A DNA stretch of 64,000 bases from Octopus vulgaris (lineage: Eukaryota): assembly GCA_951406725.2 (NCBI GenBank), contig OX597815.1, forward strand, positions 190,650,001 to 190,714,000, in the 5' to 3' direction. The translations under genes were made by a program, and so were the position numbers. The stretch's first letter is position 1; each line of letters opens with the position of its first letter. The notes under the pieces are model-generated. The model had not been told where the DNA came from. It was given only the letters and a program-made list of their open reading frames with translations, and did not search any database. This document shows, one piece after another, positions 1-64,000 of this stretch.

Positions 1-866
1 CAGAAAAACGTAGTAAAAGAGGGAATCAAAGTAAGAGAAAGTAGATGAAATATAATTATGCGAACACCTTCACCGTATATTATTCCAAAGTTGTATCAAC
101 CACTGTCACTTCCATTTTCATTAAACGTACTTTGAATATTCTATCTTACCTGCCATTAATGAACAAAATCAACTCAACTTGTTCACCTGTTCATTCCATT
201 ACAGAAAGCTCTTTATAGTTTCGTTTCATAAAAGGTTATATTCTGCTTTTAATCCACCTTATGTATTATTTAGATCTTTTATGGGCACAAAAAGGAATAT
301 TCTCTGATCTCCCTTCTTCAATACCATATCAAAATGTTGGATAGCTTCTGACTAACACAAAGCCAATCTAAATTAAATGGTTCATTTAAATAACCGTTTG
401 ATGACTTGAAGTTCTGAAGTCAAAATCTTGTAAGTTTATTTTTTTTTAAGACTGAGTAAAAGAACAACAACAACAACAATAGCCATCAATTGCTCACTTA
501 CTGCTCAGGATTACATTTCTATATTAACTACAAATAATGTAAAGACCAGAATCCAAGGAAGTAACAACAAATCTAAAGGAGAAAGGTTGTTGAATGTCGT
601 TAAGTGTGAATGCTGTAAACAATGGAAACTTTAACTTTCTGTAGACTCTTGCTCTTCAGAAGGACCCTCATAAAAAGCTCCATTATAAATATTATTAAGA
701 ATTGTTTTTAAGAAATTGTTAAAATATTTTCTATACTATAGAAGAATAACCAATTTTTTGCACATAAAATTTTAATGACAAAATCTTATATGCCCCCCCT
801 ACCACCACCACCAAAGGTCATAGGAATCCTGGGTGCAAACCACTAATCTAAAGTATCAATAAAAAA

Positions 867-1029
867 CGTAGTAGTGGCTGTGTGGTAAGTAGCTTACTTA
901 CCAACCACATGGTCCTGGGTTCAGTCCCATTGTGTGGCACCTTGGGCAAGTGTCTTCTACTATACCATCAGGCTGACTAAAGCCTTGTGAGTAGATTTGG
1001 TAGATGGAAACTGAAAGAAGCCCGTCGTA

Positions 1030-1074
<45 letters not shown>

Positions 1075-1297
1075 GTATGTGTGTGTATGTATATGTTTGT
1101 GTATCTGTGTTTATCCCCCCAACATCGCTTGACAACCGATGCTGGTGTGTTTACATCTCCATAACTTAGCGGTTCAGCAAAAGAATTCGATAGAATAAGT
1201 ACAAGGCTTACAAAGAATAAGTCCTGGGGTTGTTTTGCTCGACTAAAAGCAGTGCTCCAGGGTGGCCACAGTCGAATGACTGAAACAAGTAAAAGAG
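867..1297 (+). mobile_element. tRNA-derived SINE, family A (~430 bp, internal TA/TG microsatellite)
   Basis: A-box-like TGGCTGTGTGG, B-box-like GGTTCAGTCCC, CORE-like GGCACCTTGGGCAAGT, tail TGACTGAAACAAGTAAAAGAG; about 20 full or partial copies in the window. Confidence 0.85.
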
Positions 1298-2192
1298 ACT
1301 ACTCTTGAAAATGAGGCTTCTAAAATTGCAACCTCATCTTATCATTTTGACAAATTTCAGTTCATGCACAATTGGTTGAGGCTACGAAACGACAACAACA
1401 ACAACAACAAATTGCTCCAGCATGGCCACGGTCAAATGACTGAAACAAGTAAAAGAGAGTAAAGGAGAGTTATTTTACTGTTTTGTGTTTGTTGTTTAAC
1501 TATAGGTCAAGTGTGATCAAACATTCTTGAGGTTCAGTGTATTCCATTTATGACCATCCTCTGTTATATTTATTTCATGACTGACTTGCTTTTTTTTTCT
1601 GTTTTTCTTGGATTTTTTTTTTTGTCGTTGTATCTAAGACTACATAACCTGATGTTGTAGGTACAATTTGTGGATGATTTAGCTACTATTTCTAGAGGGT
1701 TGAGCAGCTATATAGAAGCTTTTAGCATAAAGGAGTAGACTTGAACATCAATTAAAAACTGATCTATTGGTCCTACAGCATGGCACCTTGGGCAAGTATC
1801 TTCTACCATAGCCTAGGGTGAACGAAAGCCTCATGAGTGTAAATTGGTGACAAGTCAGAGGCATGTCTGTGTGTATGTGTTTGTCTTTACATTTGACATT
1901 ACTTGCAAAACTAGTGTCGGTGTTTTTGTTCCATCACTTAGAGATGTGATAAACAGAAATCGTTAACCTAAGTACAGGATTGAAACAGCAATTGTTTTAA
2001 TGACTGCAAATTTATAAAGAACCAGTTATTAATTCCCACTCTTTGTTATGGTGAGCATGACAAAAAATATTTCTAACGCAATTTGTTCACAAAGCCTTGG
2101 TTTTTTTTAGTTTTCTTTTCATTTCTTGTATCCATATAGATGTGCATTCTCAATTATGCAGTGTTCTATATATACATACATGCATACATACA

Positions 2193-2231
<39 letters not shown>

Positions 2232-2234
<3 letters not shown>

Positions 2235-2445
2235 TAATCCAAACAAGAAAGCACAAAAAAACACAACGTGAGGACGTGGAACAAATATAGTATTATTGGA
2301 CGCTCAGGAAAGAAGGAAAGAAGGAGCGTTTAACATTTCGAGCAGAGCTCTTCATCGGAAACATAGGAGAAGGAAAGATCCAGAGAAGGGAAGACAGAGG
2401 AAAAAAAAAATCGCCAACGGTACACACGCGGTCACATTTTGAAAG
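2232..2445 (-). mobile_element. Short Penelope-like (pLTR-derived) element with minimal hammerhead motif, between (TA)n tracts
   Basis: Contains the hammerhead motif at 2328-2362; shares ACGCTCAGG flank and layout with 4335-4527 and 53345-53490. Confidence 0.55.
2328..2362 (-). ncRNA. Minimal type I hammerhead-like motif (CCGAUGA core variant)
   Basis: Minus strand GTTT-CCGATGA-A-GAGC TCT GCTC-GAAA-TG-T-T-AAAC: stem I GTTT/AAAC, stem II GAGC/GCTC, stem III ATGT (probably decayed ACGT palindrome). Confidence 0.6.
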
Positions 2446-2653
2446 ATATATATATATATATATGTAAGTTATCCAATAATTTTTTTGCTAGTTTATTTTG
2501 TCTCTTTGTCTTCTCTCCTGGTGCTGTATGAACACATAATGTGGTTTTAGAGGCAAGTTTTGGCTGTTATATCTAGCATGGTGGTATCTCTTAGGTACCC
2601 TTAATTATAATTTTAATAATAATTATTACCTATTAATAACAATTATTACCTAT

Positions 2654-2881
2654 TTCATTATTACCCACAAGGGGTCAAACACAAGGGGGACAAACAAGGA
2701 CAGACAAACGGATTAAGTCGATTACATCGACCCCAGTGCATAACTGGTACTTAATTTATTGACCCGAAAGGATGAAAGGCAAAGTCGACCTCGGCGGAAT
2801 TTGAACTCAGAACGTAACGGCAGACAAAATACCGGTAAGCATTTCGCCCGGCGTGCTAACGTTTCTGCTAGCTCGCCGCCT
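2654..2881 (-). mobile_element. tRNA-derived SINE, family B monomer (Nin/Deu-like domain)
   Basis: Minus strand GGCGGCGAGCTAGCAGAAACG..GAGTTCAAATTCC..GCCTTTCATCCTTTCGGGTC; TSD TTATTACCTAT. Confidence 0.85.
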
Positions 2882-3153
2882 TTTATTACCTATGAGGTTT
2901 TTATTCCCATGCTAGCCACTTCATATGATCTGTACTTTAAATAATGATGTTATCCTTGTTTATATAAATTTATATATTTACTTCGTCATTATATTCACTG
3001 CTGTGGTATTTTGACCATATTGCATGAGGAGTTTAGGCGGGCAATTTAAACTGGTCATGTGCATATGTGCATATATGTGTGTATATCTACGTATATGTAA
3101 GTTTTTGTATGTTGTATATATATAGATTTGTATTTATGTACTATTTTGCCTAT

Positions 3154-3212
3154 ATTCCACTGATGAAGGCAAAGCATTTTTTATGCAGAGCCAGAAATCC
3201 TGGATCTGGAAT
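3154..3212 (+). ncRNA. Type I hammerhead ribozyme motif
   Basis: ATTCCA-CTGATGA-A-GGC aaa GCAT ttttt ATGC aga GCC-A-GAAA-TCCTGGA-TC-TGGAAT: 6-bp stem I, canonical core, near-palindromic stem III, AUC cleavage triplet ending at 3206. Confidence 0.8.
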
Positions 3213-3461
3213 TATCCAATAATTTTTTTGCAAGTTTATTTTGCCTCTTTGCCTTCTCTCCTGGTGGTGTGTGAACATTTAATGTGGTTTTAGAGTCAAT
3301 TTTTGGCTGCTATATCTAGCATAGAGGTATCTCTTAGATACCCTTAATTATAATTTTGATAATAATTATTACCTACGAGGTTTTTATTCCCATGCTAGCC
3401 ACCTGATATGATCGGTATTTTAAATAATGATCTTATCCTTATTCATATAAATATATATGTA

Positions 3462-3507
<46 letters not shown>

Positions 3508-3629
3508 CAATAATAAATCTCTGAATGAGGTATAAACAGTAGCTGCACGACAATGTGAAGTATATTTGCCACTTAAATGTGGCTAACCACTAAGGGTGGA
3601 TGCTACAATAGCTTGTAGCCCTAGGAGAA

Positions 3630-3758
3630 CAGTCTTTCGAATACCCCCAAAAATAGAAGTCAAGAGGGGTCAGATCAGAGGATCTAGGGGATCTTTTAAA
3701 CTGTTTCTCATAAAAAATAAATTTTTCCTATGTATGGAGACTTTTAAATCACTCTGTA
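3630..3758 (-). mobile_element. Tc1/mariner remnant: terminus joined to PRSSDLTPLDFY motif
   Basis: Minus strand begins TA-CAGAGTGATTTAAAAGT and encodes PRSSDLTPLDFYFGG, a decayed WPPRSPDLTPLDF motif. Confidence 0.6.
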
Positions 3759-3774
3759 TACATACATACATATA

Positions 3775-4329
3775 CAGGGTCAGGCAAAATGATCTGACAC
3801 ATTTGTAGGTTAAATAAAAGGCATTGTTTTTCGTTTCTTTTTCAGTTGCTGCCATGAATTGGACTGGTGAGCATTGCGCTTTTATTGTGGAAACGTTTAT
3901 CAAAACAAACTATTCTGTAACTGCAACACAAAGAGCGTTCTGTTTGCACTTCAATCTTGGTAGACATGATCCCGTACCAGCTCGAAACACGATCTTGTTA
4001 TGGGTTACCAACTTCAGAGCTACTGGATCTGCATTGAAACGAAAATCAACCGGCCGACCTAGTACTGCCAGAACTTAAAGATGCAATTCGTCAAGAAATT
4101 ACTGCCATTCCACATGAAATGACCCGCCGAGTTATTGACAACTTTCGTGAATGCCTTCGACAGTGTGTGGACAATAATGGATCCCATTTGACTGATTTAA
4201 TTTTTAAAACATAATGAAACAAAATGGCTTTATATGTACTTTTCAAAAATAAAAACACTTTTTTGTTTCTTTACTTCATTTGCCTTTTATTTAACCTAGA
4301 AATGTGTCAGATCATTTTGCCTAACCCTG
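3775..4329 (+). mobile_element. Internally deleted Tc1/mariner transposon with DUF4817-type N-terminal HTH
   Basis: 29-bp TIRs CAGGGT(C/T)AGGCAAAATGATCTGACACATT, TA TSD; N-terminal MNWTGEHCAFIVETF..SVTATQRAF..GRP fused out of frame to C-terminal ELKDAIRQEITAIP..QCVDNNGSHL*. Confidence 0.9.
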
Positions 4330-4426
4330 TATATAGGGAGAATTTACGAAAAAAAACAAAGGACGAAGACAGGTGGTGTACAAAACAAACAGATGTATTA
4401 GTATAACGCTCAGGAACAGAAAAAGT

Positions 4427-4462
4427 CTTTTACATTTCGAGTCTATGCTCTTCTACAGAAAG
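4427..4462 (-). ncRNA. Minimal hammerhead-like motif with non-canonical CUGUAGA core, in short PLE-like element 4335-4527
   Basis: Minus strand CTTT-CTGTAGA-A-GAGCATAGACTC-GAAA-TG-T-A-AAAG. Confidence 0.45.
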
Positions 4463-4800
4463 GGACACAGAAGAAACAAGGAGAGAAAAGAAATGTGTGT
4501 GGTGGCTAACGATCTATCATGACAACTGATATATATATATATATATATATATATTCCCCCACACTGGATGGCATGCTGGTCAGTTACTGGACTGACCTTT
4601 TTTTTTCTGGCGGCCGATTGGACTGTGGTGACATAAATTGAAGTGTTTTGCTCAAGAATACAACACCTTGCCTGGTGCAGGAATATTACCGTCATGATTG
4701 CAACACCCTAACCACTGAGCCATGTGCCTCCACATGCACACACATATACACAAGCACGCCCATACACACTTACACATACGCACACACATATACACACATA

Positions 4801-5213
4801 CTCTTTTACTCTTAATCTTTTACTTGTTTCAGTCATTTGACTGCGGCCATGCTGGAGCACCGCCTTTAGTTGAGCAAATCGACCCTGAGACTTATTCTTT
4901 GTAAGCCCAGTACTTATTCTATCAGTCTCTTTTGCTGAACCGCTAGATGACGGGGACGTAAACACACCAGCATCGGTTGTCAAGCAATGCTAGAGGGACA
5001 AACACAGACACACAAACATATACACACACATACATATATATACATATATACGACAGGCTTCTTTCAGTTTCCGTCTACCAAATCCACTCACAAGGCTTTG
5101 GTCAGCCCAAGGCTATAGCAGAAGACACTTGCCCAAGATGCCACGCAGTGGGACTGAACCCGGAACCATGTGGTTGGTTAGCAAGCTACTTACCACACAG
5201 CCACTCCTGCGCC
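4801..5213 (-). mobile_element. SINE family A, full length
   Basis: Reverse complement of the 867-1297 family. Confidence 0.85.
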
Positions 5214-6398
5214 GTATACACATATGTATATACATACACGCACATGTATGTACAAATTCATAATAATGCTTTTCTGTTGTGTGTGAATTCCAGACCATAT
5301 GGACAGATGAATACAAAAGTTAATTTATCATTTCAAAGAATGACGCTGCACAAGCTGGTGCCATCTGATATTCATGTCTTAGACATATAGAATAGTATTG
5401 TTTTGCCAATCTTCAGTAACCTTTATTTATTATTTGGCAATTTATTCATTCTCTTAGTAACTGTTTGTAACAATGATTATCTCCTTTATAAAATAACTGA
5501 TATATAAATCTCGTTTGATAAAGACATTCATAAATATATTGATATATTTAAATAATGCTTTTTTGCTTCTTTTTTTTTTATTTTTTCACACACCCACCAC
5601 TTACAAAGTATAATATTTAACAAATATAAGATAGAAAAATTGGCAATCAATAAAGTTGGCAATGTTTTATTGCCATGTGTATTGCTGAAACTAAAAGAAA
5701 GGTAAGTTATTATAATACAAGGAAAAGAACATTTTTCATGCTAACAGTATAATAAATGGCTCGAAATTGCATAAATAATATACAAATGTACTTTAGTTAA
5801 AGAAATATTAGCACTAGTATATTTTATATCAATTTTCGTGCTAGGGTTGGTTGGGTTTGCAAATTTAAGCATTTATATATTGCCTTGGAGAAGATATGAT
5901 ATTTTTTATGACTGAATACACATTGTTTAACCCTTTCCACTCTCGTGTTTATTTTTAAGGTAAGAAAATATCTAAGAAGATGTTATTAAAAGGGATGTTG
6001 ATTTCCAACAGTGGCGTTAAGTACCCAAATTTGGGAGATGTGTGTATGGGGTGGTATCAAAAGGTTCCCAGACTCGTTATGTTTAATAAAAAAAATGACT
6101 CATTTACTCTCTTTACTCTTTACTCTTTTACTTGTTTCAGTCATTTGATTGTGGCCATGCTGGAGCACTGCCTTTAGTCGAGCAAATCAACCCCAGGACT
6201 TATTCTTTGTAAGCCTAGTACTTATTCTGTCGGTCTCTTTTGCCGAACCTTTAAGTTACGGGGACGTAAACTCACCAGCATCGATTGTCAAGTGATGTTG
6301 CAGGGACAAACACAGACACACAAACATATACTACACACACATACACCTTAGGAATGAAATGCCATAGGAATGAGAACCCAGGTTCAAAATTTCCCCAA

Positions 6399-6444
6399 GA
6401 CACCTGATGAAGGGTGGAGGGTATATCAGCCGAAAGGTTGTTTT
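6399..6444 (+). ncRNA. Degenerate minimal hammerhead motif in PLE-like fragment (6346-6505)
   Basis: GACAC-CTGATGA-A-GGGTG gagggtatat CAGCC-GAAA-GG-T-T-GTTTT; core intact, one mismatch in each stem. Confidence 0.55.
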
Positions 6445-6621
6445 AACAACAAACAAGATGAGGACAAATATCTGTCAAATGTAAATAATGTAAATAATGT
6501 AAATAATTAACAATGTTGTTGATTGCTCCCCTGTTATCATCATGCACAAACTGATGAATTTTCTCAACATTTCCAAAGGTGACCCTCATTGCATGTCTTT
6601 CAGATCACTCATTGTCTCCTT

Positions 6622-6830
6622 CAAAACTTCCATGCTTCCTGAGATTCGCCAACACTACACCTGATTTTCTCCCCTCCATACACACACAAGCATGTATCTG
6701 ACTCATACATTGTTTGCTTTCCAGACATTTGTACATTACTGCATATATTTTATATGCACTTTCTGACAAGTTGTGGTGCACCTGAGCACTGCATACAATA
6801 ATTTCATTATTATTATTATTATTATTATTA
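6622..6830 (+). mobile_element. CR1-type LINE 3' end
   Basis: Same 3' sequence and (ATT)n tail as 24781-25260 and 59047-59540; inserted in the mariner ORF. Confidence 0.8.
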
Positions 6831-7062
6831 ACATTCTTCTGCTTTTGAAGCAGCCATGCCACTTGAAACATTGTGTATGACCCATTGCCTTGTCGCTGTA
6901 AACTTGCCAGAGCATACTCCATGTCTCTACAGTAGACTTCCCAAGTTTAACGCAAAATTTCATGTGAGCTCTTTTTCCTCGTCTGCTACAAAATCACAGA
7001 CTACAGCATACAGGTGATCGCAGAAACACAAATTTCATGACTTGTGAAATAAAAACAGCAAT

Positions 7063-7472
7063 GGCGCAGGAGTGGCTGTGTGGTAAGTAGCTTGCTAACC
7101 AACCACATGGTTCCGGGTTCAGTCCCACTGCGTGGCACCTTGGGCAAGTGTCTTCTGCTATAGCCCCGGGCCGACCAATGCCTTGGGAGTGGATTTGGTA
7201 GACGGAAACTGAAAGAAGCCTGTCGTATATATGTATATAGATATATATGTGTGTGTATGTGTTTGTGTGTCTGTGTTTGTCCCCCTAGCATTGCTTGACA
7301 ACCGATGCTGGTGTGTTTACGTCCCCGTTACTTAGCGGTTCGGCAAAAGAGACCGATAGAATAAGTACTGGGCTTACAAAGAATAAGTCCTGGGGTCTAT
7401 TTGCTCGACTAAAAGGCAGTGTTCCAGCATGGCCACAGTCAACTGACTGAAACAAGTAAAAGAGTAAAAGAG
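7063..7472 (+). mobile_element. SINE family A, full length
   Basis: Complete head to GTAAAAGA tail, nested in the mariner. Confidence 0.85.
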
Positions 7473-9022
7473 TATGCCACTCAGCACACTGCTTCATGAG
7501 AGATCGCTGCTAGCTCTCACTGCACATGCAACAGTATGCTGCCGCCATCTGTTGGTACACTACAAAGCAAGTCCAGGCACCTTTTGACCCCACCTCATAG
7601 GTGATTCGACCAATCTAGTATTCAACCAGTCCTATTTAATACCAACCTTGTAGTCACAAATCAAACTTTTTAACCACACAAGCATACTTGCACCTATTTT
7701 TTTACATTTGAATTGTGACACACAGACAGATATAAAGACTAGAATGGATTGCTTGCTTACATTTTAGCCGTTTTTATAAACTCTTCATTCTTTTATTCTT
7801 TTATTTGTTTTAGTCATTTGACTGCAGCTATGAAGGAGGACCACCTTCAGTCGAATGAAGTAAGCCTAGTACTTATTCTATCGGTCACTTTTGCCAAACC
7901 GCTAAGTTACAGGGACATAAACACACCAACATCAGTGTGACAGTGGTGGGGACAAAGACAGACACACAAACATACATACATATATATATCATCATCATCA
8001 TCATCATCGTTTAACGTCCGTTCTCCATGCTAGCATATATATATATATATATATTTATACGTGTGAACATAATCAAAAAGGGTAATAACATAGGTTATTA
8101 TTACCAGCGGCCTAGCACAAAGACTAGTTACCATCGTTAATAGTAAATGTTTTTGAATTTCACTCTCTCCATGAATTTATCCCTCTTTGTGTCTCTAGCA
8201 CTAAGCTTCCTTATTTGGGAGCCTTTTATTATATATACATATATATATATATATTACAGATATAGGGTAAAAAATTATCAATTTAATAAATTAACAAATT
8301 TTACCAAAGTAGTTTCCGGTATGGAAAAGAACCATATTCGGTAAAAACTTATACAAAAAGTTTCTTTTTATATGTTATTATAACAATAATTAAGGGTTTA
8401 GCAACAAGTTGGTACACTACAAAGCAAGTCCAGGAACCTTTTGACCCCCAGCTCATAGGTGATTCGACCAATCTAGTATTCAACCAGTCCTATTTAATAC
8501 CAACCTTGTAGTCACAAATCAAACTTTTTAACCACACAAGCATACTTGCACCTATTTTTTTTATATTTGAATTGCAACACACAGACAGATATAAATGGGC
8601 TTCTTTCAGTTTCCATCTACCAAATTCACTTACAAGGCTTTAGTCAGCCCAAGGGTAAAGAAGAAGACACTTGCCGAAGGTGCCATGCAGTGGAACTGAA
8701 CCCAGAACCGTGTGATTGGGAAGCAAGCTTCTTACTTTATTTATCATTGTCATCATCATCATCATTCTAACTCCCACTTTTCCATGCTTGCATGGGTCAG
8801 ATGGAGGTTCTTTTGGGGCAGTTTTCTAGAGCTGGATGCCCTTCTTGTCACCAACACATGCCTGTTTCCAACTAAGTTTTCACAGAATATTGGAAAATAA
8901 CGACACCGCTTGTATGACGGGGTACTCATTTACAACTATCATGCAACTATCAAGAGATACAAACATAGATACATTCACACACTCACACACACACAATGCA
9001 TACACACACATACACAGATAAT

Positions 9023-9071
<49 letters not shown>

Positions 9072-12039
9072 TATATATATATATTAATAAAAGGAATTCC
9101 AACCTTGTCTGATTTTCACGTTTTATTTACAATCTTATAATGATATAATATATAATATAATGGAATAAAATAAAATAGTAGAATGTTAAATGTTCATTCT
9201 GATTGAACTAGTACTTTCATGCATTAAATTATGCAATCTTCAGGTTCATGTAGTAGTGGTGACAGTCATGCTTCACAATTTTTGTATATATATATATATA
9301 TATATACACAACAGGATTCTTTCAGTTTTTCTTATCAAATCAAATCACAAGGCTTTGGTTGGCTGGCACTTTAGAAGGCACTTATCCAATGTACCACATC
9401 GTGGGACAGATCTTGAAACCATGTGGTTGAGAAGCAAACTTCTTACCACACAGCCACACTGGAAACTATCCATACCTGCATATATTATCATTATTTTATT
9501 TCATGTAGAAAATTAACCGAAGAAAAAGATTTTCAAATCATTAAATTTGTGATATACATCAATCTGAAATAAAATTAATGAACTGCTTGGAGTATTTTAA
9601 TTTCATAAGAATGAACTCAGAGTTAATGACTATTGATTCAATAATTATACCACTGTTTCTCACTTATATTTTTTTAATCGCTTCTTTTAGTCAAAGTCAT
9701 TAAGGTGTGTTAATGATTATGCTATTTTTTCCTTCAGGTGTTCAACATTGGAAAGATATTATTTCCTATTATTTCCTCTACAATATTAGATGTAACTCAA
9801 ATTTGGCCTAAACCTTGAGCAGGCTTTTAAGAATGGCTAATGTTTTTTTTTTTTTTCATAACTCAGAAGAGAGAGGACAGGCCTATGACCCTTTTCAGAG
9901 AATTGTGGGAGGGAAGAAACAAGATATCCTCAAGCAGAAGATCTGACTTGAACCCAAGGGCTAAAAGTTTGTGTTAAACCAGTCTATAGATTAAGTCCAG
10001 CACAGGAATAAAAATAGACCATTTGATAGACTTCCACATAGATTTTTCAACCAAGCTATAGTAGAAGATGCTTACCCCAAAACAGGCAATGTCACTCAGC
10101 ACACAACCTCATGATAGATCACTGCTAGCTCTCACTGCACATGCAACAGTATGCTGCCATCTGTTGGCACACTACAAAGCAAGTCCAAGCACCTTTTGAC
10201 TCCACCTCATAGGTGATTCAACGAATCTAGTATTCAACCAGTCCTATTTAATAGATCAAACTTGAAACCTTATAGTTAAAGAGCAATCTTCTTCTATAGT
10301 ACACTGATATCTTGATCTTAAACAAATGACAAATCTCTCCAGGATATGATACCAGTTTACTTTGGTAACATTTCCTGATGTTATGGTATCTATTCCTTGT
10401 ACTCAAAGTCTATAGAATGAAGCGTACCTATTCCCTTAATGCACAGTAAAGCAGCTACAGTGGAATTAAAACCTTGGCTTTATTAGCTGGTAGTCCAATA
10501 CCATATCAACAGTTCGCAAGAGTATGAGAGAATCGCTCAACAGATTAGAAAATGTACAGTCATTATATAGCAACCACACTGTTTGTTTCTTCTGGTTGTA
10601 GACCAACATCATAATGATTTCCCCAGGTATGACTCTCTGAAACACCTAACCTAGAATAAATGACATCATTGGTATTGAGACACAGATAATTGCAATAACC
10701 TTAGCTTCCAATCCTTCCTCTCCCTCTCAAGCTTTCTCTCTCTCATTCCAATCCAATTACTAACCAGCAAGAAGATGTATGGCTTTTTCAGCTGTAGCTA
10801 AGATGACACATCTAGGAAGTTGTGCACTCTGAAAGATATCCTTACATATAAAAGTAGTTTTTGCTAATGCATAGGAAAGATATGGGTTTCTTTTTCCCTT
10901 GAAACCAGTCCAGGAAACCAGTCCAGGAACTTTGTACAAGTGACTTATTTGCACCATGAATCTCAGAAAGCTAAACAAGGTACATGTCTCTTGCTGGAAG
11001 GGACATACGGGTATCAGAACACCTTGCTGGATTTATACTCAAAAAAGAGACAGGTAGATGGTTGTTATACTGAAGCCTTTCCTAGTGAGACATGTATACC
11101 TCAACACAAATGTAAATTAAAATCAAAATGAGGGTGAAACATTGGATATTAATTTGATAACATCAATTTTAACACCAGTGGTCTAGCATATAAAAAAACT
11201 GAGATTCAGTAAATAGTATTACATACATAGAGATAAATTGTGTAAGTAAAATTACATAATTTATTGATAGTGAAACAATTGTTTATGATTAATCTATATT
11301 TTTGTTACTTTTCATTTGTCTTGCTCGCTTACGTTTCTGGTGCTTGCTAAATTTTCTAGAGAACAACTCTTAGTGGTTAAGACCATAGCGGATCTTCTTC
11401 TAGCATAAGGGTTTCCACATAGTGGTAAAAAATTCCCTCTTATATTTATGTATCAACACAAATGTAGACAGGAACATTAGTTAAAAAGACTTGGGAACAA
11501 AAACCAGCAGGGATAAGAAAATATGGGTGTTAAAAATAGCTGTCTGTAAGCTGAAACATCATCTAAACATCATCAGGTGATATTAATTACAATAAGGAAG
11601 AAATACAAATTGACAACAGAGAGGCTAGTTGGATGTTCTGAAAGGACAGCATCCAGGAAGTCACAGCTAAGATTTATAGATGAAGAAGAGCATCATGGAA
11701 TAGTATAGCAGATAGTACTATAATTAACAACCCTGGAATATGCAGAAGAAATAGACAAGCCAAGAGAAATATCTAAAAGCTAAGGCAGGGGCAATTAGTT
11801 CCAGTTTCAAGTTTCTCTTGGGGAGAAACTTGAACATTTGAACATCTTGTTCGCTTTAGAAATATATACATCTGTGCCAAGATAATTCATTTACTTGTTT
11901 CAGTCATTTGACTGTGGCCATACTGGAGCATCACCTTTAGTCGAACAAATCGACCCCAGGACATATTCTTTGTAGGCCTAGTAATTTACTGAACCACTAA
12001 GATTTTTGGTGATAAATTAAAGAAAACAATTTGGGTACT

Positions 12040-12246
12040 GCTCTAGGCACAAGACCTGAAATTTTGGGGGAAGGGAACCAGTGGATTAAATCAACCCCAG
12101 TATGCAACTGGTACTTAATTTATCGACCCCGAAAGGATGAAAGGCAAAGTCGACTTTCATGGAATTTGAACACAGAATGTAAAGACAGACGAAATACTGC
12201 TTAGCATTTCACCTGGCATGCTAATGTTTCTGCCTGCTTACCACCT
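12040..12246 (-). mobile_element. SINE family B variant with alternative tail
   Basis: Family B head and Nin-like body followed by CCCCCAAAATTTCAGG..CTTGTGCC tail; similar copies at ~29336-29555, 34754-34940, 46160-46370, 60925-61135. Confidence 0.75.
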
Positions 12247-12329
12247 TTAATGGTTTAATATATTGTCTACATGATTGGGTAGTTTTTTTTTTGGAAAATC
12301 TTTATTTCAATAATTCAAAATAATTCATA

Positions 12330-12729
12330 GGCGGAGTAGGTGGTGAGTGGTAATTAGCTTGCTTACCAACTACATGGTTCCAGGTTCAGTCCCACTGTGT
12401 GGTACCTTGGGCAAGTGTCTTATATTATAGCCTTGGGCCTACCAAAGCTTTGTGAGTGGATTTGGTAGGCGGAAACGGAAAGAAGCCCATCGTATATGTA
12501 TGTTTGTGTATACATTTGTGTGTCTGTGTTTGTCCCCCCCAACATTGCTTGACAACCAATGAGGGTGTGTTACGACCCCGTAACTTAGCGGTTTGGCAAA
12601 AGAAACCAATAGAATGAGTACTAGGCTTACAAAGAATAAGTCCTGGGGGAGAGTTGCTCGACTAAAGGCGGTGCTCCAGTATGGTCACAATCAACTGACT
12701 GAAACAAGTGAAAAGAGTAAAAAGAGAGA
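12330..12729 (+). mobile_element. SINE family A, full length
   Basis: Matches family A throughout. Confidence 0.85.
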
Positions 12730-12744
12730 GTGTGCAATAAAGGA

Positions 12745-12945
12745 TCATGTTTTATAAGTTGCAAGAGCAATGACTGTGATGACATGGCCATGTGATGCAC
12801 AAAAGATTGGTAGTTAAGGGGGAGGGAGATCAAATGGTACAAGGAGAAACATCCTGTGGAAGACGAGAACCAACAAAGAAATGAGTAGAAGTTGTGAAGA
12901 CTGGTTTCAAGATGCTGAGCCTCACAAAAGAAGATGCAACAATTA
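12745..12945 (+). mobile_element. Decayed RTE LINE ORF C-terminus
   Basis: Pieces read HGHVM..TSCGRR..VEVVKTGFKMLSLTKE, resembling the RTE RLRWFGHV..RGRPRKTW region. Confidence 0.5.
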
Positions 12946-13023
12946 AAAAAAAATTCTGTTTTGAAACAGACCCTCCATACTCATAACAGAATGGAAAAAA
13001 AAAACCTATAAAAATAGTGTTCT

Positions 13024-13335
<312 letters not shown>

Positions 13336-13513
13336 GGATGACAGTAAGAAGTTTGCTTCTCAACTACAGTGTTCCAGGTTCAGTCCCACTGTGTGGCATT
13401 TTAGGCAAGTGTCTGTCTGTCTTCTAATATAATTCTGAACCGACCAAAGTTTGGTAGACAGAAAGCTGAAAGAAGCCCATCAAATGCATGTATGTGCATG
13501 CATGTGTGTGTTA

Positions 13514-13546
<33 letters not shown>

Positions 13547-14546
13547 TGTGTGTGTGTGTGCGTGTGTGTGTGCGTGTGTGCCTTTGTGTCTGTGTTAAGA
13601 TAAAAGATAAAATTTTCTCCATATAACTTGCAATAAATTTTCCAAGATGATTATTATCTTAACCAATATACTGTTATAATAATTTTTAAAAATGGGAAAA
13701 AGCGGATTTAGGTTTTGTGGACAAATAAACAGACAGCATTCTAAAAATGCTGTATGTAACACCATTTGGATGACAAATATTGTACTCCTTCTTTAGAGTA
13801 GTTAAAATAAGCAATAAATCAAAATAACAACAACAACAACAACAACAACAAGACAATAAAATGCACCAATCTCAGTTGTGGAAAAAATATCATTTTTGCA
13901 AACACTTTGTATTTAAATGAATTTAAACTTTAAATTTAAAACAGAAAATGATTAAAAGAGGAAAATTTTCTGATATGATGTGACTGCATTTGTGAATGTG
14001 AAAAATGGTATGAAATTCGTTTTTCGAAAGAAAGAAAGAAAAAAAAAAACAAAAACAAAAAGAAAGAAACTGCTGCTTTACCAACTTCTATTTGATTTTC
14101 TCATTTATCATAGCAGAAAATCATCCCTTCTAATTTGGAACAGCAAATAAAACTGCTTCATCCTATGAATACTGCAAATAAAAATAAAATTAAAAATGGC
14201 TAGTTGACAGTTCTAATAGGCAGAAATAATGGAGCCATAAAAGAATTCTTTATGAATAAAGAGAAAAGTTTTTTGAAAAAAAAAAATAAAAGGAAAAATT
14301 CTATGAGTTAATGGTAATAATCTCCGGTGAATATTTAATTCTTATTCCCACTTTATGAAATATGTAATCATATAAGTCTATTGAAAATATGATATTCAAA
14401 AGGAATCTCTTAACAAGTAAATTAAGTGTGCACACATTAAAAATATAGATGATTTGTGTATCTTTATAATGTATGTATGAGTTTGTTCTTAAATGTTAGT
14501 TACATTTTAAAAAGGATGATAAAAGGCTGAAGATATGCTGGATGAT

Positions 14547-14548
<2 letters not shown>

Positions 14549-14592
<44 letters not shown>

Positions 14593-14930
14593 ATGAAAAT
14601 GTGCACTAATATGCAAAGTTTGATTTCATCACATTTAAACATATTTGAATATGCATCAAAGGTGCAAGCAAATGTGTAGCTGTGAATGTGTGTAACGTGA
14701 GTGTGTGTGTGTATGTGTGTGTGTGCGTGCGTGTGTGTGTGTGTGTGTGCTTGTGTGTGTGTGTGTGTGTGCTTGCATGTGTGTGTGTATGTGTGTGTGC
14801 GCATGTGTGTGTTTGCTTGCGTGTATGTGCATGTGGGCATGTGTGTGTGTGTGTGCATGTGTGTGTGCTTGTGTGTGTGCATGCGTGTGTGTGTGTTTGC
14901 TTGTGTGTGTGTGTGCGTGTACGCGTGTAC
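14549..14930. repeat. (TG)n microsatellites
   Basis: Direct reading, two tracts. Confidence 0.95.
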
Positions 14931-16409
14931 ATGACTAAGGATCTGTGCAGAAGAAAGTCTGTGGAAATAAATGTATTTTCTGTTACAATGTAACTCTGCA
15001 GAGAAAACTAAAACAGCAACAAAAAGCAGACAAAACAACACAAAAAGCAAGTTGTAATGGCCTCAGATATCAATATCAGGATATGTGAGAATGTACAAGA
15101 AGAGAATAATGCATTTAAATATGCTTCCATTGTTACTGCCTTCAAACTTTGCTTCAGTTACCATCTTAATGTAAGAGAATAACAAAATTTCTCATTATGC
15201 ATTTATTGCATAATTTGTTCCATACATATTCATAGGGATGAGAAAAAGAAAAGAAAAAAAAAGAAAAGAAAAAAAAAGAAAAGAAAAAGACGAAAGCAAA
15301 GAAGAAAAAAAAAGTAAAATTACATTAGATGTTATACATTGTTTCATTGAAAACCATTTGAATTTATTTTAACTCATTGAATAAAATTTACAATAAATCT
15401 AAATAAATTTTCTTCAGAAAATATCCAAAACAGTCTGCATAAAATCGCATGCAATTTGGTATAACCTTCAATTGCTCAAAACTAGAAACCAACAGAACAG
15501 TAGTTTTGGTTTTTGTTTGTTTGTTTGTCTGTTCGTTTTGCTGTTTTTTTTTTTTTTTTGATATCGTTTTCTTATGGAATGGAATGGAATAGGAAAGTTA
15601 CAAGAATCGAGTAAAGTGATCTAATGAAATGACAGTGGCTAGGTGGGGGCGGGGGGAAGAAGAGCAATAAAAAAAAAAATTTTGAAAGAAGAAAAGTATT
15701 TATTATAAGGCAAAGTTAATTAAAAAAAATCTTCAAAAAAGTTTAATGACTGCTTCATTATTATTCAAGAGTCTCAAGAGAAAAATTCACAATTTCATAT
15801 TGCTAAACTCTACATCTATTAACTCCCACCTCTACCATTCTCCTTTGTTCTTACATTTCCGCTTAATATGCAATTTATCTCCTTGTTTCCGCTTGTTCAT
15901 TTTTCATTTGTTTTATCTACGTGGCAGACATCTACGTGTATAATAAACTGTAGAAAGGCACCAATGAATGACTAAACTTTGATCCTTTAAATAGAATTAG
16001 CTTCATATTAATTTTCCAGCTGAATCAATTTTGTACTTGATTTTTCTACATTTCTTCACTAAATGTAAAGCTTTTGAAAAGGTACGACATTAGTCGCTAT
16101 AGTTCAATGTTAATCTTTAAATTTTTACTTCAAGTCATTCTGAATGAGAGAAAGATGTAAAGCAGCTGTTTTAGAAATTAGTTTTCCAAGATAATCATCA
16201 GAAAAACTTCAATAGCTACATTAAACCATGAAAGGTTTGAAAACAATATTAAATACTTGATATAATATGTATTTCTGAAGTTGTACATGTTTTACAAGTG
16301 ACTTCATCTAAGATCATGTAAGGAAACTAAAGCAATGACATTATGATAATAATCAAAACACACATATTCTGTAATATACACGTTTGCATTATAGTCTGAT
16401 ATGGAAGAG

Positions 16410-17088
16410 CTTTCTCGTGGAATTAACAAGCAAGTGGCTGAGCACTCCACAGACATGTGTACGCTTAAGGTAGTTCTCAGGGAGATTTAGCGTGACACAG
16501 AATGTGACAAGATGGGAGAAACATTAGCATGCCAGGCGAAATGCTTAGCGGTATTTTGTCTGCCGTTACGTTCTGAGTTCAAATTCCGCCGAGGTCGACT
16601 TTGCCTTTCATCCTTTCAGGGTCGTTTAGATAAGTACCAGTTACGCACTGGGATCGATATAATCGACTTAATCCGTTTGTCTGTCCTTGTTTGTCCCCTC
16701 TGTGTTTAGCCCCTTGTGGATAGTAAAGAAATAGGTATTTTGTCTGCCGATACGTTCTGAGTTCAAATTCCACCGAGATTGACTTTGCCTTTCATCTTTT
16801 TGGGGGTCGATAAATTAAGTACCAGTTACGCACTGGAGTCGATGTAATCAACTTAATCCTTTTGTCTGTCCTTGTTTGTCCCCTCTATGTTTAGCCCCTT
16901 GTGGGCAATAAAGAAATAAGAATGTGACAAGGTTGGCCCTTTGAAATATAGGTACTAGTCATTTTTGCCAGCTTAGTGGACTGGAGCAACAGAAAATAAT
17001 GTGCCTTGCTCAAGGAAACAACGTGCCACCAGGAATTGAACTCATGATCTTTCGGTTGTAAGCCTATTACCCTAACCATTAAGCCATG
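16410..17088 (-). mobile_element. tRNA-derived SINE, family D, interrupted by a family B dimer
   Basis: Matches 41110-41425; insertion flanked by TSD AGAATGTGACAAG (16499-16511, 16919-16931). Confidence 0.8.
16517..16920 (+). mobile_element. SINE family B dimer
   Basis: Second unit lacks the head and joins at AAAGAAATAG|GTATTT. Confidence 0.85.
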
Positions 17089-17269
17089 ATACTCTGTTCC
17101 AGCGCATCTCAGTGATGTTTATACTACTTACAGTTCTCAGTTTTACAGGTTAATTTATTCCTAAGTATTGCTCATTAATTGAGAACTCATAAAACAGGAT
17201 GTATTTTCTTATGGCAGACTGTGAAGACCCGACAAATGAAGTGAGTCCATGGCTCACAAGATGGCCTGC

Positions 17270-17688
17270 TGTGCTAACCTTGGATTGTAGATTGACCCGC
17301 TGTTCTCAAGGAGACCTTTTGAGTCAAGTACATCAACATCAATATCAAAATAGAAATCAAATGGAAATTGTAATTATGACACCCGTGCTGGTGGCATATA
17401 AAAAGCACCATCCGAACGTTAGCTGATGCCAGCACTGCCTGACTGGTGTCCATGTCGGTAACACATAAAAAGCACCAACCGATCGTGGCCATTTGCCAGC
17501 CTCCTCTGGCCCCTGTGCCAGTGGCACGTAAAAAGCACTCACCACACTCATGGAGTGGTTGGCGTTAGGAAGGGCATCCAGCTGTAGAAATACTGCCATA
17601 TCAGACTGAAGCCTGGTGCAGCTTCCTGGTTTGCCAGCCCCCAGTTGAACTGTCCAACCCATGCTAGCATGGAAAACGGATGTTAAAC

Positions 17689-17722
<34 letters not shown>
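17270..17722 (+). mobile_element. Family C repeat (RTE-type 3' end with (GAT)n tail)
   Basis: GGAGTGGTTGGCGTTAGGAAGGGCATCCAGCTGTAGAAA..GTTAAACGATGATG; more than 15 copies in the window. Confidence 0.8.
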
Positions 17723-17724
<2 letters not shown>

Positions 17725-18129
17725 ATTAATGTTCACTCAATGACACACTGAACTAAAACTAGTACAATTGTCCAGAGCAAAAGAGGTTGGAGATTGCTAG
17801 TGTAGCCAAACTTTGGCTCAGCTGACAAACATATTCATCACTTCAAACTCTGATTTTGAGCAGCTTGTATTGAATAACATGCAAATGCTTTTTAAAAATT
17901 ATTAAAAAAATAGTTTGCTTTTTATTTTTATTTCTGTCACAGAAAATTCTCTTTTAAGTCATAAACTCATTAATCAGAGACATGGAAAGCAAGAACTACC
18001 TGTTTACAATATCACAGAATACAGCAAAAGTGATAATAACAGTATAAGCATGTTTTAAATGGCTATTATAACTGTTTCATCAGATAATATATTCTGATAA
18101 GCAAAATCTTTAGAGTTAAGAGAAACTAT

Positions 18130-20085
18130 CTGAAGAATATGGTTGTAACAATGAAGCTTCAACAGTTTCGCAACAGCATAAGATCAGGTTGGAAAGAAGA
18201 TGCTATTTCTATGAACAGAAATAGTGGTTCTCCATAAATAAATATAATTCCTTCTTTCTTTTGATCCTAAATTTATGAAATGCTTTTGTTGTTAGGCATA
18301 AATAGCTTCTGTTGCTTTCTGTTTGTTTTTTATCAAAAGAACTTGAATGAATTAAAATGTCTTCTGTAAAATAAAACCATGTTTGTCTTTGGAGAATGAA
18401 TTCACTTTCTATGAAGGGAAGCTGAATGCATCTTCACAAATTTGGATATTTTGCAAAGAAATCCTTTCAAAATATGAAAGTTTAAGGATGTATTTAACCC
18501 ATAACTTGAAATGATAAGCTAAGTGTCTTACCTTACACAGAGGAAAATGATATTTTAAAATCATTCTCCAAAGAATTTTAAACAGATTTAAATCATTTCT
18601 TCCTGCATATATAATTTATTTCATGTGAACAGGTTTGACATAAATTAAATTTATAAAATATTCTCAAAAATATTATTTTTTTAAATGTATAAAAAAAAAC
18701 AAAGAGAAAGGTTGGATATTAATGAAATACTTATATTTTTCCAAGACATTAATGATGTACTGATAAAAACATAATTGATTCAATTGTTTTCGTATATTTT
18801 TTTTACCAATCAAAAATGAAAAGATTACTTCTAATTTATGTTGATAATAAAGGAAATTATTAATTTTTTCTCTCTGGAAAATAATTACATTTCTGCATGC
18901 TTTCATGATATGAATTAACTTAATTTGTCTTTGCATCTTTCAGTTACTTATATCATATTCAGAATTTATATTCAATATTTTTACTTATTGGTGCATTAAA
19001 TGAAGGAAGCTTCTTTGAAAAGCAACAATAGCAGACATTTCATGGTAATCAAATACTTTAATGCTTCCTTTGTGTTATATCATGTAATTTTATTCATCTT
19101 TATCAAAACTGTACTCAATGTGCTTTGATATTTTATACTAAAACCTAGCTAATCTAGTTGTTATATTTTTATTTGTTTAGTTTCAGATGCCTTGACAGAT
19201 AGAAAAATATATTTAACTAAATCTCTTCATAGGAATTATATTCTTGATGATCTAAGTATCGATTTTGTTTTTCTTTCAATTTATTTGTTTTATTTCTATA
19301 TTTATTTTTTGGCACGGAACCAATGTTGCTTGTCAGAAGCAATTAAATCCTCCATTATGTATGTATTTCCTCAGAGGTTTCATTTTGAATCGAAGTGTTT
19401 TATGATTAATAATAACCTTTCTCCTATATATCTCATTGATGATTAATAATCATTAATAATGACCTTTCTCCTATACAACTCATTGAAACTGTATGCTTTT
19501 ATTTCTGGTAGAATCCTTCCAAGTATTTTTACTGATTATCACTTATTCTAACATTGTACAAAAACTGTAAGCCAACAAGGGAGCCTCGGCCAGCTAGAAA
19601 TAAAATACATTATGTACACAAGAAGAGATTTTTATTTCTGTATAAAATTCTATGCAAAATGGTTGTAAAATATTATTTTCCACAGCTGAATAGATAAAGA
19701 GCTAAGTTTATCATTTTAGGTTATAGGTTAAATAAATTCTTAAACTTACATATATTCGAAGGTTTGCTTTGTAGATTCCAAACTTGTAAAGATGCATTGA
19801 CCAGCTCTTCATAGAAAGTTTATTCTTTCTCCAATGATAAACACAATTTTATTTTACAAAAGACATTTTAATTCATCAAAGTTATGAGAAAAATATAATA
19901 AATGTGACAGAAACTATTTATGTCAAACAGTAAAAGTATTTTGTAAATCTAGGACCAAAAGGCAGAATTCTTTTTAAAGAGAACCACTTTGTCTATTCAT
20001 AGAAATAGCATCTTCTTTCCAGCTTTATCTTACTCTGTTACTAAATTATAGAAGTTTCATCGTAAAAACTGCATTGCCCTAATAT
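18130..20085. repeat. Diverged ~500-bp inverted repeat (arms ~18130-18622 and ~19597-20085)
   Basis: Collinear matches, e.g. TGGAAAGAAGATGCTATTTCTATGAA with its reverse complement, and ATGAATTAAAATGTCTT(C/T)TGTAAAATAAAA. Confidence 0.85.
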
Positions 20086-20652
20086 TTTCCCTTACACTTA
20101 TCCTCAAACATTTGAGACAAGTAAAATTATAGAGGATTGTCATTGCTGGAATGGCTTCAATCCTAGTTTGTTTAATCAGAGCCAGCCTAGGGCTAACATC
20201 AAAAATCAATGGAAATCGTAGTTGTGATCCCTGTGCCAGTGGCACGAAAAAAGCACCAGGAGTGGTTGGCATTAGGAAGAGCATCAAGCTGTAGAAACAC
20301 TGCCAGATCAGATTGGAGCCTGGTGCAGCCTTCTGGATTCCCAGACCCTGGTTGAACCGTCCAACCCATGCTAGTATGGAAAATGGACATTAAACGATGA
20401 TGATGATGATGATGATTCAATGGACTACATCCTTATTTCACATAAATGTGTAACATGCACAGAAAGTTTTTTAAAAAGTTAACATTAAATCATGTTCAAT
20501 CAACCGACCCCTCTTTATTTGAAACATTAACCCTTTAGCATTCAGATTACTCCATCAATTGTTAGGTTTATTCATTCACAATCAGAAATATTAAATTTCT
20601 AAATATCTCATAGAGATATGTACGGTGGTGGGGCGATAGAGTGGTTGTATTC

Positions 20653-20998
20653 TGTCAACCTAACGTGACAGTAGGGATTACACCACCGCTGTTTGGCCCT
20701 AGGAAGCATCGACGCTTCTTGATGGCTTCGACACATTTTTACCTGTGTCCTTATATAATTACAAAGTCGGGACAGATATCTGTGGCTGGCGGGCTTCTGC
20801 TACTCTACACCGATGATGGACAAAGATCCTGAAACATGCGTCTCTCTAGATGCAGGCCTGGCTGCTGGGGGTGTTTGTCTTCCCTTCGTAAATATATAAG
20901 GACACAGGAAAAAGTGTGTCGAAGCCATCAGGAAGCGTCGATGCTTCCTAGGGCTAAACAGCGGTGATGTAATCCCCTACTGTCACGTTAGATTGACA
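20653..20998. mobile_element. PLE-like inverted repeat (~125-bp arms) with hammerhead-like spacer
   Basis: Arms 20653-~20780 and ~20870-20998; spacer has CCGATGA-T-GGA caaaga TCC-T-GAAACATG; whole insertion flanked by TCATTCACA (20572-20580, 21025-21033). Confidence 0.7.
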
Positions 20999-21091
20999 AT
21001 CAATAGTATACAGTTAGTATACAATCATTCACATTGTTTTCAGTTAATCTTGCATTATCTTGTAGATTTGAGATTTGAATGATATGATTGC

Positions 21092-21430
21092 TTATAGAGG
21101 GGACCTGTGGAAGAGGTAAACTCAGGAAGACATGGGACAAAGTGGTGAAGTATGATCTTTGACTGTTGGATCTCATAGATGACAAGTAATCGAAACCTTT
21201 TGTGCTTGAAAACTCATCAAACCAAATTAAATCGTAATCGTGGCTGGTGCTAATGACATGTAAAAGGCACCCACTACACTCTTGGAGTGGTTGGTGTTAA
21301 GAAGGGCATCCAGCCATAGAAACCATTCCAAATCAGATTGGAACCTGGTACAGCTTTCTAGTTTACTAGTTCTAGTATAAACCATGCTATCATCGAAAGC
21401 AGACACTGAATGAAAGAAGAAGAATGAAAG
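21092..21430 (+). mobile_element. RTE LINE 3' fragment running into the family C tail
   Basis: IEGTCGRGKLRKTWDKVVKYDL followed by GCACCCACTACACTC..GGGCATCCAGC. Confidence 0.75.
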
Positions 21431-22189
21431 GATAAAATTGAAAGATTAAATGTTAGAGGCTGGATATGGCCAATTTGAACCTAAAACATGTAGAGTATTT
21501 GGGCCCCACATGGCCAGTTTTAAATGCTAAAGGGTTAAGCTCCCATCATTAGTACTGTTTTCTTCATAATGTTGCATTAGTTAAGAATTGTAGCAGATCT
21601 AAAAAAGCTTGTCTCCAGTCTCATTTGTGTGGGAAACATGTTGCTGTATAAATAATACATCATTATTAAAAACTGCATAACCACAGGAGCCAACAAGAGA
21701 ACATCTATGTGGTTGCTTGACCAGTTAGAAATGGCAGCAAAATCGTCCCCATAATCATACACCATCGTCTTTTAAGAAAGATAATTAAACATTGGAGAAT
21801 GTGATCCGAGATCATCATCATCATCATTGTTTAACGTCCGTTTTCCATGCTAGCATGGGTTGGATGGTTCGACCGGGGTCTCGGAAGCCAGAAGGCTGCA
21901 CCAGGCTCCAGTCTGATTTGGCAGGGTTTCTACAGCTGGATGCCCTTCCTAACGCCAACCACCTTGCGAGTGTAGTGGGTGCTTTTTACATGCCACCGGC
22001 ACAGGTGCCAGGCGAGGCTGGCAACAGCCATGATCGGTTGGTGCTTTTTACGTGCCACTGGCATGGAAGCCAGTCAAGGGGTGGCACTGGCATCAGCCAC
22101 ATTCAGATGGTGCTTTTTATGTGCCACCTGAAAAAAAGACAGGATGGTCATGGTGAAATTAGTTTCATATAAAATGCTTCTCAAACATT

Positions 22190-22646
22190 TACACACACAC
22201 ACACAGACACACACATACACACATGCACATATGCACATGTACACACACACATACACATGTGCACAAACACACATACACACACATACACACACATACACAT
22301 ACATACACATACACATGTGCACAAACACACATACACACACATACACATACACATGAATATATATACACCCCCACACACACATACATACACATACACACAT
22401 GCACAAACACACATACACACACATACACATACATACACATACATACACACACGCACAAACACACATACACACACACATGAATATATATATACACCCCCAC
22501 ACACACACACATGCACACGTGCACTTGCACACTTGCACAAACACACACGTGCACACACACATGATATATATACATACACAGATGCACGCGCACACACACA
22601 TGCACAAACACACATGAATATATATATACACACACACACACACACA
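22190..22646. repeat. Degenerate (CA)n/(CATA)n microsatellite
   Basis: Direct reading. Confidence 0.95.
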
Positions 22647-22985
22647 GGTACAGATGTCACTGTGTGGTTAGACGTTTGCTTCCCAATCACATGGTTCTAG
22701 GTTCAGTCCCACTGCAGGGTACCTTTAGTAAGTGCCTGGGGGTTGGGGCACAACCAAAGCCTTGTGAGTGAATTTTGGTAGACGGAAACTGCAAGAAGCT
22801 TCTGTATATGTGAGTGGGGGTATATGTGTTATTATTTTTGCATTTATTTATTTATTGGTGTTAGGAAGGGCATCCAGCTGTAGAAACTCTGCTAGATCAA
22901 GACTGGAGCCTGGTGCAGCCATCTGGTTTGCCAGACCTCAGTCAAACTGTCCAACCCATGCTAGCATGGAAAGCGGACGTTAAAC

Positions 22986-23017
<32 letters not shown>

Positions 23018-24780
23018 AATCCCACCACCATCCACTTGACAACAGCTCAACAACTCCAAAAGCTCTCCACTCACCACTATCCGCTATGATCAAATTATTG
23101 GAAGAATGAAGCATTGTATCCATTAAAAAAAATAAAATAATAATTACAAAAAAATGTCGTAGCTGGAAAAACCATACATATAAGCCATATTCTTGGGATT
23201 AAACGGCCTACTGAATAATAATATATGCAAGCACTAATGGTTTGTGACATTTATAAAGATATTGAATTCTTGCAAAAAGAATACAGGAATATTTTCATTG
23301 AACTAATATTATTTGCATTCAAAGAGGTAAACAGGGCTTTCATGCTTATGAGATTCCATTTATTACAATATGCTATTCTAATATTAATACACCTCATTAA
23401 TCATAATGCATCCATTAATTATTATATTTTATTAATTATGATATCCTGGTATATCATAGAAAATCATTATCTCATTCACTCCAAAGGCATAATTACCTCT
23501 TCATTGTTGACTAAGATGTCACTGAGGAATTCTACCGTAATTCCAGTTAGACAATTCCCTTAAATGATAACAATAAGTGTTTTAATTAAAATGTTTTGTA
23601 AGCTATTAATGGTTTTCACTTTGTACTGGGAAGGCAAAAATTAAAAAGAATTACATCAATAGAAAATATTGCACAAGCGTTTTGGATATATATTCACTTG
23701 TGAATATTATGCATAGTACTTACTTGGCATCTGTGTCAATTTAATAACTAGCAAGATGTATTTTAAGCTATGGTTTCATAAAAAGATGAAAGGATCTTTG
23801 ATACAATTCCTTAAACATTCAATACACTCCAATTCACAAGATTTAAATAAAATACATGAATAGATTATTTTCTAAATAGATAAGCATGGGCTTTAGATGT
23901 CAGATTTTTGTATTGATTTTTTTTTCTTCTTTGAGATAGAAATTATTATTAATAGGTTCACTTACCTAAGAACACAACATTTCAACCTTAGATTAAAAGT
24001 TAGAGCAACTCAAACAAGACAATCTCAAACTGCTAATATTCCATGCTTTATAAATGAACTTGCAGTCGATGTACATGAAAATGAAGTGTTTAGTGGTGGA
24101 CTCAACAACCCATTAAGAATTATAGGATATTTTCATTTAATCTCCTGTATTGAAATTAAAGAGTGAGGGGGAAAAAAGCGGATAGTCAGAGAAAAATCCA
24201 TTAGACAATAGCACGACTAAATCAGGCTACAATGGATATTTCATAGCATTTATCTGTTTCTTTTTAATAAATCAAATACATACAACCTAAAGTAGCAACA
24301 TCTACGGTTTCTTTAGCAAGGGAAATTAGTTTGTAACCTAAAATCCACAAATGCTCATTTAATCAATAATGAAATTTATCCAATCTGGAATGAAAAAAAT
24401 TATTAATGTCACCAACTGCGGTGAAACTTCCCTGCTTTCTTAGCTTCAAAACCAACACTTCTCTTGCTATTGTCATTATTTGCATTCTAAAATTATCATT
24501 ACTGAGAACCAAACAATTACTAAACTATAGACCAACGAGAGACCCTCGGCATGGTCACTCAACCCGCTAGAAACAGGAAATAAATTTCCCTCAAATCACA
24601 CTTTGGTGTCTTAAAGAAAGACAATTACTAAGATTACATTGGATAATGTGCTAAACAGGTTTATGCTCGCAGAAAAGCAAACTGATGAGATGGTCATGGT
24701 TGGACTGCTTTCGTTATAGGGTTACATAATCAGGGATAAACTGAGACTATCAAACCATTTTCTTCATCTTCATTTTCAAA

Positions 24781-25260
24781 CTATCAGGCATTTGCCATAT
24801 TCTGAACGCCTTACTTCCCTGGGCATGGATACATTGAAACTCCGACATCTGGCAGCTGACTTGACGGATACCCATAAAATTATTAACCATCTTACACACA
24901 ATAACTCTGAGCACCTTTTCAAACTCCACCTGTCTAACACCCGTGGACATGTTTACAAAGTCAGAAAACAGCACAGCTCCCATGACTTTCAGAAACATTT
25001 TTTCAGGCTAAGAGTTGCTGAAGCATGGAACAAACTGCTGGCATCAGTTGTTAGTTGTCGGGGCACTACATCCTTCAAAACTTCCATGCTTCCTGAGATT
25101 TGCCAACTCTACACCTGATTTTCGCCCTTCCATACACATGCAAGCATGTATCTAACTCATACACTGTTCACTTTCCAGACATTTGTACATTACTGCATAT
25201 GCTTTATATGTACTTTTGACAAGTTGTGGTGCACCTGAGCACTGTATACAATAATTTCAT
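24781..25260 (+). mobile_element. CR1-type LINE 3' fragment (RT-ORF C-terminus plus 3' UTR)
   Basis: PYSERL..LGMDTLKLR..NTRGHVYKVRK..HFFRLRVAEAWNKL..VV..SFK. Confidence 0.9.
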
Positions 25261-25988
25261 AAAAAGCACCAACCAATTGTGGCTGTTGCCAGCCTCCCCT
25301 GGCACTTGTGCTGGTGGCACATACAAAGCACCATCTGTACGTGGCCGATGCCAGCGCCACCTTGACTGGCTTCATTGCCAGTGGCACGTAAAAAGCACCC
25401 ACTACACTTACAGAGTGGTTGGCATTAGGAAGGGCATCTAGCTGTAGAAACACTGCCAGATCAGACTGGAGCCTGGTGCAGCCTCCTGGCTTCCCATTCC
25501 CCGGTCGGACCATCCAACCCATGCTAGCATGGAAAACGGATGTTAAACGATGATGATGAGGAGGAGGAGGATTTAACGGAACATCAACAACTTGCAAGAG
25601 TCTCAACTCCTTCTTCAGCTCTCTTAGACAGTGATGGTCAGTATTTTGGCTGAAGTCTACAGTGGATCAAATTTTCTTACCACTGAAAAAATACTTCTCC
25701 ATCACAAACTACAAAAACTACAAAAAATTCCTAACAATGTATTCAATATTATTATAGGTTCTGCATGGATACCCTCTCAAAGGATCACACAAGGTTATTG
25801 TCTAGGGGCCCCAAGTGTCAAGGAGCTAAAGTTGACTTTGCCTTTCGTCCCTTTCAGGGTCGATAAAGTAAGTACCAGTTGTGCACTGGGGTTGATGTGA
25901 TCGACTTATACCTTCCCCTAAAATTGCTGGCCTTGTGCCAAAATTTGATATCCGTATATTAGCATCAAATTACAATTTCTTTCAAGTT

Positions 25989-26057
25989 ATGATGATGATG
26001 ATGATGATGATGACGATGAAGATGACGATGATGATGATGATGATGATGATGATTATA

Positions 26058-26089
<32 letters not shown>

Positions 26090-26153
26090 ATTGATGATGG
26101 TGGTGATGATGATGATGATGATGATTTTGATGATGATTTTGATGATGATGATA

Positions 26154-26185
<32 letters not shown>

Positions 26186-26332
26186 GATGATGGTGGTGAC
26201 GGTGGTGATGTTGATGGTGGTGGTGATGGTGATGATGACAATGACAACGACGACGATGATGATGTTGATAATGGTGATAATAATGACACCGATGCTGACA
26301 ACGATGATGATGATGACAATGATGATGATGAT
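25989..26332. repeat. (GAT)n compound microsatellite
   Basis: Direct reading. Confidence 0.97.
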
Positions 26333-26894
26333 GGTTTATGTAAATGAGAGAGAAATGTTATGTTCTAAGTTCTATAAAGTCAACCTGAAAAGCTGCAGTA
26401 AAAGCAAAGCTTACTTTGTGTTTGCTCTATACATTAATATTCAAACATATCACATACTTCATTCATATGAAATTGAGAAATTGGTCTAGAATGTTCCAGA
26501 GTCATTTAATACCAACATCTCTAACTGCTCATGATTTATATGAATTTGAAGTCTAAGTATCAGTATCATATATTAATACAGAGAGCCACCAGAGTGGCAT
26601 AACTGCTGCAGGAGCAGATTAGATGCCATACATTGTAGTGTTTAGTTTTATTCCTTTACGTTATCAATTCAAAACCTCCCCTGCAAATTTGTGACAATAC
26701 ATCGATATAAAATACTTAAAGGCATAAATACAGGAATAGAATTTGCTTAAGGGGTGCAAACCCAGGTCCAAAATGTTTTACAAGCATGGACAATTGTTTT
26801 CAATCTTAATATCAAAACAAAGCTATTCATCTATCACCCCTTCCTTTCTCATTCAGATGTTGTGACAGAGAAAAACACAAGGGTATTATTATAG

Positions 26895-27295
26895 TACTCT
26901 TTTACTTGTTTCAGTCATTTGACTGCAGCCATGCTGGAGCACTGCCTTTAGTCGAGCAAATCTACCCCAGGATTTATTCTTTGTAAGCCTAGTACTTATT
27001 CTATTGGTCTCTTTTGCCAAACCGCTAAGTGACAGGGATGTAAACACACCAGCATCGGTTGTCAAGTAATGTTGGGGGGACAAACACAACACACAAATAC
27101 ACACATATATATATATATACATATACATATATACGACAGGCTTCTTTCAGTTTCCGTCTACCAATTCCACTCACAAAGCTTTGGTCGGCCCAATGCTATA
27201 GTAGAAGACACTTTGCCCAAGGTGCCATGCAGTGGGACTGAACCCGGAACCATGTGGTTGGTAAGCAAGCTACTTACCACACAGCTACTCCTGCG
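26895..27295 (-). mobile_element. SINE family A, full length
   Basis: Matches family A. Confidence 0.85.
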
Positions 27296-27348
27296 CATGG
27301 ACAATTTTTTTTCAATCTTAATATCAAAACAAACAAAGGTATAGTACC

Positions 27349-27401
<53 letters not shown>

Positions 27402-27592
27402 GCACTCAGAAAGCGCAAACCTCCATCAGGGCAACACCAACGTCCTCTCAACGATTAAAATGAGAATATCTAAAATAAACTTGACTGCTCTCAAAAATGA
27501 GAAAACTAAAAATTAAGTTTAAAAGAAAAATGGAAAATAATCCAGAATCATTGTCCGGAACTGGATCAATCCCAAAATCTAATAAAAACAAA

Positions 27593-27633
<41 letters not shown>

Positions 27634-27643
27634 TAACAATAAC

Positions 27644-27705
<62 letters not shown>

Positions 27706-27710
27706 TAATA

Positions 27711-27958
27711 ATTATCATAGTAGGTGCATTAGGCATGATAAAAAAATATTCAGACAAATACATAACAAAAACACCAGGACTTACAAACACATATAACATA
27801 CAGAAAATTGCACTACTAGGCACTGCACACATCCTACGCAGAACACTTTCCATACAATAACCATCAGAGCATCACAACAAATCACAGCACATACCCAAGG
27901 TACACAGAGCTGCGCTCGGTAGTGAAGTGAAAGCACGCTATAAAAATAAAACTACTGA
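27711..27958 (+). mobile_element. R4/Dong-like non-LTR retrotransposon 3' fragment, family 1
   Basis: IIIVGALGMIKKYSDKYITKTPGLTNTYNIQKIALLGTAHILRRTLSIQ* (stop 27858-27860); AAT tracts on both sides. Confidence 0.8.
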
Positions 27959-27974
27959 ATAATAATAATAATAA

Positions 27975-28354
27975 TATAAAGACCTACTCATTGAAATTGA
28001 GAAAATGTGGCATCTCAAGGCGGTTACAATACCAGTGATCGTAGGAGCACTAGGAATGATCAAGAAGGGAACCGAAAATTATATGAGAATGATCCCTGGC
28101 TTACCATCCCTGCAAGAAGTGCAAAAGATTCTCTTAACTGGTACATCACACGTATTGAGAAGAGCATTGTCGATGTGAGAACTGTTGCTGCTCATGTATT
28201 TTAATTTAACTTAAAAAAAAAATTTTTTTAAATGAACGAACTATTGAGTTCGGTTTAATGGCCTACCAATGTATACTATGAGTTTCTTTGCCCTAGGAGT
28301 TGGGAAGACACTCGGCAAGAAATGGAAGCAAATTTGAAAGAAGAATAAAAAAAA

Positions 28355-28355
<1 letters not shown>
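27975..28355 (+). mobile_element. R4/Dong-like non-LTR retrotransposon 3' fragment, family 2
   Basis: YKDLLIEIEKMWHLKAVTIPVIVGALGMIKKG..IPGLPSLQEVQKILLTGTSHVLRRALSM* (stop 28176-28178); restriction-like endonuclease C-terminus. Confidence 0.85.
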
Positions 28356-28393
<38 letters not shown>

Positions 28394-28449
28394 TTGATGG
28401 TGATGATGATGATGATGATGATGACGACGACGATAACAATAACAATAAC

Positions 28450-28496
<47 letters not shown>

Positions 28497-28506
28497 TAAC
28501 AATAAC

Positions 28507-28537
<31 letters not shown>

Positions 28538-28593
28538 TTGATGATGATGATGATGATGATGATGATGACGACGACGATAACAATAACAATAAC

Positions 28594-28640
<47 letters not shown>

Positions 28641-28719
28641 TAACAATAACAATAATAATAATAACAATAACAATAACAATAACAATAATAATAATAATAA
28701 TAATAACAATAACAATAAC

Positions 28720-28751
<32 letters not shown>

Positions 28752-29830
28752 TAATAAGGTGAGGTAGCAGAATCAAGAACATGCAGGATGAATGCTTAGC
28801 AGCATTTCACCCATCGCTACATTCTGAGTCCGAATAATCGGGGTTGATGAATCAAGTACCAGTGAAACACAGATAAATCAGATAATGGAAAAATAATGTT
28901 TCAAATCAGTCCAAAAATATTTCAATGCTCGTGGCACGTAAAAAGCACCCACTACACTCTCGGAGTGGTTGGCGTTACGAAGGGCATCCAGCTGTAGAAA
29001 CTCTGCCAGATCAAGATTGGAGCCTGGTGCAGCCATCTGGTTCACCAGCCCTCAGTCAAAATCGTCCAATCCATGCTAGCATGGAAAGTGGACGTCAAAC
29101 GATGATGATGATGATGGTGATTCGTTATGGTGATGAAGTTTTTCAGGTGGTTGTTTAAAGAATTTTCATTGCCCCGCGAAAATTTTCGAGGGTGTGCTTA
29201 AACACCTTGCTTTTCCTGTTCCTGATCCTATGCTTAAAGGTTGTTCATTTTTATTCATATGCTAACCTTAAATTGAACAGACAGATAAAGATATTCCTCA
29301 GATGACCATCTTGTCATTACCCTATATCAGAAACAGGGCAGTGAGCTGGCAGAATCATTAGCACGATGGGTGAAATGCTTAGCAGTATTTCATCTGCCAG
29401 TACGTTCTAAGTTCAAATTCCGCTAAGGTCAACTGTGCCTTTCATCCTTTCGAGACCGATAGAATTAGTACCAGTTATGCACTGGGGTCGATCTAATCGA
29501 CTTAATCCCTTCCCCCAAATTTGAGGCCTTGTGCTACCAGTAGAAAGGAATATTCTATATCAGAAACAAGGTATCTAAACTGACCTTCATGTTTCTTTAA
29601 GATGGTTGAATATGAGTTGAGGGATATATGGCTACTATTTCTAACAGATTGAGCAACTGCCTAGAGATTCCTTCATTTGTTCATTATTTCAAAACAGACA
29701 TTATAAATGATATATGTAAACCTCATAAATTTTGTGTATAATTGTATCAGAGCATATCTTGCTTCTGTCTTAATGTTACATGCTAAAACACATATACAAG
29801 AGCATATAAATGTATAGTATAGCATAGAAC

Positions 29831-30012
<182 letters not shown>

Positions 30013-30835
30013 GAGTAACTATGCGTGTATATTGGAAATAGAATGAACTAGCAGCAATGCAGTGACCTAGCAGTGAAATATAATAAGACATAAGCGCTAT
30101 GCAACAGCATTACATGGTCTCACATATTATGTCCATTGAACAGCAAATAGAAGCAACGTGTAACCTGATACTGCAGTATTTTACAGTTTCAACTTGTCAC
30201 TTGGTTTCCAGTTACCATTCTAGTATTGTTAACTCTAAGCAAATAAATGGACCATAATCTAACAAGACTAGATGCCTACCGTTAAAAATGGACATAAATC
30301 ATCAGCAGTTTTTATTATACATACATACAGTTCGTCATTAAAAATTAAACGAATTCCAGAGTTGAAAAATCTATTCATGAAACATGTATAAAATTGTAAC
30401 TTGGGGGGCAATCAAAGCATTGATTTCCATATGTTACAAGTGGAGAAGCTATAACCGAAATGTAGGAATAATGGAGATAAAACAGAGACACTAAATAAAT
30501 ACATCGACAAATAAATAAATAGATAAATAGATGTATATACATGTATATAAATAGATATATATATATGTATATAGATAAATGAATATATAAATAAATAGTG
30601 GTGGACATAATGTTTTAAATATTCATATTCGCTGCAATAGTTTGAGAAGCATCAAAATGGTTGTATACTTAATCATCTGCATAACCATGCATGCATGTAC
30701 AAGAAACACAGACATAAGCATAGTTAAAACATAATCATGCGTATGCATACATATGTGCAACCAGCAGAATGCATAATAAAACAGTCAAGTGATACAAACA
30801 TTATGTGATAAATACTGTATATACATATACAACCT

Positions 30836-31197
<362 letters not shown>

Positions 31198-31392
31198 TCT
31201 AACTCTGTGTCTGTCTGCCTATGTGTATGTATGTATGCATGTTTGTATACACTTCAAAGTAATACAAGAACCAATATTACTCAACAGAAAATATATACAC
31301 AAGCACACCATTTTGTTCGGTGCTGATACAGTACCATTTCCACAAAATGTCCTCAACTTTAGGTAGAAAATAAATTGGTATTTTTCTAATGT

Positions 31393-31477
<85 letters not shown>

Positions 31478-31714
31478 CATGTGTGCAAATGTTTGTACAT
31501 AAACATATGTATATATACATTATAATATATGCATTTATATATACAGACATCATCATCATCCTTTAACGTCCGTTTTCCATGCTGGCATGGGTTGGACGGT
31601 TTGACTGGGGTCTGGGAAGCCAGGAGGCTGCACCAGGCCCCAATCTGATCTGGCAGTGTTTCTACAACTGGATGCCCTTCCTAATGCCAACCACTCTGAG
31701 AGTGCAGTGGGTGT

Positions 31715-31864
31715 TTATAACATATTCCCCTTTCAGATTCACACATTTATTGCAGCAGTCCTTCAGTTTTTCTAAGCCCTGTAAAAGAACTCCGAAGGTT
31801 GGGCCTCCAACCAGACCTTTTGTGATACCCTTAAAACCAGGAACTTTTCCGCAGCCCTTCGTAC
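31715..31864 (-). mobile_element. Mariner-derived MITE fragment
   Basis: TA-CGAAGGGCTGCGGAAAAGTTCCTGG end joined to LQGLEKLKDCCNKCVNLKGEYV (mariner C-terminus); same family as 41811-42223. Confidence 0.75.
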
Positions 31865-32086
31865 TTTCAAACACGGCACTATATTATGCTTCAAATTGCT
31901 AGTTTTAGTTAGCATCACTGTACCAAAATGAGTCAACAAACAGTATTACCCATGCTAGTCTTTCAAAGTTCTTTGGTTATGAATAAGTGGCAAGCAACAA
32001 CCATTCAATTCAGTGAGAACATTAAGTGGGACTTTGTAAACAAACAAAGGATAGGCTGCAGAATTATGTGGTGAAGATAATAATCA

Positions 32087-32450
32087 TAATAATAATGAAA
32101 TTATTGTATACAGTGCTCAGGTGCACCACAACTTGTCAAAAGTGCGTATAAAGAATATGCAGTAATGTACAAATGTCTGGAAAGTGAACAGTGCATGAGT
32201 CAGATACATGCTTGCGTGTGCATGGAGGGGAGAAAATCAGGTGTAGTGTTGGCGATTCTCAGGAAGCATGGAAGTTTTGAAGGATGCAGTGCTCTGACAA
32301 CTAACAACTGATGCCGGCAGTTTGTTCCATGCTTCAGTAACTCTTGAAAAAGTGCTCAGAGTTATTGTTAGTAAGATGGTTAATAAGTTTACGGGTGTCT
32401 GCCAAGTCAGCTACCAGATGTCGGAGTTTCAATGTATCCATGGCCAGGGA
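32087..32450 (-). mobile_element. CR1-type LINE 3' fragment with internal deletion
   Basis: Reverse complement of the 24781-25260 family. Confidence 0.8.
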
Positions 32451-32795
32451 TGTACGAACCATACCGGATAATGTAAAATCATTCAGGTGCTACATGAAAA
32501 GCACTGGTGATGGTGACATGTAAGAAGCACTGGTTGATGATGCTGCATAAAAAGCACTGATGATGATGCCATGTAAAAAGCATTGGTGATGGTGTCCCAT
32601 ACAAAGCACCCAGTACAATCTGTAAAGTGGTTGGTATTAGGAAGGGCATCACTTCAATGTTCATGTGTATGCATGTGTGTGTGTGTACTTGTATACTCAC
32701 ACATACACACAAAAGCACATATACAGTCATATATGCACATGCTACCCTTAAACTAAAAGCATATATATATGTATACACACACACATATATATATA

Positions 32796-33008
32796 CAGGG
32801 TGGCCCAAAAGTAGCTTTACAGTTATCACGTAGACACCTTAAATTTCTTTTATAGCATTTTATTACATTTGAATGTCTATCTTACAATTAACTAAATCAG
32901 CATAGAATAAATGGTTTCATATTCTTTTATAATTAAGATCTAAACTGTTAATATATGAATGCGAAAGAGATAGTTGAATAACTGTAAACCTACTTTTGGG
33001 CCACCCTA
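32796..33008. mobile_element. Tc1/mariner MITE (~213 bp)
   Basis: ~31-bp TIR CAGGGTGGCCCAAAAGTAG(C/G)TTTACAGTTAT, TA context on both sides. Confidence 0.88.
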
Positions 33009-33022
33009 TAAATATATATATA

Positions 33023-33422
33023 TACTCTTTTACTTGTTTCAGTCATTTGACTGTGGCCATGCTGGAGCACCGCCTTTAGTCGACCAAATCGCCCCCAGGA
33101 CTTCTTTGTAAGCCTAGTACTTATTCTATCAGTCTCTTTTGCCGAACTACTAAGTTCCGGGAACGTAAACACACCAGCATCGGTTGTCAAGCAATGTTGG
33201 GGGGACTAACACAGACACACAAACATATACACACACATACATATACAAATTCATATATACGACAGGCTTCTTTCAGTTTCCGTCTACCAAATCCACTCAC
33301 AAGGCTTCGGTCGGCTCAAGGCTATTGTAGAAGACACTTGCCCAAGGTGCCATGCAGTGGGACTGAACCCGGAACTATGTGGTTCGTAAGCCAGCTACTT
33401 ACCACACAGCCACTCCTATGCC
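33023..33422 (-). mobile_element. SINE family A, full length
   Basis: Matches family A. Confidence 0.85.
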
Positions 33423-33450
33423 TATATATATATATAAATACATACATACA

Positions 33451-33515
<65 letters not shown>

Positions 33516-34317
33516 GATCCACCCACATTTCCCACATATACACAACTAATACAAAGAAATCAGTCATGGAACATTGTAAGTAAATGAAAAAAATAGCTTA
33601 TCATGTTACCATCACATCTACTGAAAATATAATCTGACAGTCACATGCGTAAAACAGTGTTTCAATTAAAACCTTTACATCTCACTCTAAAATATTACCC
33701 AAATCTGTGGCCTTTTGTCATTTGCTTCCTCTTCAAACAATAGTCACTTTGTAATTTGTTTTATTTAATTTTATTTTATTTTTTATCTTATTTTATTTTG
33801 AACACTCAGGCCAGCTTTGATTCTGCAAGCATATGACCAAAGGCATTCCACGCAAAAAAAAAAAACCATCAGTCTTTTTGTACATCTAGGATTAACATCA
33901 AATGTGTGGTTTCTCTTATCTCTAAGCATTAAAATGTGATGTGAGGGAAATTTAACTGTTATTTCTAGCAGATTGTAGCAGCTCTACTGTGAAGGGAAAT
34001 GCTGTCCTCGAGTGAGTTTGTTGAAAGATGGGTGAAAGTCGTAAAAATGGTAAGAGTGGATGGTACCTCTCTCAGTGTTGACCTGTGAGTCAGAGAGAAG
34101 GAATTGGAGAGGGCACCTGCTCCTGGGGCTTCAAGGAAATCTTTGACAGTGGGATTCCTAGATTATCCCTAGAGACATTCCTGTATCAGGAGGGCCATGT
34201 CTCTACCACCACCCCCCATTTTTGTTTTACCTTTGTATGCCATGCATATGTTCCTTCTTTTTCAGTGTATACCGTGTTTACTTTATTTTTAAACTTTTAT
34301 TTATTTATTTTTATCAT

Positions 34318-34680
34318 GCGGCTGTGTGGTAAGAAGGTTGCTTCACAACCACATGGTTCTGGGTTCAGTCCCACTGTGTGGCACCTTAGACAAGTGTTTT
34401 CTACTCTAGCCTTGGGCTGACTAAAGCCTTGTGAGTGGATTTGGTAGATGGAAACTGAAAGAAGCCTGTCATATATATATATATATCTATATATGTACGT
34501 GTGTGTTTGTTATTTGTGTTTGTGGTTATCCCCCACCATCACTTGACAACCAATATTGGTGTGTTTGCATCCCTGTCACTTAGCAAAAAAGTGACCAATA
34601 GAATAAGCACTAGGCTTACAAAGAATAAGCCCTGGGGTCGATTTGTTCAACTAAAGGGTGTACTCCAGCATAGCTGCAGT
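34318..34680 (+). mobile_element. SINE family A; an inverted partner lies at 34968-35332
   Basis: Matches family A; opposite-strand copy ~290 bp downstream. Confidence 0.8.
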
Positions 34681-36311
34681 CTGTCTATGTATTGTCCCCC
34701 TCATCTTTCGCCCTTGTGGCAAATAAAGGAAATCATTATTATTAGGTTAATTAAGGCAGTGAACTGGTGGAATCATTAGCACACCAGGTAAAATGCTTAG
34801 CAACATTTTATGCTTTTTTATGTTCTGAGTTCAAATTCCACCAAGGCTGATTTTACCTTTCAACCTTTTGGGGTCGATGCAAATGAACTACCCCCACCAT
34901 ACCAAAACTTGCTAGCCTTGTGCCAAAATTTGAAACCGTTATTAGATTGACTAAGGCAGTGTGTTTGCTTTTACTGGTTTCAGTTATTTCAGTCATGCTG
35001 GAGCACCACCTTTTAGTCAAAGAAATTGACCCCAGGACTTATTCTTTGTAAGACCATTACCTATTCTATCAGTCTCTTTTGCTGAACCGCTAAGTTATGA
35101 GGACATAAACACACCAACATCGATTGTCAAGTGATGTTGGATGGAGACAAACACACACACACACACACAAACATATATATACGATGGGCTTCTTTACAGT
35201 TTCCATCTACCAAATCCACTCACAAGGCTTTGGTCGGCCCGAGGCTATAGTAGAAGACACTTGCCCAAGGTGCAGCACAGTGGGACTGAATCCAGAACCA
35301 TGTGGTTGATAAGCAAGCTACTTACCACACAGTCAATCATTAGCATATTTCATCTGTCTTTACATTCTGAGATTAAATTCCTCTGAGGTCAACTTCAATC
35401 CTTTCTTGGTCAATGAAATAAGTAATCAACTTATAACTCCCACGAAATTTCTGTTCCTGTGCCAAAATGTGGAATCATTATCATTAGATTGAGTTTACCT
35501 TTTATTCTTTCATGTCAGTGTAATTACTTAGCCACCTCCCCAAAATTTCGGGCCTTGTGCCTATAGTAGAAAGAATTAATATATAACATGGCTGATACCA
35601 GTACCCCCTGACTGGCTCCCATATTGGTGGTACATAAAAAGCACCATCCAAACGTGGCCAATGCCAGTACCCCCTGACTGGCTCTCATACCTGTAGCACA
35701 TAAAAAGCACCAGCCAAAACGTTATTGATGCCAGTACCACCTGACTGGCCCTCGTGCCGGTGGCACGTAAAAAGCACCCACTACACTCTTGGAGTGGTTG
35801 GCATTAGGAAGGGCATCCAGCTGTAGAAACATTGCCAGATCAGATTGGAGCCTGGTGCGGCCACTGGCTCTTCAGACCTCTGTCAAACCCTCAACCCATG
35901 CCAGCTTTGAAAACAGACGTTAAACGATGATGAATATGATGATGATGATGACTGAAGTTAGGCTTGATCAAATTGCTTGTACTTCTACAACATACAAAAT
36001 ATTTTAACAACTTTTATTCAATTCCTAATAGCATTTTATTATAAAAAAAAAACAATAAGACTTTTTAAACATCAAATGGCTCTGGGTTGGGGGTAGGGGT
36101 CCAGCGGAGTAAAACTGGAATCAAATGGGTCTATAGGTGAAAAATTGTAGGGAAGCATGTTTGACACTTATCAACCATTTATTAACCATGCATAGTGTTC
36201 TCATTGTATTCTGGACATAAAAAATGTTTTTCTTTCAACCCTATACAAATGTTATTTTTATGCTGAGAGCATTTTGAATATATTAATATAATCACCAGAA
36301 ATATGAGAATG

Positions 36312-36342
<31 letters not shown>

Positions 36343-36668
36343 TAATAATAATAATAACAAATGAAAATAGGAAAATAATGATGAATCTAATTATAGCAGT
36401 CAATTTAAGAATTGTTAACAACAAATGACCTAGTTAAACAATCATACCCATCAAGGGAGAAACACACATGAAAAAATCTTTACAATGATAGAAATTGTAA
36501 CTCACTTTGAAGTATTAACAATACTGAAACCAAATCCACCAGTCATTCATGCAAAAACATATTAGGAACCTTACAGGTATTCATGCTCTGTTTAGAACAG
36601 TCAGGTAAATAGACAAGACCCCAGTGAAAGAAACTAATTCTCTTTCAGTATATTTATGTATGTACTTA

Positions 36669-37083
36669 GGACAGCGAGCTGGCAGAAAGGTTAGCGCGCC
36701 GGGCGAAATGCTTAGCGGTATTTCGTCTGTCGTTACATTCTGAGTTCAAATTCCGCTGAGGTCAACTTTACCTTTCATCCTTTCAGGGTCGATAAATAAA
36801 GTACCAGTTTTGCACTGGGGTCGATGTAATCGACTTATTCCCTTTGTCTGTCCTTGTTTGTTCCCTCTATGTTTAGCCCCTTGTGGGTAGTAAAGAAATA
36901 GGTATTTCGTCTGTCGTTACGTTCTGAGTTCAAATTCCGCCGAGGTCAACTTTACCTTTCATCCTTTCGGGGTCGATAAATAAAGTACCAGTTTCGCACT
37001 GGGGTCGATGTAATCGACTTATTCCCTTTGTCTGTCCTTGTTTGTCCCCTCTGTGTTTGGCCCCTTGTGGGTAGTAAAGAAAT
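36669..37083 (+). mobile_element. SINE family B dimer
   Basis: 17-bp TSD TATTTATGTATGTACTT (36651-36667, 37087-37103) encloses both units. Confidence 0.9.
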
Positions 37084-38081
37084 ATATATTTATGTATGTA
37101 CTTCACTAACCTTTTCATATCCATAGTTAAGTCTAATCACACATACATTCCTGGGCAATACCTTACAGATCTCCTTTCTCATTCACCTGTAAATCTTGTC
37201 TTCAATCAGCTTCAAGTCTTTCACGTTCCTGACAAATGTATCTCACAAATCATTCTGCGATGGGAACTCAACAACCCAATTTCCTATAAGTCACTAGAAC
37301 ACAAGCATATTTCACAAAATTCTAGTTACCAATAAATAAAACTGTGTGTATGAGTGTGGCCTCATCTTTTGTCTTTTGTTTGTTTCAGTTATTAGACTGC
37401 GGCCATGCTGGGGCACCACCTTGAAGAATTTTAATTGAGTAAGTCAATTCCAGTACTTATCTTTTTTTAAGCCTGGTACTTATTTTATCGGTCTCTTTTG
37501 CTGGACCACTAAGTTATGGGGATGTAAACACACTAGCCAAACCATTTCTCTGTCCTGAGATGAAAATTACTTTCAAAATACAAGATAATATATATTTAAA
37601 ACCTCATACAACCATACTGTGCTCCAGAGCTACCACTCGATTGGTAAACAAAGCTGAAACTGTTCAGCAACTTTCCCCCTATCATCAAGGAAACTGTTAA
37701 GACTAACAGCACTGCCTAATCTACTCTTTGGTCTACATCATCATCATCATCGTTTAACGTCTGCTTTCCATGCTGGCACGGGTTGGACGGTTTGACTGGG
37801 GACTGGCAAGACAGGAGGCTGTGCCAAACTCCAATCTGATCTTACAAATTTTCTACAGCTTGATGCCCTTCCTAATGCCAAACACTCTGAGAGTGTAGTG
37901 GGAGCTTTTTATATGCCACCGGCATGGGAGCCAGTCAGGTAGCACTGGCATTAACCCACACTTAAATGGTGCTTAGTATGTGCCACCAGCATGGGTGCCA
38001 ATCAGGCGGCACTGGCATCAGCCACAACTACAATTTCAACTTAATTTCAATCTTGATTTGCTTTTGATTTTGATTTTTGAT

Positions 38082-38125
<44 letters not shown>

Positions 38126-39429
38126 TGGGCTTCTTTCAGTTTCTGTCTACCAAATTCGCTTACAAGGCTTTAGTAGAAGACACCTGCCCAAAGTACCACA
38201 CAGTGGGACTGAACCTGAAACCATGTGGTTGATAAGCAAGCTCCTTACCACACAGCCACACCTGCGACTATGATCAAAAATATTTTATAAAGCCTTCTTT
38301 TTTTTTTTCCTTGGATAACACTGGTGGCGTGGAGAGGGGAGGCCGATATGCATGGGTGACTGCTGGTCTTCCATAAACAACCTTGCCCGGACTTGTGCCT
38401 GGGAGGGTAATTCTCTAGGTGCAATCCCATGGTCATTCATGACTGAAGGGGGTCTCAATTGGCTTGAAACATAAAGATGTATTAGATACGTGAATTGCCA
38501 ACAAGTTTATTTTTGCGTGTCAACCAGTCAAACAGCTCCTTTTTCTTTTTTTCTCTACCCTCCATCAAAGAGCAATAACCAGAAACATTAGACTTTCAAC
38601 TCCTCAATCACATTTGAACTTAACTGACATTCTATAAATTTTCCTTTTGATTAATTGTTGCTAGCTCAGATTCTCACTAATTTCTTCAGGCATCAGATTT
38701 TACTTTCTATTTTTCTTTGTGCCACAAGTCCATCAACTATTTATTTTTTTATTTCTATTTTGTTTCCCTTGTTCTTATTTGGTTGTATTAAGCATAATCT
38801 AACAATGTTTACTTTTCCTTGGTATGAATGAAGTTTTGGTAAAGTAAAATTCTGTTTAGTTACATCGGGCTGAGAATCCACCAAGGGAAGGTGTATCAAA
38901 AGAAAGTAATTCAACAACATGGGTTGATAAACCATAAGACGTGCGGCCAGAACCTCCTGGAAAATAACCAGAGTGGGGTTCATTCCACAGTTGAATTGGG
39001 ACAGTCAAAAAGAGTGATAGGCGTGGAGAGGACAAAGATTAAGTAGCTGAAAGCAAAAGACGCAGCAAGTTATAAAGAATTTGACAACGAGGTAGCAAGA
39101 ATGACCACCAAATTCTACATCGAAGAGGCCAGGGAACAGAAGAAAGAAGAACAAAGAAGACATGCACCCAACACCAGAGCTGAAGACACCTCCAAAAGTG
39201 GGGGCCCCGCCACGTCAAAATGGTAGAGGAGTAGGGGTTGAAACTGGACATGGTTCCTCCTGATGATGTCTTGAGCTAACTGGATCCTATAAAGCAGCTG
39301 TTGTGGTAGCAGACCACGAAACACGGTTGAAATTCCTATCAAACATCACTTTATCCTCCTTATTTTTCACCAATAAAACAAGAACCATTCTCAAATCTAA
39401 TGAGTTATGTAGGTTCTGTGAAATCTATA

Positions 39430-39890
39430 ACTTATATGACATAGGTTTTGGCCGGTATAGACCCAGACCATGTCTAACTTAGCAGCACCACCTGGTGAAG
39501 TCTTTTAGATCATGATTCATACTTCAGTCATATATGGGACACCATAGCCCACTCTAGCAAAGAGTTATTATTGTTGGAGTCATATCCGGGTGCTGGAGGT
39601 TGGTCCAGGATTTTTTGGAGAAATTTGTCCAGAGAACTTTTGAATTGTATGGGATCGGTTTCTGTTTTGATGTATTTTGGTAATAATATTAAAGAGAGCT
39701 GGACCAGTTGAAGTAAAATAGTTGTGTTGTAATGTTGTTATGTGTCTTGAGTTCAATTTTTGTAGTGGGCGGATAGCACGGGGGCCAATTCTTGGGTGGA
39801 TTTTGAAATTGATGCCAGTATCATTTGTGCAATATTCATGGAATATTTTCCACATCACACAAATGATGTAGTGCTCATGGCGGCGTATAA
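39430..39890 (-). mobile_element. Second CR1-group LINE 3' fragment
   Basis: HEHYIICVMWKIF..GINFKIHPRIGPR..YFTSTGPALFNI, then (frameshift) FKSSLDKFLQKILDQPPAPGY. Confidence 0.75.
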
Positions 39891-40600
39891 ATTGGTTTCA
39901 TTTTTACTTTTTAATAATTAATAGAATCATTACTATTTATTCATTACATTTTTCAGGCTTTGTGACTATAATAGAAAGGACATTTTTTGAGTGTTTTTTT
40001 GTAAATTAAAAATATTACTATAAATGGATTATAAAGTTTGTAAGAAATTTTAAATTTTGTAAGAAATTGTATAAAATGGAAACGAATTTTGTTATTGTCA
40101 TCATGTTACAAGATTGATAATCTCATAACTTGATGACAAAAGAATGAGAGATAATCCTTCATTTATTAGTGAAAAACAGTAAACTTTAATAGTGAAACAA
40201 GCTGACAAATCCTATGGAACTCTTAAGAGTGATTAAAGTAATTTAATTTTTCATTATGCAAAATAAAATGTTTTATTTTGTTTTATTTATTTTTAGTTTT
40301 GTTTGTTTGTTTATGTTGTTTTTGAAGGCTTTTTTCACATTTTTGCCAAGCTTCAGATGTACAACCACAAGCATGTTAAACCTGTCATTTCTCATTTTTT
40401 CTGCAAAACTACATATTTTTATCAACAACATGGCCAAAGAAAAATGCCTTAAAGGGATCATTCTGCCTACTAAACAACAATACAGCAGGGTTTCATATAT
40501 GTATTAAAGTGAGTTGAAAAACCACAATTAACTGAGATTATCTTAGCAACTGATAGACAAAAACTCCATCTAAGGATGCATTGTATCGCACAAAAATTCC

Positions 40601-40860
40601 AGCTGAAGTTGTCTGCTAATTACAGAGATAATCACAGTTGTTCAAATATTTTTGCCCATATTCATATATCTGACTTAATTATCACTTTCTTCGTCTTCTT
40701 TCATCTGCTTCTGTTTAAAAGTACTTCATATCTCAAGAGAAAAACTCCTAGCTAGAGTTTTTGCCTGCTAATTGCAAAGATAATTACAGTTGATCAAAGA
40801 TTTTTGCCCATGTTCAAATATGTGTGACTTAATAATCACCTTATATATTTTCCTTCATCT
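40601..40860 (+). repeat. Diverged tandem duplication, ~150-bp period
   Basis: CTGCTAATT(A/G)CA(G/A)AGATAAT(C/T)ACAGTTG(T/A)TCAAA(T/G)ATTTTTGCCCAT occurs at ~40613 and ~40765. Confidence 0.85.
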
Positions 40861-41109
40861 ATCTATTCAGTAGGAATATTGCAGCATCTACCTATAACAT
40901 ATTTTTCATTCAATATATCATCATCATCTAGCATCCGTTTTCCATGCTGGCATGAGTTGGATAGTTTGACAGGAGCTGGCTAGGCAGAAGACTGCCCCAA
41001 GTTTCACTGTGTTTTGGCAGGGTTTTTTACATCTGGATACCCACCCTAACATCAACCATCTTACAAAGTGGATGGAGTGCTTTTTACATGGCACTAGTAC
41101 TGTGAAACA

Positions 41110-41425
41110 TCATGGCTTAGTGGTTAGGGCATTCAGCTTACGATTGTAAGGTTGTGAGTTCGATTCCCGGCGACGTAGTGTGTCCTTGAGCAAAACACTT
41201 TATTTCACATTGCTCCAGTCCACTCAGCTGGCAAAAATGAGTAGTACCTGTATTTCAAAGGGCCAGCCTTGTCACACTTTGTGTCATGCTGAATCTCCCT
41301 GAGAACTACGTTAGGGGTATGCGTGTCTGTGGATTGCTCAGTCACTTGCACGTTAATTTCATGAGCAAGCTGTTCCGTTGATCATATCAGCTGGGACCCT
41401 CGTTGTCGTAACCGACGGTGTGCTC
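41110..41425 (+). mobile_element. SINE family D, full length
   Basis: TGGCTTAGTGG A box, GAGTTCGATTCCC B box, TGTGTCCTTGAGCAA domain; other copies at 55475-55747(-), 52975-53290 and 50084-50335 (different tail). Confidence 0.85.
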
Positions 41426-41810
41426 CTAGTACTGGTATATATATCTGTATATATATCATCTATTCATATTATAAACCCATAGTGTAACACTTAGCAATGT
41501 CATTAATATCTAGCCACCATTTCAGTATTTTGTTGTCAGTAACTTTGTATATTTAACAGAACAGATTTAAGTTATAAATTTCCAGTATTTGAACTCAGAA
41601 TGAAAACTAAGAAGAAATACCTGGCATGCTCAATTCTGCCAGCTCACCACCCTATATCTCATTTAATATCAGTGCTGAGTTCAAATCACTTAACAGTTAA
41701 GCTTAATCATATAAGCTTAGTTTTGCTATAATTAGTATTTGTGACTATCATTTCTATAATTATTAAATATTATAAATTATTATATAATGTATAAATAATA
41801 TTATAATATA

Positions 41811-41944
41811 GAAGTGGGTGCTGAAAAGTTCCTGGCTTTAAATTTGTTGCAAAAGGCCTTGTTGGAGACCCAGCCTGAGTTTTTTTACAGGGCTTAGAAA
41901 AAGTGAAGGATCACAGCAACAAGTGTGTGAATCCAAGAGGGGAA

Positions 41945-41993
<49 letters not shown>

Positions 41994-42223
41994 GTTTAAC
42001 ATCCGTTTTCTGCACTAGCACGGGTTGGACGGTTCGACCGGGGTCCGGGAAGCCAGGAAGCTGCACCAGGCTCCAGTCTGATCTGGCAGTGTTTCTACAG
42101 CTGGATGCCCTTCCTAACGCCAACCACTCCGCGAGTGTAGAGAACATGTTGAATAAAATCATAATTAACTGATCCTCCTGTATTTTCTTTTACCCAGTGC
42201 CCGGAACTTTTCATCTCCTCCAC
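41811..42223 (+). mobile_element. Mariner-derived MITE with nested family C insertion
   Basis: Ends GGGTGCTGAAAAGTTCCTGGC / GCCCGGAACTTTTCATCTCC; NKCVNPRGEH|VE* split by 41946-42140 with GAACAT duplicated. Confidence 0.75.
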
Positions 42224-42565
42224 ATAATATATAATATTATATTAGTTCTGTCCATGCTTCCATGGAAAACAGATATTCAATAATGATGATGATGAAGATA
42301 AACTTTTAATCTGTTTTGAAATGTTATTATATCCTTAGGAGTTCTATTTCATCTGTTCCAGATATCATATTATAGTAGAAAGCTGTTTCCTGTTTTTTTT
42401 CACAAACTAAACATCTTTCAGTATCCTATTACAATATATCATCTGCATACCTGGTGTATATACCTTATATTCATGTCTTAAAGGAAAAAAGAAAAACACT
42501 AATCAACAACAGGTGTACAAATATATTCATGAATTAAACCAGATATGTATACAACAACTGCAATA

Positions 42566-42822
42566 TGGAAGGTGTTTATGAGCCATTTAAAAACACACAA
42601 AAACTGTTAGATTCACTTCAACATTTAAATTTAATTTGTCAAAATATTTTCATCGCTTTCAAACCACGACCTGTTCACTGACAAAATTCCATGCTGAATG
42701 GAATTTTGTCAATGAAGGTCGTGGTTTCAAAGCAGTAAAAATATTTTGACAAATTAAATTTAAATGTTGAAGTGAATCTAACAGTTTTTGCGTGTTTTTA
42801 AATGGCTCATAGACACCTTCCA
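42566..42822. repeat. Near-perfect 257-bp palindrome (~125-bp arms, 5-nt loop), PLE-like
   Basis: TGGAAGGTGT..GACAAAATTCCAT gctga ATGGAATTTTGTC..ACACCTTCCA. Confidence 0.93.
42635..42685 (-). ncRNA. Type I hammerhead-like motif with compensatory G3-C8 core (GUGAACA)
   Basis: Minus strand TTTGTCA-GTGAACA-G-GTCGT ggtttgaaa GCGAT-GAAA-ATAT-T-T-TGACAAA: 7-bp stem I, palindromic stem III AATATT. Confidence 0.65.
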
Positions 42823-43163
42823 CACTGTTGTTTTTGTTTCAGCATGCAATCTCAGATCAGGTCACTTGCTATGCAAGTATAACTCCATAAATGTACACAA
42901 CAGTTTTCTACAAAGTTTCCAGCCCCCAAATATTATACAGAAAAGCTTTGGTCCACCTGTGAAGAGGACACTTGCTCAAAATGTTGCCTAGTTAAATTGA
43001 GCCCATACCTATGTAGCTATAAAGCAAATTTCTTAATCACACACACATACACACACACTAATGCACACATATGCACTCACACACACACTTATACACAAAT
43101 AACTACATATATTTTCTTCTTCAGCACGAGCGGATTACAATAAATAAATTCAGTTATGCATTT

Positions 43164-43167
<4 letters not shown>

Positions 43168-43195
<28 letters not shown>

Positions 43196-43725
43196 GTTTA
43201 ACATCCGTTTTCCGCGCTAGCACGGGTTGGACGGTTCAACCGGGGTCTGGGAAGCCAGAGGCTGCTCCAGGCTCCAGTCTGATCTGGCAGAGTTTCTACG
43301 GCTGGATGCCCTTCCTAACGCCAACCACTCCGCGAGTGTAGTGGGTGCTTTTTACGTGCCACCTGCACAGGTGCCAGGGGGGGGTCCGGCATCAGTCACG
43401 ATCGGTTGGAGCTTTTAACGTGCCAGCGGCACGGAAGCCAGCCAAGGCGGCGCTGGCAACGTTCGGATGGTCTTTTTATGTGCCACCAGCACAGGAGCCA
43501 GTCGGGGCGGCGCTGGCATCGGCCATGTTCGGATAGTGCTTTTTATGTGCCACCGGCACAGGCATCACAACTGCTATTTCCATTGATATTTATTTCGACG
43601 TTCATGTTCATGTACTTGACTCAACAGGTCTCCTCAAGCACAGCGGGACGTTCTGGGATCCGGGGTACTTTGAATGGGCAGGGGCTATGCGGAACTGATG
43701 CAGGAAGCAGCTCGGGTCTTTGCAC
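43168..43725 (-). mobile_element. Family C repeat, long copy
   Basis: (CAT)n tail, several internal GTGCCACCGGCAC units and additional 5' sequence shared with 17270-17340. Confidence 0.8.
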
Positions 43726-44349
43726 AAATATTTAACACAAACAGATTAATTACAATCTGGCATTCTTGACAAAAAGTTTATCTGACTAGTTCAATATTTT
43801 ACAGCGAAGGCGATATTTGAGTGACTGGCAGTGATTGAGGCCAAGGCCAGGCCTTGGGAAATGTAACGATTGCCTGCATGATGACATGGATATCTCAGGT
43901 AGTTTTGAAAAAGAAATTAAATTAAGATAATCCATAATGGATAGTATCTATAAAAAGAAAATTAAAAATTAAAAAAAAGGCCATAGCTGTTAAGTTATCT
44001 TGTTAATCACAGACTTTAATCATAATTAAAGTATAAGTAGACATACATCAAATTTGACCTGTCATAAAACAGTGGACTTGGTACCGTCCAATTTCATAAA
44101 ATTTATCAATTAATTTTTCTAATATTCTTTTTCTTTTATCGAGTGTGTCTGTGTGTGTACATGTGTGAAATAAATATTTGCATGTGTGAGAGAAAAACTT
44201 TGAAGTTGAAAGCTGTTGTTCAGTAATTTCAAACCCAAATAGATCAAGCAATGATATAGAAGCATTCCATCAGATACCATTTGATGACAATTCAGTGAGT
44301 GGACAGGATTAAGAAGCAAACTTCTTAAACATTTAGTCATCCGGACACT

Positions 44350-44760
44350 GGCGAACTGGCAGAACCGTTAGCACGCCGGGCGAAATGCGTAGCCGTATTT
44401 CGTCTGCCGTTACGTTCTGAGTTCAAATTGCGCCGAGGTCGACTTTGCCTTTCATCCTTTTGGGGTCGATAAATTAAGTACCAGTTATGCAGTGGGTTGA
44501 TGTAATCGACTTAATCCGTTTGTCTGTCCTTGTTTGTCTCTCTGTGTTTAGCCCCTTGTGGGTAGTAAAGAAATAGGTATTTCGTCTGCCATTACGTTCT
44601 GAGTTCAAATTGCGCCGAGGTCAACTTTGCCTTTCATCCTTTTGGGGTCGATAAATTAAGTACCAGTTACGCACTGGGGTCAATATAATCGACTTAATCC
44701 GTTTGTCTGTCCTTGTTTGTCCTCTCTGTGTTTAGCTCCTTGTGGGTAGTAAAGAAACAG
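44350..44760 (+). mobile_element. SINE family B dimer
   Basis: Same AAAGAAATAG|GTATTTCG junction. Confidence 0.88.
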
Positions 44761-46406
44761 ATATATGAAAAGATATTTATCTTCTCATTTTTATGTTTCC
44801 CACTTTCCCAACCCCCATACCTGGCAGTAGGTATAAATCCTTTCCCAACAGCCATCCTCTTCACTCATCATCTCCTGTCCAGTACACTCTTGTTTCCTCA
44901 TCACTTGCCTTCTTGTCACCTTTATTTGTCCATTAGTATCAGCCTCACAGAGGCAAAGTGACTGAATTTCTTTCAAGCGTTGGGCCTCACAGAGGCAAAG
45001 TGGCTAAGTTCCTTTCGAGCATTGGGCCTCACAGCAGCAATGACCAAAACCTTTGGCATTATGTCAGGCTTGAGAAGAAGACCCATCAAACTGAGCAAAA
45101 TCACAGTTGTGGCAGATACTGGTGTCACACAAATGGCACCCATGCCAGTGGCATTTAAAATCCCCCATTACACTCTCAGAGTGGTTGGTGTTAGGAAGGG
45201 CATCCAGCTGTAGAAAACCATGCCAAATCAGACTGGATTCTGGTGCAGCCTTCCAGCTTACCAGCCCCGGTTAAACCATCCAACCCATGCCAGCATAGAC
45301 AATGGACGTTAACTGATGATGTGTATAGGTCCCACCTACTACCTGTTGACAGCATCATCATCATCATCGTTTAACATCCGCTTTCCATGCTGGCATGAGT
45401 TGGATGGTTTGACTGAGGACTGGTGAGCCAGAAGGCTGCACCAGGCTCTAATCTGATCTGTTAAAGTTTCTACAGCTGGATGCCCTTCCAAACACCAACT
45501 ACTCCAAGAGTGTAGTGGGTGCTTTTTATGTGCCACTAGCCTGAGGGTCAGTCAGGCGGTTCTGGCAACAACCACGTTCAAAGGGTGTTTTTACGTGCTA
45601 CCCACATGGGAGCCAGTCTGGCAATACTGGCAATGACCACGCTCAAATGTTGTTTTTCACATGCCACCAGCACATGTGCCAGTAAGGCAACGCTAGCAAC
45701 AATCACGCTTGAATGGTACTTTTCATGTGCCACTGGCACGGGAGCCAATCCATGGCCCTGGCAACGATCACGCTTGGATGTGCATTTAACTTTCCACAGG
45801 CACAAGTGCCAATCAGGCAGTACTGTCACCAGCCATAAATTAATAATGGTTTTGAGTTTTAGTACTTATTTTATTGACCCCAAAAGGATAAAAAGCAAAG
45901 TCAACCTCAGCAGCGTTTGAGCCCTGGATGGAAAGCTGCTAAGCATATTGTCTGGCGTGGTAATGGTTCTACCTGCTTACCACCTTAATGGACTAATAAC
46001 TACCTAATAATACCTGATGAGGCATAATTTCTCTTCCCATTTTCCCTTCATCTCTGGTCATGAGTGATGCCCTTCTTTCTCAGACTAAAACCACATAAAA
46101 TAAAAATAACCTTTATTTTCAGTCATTAGTCAACGATGGTTAGTATTTCACAAACAGCCACCTGGCAGAGTCATTAAGATGCAGGACGAAATGCTAAGCA
46201 GCATTTCATCCATTTTTATATTCCGAGTTCAAATTCCACTGTGGTTGACTTTACCTTTCATCCTTTCAGGGTCAATAAAATAAGCACCAGTTGAGCACCG
46301 GGGTCAATTTAATTGAGTTAGCCCCTTCCGCAAAACTGCAGGCCTTGTACCAAAATTTGAAACTTGTATTCACAAACAGCTGATTTGTGTCAGTAGATCC
46401 ACTTGG

Positions 46407-47125
46407 GTGGAGGCGCAATGGCCCAGTGGTTAGGGCAGTGGACTCGTGGTCAGAGGATCATGGTTTTAATTTCCAGACCAGGCGTTGTGTGTGTTTACTG
46501 AGCGAAAACACCTAAAGCTCCATGAGGCCCTCACAGGGCAGGGGACAACCCCAGTTGTAGTCCTTTGCCCCAACTTTCTTTCACTCTTTTTTCCTGTTTC
46601 TTGAGTAACGCTGCGATGGACTGGCATTCCGTCCAGCTGGGGGGAAACACATACATCATAGAAACTGGGAAACCGGGCCTATGAGCTTGGCTAGGCTTGA
46701 AAAGGGCACATCTTTATATATAAAAGTGAAGTTGTGTGTCTGTCTCCTACGATTTAGATTCCTAACTACTCCCACATTTTGCGGTGCAGTGTAACCAAAA
46801 GCAGGTATCTTATAGTCGTGATTCATATCGAGCCCTTCTGGGTATTAGTGCGCATCTACGATGAGTCTACGATTTTTAAAAAAAATTTACCATAATTTTT
46901 TCCCATTTTTAATGCATTTTTTTTGCTATTATATAAGGGAAGTAACTCTCTAAAAATGTATTATTAAATCTCAGAACGTAAAAAGCTATAGTAACACCCC
47001 ACTTTGTGGTTAGCCATATTGAGATGGCTATTATACTTTACATCTCTAAAAATGCTTATATAGTTATTTCCCTTACAAACCCGAGCAACGCCGGGCGATA
47101 CTGCTAGTAAATAATAAATAATAAA
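46407..47125 (+). mobile_element. tRNA-derived SINE (distinct family) with a Helitron inserted at its tail
   Basis: Head GGAGGCGCAATGGCCCAGTGGTTAGGG; tail TAAATAATAAATAATAAA; TSD ATCCACTTGG (46397-46406, 47126-47135). Confidence 0.8.
46711..47107 (+). mobile_element. Non-autonomous Helitron (397 bp)
   Basis: A|TCTTTATATATAAAAG ... hairpin CCCGAGCAACGCCGGG (47080-47095) ... CTAG|T; no TSD. Confidence 0.9.
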
Positions 47126-47454
47126 ATCCACTTGGCATTATAGAAGTAAGTAATAGAGTAAGTAAAAGACAGACTTTTCAGGACCAAATTGACACAAAAT
47201 AATTTGAACTTTTAATAGTCATTTGATAAATCTGTATATTTCTGAGGAAAGCAATTAGATTCAGAACTTTGCATAATAGCGATTTTATTTGTAAGCCTCG
47301 ATGTTATAAAATATTTTTCATATTTCTAAGGCAGTCTTTTGTATTTGTGTTTTTCAGCTGCTGAAAACAAAATAATAAATAATTTTAGGAATGCTTGCTT
47401 TTTGCCTTGTTTTTGCTTGTTTGTTTGCTTGGTTTGTTTTTTTTTTGTTCTTGG

Positions 47455-47487
<33 letters not shown>

Positions 47488-47995
47488 TTTTGCTTTTTGT
47501 CCATTTTTTTTGTGTGGCCTTTGTTTTTATTTATTCATTAACTTGTTAGCTCATCAGCTGCACATTTCATGCACGCTGCAATCCAGTGTTAAGATATTGA
47601 CAAGCAATTTAATTCATGCAAGCATAGCAAAATGGACGCTAAAATATTGATATGGCAGCATGGGGGGGGGGTGGAGGAAGGAAGTGGGGGGAAGGAAATG
47701 GCAATAACTGTGTGGCAAGAATATTGATGACGATGCTGGTTGTGATGGTGATGGGGGAAGCTGTTCTTGTTGTTGTTGTTAGTGGGGGAGGTATTTGTTA
47801 GTAAAACTGGTGGTGATGACATCAGCAATAATAGTGGCGATGACGAGATGATGACTGTAATTATGAAAGCAGTGTTGATGTCAGCTACGATGATGATGAT
47901 GACGAGAATTATGATGATGTTGCTGATTGTTATTATTATTATTATTATTATTATCAATAAGCGTCGTCATCATTAATATTATGTAGGTAGCATTG

Positions 47996-48010
47996 CTGCT
48001 ATTGTTGTTG

Positions 48011-48042
<32 letters not shown>

Positions 48043-48492
48043 GGTGGTGGTGGTTGTGGTGGTGGTGTGGTGGTGGTGTAGTAGTGGTGGCGGTGGTCAT
48101 TGTTGTGGTGGTGGTGGTGATGGAGGCAGCGGAGGTGATGGAGGCGGCAGCAGCAGTGGTAGTGCTGGTGATGAAGGTGGGGATGGAGATGATAGTGGTG
48201 GTGGTGGTCGTGGTGGCAATGATGGTGTTGTTGGTGGTGGTGGTGATAGTAGTGGTAGTGGTCATCGTTGTGGTGGTGGTGGTGGTGGTCGTCGTCGTCG
48301 TCGTCATCGTTGTGGTGGTGGTGGTGGCAGTGATGGTGTTGGTGGCAGTGATGGTGTTGGTGGCAGTGATGGTGTTGGTGGCAGTGGTGTGGGTGGTCAT
48401 CGTTGTGGTGGTGGTGGTGGTCGTCGTCGTCGTCGTTGTTGTGGTGGTGGTGGTGGTGGTGGTGGTCGTCGTTGTGGTGCTGGTGCTGGTGG
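47996..48492. repeat. (GTT)n/(GGT)n/(GTC)n compound microsatellite
   Basis: Direct reading; explains the Gly/Val/Thr-rich ORFs. Confidence 0.95.
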
Positions 48493-49221
48493 TAGGCAGG
48501 TACAGGTCATGATGATGACAAACAAAATTAAAAGTTTAAAGAATTCTAATGATTCTGCTGAAAAACATACTGAAAGAAGAAAATGGTATAAGCAAATAAT
48601 TTTTATTTCAAAAAGAAGCACAAAAAGTCACAGAAATACCAAAAGTGAAAATATTGCAATAGATTCAATAATATTTTTAGTACATAAGAAGGAAAATGAA
48701 GAATACCAAAATGTCTAAAACATTTTTTCTGTATCTTTTTCATCTTTCTCTCGCCCCTCCTTAATTCTTCTATTCCTCTGCCTCTACCACTCTCTCTTCT
48801 CTCCCCACATGACCAGTGTTTGACCAGGCCTGATCTTTCTTTCTTGGTTCGATTATCATCCATGCAACATCTATATTCCCTCCTGTGCTTGTTAAATCTT
48901 ATGTGCCTGCCGTAAGGCTTTACTTCCACACATACCAGCTTAATTTGATTCATCCATAGTCGAAAGACACCTGTTGTTACGTCCTGTTGTTTCTATTTGT
49001 GTAACATTTCTGTTTTTTTCCGTCCTTATTTTCATATACATTCACTGCTTTCTTCCAAGGAATATAATGCTCTTAGATTATTTTCCCTTGGGGCTGGCCT
49101 GATTGGAGCAATCTCAAGAATAATCAGCAAAATTGCAAAGATAATCTGGAACTCGACTGAGGATAGAAAACTCTGAATGATCTGTCTTTGTTTTCTTTGT
49201 ATCATCTGTCTGGATATTTTG

Positions 49222-50083
49222 TTATTTACAGCAACATTTTTTGGAGCCAGGATATCTCATTCACAGATATAATTTGTATTGTGGTAATTATGAAGAAGAT
49301 TTAGAAAGGTTTCATACATCAAATCATCAATGGAAGAATCAGTTGAATTACATATTGGATTCGGTGAATGAAACTGCTCTTCATCAATTCCATCTCTCCC
49401 TTCACTGAGTTTCAAAAGCTGCTCTGCAGATAGTTCATCTGATTGATCTCTTGAAATCTTTGATCTCATATTTGTTGAAAGCTGAAGTGTTTTTACATGA
49501 AGCCATAATACAGAAGACTTTACTGAAGCATTTTAGTTCATCCACATTTGTTCATATTGGAACAACTGGTAATGTTTATCAGAAGTCGCCTGACAATAAT
49601 ACAGTGACATATCCCATGATGGAATTACAGTTTCTTATTTCTTTATTGCCCACAAGGGGCTAAACATAGAGGGGACAAACAAGGACAAACAAAGGGATTA
49701 CATCGATCCCAGTGCATAACTGGTACTTAAGTTATCGACCCCGAAAGGATGAAAGGCAAAGTCGACCTCGGCGGTATTTGAACTCAGAAAGTAAAGACAG
49801 ACGAAATACCTATTTCTTTACTACCCACAAGGGGCTAAACAAGGGGACAAACAAGGGCAGACAAACAGATTAAGTTGATTACATCAACCCCAGTGCAAAA
49901 CTGGTACTTAATTTATCGACCCTGAAAAGATGAAAGGCAAAGTTGACCTCGGCGGGATTTGAACTCAGAAAGTAACGGCAGACGAAATACCGCTAAGCAT
50001 TTCGCCCGGCATGCTAACGTTTCTGCCAGCTCACTACCTTTTGGAATTACAATTTCTGATGACTTGTAATGTTCCGTCCACAG
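49222..50083 (-). pseudogene. Decayed Helitron RepHel Pif1-family helicase fragment
   Basis: VDGTLQVIRNCNS|IMGYVTVLLSGDF**TLPVVP..DEL/NASVKSSVLWLHVKTLQLSTNMR..QLLKLSEG..NYICE*DILAPKN; the bar marks a SINE insertion. Confidence 0.88.
49635..50041 (-). mobile_element. SINE family B dimer
   Basis: TSD TGGAATTACA(G/A)TTTC at 49620-49634 and 50042-50056. Confidence 0.9.
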
Positions 50084-50412
50084 TGAGTTTTGATTTCCAG
50101 ACCAGGCTGCATGTTGTGTTCTTGAGCAAGACACTTTATTTCACATTGCTCCAGTTCAATCAGCTGTGGAAATGTGTTGTTACGTCACTGGTGCCAGGAT
50201 AAAATCCATGGCATGGAGAGGGAAGGCTGGTACGCATGGGTGACTGCTGGTCTTCCATAAACAAACTTGCCAGTACTTGTGCTTCAGTGTAATCCAATGG
50301 TCATTCGTGACCAAAGGGGATCTTTACCCTTTACCCCATATATGTGTGTGTATACATACATTCATACATACATACATAAACAAACATAAACACACACACA
50401 CACACACGCACG

Positions 50413-50605
<193 letters not shown>

Positions 50606-50682
50606 ATTTTAACCTTTAAAGGTATTTTTTAATATGCTGGCCATTTATAAAATATTTTTTCGAAAAAGATTTTATCCTACAT

Positions 50683-50735
<53 letters not shown>

Positions 50736-50890
50736 TTGTGATGTATGGTTTGCTATGTGTATCCCAGTTTTAAAATTCTTATACCATGTCCCTGTGTATT
50801 GCAATAAGCAGCTAGAAGATTTGGCAAGAGGAAGGGTTTCTGGCTGTAGGACACTGCCTCAGAAAAACTGAACCAGTCCATACAAGCATA

Positions 50891-51296
50891 GGCGTAGGAG
50901 TGGCTGTGTGGTAAGTAGTTTGCTTACCGACCACATGGTTCCGGGTTCAGTCCCACTGCGTGGCATCTTGGGCAAGTGTATTCAACTATAGCCTCAGGCT
51001 GACCAAAGCCTTGAGAGTGGATTTGGGAGACGGAAACTGAAAGAAGCCCATCGTATATATGTATATATATATATGTATGTGTGTGTATATGTTTGTATGT
51101 CTATGTTTGTCCTGCCAACATCACTTGACAACTGATGCTGGTGTGTTTACGTCACCATAATCTAGCAGTTCGGCAAAAGAGACAGATAGAATAAGTACTA
51201 GACTTACAAAGAATAAGTCTTGGGGGTTGATTTGCTCAACTAAAGGCGGTGCTCCAGCATGGCCACAGTCAAATGACTGAAACAAGTAAAAGAGTA
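50891..51296 (+). mobile_element. SINE family A, full length
   Basis: Matches family A; AAGCAT flanks both ends. Confidence 0.85.
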
Positions 51297-51444
51297 AGCA
51301 TTGAAAAGTAGACATAAAATCGTTATGGCGATGACAATGATGATGATGACGACGACGATAGCAACAATTATGATGACGATGATGATGATGTTAATACTTA
51401 TATGTATGTTGTATTAAAAACAAAACTGCATTTGAGTTTTTGAT

Positions 51445-51869
51445 GACTGGCAGCGGTGCTAGTGGAGCGCCAAGAGCACCATCCAACCGTGATCGTTGCC
51501 AGAGCAATAAAGTGGCTTCCGTGCCGGTGGCACGTAAAAAGCACCATTCGAGCATGATCGTTACCTGTGTCACCTTACTGGCACTTGTGCTGGTGGCACG
51601 TGAAAAACATTCAAGCGAGGTTGTTGCCAGTGCCGCTGGACTGGCTCCTGTGCAGGTGGCACATAAAAAGCACTATTTGAGCATGGCAGTTGCCAATACT
51701 GCCTGACTGGCCCTCATGCTGGTGGCACATAAAAGCACCCACTGCACTCTCGGAGTGGTTGGCGTTAGGAAGGGCATCCAGCTGTAGAAACAGCCATCTG
51801 GTTCACCAGCCCTCAGTCAAAATCGTCCAACCCATGCTAGCATGGAAAGCAGACGTTAAACAATGATGA

Positions 51870-51890
<21 letters not shown>
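51445..51890 (+). mobile_element. Family C repeat with diverged internal units
   Basis: Four GTGC(C/T/A)GGTGGCAC(G/A)T(A/G)AAAA-like motifs ~60-67 bp apart, then the family C tail. Confidence 0.8.
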
Positions 51891-51903
<13 letters not shown>

Positions 51904-52941
51904 GGTGGTGGTGGTGGTGGTGGTGGTGGTGGTGGTGGTTGTGGTGATGATGATGATGATGATGATTTTTATATTTTTATTACATATCTTTGTATGCGTT
52001 CCTTACAGTTTGTTTAGCACTGTTCACAAACCGATCATCAATGTTTTTAGACATTCAAGATTCCAATCTACTGAATGAAGCAGTTGGTGTTGATGCTGAT
52101 GTTGTTGTTGTTGTTGGTGGCGGTAGTGGTGGTGTCAATGTGTGTTACTACCACTTTATAGTATACATGAGCAATGAAGTAGATGGTGACATTGCTACCA
52201 GAATTTTAATTTTTGACTGTTAGCATTTCACTTCAGTAGTCAGGGAATGGTTTCTGTTTCCCACTGTATTATCCAAGTGCTTATATTAACATTACATTGT
52301 GCTGCTGCTTCCATCATTAATTGTCTATTTTTAAAGGGAATTCTGTAAAGGAAAGACATGTTGTTTGCTCATGTTTTTCTATCTGGCTCTGTTTTATTTT
52401 GTGTAATGTGTAATGTAGTGCATCATCATTGCTCTCTGTTGAAAGAACATGGTATTGGCATAGAAGTATTATACTTGTAAGGATAATATAACAGCTGGAG
52501 CAGTAAAACCTCACCTCTTACACATTTGCAATCAAATTTGTAAAACACATCAGCCATTAACGGCTTGTTCGTAGCTTACAGGTATGCAGTTGGTTATTGA
52601 TAAAGAAGTTTCTAATTTTAGTGTTTTTGTAATACATTAATTACTTCCAGGTTAAGGTTGGGTATAGATCTTTTTTTTTTAATTTTTTTACATGTTTCAG
52701 TCAGTAGGCTGTGGCCATGCTGGGGCACTGCCTTGAAGAATTTTTAGTCAAATGAATCGACCTCGGTGATTTTTCTCTTTTTGCAAGTCTGGTATTTATT
52801 CTGTCACCCACTTTTTCTGAACCTCTAAGTTACAGGAATGTAAACACACCAACAACAAATTGTCAAGCGGTGGTGGTAGGGTAGATCAAACACAGACACA
52901 CTCACACTTACACTTACACACACACACTTACACTTACACTT

Positions 52942-52973
<32 letters not shown>

Positions 52974-53290
52974 GGTTAGAGCGTCGAGCTTACGATCGTG
53001 AGGTTGTGAGCTCGAATCCCGGACCGGGCTGCATGTTGTGTTCTTGAGCAAGACACTTTATTTCACGTTGCTCCAGTTCACTCAGCTGTAGAAATGAGTT
53101 GCGACATCACAGGTGCCAAGCTGTATCGGCCCTTGCCTTTCCCTTGGACAACATCGGTGACGTGGAGAGGGAGGCCGGTATGCATGGGCGACTGCTGGTC
53201 TTCCGTAAAACAACCTTGCCCAGACTTGTGCCTCAGATGGTAACTCTCTAGGTGCAAACCCATGGTCAGTGTCTGACCGAAGGGGGTCAC

Positions 53291-53341
<51 letters not shown>

Positions 53342-53414
53342 TTGAAATTTGCAGAAAAGCAAACGACAACAACAAGCAAATGTATTAGTTTGATGCTCAG
53401 GTAAATGAAAAAGT

Positions 53415-53450
53415 CTTTGACATTTCAAGCCTATGTTCTTCAACAGAAAG
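53415..53450 (-). ncRNA. Degenerate minimal hammerhead-like motif (CUGUUGA core)
   Basis: Minus strand CTTT-CTGTTGA-A-GAACATAGGCTT-GAAA-TG-TC-AAAG; same family as 4427-4462. Confidence 0.4.
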
Positions 53451-54377
53451 GAATAAAAGAAAATAAACAGAGAAAGAATGAATATTTAGAAAGAGGGCAC
53501 GTAAAAAGCACCAACCGATCGTGGCCGCTGCCAGCCTCCCCTGACACCTGTGTCAGTGGCACATAAAAAGCACCCACTACACTCTCGGAGTGGTTGGCAT
53601 TAGGAAGGGCATCCAGCTGTAGAAACACTGCCAGATCAGACTGGAGCCTGGTGCAGCCTCCTGGCTTCCCAGACCCTGGTCGAACCGTCCAACCCGTGCT
53701 AGCACGGAAAACGGACGTTAAACGATGATGATGATGATATACATATTTGACAGGCTTCTTTCAGTTTCCATCAACCAAATCCACTTACAAGGCCTCAGTA
53801 GGTCCAAGGCTATAATAGAAGACATTTACCTAAAGTCTGTCACTCAGTGAGACTGATCCTAGAACCGTGTGGTTGAGAAGCGAAACTTCTTACCACATGG
53901 CCATACCTGTATACTATAAAGCTGAAACATTATTACACTTTTAAGTATTATGTGTGGCTGATATATTATTTATAGATGTTGTGACTGGTGTAGTTTGCTA
54001 CTTGAATTTGGCTCCGCACAGTCGTATGTTAATGTCTATTTAGTTGTTTTTCTCCCCATAGATGATTTGTGTTCACAATTTTCTGTAGATTTCTTTACAT
54101 GGTGCTCAGTTTGAGTAAGGAAATCTTCCATATTAGAATTTTACCATTGTCATTTTATACCTATGTGAATATGAGAACATTCACTTTCTATATAAAACTA
54201 GTATCATCATTAATGTAGACAAATGTGATATATTTGTTATATTTTAACAGAAGATTTATGTCTAGAAATTAAGTTATTATCCCTAGCAGTTATATTTATC
54301 TGTAGTTCTCGATAATAAATTGTAGTTTTCTATTTTCTTTCATAGACTTGACATCTTCCAGTGTTCCATTAAAATAA

Positions 54378-54676
54378 GTATATCATCTACATGCCGTCAA
54401 TATATCAAACATTAATCTCCAGAGAACAGCAATCATTTGCGAAAGTTGTTCACTTAAGCAGTGGGTGTCAATGTAAGAACTTCAGTGATGAGGCATATAC
54501 ACAGATTTAACAGCAAACAAGGAAATATACAAGGAAAAGGGGCAGCCATCTGCATCCATATTACTGGAGATGTGACCAACGTCTTCATGGTTTGGATGGA
54601 CAGAAAACTTACAAAGTACTTAGGAGAAAAACTGATAACTTTTATCCTGTAAAGGAGATATTTAGAGAACATAAAT
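54378..54676 (+). pseudogene. Decayed Penelope-like reverse transcriptase fragment (motifs ~3-5)
   Basis: VYHLHAVNISNI / VMRHIHRFN..QGKGAAICIHITGDVTNVFMVWMDRKL..IL*RRYLENIN, compared from memory with PLE SLDA..LYPNI, H.Y.F..Y.Q..GGAIG..LTG..A..FM.WWD and LY.RYVDDIN. Confidence 0.7.
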
Positions 54677-55245
54677 CATCATCATCATCGTCATCATCAT
54701 CATCATCATCGTTTAACATCCGTTTTCTGTGACAGCACGGGTTGGACGATTCGACAGGGGTCTGGGAAGCCAGGAAGCTGCACCAGGCTCTAGTCTGATC
54801 TGGCAATGTTTCCACAGCTGGATGCCCTTCCTAATGCCAACCACTCTGTGAGTGTAGTGGGTGCTTTTTACATGCCACCGGCATGAAAGCCAGTCAAGGT
54901 GGCACTGGCATTGGCCACATTCGGATGGTGCTTTTTAGGTGCCACCGGCATGGAAGCCAGTCAAGGTGGCACTGGCATTGGCCACATTCGGATGGTGCTT
55001 TTTACGTGCCACCGGCATGGAAGCCAGTCAAGGTGGCACTGGCATTGGCCACATTCGGATGGTGCTTTTTACGTGCCACCGGCATGGAAGCCAGTCAAGG
55101 TGGCACTGGCATTGGCCACATTCGGATAGTGCTTTTTACGTGCCACCGGCATGGAAGCCAGTCAAGGTGGCACTGGCATTGGCCACATTCGGATGGTGCT
55201 TTTTACGTGCCACCGGCACAGGTAACACAACTACAATTTCCATTT
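54676..55245 (-). mobile_element. Family C repeat with five near-identical 67-bp internal units
   Basis: GCCACCGGCA starts at 54874, 54941, 55008, 55075, 55142, 55209. Confidence 0.9.
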
Positions 55246-55422
55246 GATCTTATAGAATAAAGATTGTTTGCCAACATAACATGGCAGTCCTAGTTTAGGA
55301 TGAATGTTGCTGTAATTTAGCCCCAGGAGACATCGTCTCCAGCTGGCTATACGACACGATCTGTGTCCTTACATTTTCGAACAAGGGAATCTAGCAAACT
55401 CACTCAGCTCAAAACAATATCT

Positions 55423-55466
55423 GTGTATTGCGATTTCCAGGTTATGTCCCTTCATCAGGGATGCAC
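55423..55466 (-). ncRNA. Degenerate hammerhead-like motif in PLE-like fragment (~55260-55470)
   Basis: Minus strand GTGCATCC-CTGATGA-AGG gacataa CCT-G-GAAA-TCGCA-ATACAC; stems I and III imperfect. Confidence 0.4.
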
Positions 55467-58019
55467 AATGAGACATCCTGCTCAGGAAATGAATGTGCAA
55501 GTGGCTGAGCACTCCACAGGCATGCATACCTTTAATGTATAGTAGATCTCAGGGAGATTCAACGTGACACAGAATGTGACAAGGCTGGCCCTTTGAAACA
55601 CAGGTCCAACTCATTTTTACTAGCTGAGTAGAGTGGAGCAAAGTGAAATAAAGTGACTTGCTCAAGGACACAATGCATCACCAGATATTGAACTCTTGAC
55701 CTTACGATCATGAGCTGAACACCTCTAACCACTGAGCCATGCACCTTCACACACACATATGGTCTTGTTATTTGCAAATTCCCCTTATACATACACCATC
55801 ACACACACACACACATGCACACATGCACATACACATACATGCATACACACATACACATGCACACAAATCTCCAACTGTGTAAATACAGTAACAAAGGCAC
55901 GGAATCAATGGTCCAGACCTGAGATAACGAGGGTATGTCATTGATGAAGTCACAAATGGCAAGAAAAGGACTCTGATAAACCAGTTGATCAATAGCTTGC
56001 CAAATGATCACTCAACCAATCAATCAGTTAAGTGATTAACTATCATCATCATCATCGTTTAACGTCCGTTTTCCATGCTAGCATGGGTTGGAGAGTTCAA
56101 CCGGGGTCTGGGAAGCCAGGAGGCTGAACCAGGCCCAGTCTGATCTGGCAGTGTTTCTACAGCTGGATGCCCTTCCTAATGCCAACCACTCTGACAGTGT
56201 AGTGGATGCTTTTACGTGCCACCAGCACAGAGGCCAGAGAAGGCTGGCAAACAGACATGATTGGTTGGTGATTTTTACATGTCACCAACACGGACACCAG
56301 TCAGGCAGCGCAGGACACCATGACTAATTATAATAAAAACAAGTTAAATACAACCAGTGTGTGTGTCATTTATTGGCAAAATGATCATCCCAAGATACAC
56401 AACATGTGTTTCATTTCACATCTTCATATCAAGACCAATGCAAAGCAAATACAAAAGCATAGACACTTCTCTTGGCCCTACTCCTTCTTTCAACAAAGTG
56501 GTCTATGTCTTGCAAGTTACTTGGTGACCCTGTTGATGCTGGTGCCACATAAAATGCACATGTGCAGGTGCCATGTAAAAAGCACCAAGTACACTCTGTA
56601 AAGTGGTTAATGTTAGGAAGGGCATCCAGCTGTAGAAACCATGCCAAAACAGACGATAGTACTCAGGGTGACCTTGTGTGCCTCCCACCCCCGCCAGCCA
56701 TACCAGCTCCTGTCAAACTGTCCAACCCATGCTAGCATGGAAAATGGATATTAAAATGACGACGGTGATGATGATGATGATGATGAGAAAGAGAGAGTGT
56801 TTCACACACAAACACTTATGTCTATAGTTATTTACTTCAATGTCCCCTTAATGGCACTTGTGCTGGTGGCACATGAAAAAACATTTGAATGAGGTTGTTG
56901 CCAGTGCCGCTGGATTTGCTCCTGTGCCGGTGGCATGTAAAAAACACCATTTGTGCGTGGCCGTTGCTAGTACTGCCTGGCTTGCCCTCGTGCCAGTGAC
57001 ACGTAAAAGCACCCACTACACTCTCGGAGTGGTTAGCGTTAGGAAGGGCATCCAGCTGTAGAAACTCTGCCAGATCAGATTGGAGCCTGGTGCAGCCATC
57101 TGGTTCGCCAGACCTCAGTCAAATCGTCTAACCCATGCCAGCATGGAAAGCGGACATTAAACAATGATGATGATAGATATATTTATACCTACATTGCACA
57201 TGTATAAATGGGTATGCATGTGTTTGTAAATATGCATTTAGACATAATGTGTATATTATATATATATAACATGTAATATATACATTATATATATTCATGC
57301 ATATATGTGATGCGATCTCATGATTTATGCAGTAATGTCATCTGCATTGTATTGTTGAAATAAATTGCATATTTGTTTCTTTTTTATTTTTCATGGCTAA
57401 TGTGGTTTATTGTGTTTCGAAAAAAATATAAAGTAATTGTTAACTTTGAATGAATGTTAATTTTCCAATAACATATTACAATATTCTTGGGGAGCCAGCC
57501 AGACAGATATGCTTCTCAATGTTTAAAGAAACTTGTATTGATTTTAACCATTATAGACCAACCACAAAAACTCAAACATCTCCAGTTTAATATTATGCTG
57601 GACAAATGGTAGAAGTAATTGATTATATCATGGAGATTTTTAAAAAGATTTCCCCAACTTTATCTCGCCCAACAAGTTTGGGAATAAATTTAACATTTAT
57701 TCATGTAGCATTTAATCAATTATTTATCTTGTATCAGCTCTTCGGTGTTAGCTAGCTGGCATGTACAGTTGTGCGGTTTAGGCTTATTTATGTTTGAATT
57801 ATTTGAAGTAATGTTTTACACTTGGAAAATATTTGTAATATTTATTCAAATATTGTTTGGATTCTGAAGCATTAACAGACATGTGAGATAAATCTCCTCT
57901 CCTACTCTATCAGCATACAATAGGATGCCAGTCTATTGCAAGTAATATTACAAAGAGCTCTCATAGTTGTTCTGTCCAGCTTGGTGAACACTGGCAGAAA
58001 AAAGTCGTAAGTAGTGTCA

Positions 58020-58560
58020 CAAGCTGGGTATGTTTGGTACCAGGTAAGTGTGGCTGGATTGTTGCAATTTTTTTGTAAAAGAAGGAATATCTGTAAGAAA
58101 TCTCTTAAGACGAGTTACATAATCATTAACATCTCCATTAAAAGAATCGGTTTCTTCAAACATTTAACCAGGTAGAGTTAATGTTGTTCCGTACAAGAGT
58201 TCAGCAGGAGAATATTGTAAATTTTCTTTAACAGCACTTCTAATTCCTAACAATACCACTGGTAAGGCTTCTAACCAACTGTTAGAATCAGAATAAGTTC
58301 TTCATGAAAATTTCAACTGCCTATGAAACCTTTCTATCATGCCGTTAGATTGTGGGTGATATGAAGTTGTACGAATTCTATTAATCCCCAACAACTTATT
58401 GAATTCTGCGAAAAGGCTAGACTCAAATTGTCTACCACGATCTGTTGTCACTGTGTTTGGTATGCCAAATCTAGACATCCAATTGGTAAATAAGGTTTTC
58501 GCTATAGTTACTGCAGGATCAAGAAGGAAAGGTTCTACCCAGATGGCTGGGTGTCTGTCC
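58020..58560 (-). pseudogene. Gypsy LTR-retrotransposon integrase core fragment
   Basis: WMSRFGIPNTVTTDRGRQFES..RTTSYHPQSNGMIERFHRQLK*..WLEALPVVLLGIR..SPAELLYGTTLTLPG*. Confidence 0.92.
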
Positions 58561-58762
58561 TTCAACATGATCCATATGTAATATTTTTTAAACATGTCTC
58601 CGTAAAATTCATTGTTTATAATCTCATCCGTAATTTCATTTGAAATTTTTAACCGTGTAAAGCTACTTCACCCTTCATGTTTGTCTGTCCTTGTTTGTCC
58701 CCTCTTTGTAAATGCCTAAATAGCAAATTATATGAAATAAAGTAGTGTCACAATAAAATACT

Positions 58763-58992
58763 TATTTTTTTACTACCCACAAGGGGCTAAACACAGAGAG
58801 GACAAACAAGGACAGACAAACGGATTAAGTCAATTATATTGACCCCAGTGCATAACTGGTACTTAATTTATTGACCCCGAAAGGATGAAAGGCAAAGTCG
58901 ACCTTGGTGGAATTTGAACTCAGAATGAAGCGGCAGACGAAAATAGCGCTAACCATTTCGCCCGGCGTGTTAACGTTTCTGCCAGCTCACCA
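58763..58992 (-). mobile_element. SINE family B monomer
   Basis: TSD TCACAATAAAATACT (58748-58762, 58993-59007). Confidence 0.88.
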
Positions 58993-59046
58993 TCACAATA
59001 AAATACTAGCTGTAACATGGAGGAGCTGTTTTACCCATTTAAAATA

Positions 59047-59540
59047 TGCCATATTCTGAACGCCTTACTTTCCTGGGCATGGACACATTGAAACTCCGAC
59101 ATCTGGCAGCTGACTTGGCAGACACCCATAAAATTATCAACCATCTTACAAACAATAACTCTGAGCACCTTTTCAAACTCCACCTGTCTAACACCCGTGG
59201 ACATGTTTACAAAGTCAGAAAACAGCACAGCTCCCATGACTTTTGGAAACATTTTTTCAGGCTAAGAGTTACTGAAGCATGGAACAGACTACCGGCATCA
59301 GTTGTTAGTTGTTGGAGCACTGCATCCTTCAAAACTTCCATGCTTCCTGATATTCGCCAACACTACACCTGATTTTCTCCCCTTCATACACACACAAGTG
59401 TGTATCTGACTCATACACTGTTCACTTTCCAGACATTTGTACATTACTGCATATGCTTTATATGCACTTTTTGACAAGTGTGGTGCACTTGAGCACTGTA
59501 TACAATAATTTCATTATTATATTATTATTATTATCATTAT
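59047..59540 (+). mobile_element. CR1-type LINE 3' fragment
   Basis: Near-identical to 24792-25260; (ATT)n tail. Confidence 0.9.
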
Positions 59541-60394
59541 TACAAAATTATTAAATTCACTGTTTCACATCCTGCTTATTTTCAGCATTTCTCTTGAGGT
59601 GTTGAAATTTTTACCACACGGTTGCATTCTGGTCACAGTGACACAATTCCAGTGAAACTCACTGGTCATTGACACTGTTTCCCTAAGAAAGCAGAAAGTG
59701 ACAAGCCCACACTTATTTGTATTACAAGCCACAGTTGAGTTGGCAGTTATGTCAGTAGACTGATCAGAAAATAAAATAAGAATTAATATATACAGGTAAG
59801 AAACAGTACACAACAATGCCTTGGCTACACTCAGACATACTAGTCAAGACTGATAAGAAGATAAAGACAAACCAAATATAATTATCAAAAACTGGAACAG
59901 AATTCTTTGCACTTTGATAAACATCTTTTCTCCTTCTAACCAAAACATTATCCAGAAGGTGGTTTAAAAAGAAATAAACCACCATAGCAAAAGGGTTTTG
60001 AGATCAAAATAAGCGGGATTTGAAGCATGAAAGTTGAAAACCAAGAATAACAATTAGGGCACAAGGCACAGTAAGGGTTTCAAATTTTTACAACAGCAGC
60101 TTGTGGGAGGGGATTAAGTTGATTACATCAACCCCAGTGGGTAACAGGTTCTTATTTAATCGACCCCAAAAGGATGAAAGGCAAAGTTGACCTCGGTAGA
60201 ATTTGCACTCAAAACATAGCAATGGGTGAAATACTGCTAAGCATTTCGCCACCTTTCAAGTGCTAGCATAGCTAGAGTGAAGGGCTGCCTGCAGCAGCCC
60301 TTCCCTTTGCCACCCCCGGACCCCACAAAAAAAAACCACATATTGCCTACAGCAAACCAAATAATAATAATAGTAATAATGATGATAATAATAA

Positions 60395-60803
60395 CCTGTT
60401 GCCCTAGGTGTCCTAGGAATGATAGCAAAAGGGGCTGATTTCCACCTATCTCAGATACCAGGAAATCCCAAAATGGAAGAAATTCAAAAAATATTGTCTA
60501 TCTAATCCCCAAAACATTTTAATCTGTAAATATTGTCAGAAGTACTTTTAAATGTACTTAATTACAAACACTTTTTACTGCCATCTTAAGTTCACACTAT
60601 CATCTTATAATCAAATTACTTTTAAAACAAACTTCTAATTTTCTTATGTTTTAACAGACATTCTTTACAACAATACTCAGTGCAAAACCAAATATATGGC
60701 ACCCTGGTCATAACACCGACTTGAACTTCTAACTTGTTGTCCCTTGAGGTCTCTGAATGAGACTTGGAGTCAACTTGTGCAAATACAAAGCAAAAGTCAA
60801 ACA
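60395..60803 (+). mobile_element. R4/Dong-like non-LTR retrotransposon 3' fragment, family 3
   Basis: PVALGVLGMIAKGADFHLSQIPGNPKMEEIQKI; AAT tracts on both sides. Confidence 0.7.
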
Positions 60804-60830
60804 TATAATAATAATAATAATAACAATAAT

Positions 60831-60864
<34 letters not shown>

Positions 60865-60878
60865 GCAACAACAACAAC

Positions 60879-60924
<46 letters not shown>

Positions 60925-61135
60925 GTTTCAAATTTTGGCACAAGGCCAGCAAGTTCAGGGAATAGGGTAAGTCAAGTACACCATCTTCAGCATTCGACTG
61001 GTACTTATTCGATTGACCCCAAAAGGATGAATGGCTAAGTCAACCTTGGCAGAGTTTGAACTCAGAATGTAAGGACTGAAGAAATGGTACTGAGCGTTTA
61101 GTCTGGCATGCTAATGATTTTGCCAGCTCACTGTC

Positions 61136-61513
<378 letters not shown>

Positions 61514-62067
61514 ACAGTGTCAAAGCAACCTTGAAGTGAGGAAAAAAATTTATGAACATTAGTCTATGCTAGATAAAGAAACACAGAGACGAGATAATTT
61601 GGCCAGACACAGACATACGAATACTCAGAAAGCAACAAACTAGACAGAATTACAACACACACAAATGAAAGAAAAAGGTTAGGAAGGAATATTATTGATG
61701 TATTAGATATTAATACATAAAACAGAGCTGAAAACACACACAAAAAAAAAAGAAACCTCCCCACCCCCCAAAAAAAGGTGTTCGGCATCAATACATCAAT
61801 ACTATTGTTGACCAGTAATAAGTATTAGTTATAATATTCTAAAGTGACTATTAAATGAATTAGTAAAGACCAGACAGAAAACTAGAAAAATAATGGTTAA
61901 TGGTTGCATTTAGAATACACAATGGTAAAAATCTGACTTAAAAAGATTATATTTACCACAAATCCACTTCTGAGACTGCTTTGCACATATTTACATAAAT
62001 ATATGTGACGACAACATCTGTAAGGTTTGAAAATGCTATTCTAAGGAAATAATAACGAGGGAAATGG

Positions 62068-62113
<46 letters not shown>

Positions 62114-62821
62114 GAAGGTGATAGTGATCCTTATTCTTTATTTATGTTGACCTCCAGTTATCACTAATTGCATGTAACTCCAATTTTACCGCCAATAATA
62201 CGGTGATTGTATAAAAGTAAATTGCGCTACTTCGCCAATAAACTGACAAAATAAATGTAATATGACCACCACATGGATAGACATAATTATTCAAAAGGAG
62301 TTATTTTTAACAGATTCTTTCTCGACAGGATCTATTGGCAAATTTCTTTTAATACCATTTTGTCTTTTTTTTTGGTATAATTTTATATTAAAGAAAAGAA
62401 AAGAAAAAACTACCAAAAAAAAAAAGAAAGAAAATGAAACCGATATCTAAATCTAGCTAAAGTTAATTAAAATTTCAATTATTCCTGCGGTGAGCTTCAG
62501 ACTAACATAATTGACAAGATATATTACATCAAATCGCAATGTCTGTTTTGCAGCAGTTATAGAAATTTTGTTTTGTAATGAAGAATACTATTAAAGGAAG
62601 GTGGGGGATATTTTTAATAATCATATTTGAGTTGCATCTAGCTAAGATCTCAAAATGCTGACAAATGAGCCAAAGCATTAATGGTTCAAATTCCATCTGC
62701 AAGAGTGCAAGCTAAGCTTGGTAAAGATATACAACACTCAAGAAACATGTTTCTCCTTGATGTGAACCACAGAGTTTCTTCTGATAAGTGTTTATGAGGA
62801 TTGCCTGTTAAAGCTGATACA

Positions 62822-63227
62822 CTTTCTTATTTCTTTATTTCCCACAAGGGCTAAACACAGAGAAGACAAACAAGGACAGACAAACAGATTAAGTTGATTA
62901 TATCGACCCCAGTGCGTGACTGGTACTTAATTTATCGACCCTGAAAGGATGAAAGGCAAAGTCGACCTTGGTGGAATTTGAACTCAGAATGTAACGGCAG
63001 ACGAAATACCTATTTCTTTACTACCCACAAGGGGCTAAACACAGAGGGGACGAACAAGGACAGACAAACAGATTAAGTCGATTACATCGACCCCAGTGCG
63101 TAACTGGTACTTAATTTATCAACCCCGAAAGTATGAAAGGCAAAGTCGACCTCGGCAGAATTTGAACTCAGAACGTAACGGCAGACGAAATACCGCTAAG
63201 CATTTCACCCGGTGCACTAATGTTTCT
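62822..63227 (-). mobile_element. SINE family B dimer
   Basis: Same junction as the other dimers (plus strand CGAAATAC|CTATTTCTTT). Confidence 0.88.
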
Positions 63228-63480
63228 TGGCTCAATAAACATTACTAAGTGTGTCTTTCCAAATGCAGACATTACCTTTCGTATATTTTTAACATTAATG
63301 GTCACAAATTGCCCTGCTGAGCATTCATTGTCTCAGTTGAAGGATATTAAAAATTTCATCTAAATAACTGTGCAACAAGGCAGGCTGGATGCGTTATTTT
63401 TACTAAGAAGAGAACCAGATGCGTCACGTAAGATTAATTTTGAAGATCTGTTCAAGGAGAAAACTTTTCAAATATAATTA

Positions 63481-63794
63481 ATGTGGAAGTATACAAAAAT
63501 ATGGAAGTAAACAAAATGTGGAAGTATACAAAATGTGGAAGTATACAAAAATGTGGAAGTATACAAAAATGTGGAAGTATACAAAAACATGGAAGTATAC
63601 AAAATGTGGAAGTATACAAAAATGAGGAAGTATAAAAAATGTGGAAGTATACAAAATGTGGAAGTATACAAAAATGTGGAAGTATACAAAATGTGGAAGT
63701 ATACAAAATGTGGAAGTATACAAAATGTGGAAATATACAAAATGTGGAAGTATACAAAATGTGGAAATATACAAAATGTGGAAGTATACAAAAA
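63481..63794. repeat. 18/19-bp minisatellite (ATGTGGAAGTATACAAA[A])n, ~17 units
   Basis: Direct reading. Confidence 0.95.
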
Positions 63795-64000
63795 TAAACA
63801 TTATTTTCCGTCTTACTCCCAGTTTTGTTTCATTTTGAAAAATAAAAATTTATTTTAAGGTTTATTGTTTATATTCTGGATTACATATATGTGGTGGCAC
63901 TAAAACCTTTTAAGTGCTTAGGGTCTCTATGGGTCTTAATCCAGCCTTAATCAGAGCCATTGAGGGAACCTCTGCATAGATGCTCAATCTGAATGAAATA

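Follow-up and report, generated by a model that had tools for sequence, protein, structure and literature searches.

Metazoan non-LTR retrozymes are described as repeats of 150-450 bp with RNAs of 170-400 nt (PMC7229834; 10.64898/2026.07.22.740005), and Li et al. (10.64898/2026.07.22.740005) have proposed that animal retrozymes derive, as non-autonomous forms, from Penelope-like elements (PLEs). PLE insertions are reported to be marked by partial tandems, by inverted copies that are truncated at the 5' end, and by a tail at one of the two ends (PMC8557442). With purified PAc, the Poseidon PLE of the green anole, both DNA strands were seen to be cut and extended; two internal starts bound the tail, and the template was unprocessed RNA (PMC11167929). 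In metazoan type I hammerhead motifs a palindromic helix III is predicted to need a dimer (PMC4209133), and the axolotl motif HHR_Amex2, which has a U-U mismatch at the base of helix II, is reported to cleave weakly as a monomer and better when dimeric (PMC7229834).

Here we analyse a repeat in a 64,000-nucleotide stretch of the Octopus vulgaris genome (the window), for which a preliminary description had proposed a cDNA copy of a self-cleaved, retrozyme-like RNA. It belongs to an old non-autonomous Penelope-like/retrozyme family; the class is already known, and taken by itself this locus is a decayed repeat of an ordinary sort. A literature search that took in neither most subscription papers nor Repbase nor the retrozyme supplements (which may list cephalopod motifs) returned nothing on this family and, within the same limited scope, no report of coupled start sites in PLE arms.

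A 1.5-unit repeat split by a later insertion

Comparison of the window with itself matched 2469-2632 to 3212-3375 at 91% identity with a spacing of 743, and 2883-2975 to 3366-3458 at 90% with a spacing of 483. The two spacings together give an insertion of 260 bp and a unit of 483 nt. This unit is AT-rich (31% GC), and an ORF scan of 2463-3451 found no frame of at least 120 aa, so both the ~1.5-mer and its ~483-nt non-coding monomer are borne out. Unit positions are numbered below from +1, base 3207, the first base 3' of the predicted hammerhead cut.

All parts of the repeat lie on the plus strand. The (TA)n left flank ends at 2456-2466, which is identical to 3451-3461 and forms a possible short target duplication that would take in TGTA, the bases first described as the opening of the element. 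The upstream partial unit follows in two parts, 2467-2632 (about +5 to +169, within the 91% repeat, its true start lying in 2463-2469) and 2893-2968 (+170 to +245, within the 90% repeat). Next comes the single-copy half of the unit (2969-3206), which contains an internal TA/TG microsatellite and the hammerhead's 5' portion and is colinear, whole or almost so, in the 30 best family loci. The downstream partial unit (3207-3451, +1 to +245) stops at the family's long 3' end. Within it, a 7-bp hairpin precedes the family's short 3' end at +148 to +155 (3326-3361), a putative first reverse-transcription start, and a ~95-nt 'tail' runs from the short to the long 3' end (3362-3451), the latter being the putative second start. 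The (TA)n/(TG)n right flank at 3452-3503 is the insertion target.

The later insertion (2633-2892) is bounded by a TTATTACCTAT duplication and also holds a short local duplication. Its minus-strand repeat at ~2660-2880 is SINE-like; the core of this repeat occurs 17 times in the window and 0 times in shuffles, and no tRNA was called on the 260 bp. The length, the minus-strand repeat and the duplication of the SINE insertion first described are thus found, its SINE identity being putative.

Other repeats lie near this one. Two mutually related, TA-flanked repeats on the minus strand occupy 2231-2445, directly left of the 1.5-unit repeat, and 4330-4520. The first has a minimal-hammerhead-like motif (CCGATGA..GAAA near 2335-2356) and the second a degenerate motif near 4435-4460, and they have 79-93% matches in the GIY-YIG loci L278, L300, L267 and L269. 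An element at 3773-4331, with 54-nt terminal inverted repeats at 96%, TA flanks and broken transposase-like frames by eye, is presumably a Tc1/mariner remnant. Further away, a 121-aa frame at 58302-58667 on the minus strand looks by eye like a fragment of an LTR-retrotransposon integrase core.

A conserved hammerhead motif with an unpaired A before GAAA

The hammerhead motif spans 3146-3219 on the plus strand. Its stem I pairs 3154-3159 with 3207-3212, followed by CUGAUGA at 3160-3166, GAAA at 3194-3197, AUC and a predicted cut after C3206. Helix I has 6 bp plus a 3-bp extension (3146-3148/3217-3219), and helix II is interrupted (3+4 bp). The core CUGANGA, GAAA and NUH elements are present in type I order, and with the palindromic helix III the anatomy is as previously claimed. 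This palindrome has a one-base centre and reads TCCGGGA in 15 of 40 copies. It cannot close fully within one molecule; an intermolecular duplex is predicted at -8.1 kcal/mol, and the ribozyme would act as a dimer via this helix.

The full pattern fits 40 of 80 family copies, with the core variants CTGATG (28), CTGAAG (9), CTGACG (2) and CTGAGG (1). Of 599 cells in the five helices of 30 copies, 95.8% are paired, compared with 15-45% in slid controls, a count made on related copies that is not proof of selection. The expected conservation of the hammerhead in the family is upheld by this. In 9 of the 30, a C-G pair of the helix I extension is replaced by U-A, probably through a single change that was then inherited.

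The base of helix II departs from the canonical form. An extra A on each side of stem II had been remarked on: the 3' A, directly before GAAA, is family-wide (37/40 copies), but that on the 5' side is not (18/40). The helix II pair directly beside G12 is absent, with an A-A mismatch or bulge instead, and the parts of the retrozyme and PLE hammerhead literature that we consulted contain no precedent for a lone 3' bulge at helix II. The suggested check against Rfam gave no hammerhead match in 1500-4500 of the window at E<=5. Should this form, with its unpaired A ahead of GAAA, prove to cleave, it would widen the descriptors used in hammerhead searches, since Rfam misses it.

The bare core pattern has 18 matches in the window where 8.5 are expected, weakly above chance, and the motif alone folds weakly (z -0.42). 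In the copy here the ribozyme fold lies 11 kcal/mol above the predicted minimum. The corresponding distance is 4.5-17.6 kcal/mol in 27 of 30 copies, the other three not being scorable, and the ribozyme fold is the minimum in none of those scored. On such folding predictions the hammerhead of the copy here is probably inactive. Elsewhere in the window, CTGATGAAG..GAAA motifs at 6404-6445 (+) and 55418-55458 (-) are likely remnants of other PLE-derived families.

Two fixed 3' ends are paired in two-armed insertions

A search with 2893-3451 against the 2.8-Gb, 227-contig assembly, whose contig C2 holds the window, yielded 3546 candidates, of which 40 were scored; the best matches are 80-91% identical. 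An exact 29-mer (+120 to +148) identified 742 copies and exact cut-site 17-mers a further view of the family, 600 with C before the cut and 43 with another base, so the monomer is far from single-copy. We took the first 100 of the 742 29-mer copies in genome order, on contigs C1 and C2, and extended each by alignment, giving a sample biased to less decayed copies and unbiased for the 5' end. Its 3' ends fall into two groups, 49 at +148 to +170 and 47 at +202 to +258, with 4 beyond. Most of the long ends are at +246 to +258, where the alignment enters the TA flank.

Of 97 loci, 61 have an inverted piece of the unit beside the copy. Distinct back-to-back insertions number 84, of which 61 combine a short with a long 3' end, three are long/long, one is short/short, and 19 have an unclassable or interrupted end. 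Short/long pairing therefore accounts for 61 of the 65 classable cases (p 2e-14 vs 50%). The long arm extends beyond +140 in 42 of 51 insertions with a clean junction, so that the stretches of the unit copied by the two arms overlap; the arms made by L1 twin priming are not known to overlap. At the locus studied here only the long-start arm is visible, 1.5 units long. Arms stopping at the same base (11/51 vs 3.2 in shuffles) include several overlap artefacts and were left unused.

TA runs lie within 25 nt on the left in 47 and on the right in 40 of 67 two-armed loci, and target-site duplications, found in 1 of the 67 vs 0.2 in shuffles, are not detectable family-wide. Tandem repeats are 90% identical within an insertion and 87% between loci (closer within in 22/23), and arm pairs 92% and 87%, respectively (closer in 55/57, a few loci being counted twice). 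Such likeness within insertions agrees with a single source RNA, or a single subfamily, for each event. By the same identities (90-92% vs 87%) the family is old.

Copies were also examined for the head-to-tail arrangement that had been anticipated, and most proved to be sub-monomer and two-armed instead. Within 900 nt, only 6 of 80 copies reach the upstream unit. Two same-strand ribozymes occur in 4 distinct loci of 261 (a number that includes duplicates), three of them about one unit apart. No head-to-tail arrays were seen in the samples of this non-exhaustive search. The locus studied here has one ribozyme, where an active retrozyme would have two.

A probable Penelope-like mobiliser acting in trans

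The family displays the hallmarks of non-autonomous PLEs, namely 5' truncation with partial tandems, an inverted arm (61/97), a tail on one end (61/65) and an AT-rich target. From the footprint, that is, high copy number, two fixed 3' ends, scattered 5' ends (see below) and coupled arms, and from this only, we infer a Penelope-like mobiliser. Our preferred explanation, which we hold to be probable, is that an old non-coding 483-nt hammerhead repeat was put into a TA microsatellite by a Penelope-like enzyme in trans. Footprint and motif conservation together bear out the earlier assignment to a retrozyme/PLE-type mobile family with a dimer-type hammerhead motif. A GIY-YIG endonuclease would break AT-rich DNA in both strands. 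On RNA of a single source, reverse transcription would be primed by the two DNA ends at two different internal starts, the short (+148 to +155) and long 3' ends corresponding to the first and second starts. The two cDNAs would then be joined.

Intact ORFs with RT plus a GIY-YIG domain at the C terminus (781 aa) are present in the genome. Two points count against the trans-mobilisation proposed: the tail of ~95 nt, as against 30-40 nt, and the outcome of a search for an autonomous partner with the same terminal repeat, none being found in 39 GIY-YIG loci out of thousands. The sole DNA match at these loci is a short two-armed copy ~1.3 kb beyond the ORF of L293. Conversely, 9 of 261 family loci have PLE protein matches, which are fragmentary and differ in position. 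In one coding GIY-YIG PLE family, the terminal repeat bears a hammerhead motif likewise mismatched at the helix II base.

Several related elements were encountered in these comparisons. A terminal-repeat fragment of a coding GIY-YIG PLE family, 90% identical to L295 and L297, is present in the window at 9071-9284 on the minus strand; in its hammerhead motif (~9200-9248) helix II is flanked by a T on either side and helix III is palindromic. A young PLE family at L292 (1245-3587) and many further loci has many intact 781-aa frames with equal scores and was probably active recently; at L292 a separate frame of at least 327 aa lies upstream of the PLE frame. L301 (2888-6115) holds a young hammerhead array, 5.6 units of 485 nt that agree at 99%, accompanied by an inverted arm and by a flank duplication of 62 nt. 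Identity of the 483-nt unit with this 485-nt family was considered and rejected, the two having weak colinear similarity only (scores 57-59, shuffled maxima 44-54; nhmmer E 0.095). The similarity lies downstream of the cut and spans both 3' ends, a pattern of sequence that hints at a recognition region shared by the two families.

Most copies read through the cut site

The 5' ends of the 100-copy sample are scattered: 70 stop short of the cut (+7 to +120), one stops at it and 29 go past it. Read-through of the cut in 29 of the 30 copies that reach it indicates that the usual template had an intact ribozyme junction. For that template we see roughly even chances of a circle that was cut and re-ligated, and somewhat smaller ones of an uncut read-through transcript. 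With 6 of 80 copies reaching the upstream unit and two ribozymes at 4 of 261 loci, sources for circles are few. Piles of 5' ends at -78, -92 and -144 were left unused, lying inside the internal microsatellite where the alignment breaks; they could conceal a transcription start, and the count of partial tandems would then be a lower bound.

The strongest competitor to the circle, a serious one though we give it rather less than an even chance, is a linear transcript read through, uncut, from a tandem master locus, as with the usual PLE partial tandems; insertion would then need neither ribozyme nor circle. It draws on the reports that PAc ribozyme mutants insert normally and that no RNA-seq reads end at the PAc cut (PMC11167929), and on the 8 of 9 tested Xenopus dimers described as showing no cleavage (10.64898/2026.07.22.740005). 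It also gains from the first 100 of the 600 listed cut-site matches, which include no same-strand pair spaced by one unit. However, the copies at L027, L055 and L160 extend past a second ribozyme and would require a dimeric master or a circle, and the weakly related young 485-nt family does form a 5.6-unit array at 99%. In addition, the circular unit folds at -123.8 kcal/mol vs -96.8 +/- 7.6 for 40 shuffles, to which the microsatellite may contribute.

A further explanation, unlikely in our judgement, is that the insertion copies a self-cleaved RNA, the stop at this locus being the template end left by the hammerhead. The upstream copy does start between +1 and +6, as this would have it. The preliminary description had the repeat start at its own cleavage site, which is not so as it was put: aligned with the downstream TGGAA-TTATCC, the first seven bases of the upstream copy (TGTAAGTTATCC) contain one substitution and one insertion, exact identity beginning only at +6, and the rest of the two copies differs by ~10%. 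The same first bases can also be read as part of the 11-nt flank duplication (2456-2466 = 3451-3461) or of a 12-nt match to 3092-3103. As the flank duplication and the 12-nt match are both of low complexity, none of the three readings is proven.

Of the 43 cut-site matches with a non-C base before the cut, 15 begin precisely at +1, with one further ambiguous case. Three of these starts form one cluster, leaving ~13-14 independent events. (At C15:67.65-67.67 Mb, L058-L060 are three cut-start copies within 20 kb, two with an identical junction, and are likely one event duplicated locally.) Starts at +1 thus make up 15-16 of 643 copies (2.3-2.5%), or ~2% per base after allowing for chance T matches, compared with stop rates of ~1.3% per base at +11 to +80 (49 stops) and ~0.4% per base at -1 to -60 (20/80). 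There may be a modest excess of stops at the cut, and the roughly threefold drop upstream of it, which also speaks for self-cleaved templates, could be truncation falling with length or a minority of cleaved templates.

Against this stands a pattern catching stops from -3 to +10 alike, whose 41 matches were read by eye by their first exact base. They give two starts at -3, four at +1, two at +2, seven at +4, one at +5, one at +6 (the upstream copy here), four at +7, five at +8, three at +9 and seven at +10 or beyond, together with three internal deletions and two ambiguous cases. Stops at +1 (4/41) are therefore no commoner than those at +4, +7 or +8, and nine distinct TA-flanked starts are at -3 (one), +1 (three), +4 (one) and +7 (four). 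Moreover, the 1.5-unit copy here itself runs through one cut site. A start at the cut as the rule of the family was rejected on these grounds, the absence of a +1 peak and passage of the cut by 29 of 30 copies, which leave the idea of the 5' end as a mark of self-cleavage wrong or unsupported. Ordinary 5' truncation most likely explains why this copy stops within six bases of the cut, and the closeness of the stop to the predicted cut is probably chance.

A composite of these ideas appears to us highly doubtful: a circular ribozyme RNA would be copied from both break ends by a dimeric Penelope enzyme, with one active site per start and overlapping template parts, and a few templates would be opened by a hammerhead tolerant of the A before G12, the copy here recording such an end. 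Local tandem duplication of a satellite-like sequence through DNA recombination, in which no RNA would take part and the hammerhead would be a chance look-alike, could draw on the 31% GC, the missing Rfam match and the weak fold of the motif alone, but is contradicted by the insertion footprint, with copies dispersed over many contigs, fixed 3' ends, coupled arms, conserved helices and the C-G to U-A switch (9/30, probably inherited once), and is scarcely credible.

Comparison with known systems

Like metazoan non-LTR retrozymes, the family has a non-coding low-GC unit, one type I hammerhead per unit, a 6-bp helix I, a palindromic helix III and PLEs in the same genome, and its defect at the helix II base recalls the U-U mismatch of axolotl HHR_Amex2 (PMC7229834). 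Unlike them, its unit measures 483 nt, its copies are mostly sub-monomer and two-armed rather than dimers to multimers, and the locus has one ribozyme with an unpaired A before GAAA. The long helix II, the palindromic helix III predicted to need a dimer and the unpaired base 5' of helix II (18/40 here) are shared with minimal and variant PLE hammerheads (PMC4209133); the Results text of that paper makes no mention of an unpaired base on the 3' side.

With PLEs including MRC1 (PMC8557442) the family has in common 5' truncation, the partial tandem, an adjacent inverted copy, a one-end tail, a microsatellite target and a hammerhead in the repeated end. It differs from the PLEs described there in having no ORF, no parent found and a tail of ~95 nt rather than 30-40 nt. 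The family has its use as a data set: its near-obligate pairing of a short-start with a long-start arm converts the qualitative one-end-tail rule of PLEs into a prediction that in vitro work can count.

The family also resembles PAc (PMC11167929), which likewise has two internal starts downstream of the hammerhead and an AT-rich target, and with which the putative extension of both DNA strands and the putative uncut-RNA template would agree. That 29 of 30 copies pass the cut accords, in a genome, with the uncut-RNA template of the test tube. PAc is autonomous and the 483-nt unit is non-coding. Finally, the two strands extended by PAc in vitro are alike in start site, whereas the two ends of an insertion here nearly always differ (PMC11167929).

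Follow-up and report, generated by a model that had tools for sequence, protein, structure and literature searches.

The stretch analysed here, called the window throughout, comprises 64,000 nucleotides of Octopus vulgaris DNA and was found to contain a palindrome of 257 bp at positions 42566-42822. The questions raised by this locus are what kind of element left the palindrome and whether one of its arms hides a natural hammerhead ribozyme in which the pair between core positions 3 and 8 is swapped to G3-C8, as the preliminary description had proposed. Hammerhead positions follow the customary numbering, and the motifs of the reverse transcriptase (RT) were read by eye.

The palindrome and its hammerhead fold

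The arms of the palindrome were complementary at 92%, and a fold computation returned a single hairpin for 42566-42822 at −181.6 kcal/mol (z −30.8). The palindrome is real, but the element was found to be larger (about 42553-42893) and asymmetric, being composed of two ends of a Penelope-like retroelement (PLE) joined head to head, followed by a one-sided tail and flanked by a 12-bp target duplication. The left copy of the duplication (42545-42556, plus strand) contained one mismatch against the right copy (42891-42902, plus strand, 12 bp) and overlapped the element end by ~4 nt. An inverted, 5′-truncated pLTR copy without the tail was present on the minus strand at 42553-42694, with its end ~125 nt downstream of G3, followed by the direct pLTR copy with the tail on the plus strand at 42695-42893. 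The start of the element's open reading frame (ORF) was found at 42802-42891 (plus strand) as the first ~30 codons, decayed and with one stop, the last ~60 nt of which form the one-sided tail. No host exon was evident by eye around the locus. The locus is a decayed short inverted insertion of a PLE and its palindrome is an ordinary PLE footprint of known architecture; the inverted-pLTR arrangement suggested earlier was borne out, and the parent PLE was found.

Two stem II changes from C to U and a further five minority letters recur in both arms of the locus, as would be expected if the arms came from a single source RNA or were converted later. Across 19 loci, the arms diverged by 6.3% within a locus versus 8.9% between loci.

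On the minus strand, the left arm was found to contain a minimal type I hammerhead fold at 42635-42685. A stem I of 7 bp (42685-42679 with 42641-42635) was followed by the core GUGAACA at 42678-42672, with G3 at 42678 and C8 at 42673, and by one extra G. These were followed by the presence of a 5-bp stem II, GAAA at 42651-42648, the palindromic AAUAUU and U17 at 42642, and the cut is predicted between 42642 and 42641. The type I order around GUGAACA agreed with the topology first read from this arm, and the right arm contained the decayed copy also described there, broken by G3A, a 2-nt deletion in the core and G12A. A descriptor that allowed any letter at positions 3 and 8 returned the left arm as the only match in the window with stem I of at least 7 and stem II of at least 5, and 1,000 local shuffles gave six such matches, one of them with a palindromic helix III.

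The left arm was found to be decayed as well. C11.1 and another C of stem II had become U, so that the stem was weakened by CpG decay and G10.1-U11.1 stood in place of G10.1-C11.1; owing to U11.1, the window copy escaped a stricter descriptor. The pairing probability of stem II in the hammerhead register was 0.06 in the window arm versus 1.0 in a young copy of the family, in which stems I and II reached 0.77-1.0. The AAUAUU duplex was worth no more than −0.2 kcal/mol, compared with −3.8 kcal/mol for a 10-nt palindrome that competes with it. With G10.1-C11.1 lost, the window copy is probably dead as a ribozyme on the folding model. The claim of a hidden ribozyme held for the presence of the fold, but with its decayed stem II the window copy is not a good ribozyme. 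The Rfam hammerhead models returned no match at E≤10 for either the window or the young copy, and a search of solved structures likewise gave no match. The expectation that CTGANGA-type searches overlook the variant was confirmed, descriptor and Rfam searches both missing such families.

Elsewhere in the window, a short element with inverted ends at 41805-42225 was found by eye to be interrupted by a CAT-headed interspersed repeat; we take its ends to be mariner-like. An array of ~17-nt units (family D16) was present at 63435-63811. The segment at 58302-58667 is presumably an integrase fragment of an LTR element, and those at 24720-25118 and 27510-27860 are presumably two ends of non-LTR elements.

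The parent element and its insertions

The parent (copy L085) was found to contain an open frame of 1,025 codons with RT motifs recognised by inspection and a GIY-YIG domain (Pfam PF01541, E 1.6e-5); the Pfam RT model gave no match on this ORF. The features of endonuclease-bearing (EN+) PLEs were present, namely RT and GIY-YIG endonuclease joined in one ORF, a pLTR that runs from the 3′ UTR across the hammerhead into the ORF start, tandem or inverted partial copies, an optional one-sided tail, variable target duplications and AT-rich targets. A CX3CX2C linker was also found, where a C-terminal EN with a CX2-5CxxC linker is the expectation for Neptune/Nematis; the protein tree contained no named references. 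In most of the copies L061-L096, the motif was located by pattern ~1 kb past the stop on the sense strand, and an inverted motif pair 2.5 kb apart was found to enclose a GIY-YIG frame. In two near-complete copies (L159 and L160) the motif was followed by the ATG and then by the ORF, and the tail is therefore the ORF start.

Exact matches to a 22-nt pattern that was open at positions 3, 7 and 8 numbered 6,147 in the genome versus none for the control, so at least 6,147 motif-bearing arms are present. A similarity search of the genome with the DNA returned 3,297 candidates, of which 40 were scored. In most of the 20 close loci just one arm contained an extension of ~60 nt, and non-TA target duplications of 10-15 bp were present in 11. 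The parent is a young, very common PLE family with RT and GIY-YIG. A second PLE family was found in the genome with 58% protein identity, containing a C3-G8 motif with A9C in the same place. The search for a third related family in the genome returned only these two, and no relatives were found in the viral and prokaryote collections.

The high copy number, the near-perfect inverted arms and the lack of an Rfam match would also suit a MITE or fold-back DNA transposon with a chance likeness to a hammerhead. Symmetric terminal repeats with a duplication of fixed length were not found in the family; the tail is one-sided, the duplications vary between 10 and 15 bp, the centres vary, and 37 of 80 loci contained a single arm. 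Such an origin is highly improbable, being refuted by the continuity of the arms with the RT-EN ORF in the parent element (L061, L085 and L096).

The RT of the parent and its relatives was found to contain a long spacing between motifs A and B (ORF P0001 of L085, relatives P0002-P0089), measuring 122-126 aa in six proteins (124 in the parent) versus 52 in another PLE-like protein. This spacing corresponds to a segment resembling an insertion in fingers, here in elements with a C-terminal EN. In the available part of an overview, insertion-in-fingers segments are tied to clades with an N-terminal EN (PMC8557442).

The ends were analysed in 80 loci chosen on the downstream stretch, containing 123 arms in 43 inverted pairs and 37 single arms. 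Measured from G3, the 3′ ends were bimodal, with 50 of the 123 at +119 to +135 and 73 at +175 to +183. The 5′ ends of 55 of the 123 arms lay at −29 to −15 (45 of 103 once 11 clonal passengers were collapsed), and the RNA would accordingly begin ~20-23 nt upstream of G3. Of the 103 independent arms, 62 retained the 5′ half of the motif in full, and most templates would therefore have been uncut. At the cut itself, 3 of the 123 arms started, two of them overlapping the partner through stem I and one containing an internal deletion. With 27 starts at the cut site and 26 at an offset taken as control, a rough correction for the flank gave p 0.09, and 21 stem I junctions were counted genome-wide without a matched control. 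Among the first 100 matches listed (36 loci), 18 TA-flanked starts were placed by eye at +35 to +41, under a pattern that favours late starts; those with direct adjacency numbered about 9 in 7 positions versus 13 in 21. Cleavage of the family motif in vivo is thus a prediction, and the 5′ ends gave no clear excess at the cut site.

The palindromes might have travelled as units, and 11 of the 43 pairs were found to share a junction; these share their flanks too and so ride in another repeat. They belong to one contig (L226, L254, L256, L257, L261, L268, L278, L283, L284, L288 and L290), in which one insertion was amplified within another repeat.

The insertions suggest a route in which the RT-EN protein would nick AT-rich DNA and prime twice inside the ORF start, the 5′ part of the RNA being copied onto both target ends and the copies then joined head to head, mostly from uncleaved templates. 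Two internal RT starts are described for the Anolis element in the available part of PMC11167929. In the RNA, G3 would pair with C8 as C3 does with G8, and two motifs would pair through AAUAUU and so complete helix III.

A read-through RNA from the minus strand would contain the complement ahead of the motif and so form the hairpin. Such an RNA may fold into a long duplex that would be A-to-I edited and unable to fold the ribozyme. The masking proposed earlier was right thermodynamically, but it is a generic by-product of the common inverted form of PLE insertions. As to editing, A>G and T>C changes were enriched at seven arm positions of the family over a genome-sized run, in runs only guessed to be RNA and with the DNA from other animals. 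At position 1757 of L013 they reached 19.6% and 5.9% versus 0.19% in the genome-sized run, and 11% in another organism; one G>A site was likewise enriched, in few contigs. These counts hint at duplex RNA editing of the family, not of the window locus.

Positions 3 and 8 in the family and its relatives

G3 and C8 were found together in 116 of the 123 arms aligned (all 66 young arms and 50 of the 57 old ones), in 95 among the first 100 pattern matches listed, and in 71 of 77 arms of a sample chosen on the downstream stretch. The canonical core in the same context gave 2 matches versus 3 for the control. GUGAACA is accordingly the norm of the family and not a quirk of the window copy, and it occupies the site at which the relatives contain their minimal type I hammerhead. 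Single changes at position 3 or 8 were found in 7 of the 123 arms because the copies mutate neutrally after insertion; independent variation among copies, held earlier to count against the swap, is therefore present at this level but is a poor test of it. In contigs of eight runs from four organisms no variant at position 3 or 8 was found among the rows listed (40 of 50 in one case, all of them in the other). In L015 both arms contained C8G, which may point either to a template with a mismatched core or to conversion between the arms.

Between the old and young subfamilies, 5 of 9 loop II columns differed and none of the 42 columns of core and stems. Given a rate of 3 in 87 for the flank, zero in 42 columns is non-significant (p 0.23), and the difference in loop II possibly reflects one event.

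As to its class, the family motif did not contain the literal CUGANGA core. Its core is enclosed by stems I and II in the order of type I, and it contained a Watson-Crick 3-8 pair, conserved U4, G5, A6, A9, G12, A13, A14, A15.1-U16.1 and H17, and the family features G10.1-C11.1, an extra base after A9 and the palindromic helix III. By position, topology and pairing rather than by literal core, the motif belongs with the PLE minimal hammerheads, its cleavage being predicted.

Relatives from metagenomes were found at 30 loci, and the 3′ flanks of 19 reached the ORF end; these came down to 12 independent units, each with 250 nt of flank or more. In 9 of the 12 the motif followed the stop on the sense strand, and 3 were without it. 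Six of these motifs were found by descriptor, and three, together with that of the second octopus family, were picked by eye; each of the four picked by eye contained one further defect (A9C, U4G, G12A and a 2-bp stem I). Across the resulting 11 families the 3-8 pair was C-G in seven, U-A in three and G-C only in the family of the window, all Watson-Crick (permutation p 0.0008, uncorrected for kinship). In the alignment, three rows of which are misaligned in stem I, the whole structure was 86.8% paired, above 500 of 500 shuffles and above all slid controls. A twelfth motif found afterwards (L153) contained U3-G8 with broken stems and was decayed; the supplement of PMC4209133, in its available part, also contains a minimal hammerhead with a U3-G8 wobble.

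The protein tree placed the window family next to the C-G octopus family as its sister (100/99) and spread the U-A rows over three distinct branches, of which one is long. Since G-C was restricted to a single lineage, the swap counts as one event. The earlier claim of a natural covariant stood in part: G3-C8 is family-wide and positions 3 and 8 covary across families, but not among copies. The matching pairs in the relatives suggest that the swap is likely tolerated in nature. A covariance model built from ten relatives without the window family gave E 0.2 for a young copy and 3.2 for the window, both non-significant, the model holding too little information.

Related hammerhead-like motifs with C at position 9 were also found at L124 6725 and L128 2497, the former in a very young family with many intact frames of 1,312 codons. 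The motif at L129 4973 contained U15.1-A16.1 replacing A-U, with the palindromic helix III kept.

Competing readings and known systems

The reading that we favour, with moderate confidence, is a short inverted insertion of a PLE family whose terminal repeat folds as a minimal hammerhead around a natural G3-C8 pair. On this reading, young copies likely retain a weak self-cleavage assisted by a dimer or by protein, and the old window copy is likely inactive. The further statement, for which we put the chances at even, is that a recently active family fixed a working G3-C8 hammerhead after crossing an inactive single-mutant state and regaining the pairing, so that one PLE group uses three Watson-Crick versions of the 3-8 pair.

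A hammerhead by descent that is catalytically silent or nearly so is a less probable but serious possibility; its fold would persist as a protein-binding, promoter-overlapping or unselected passenger, with G3-C8 keeping the shape and not the chemistry. Most insertions came from uncleaved RNA without a clear 5′-end peak at the cut site, the sister family contains A9C, L015 contains C8G in both arms, helix III is very weak and accompanied by U17, and ribozyme mutants are without effect on insertion in vitro in the available part of PMC11167929. Against such silence, all other core positions are canonical, stems I and II of young copies pair with a probability near 1, and only loop II has changed; the group moreover normally contains U17 and a weak palindromic helix III, and its members cleave weakly as dimers in the available part of PMC4209133. 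It is improbable that G3 and C8 arose without relation to each other in a dead ribozyme and are complementary by chance. The swap does occur in one lineage only, and chance descriptor matches were Watson-Crick at 3/8 in 26% (205 of 790), but both changes fell exactly on 3 and 8 in both subfamilies with none at other core positions, and three independent U-A swaps were found in the relatives.

If a working G3-C8 hammerhead was indeed fixed, a ribozyme dispensable for copying would still be selected, and CUGANGA-based censuses would miss whole families. The role of PLE hammerheads is at stake here, as they cleave poorly and insertion in vitro proceeds without them. Whether catalysis is under selection could be tested directly on this family, in which the double swap is natural and present in thousands of dated copies, and which can be compared with a C3-G8 sister of the same genome and with U3-A8 relatives.

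The kind of ribozyme and the architecture of the insertion are known, and the core variant would be new. Apart from the literal core, all the features given for PLE minimal hammerheads are present in the motif. As far as described in the available part of PMC4209133, the minimal hammerheads of PLEs share with the present family the pLTR location, an extra base between 9 and 10.1, G10.1-C11.1, a short palindromic helix III, the lack of a defined loop I and a presumed dimer. They contain only C3-G8 and U3-A8 cores in contrast to G3-C8, and a stem I usually of 4-5 bp versus 7 bp. EN+ PLE insertions, as seen in parts of the papers on Pen2a_Av (PMC3846280) and of the overview (PMC8557442), share the head-to-head 5′-truncated copy, the short duplication and the one-sided tail made of the ORF start; the window insertion differs from Pen2a_Av in being ~340 bp without a coding body and in a tail of ~60 nt instead of 30-40.

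Natural U3-A8 hammerheads (Perreault 2011, PMC3088659, in part) are likewise natural covariation at the 3-8 tertiary pair, whereas G3-C8 is a purine-pyrimidine inversion that would need two transversions without a wobble intermediate. A G3-C8 variant is mentioned as data not shown in the available part of PMC3884650. Natural G3-C8 was not found in the literature searched (including PMC10085705, PMC6765202, PMC6155905 and two bioRxiv preprints), mainly texts without figures, so that an earlier report is possible; the only form of G3-C8 encountered in that literature was a laboratory double mutant. The engineered C3G/G8C hammerheads of Anolis PAc (PMC11167929) and of the Schistosoma type (PMC8495972), each seen in part, contain the same swap and are partly active, the double change partly rescuing cleavage of the PLE hammerhead in PMC11167929, where PAc cleavage is protein-assisted. 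Compared with these engineered mutants, the variant of the window family is natural and fixed in a family of several thousand copies, with an activity that is predicted.
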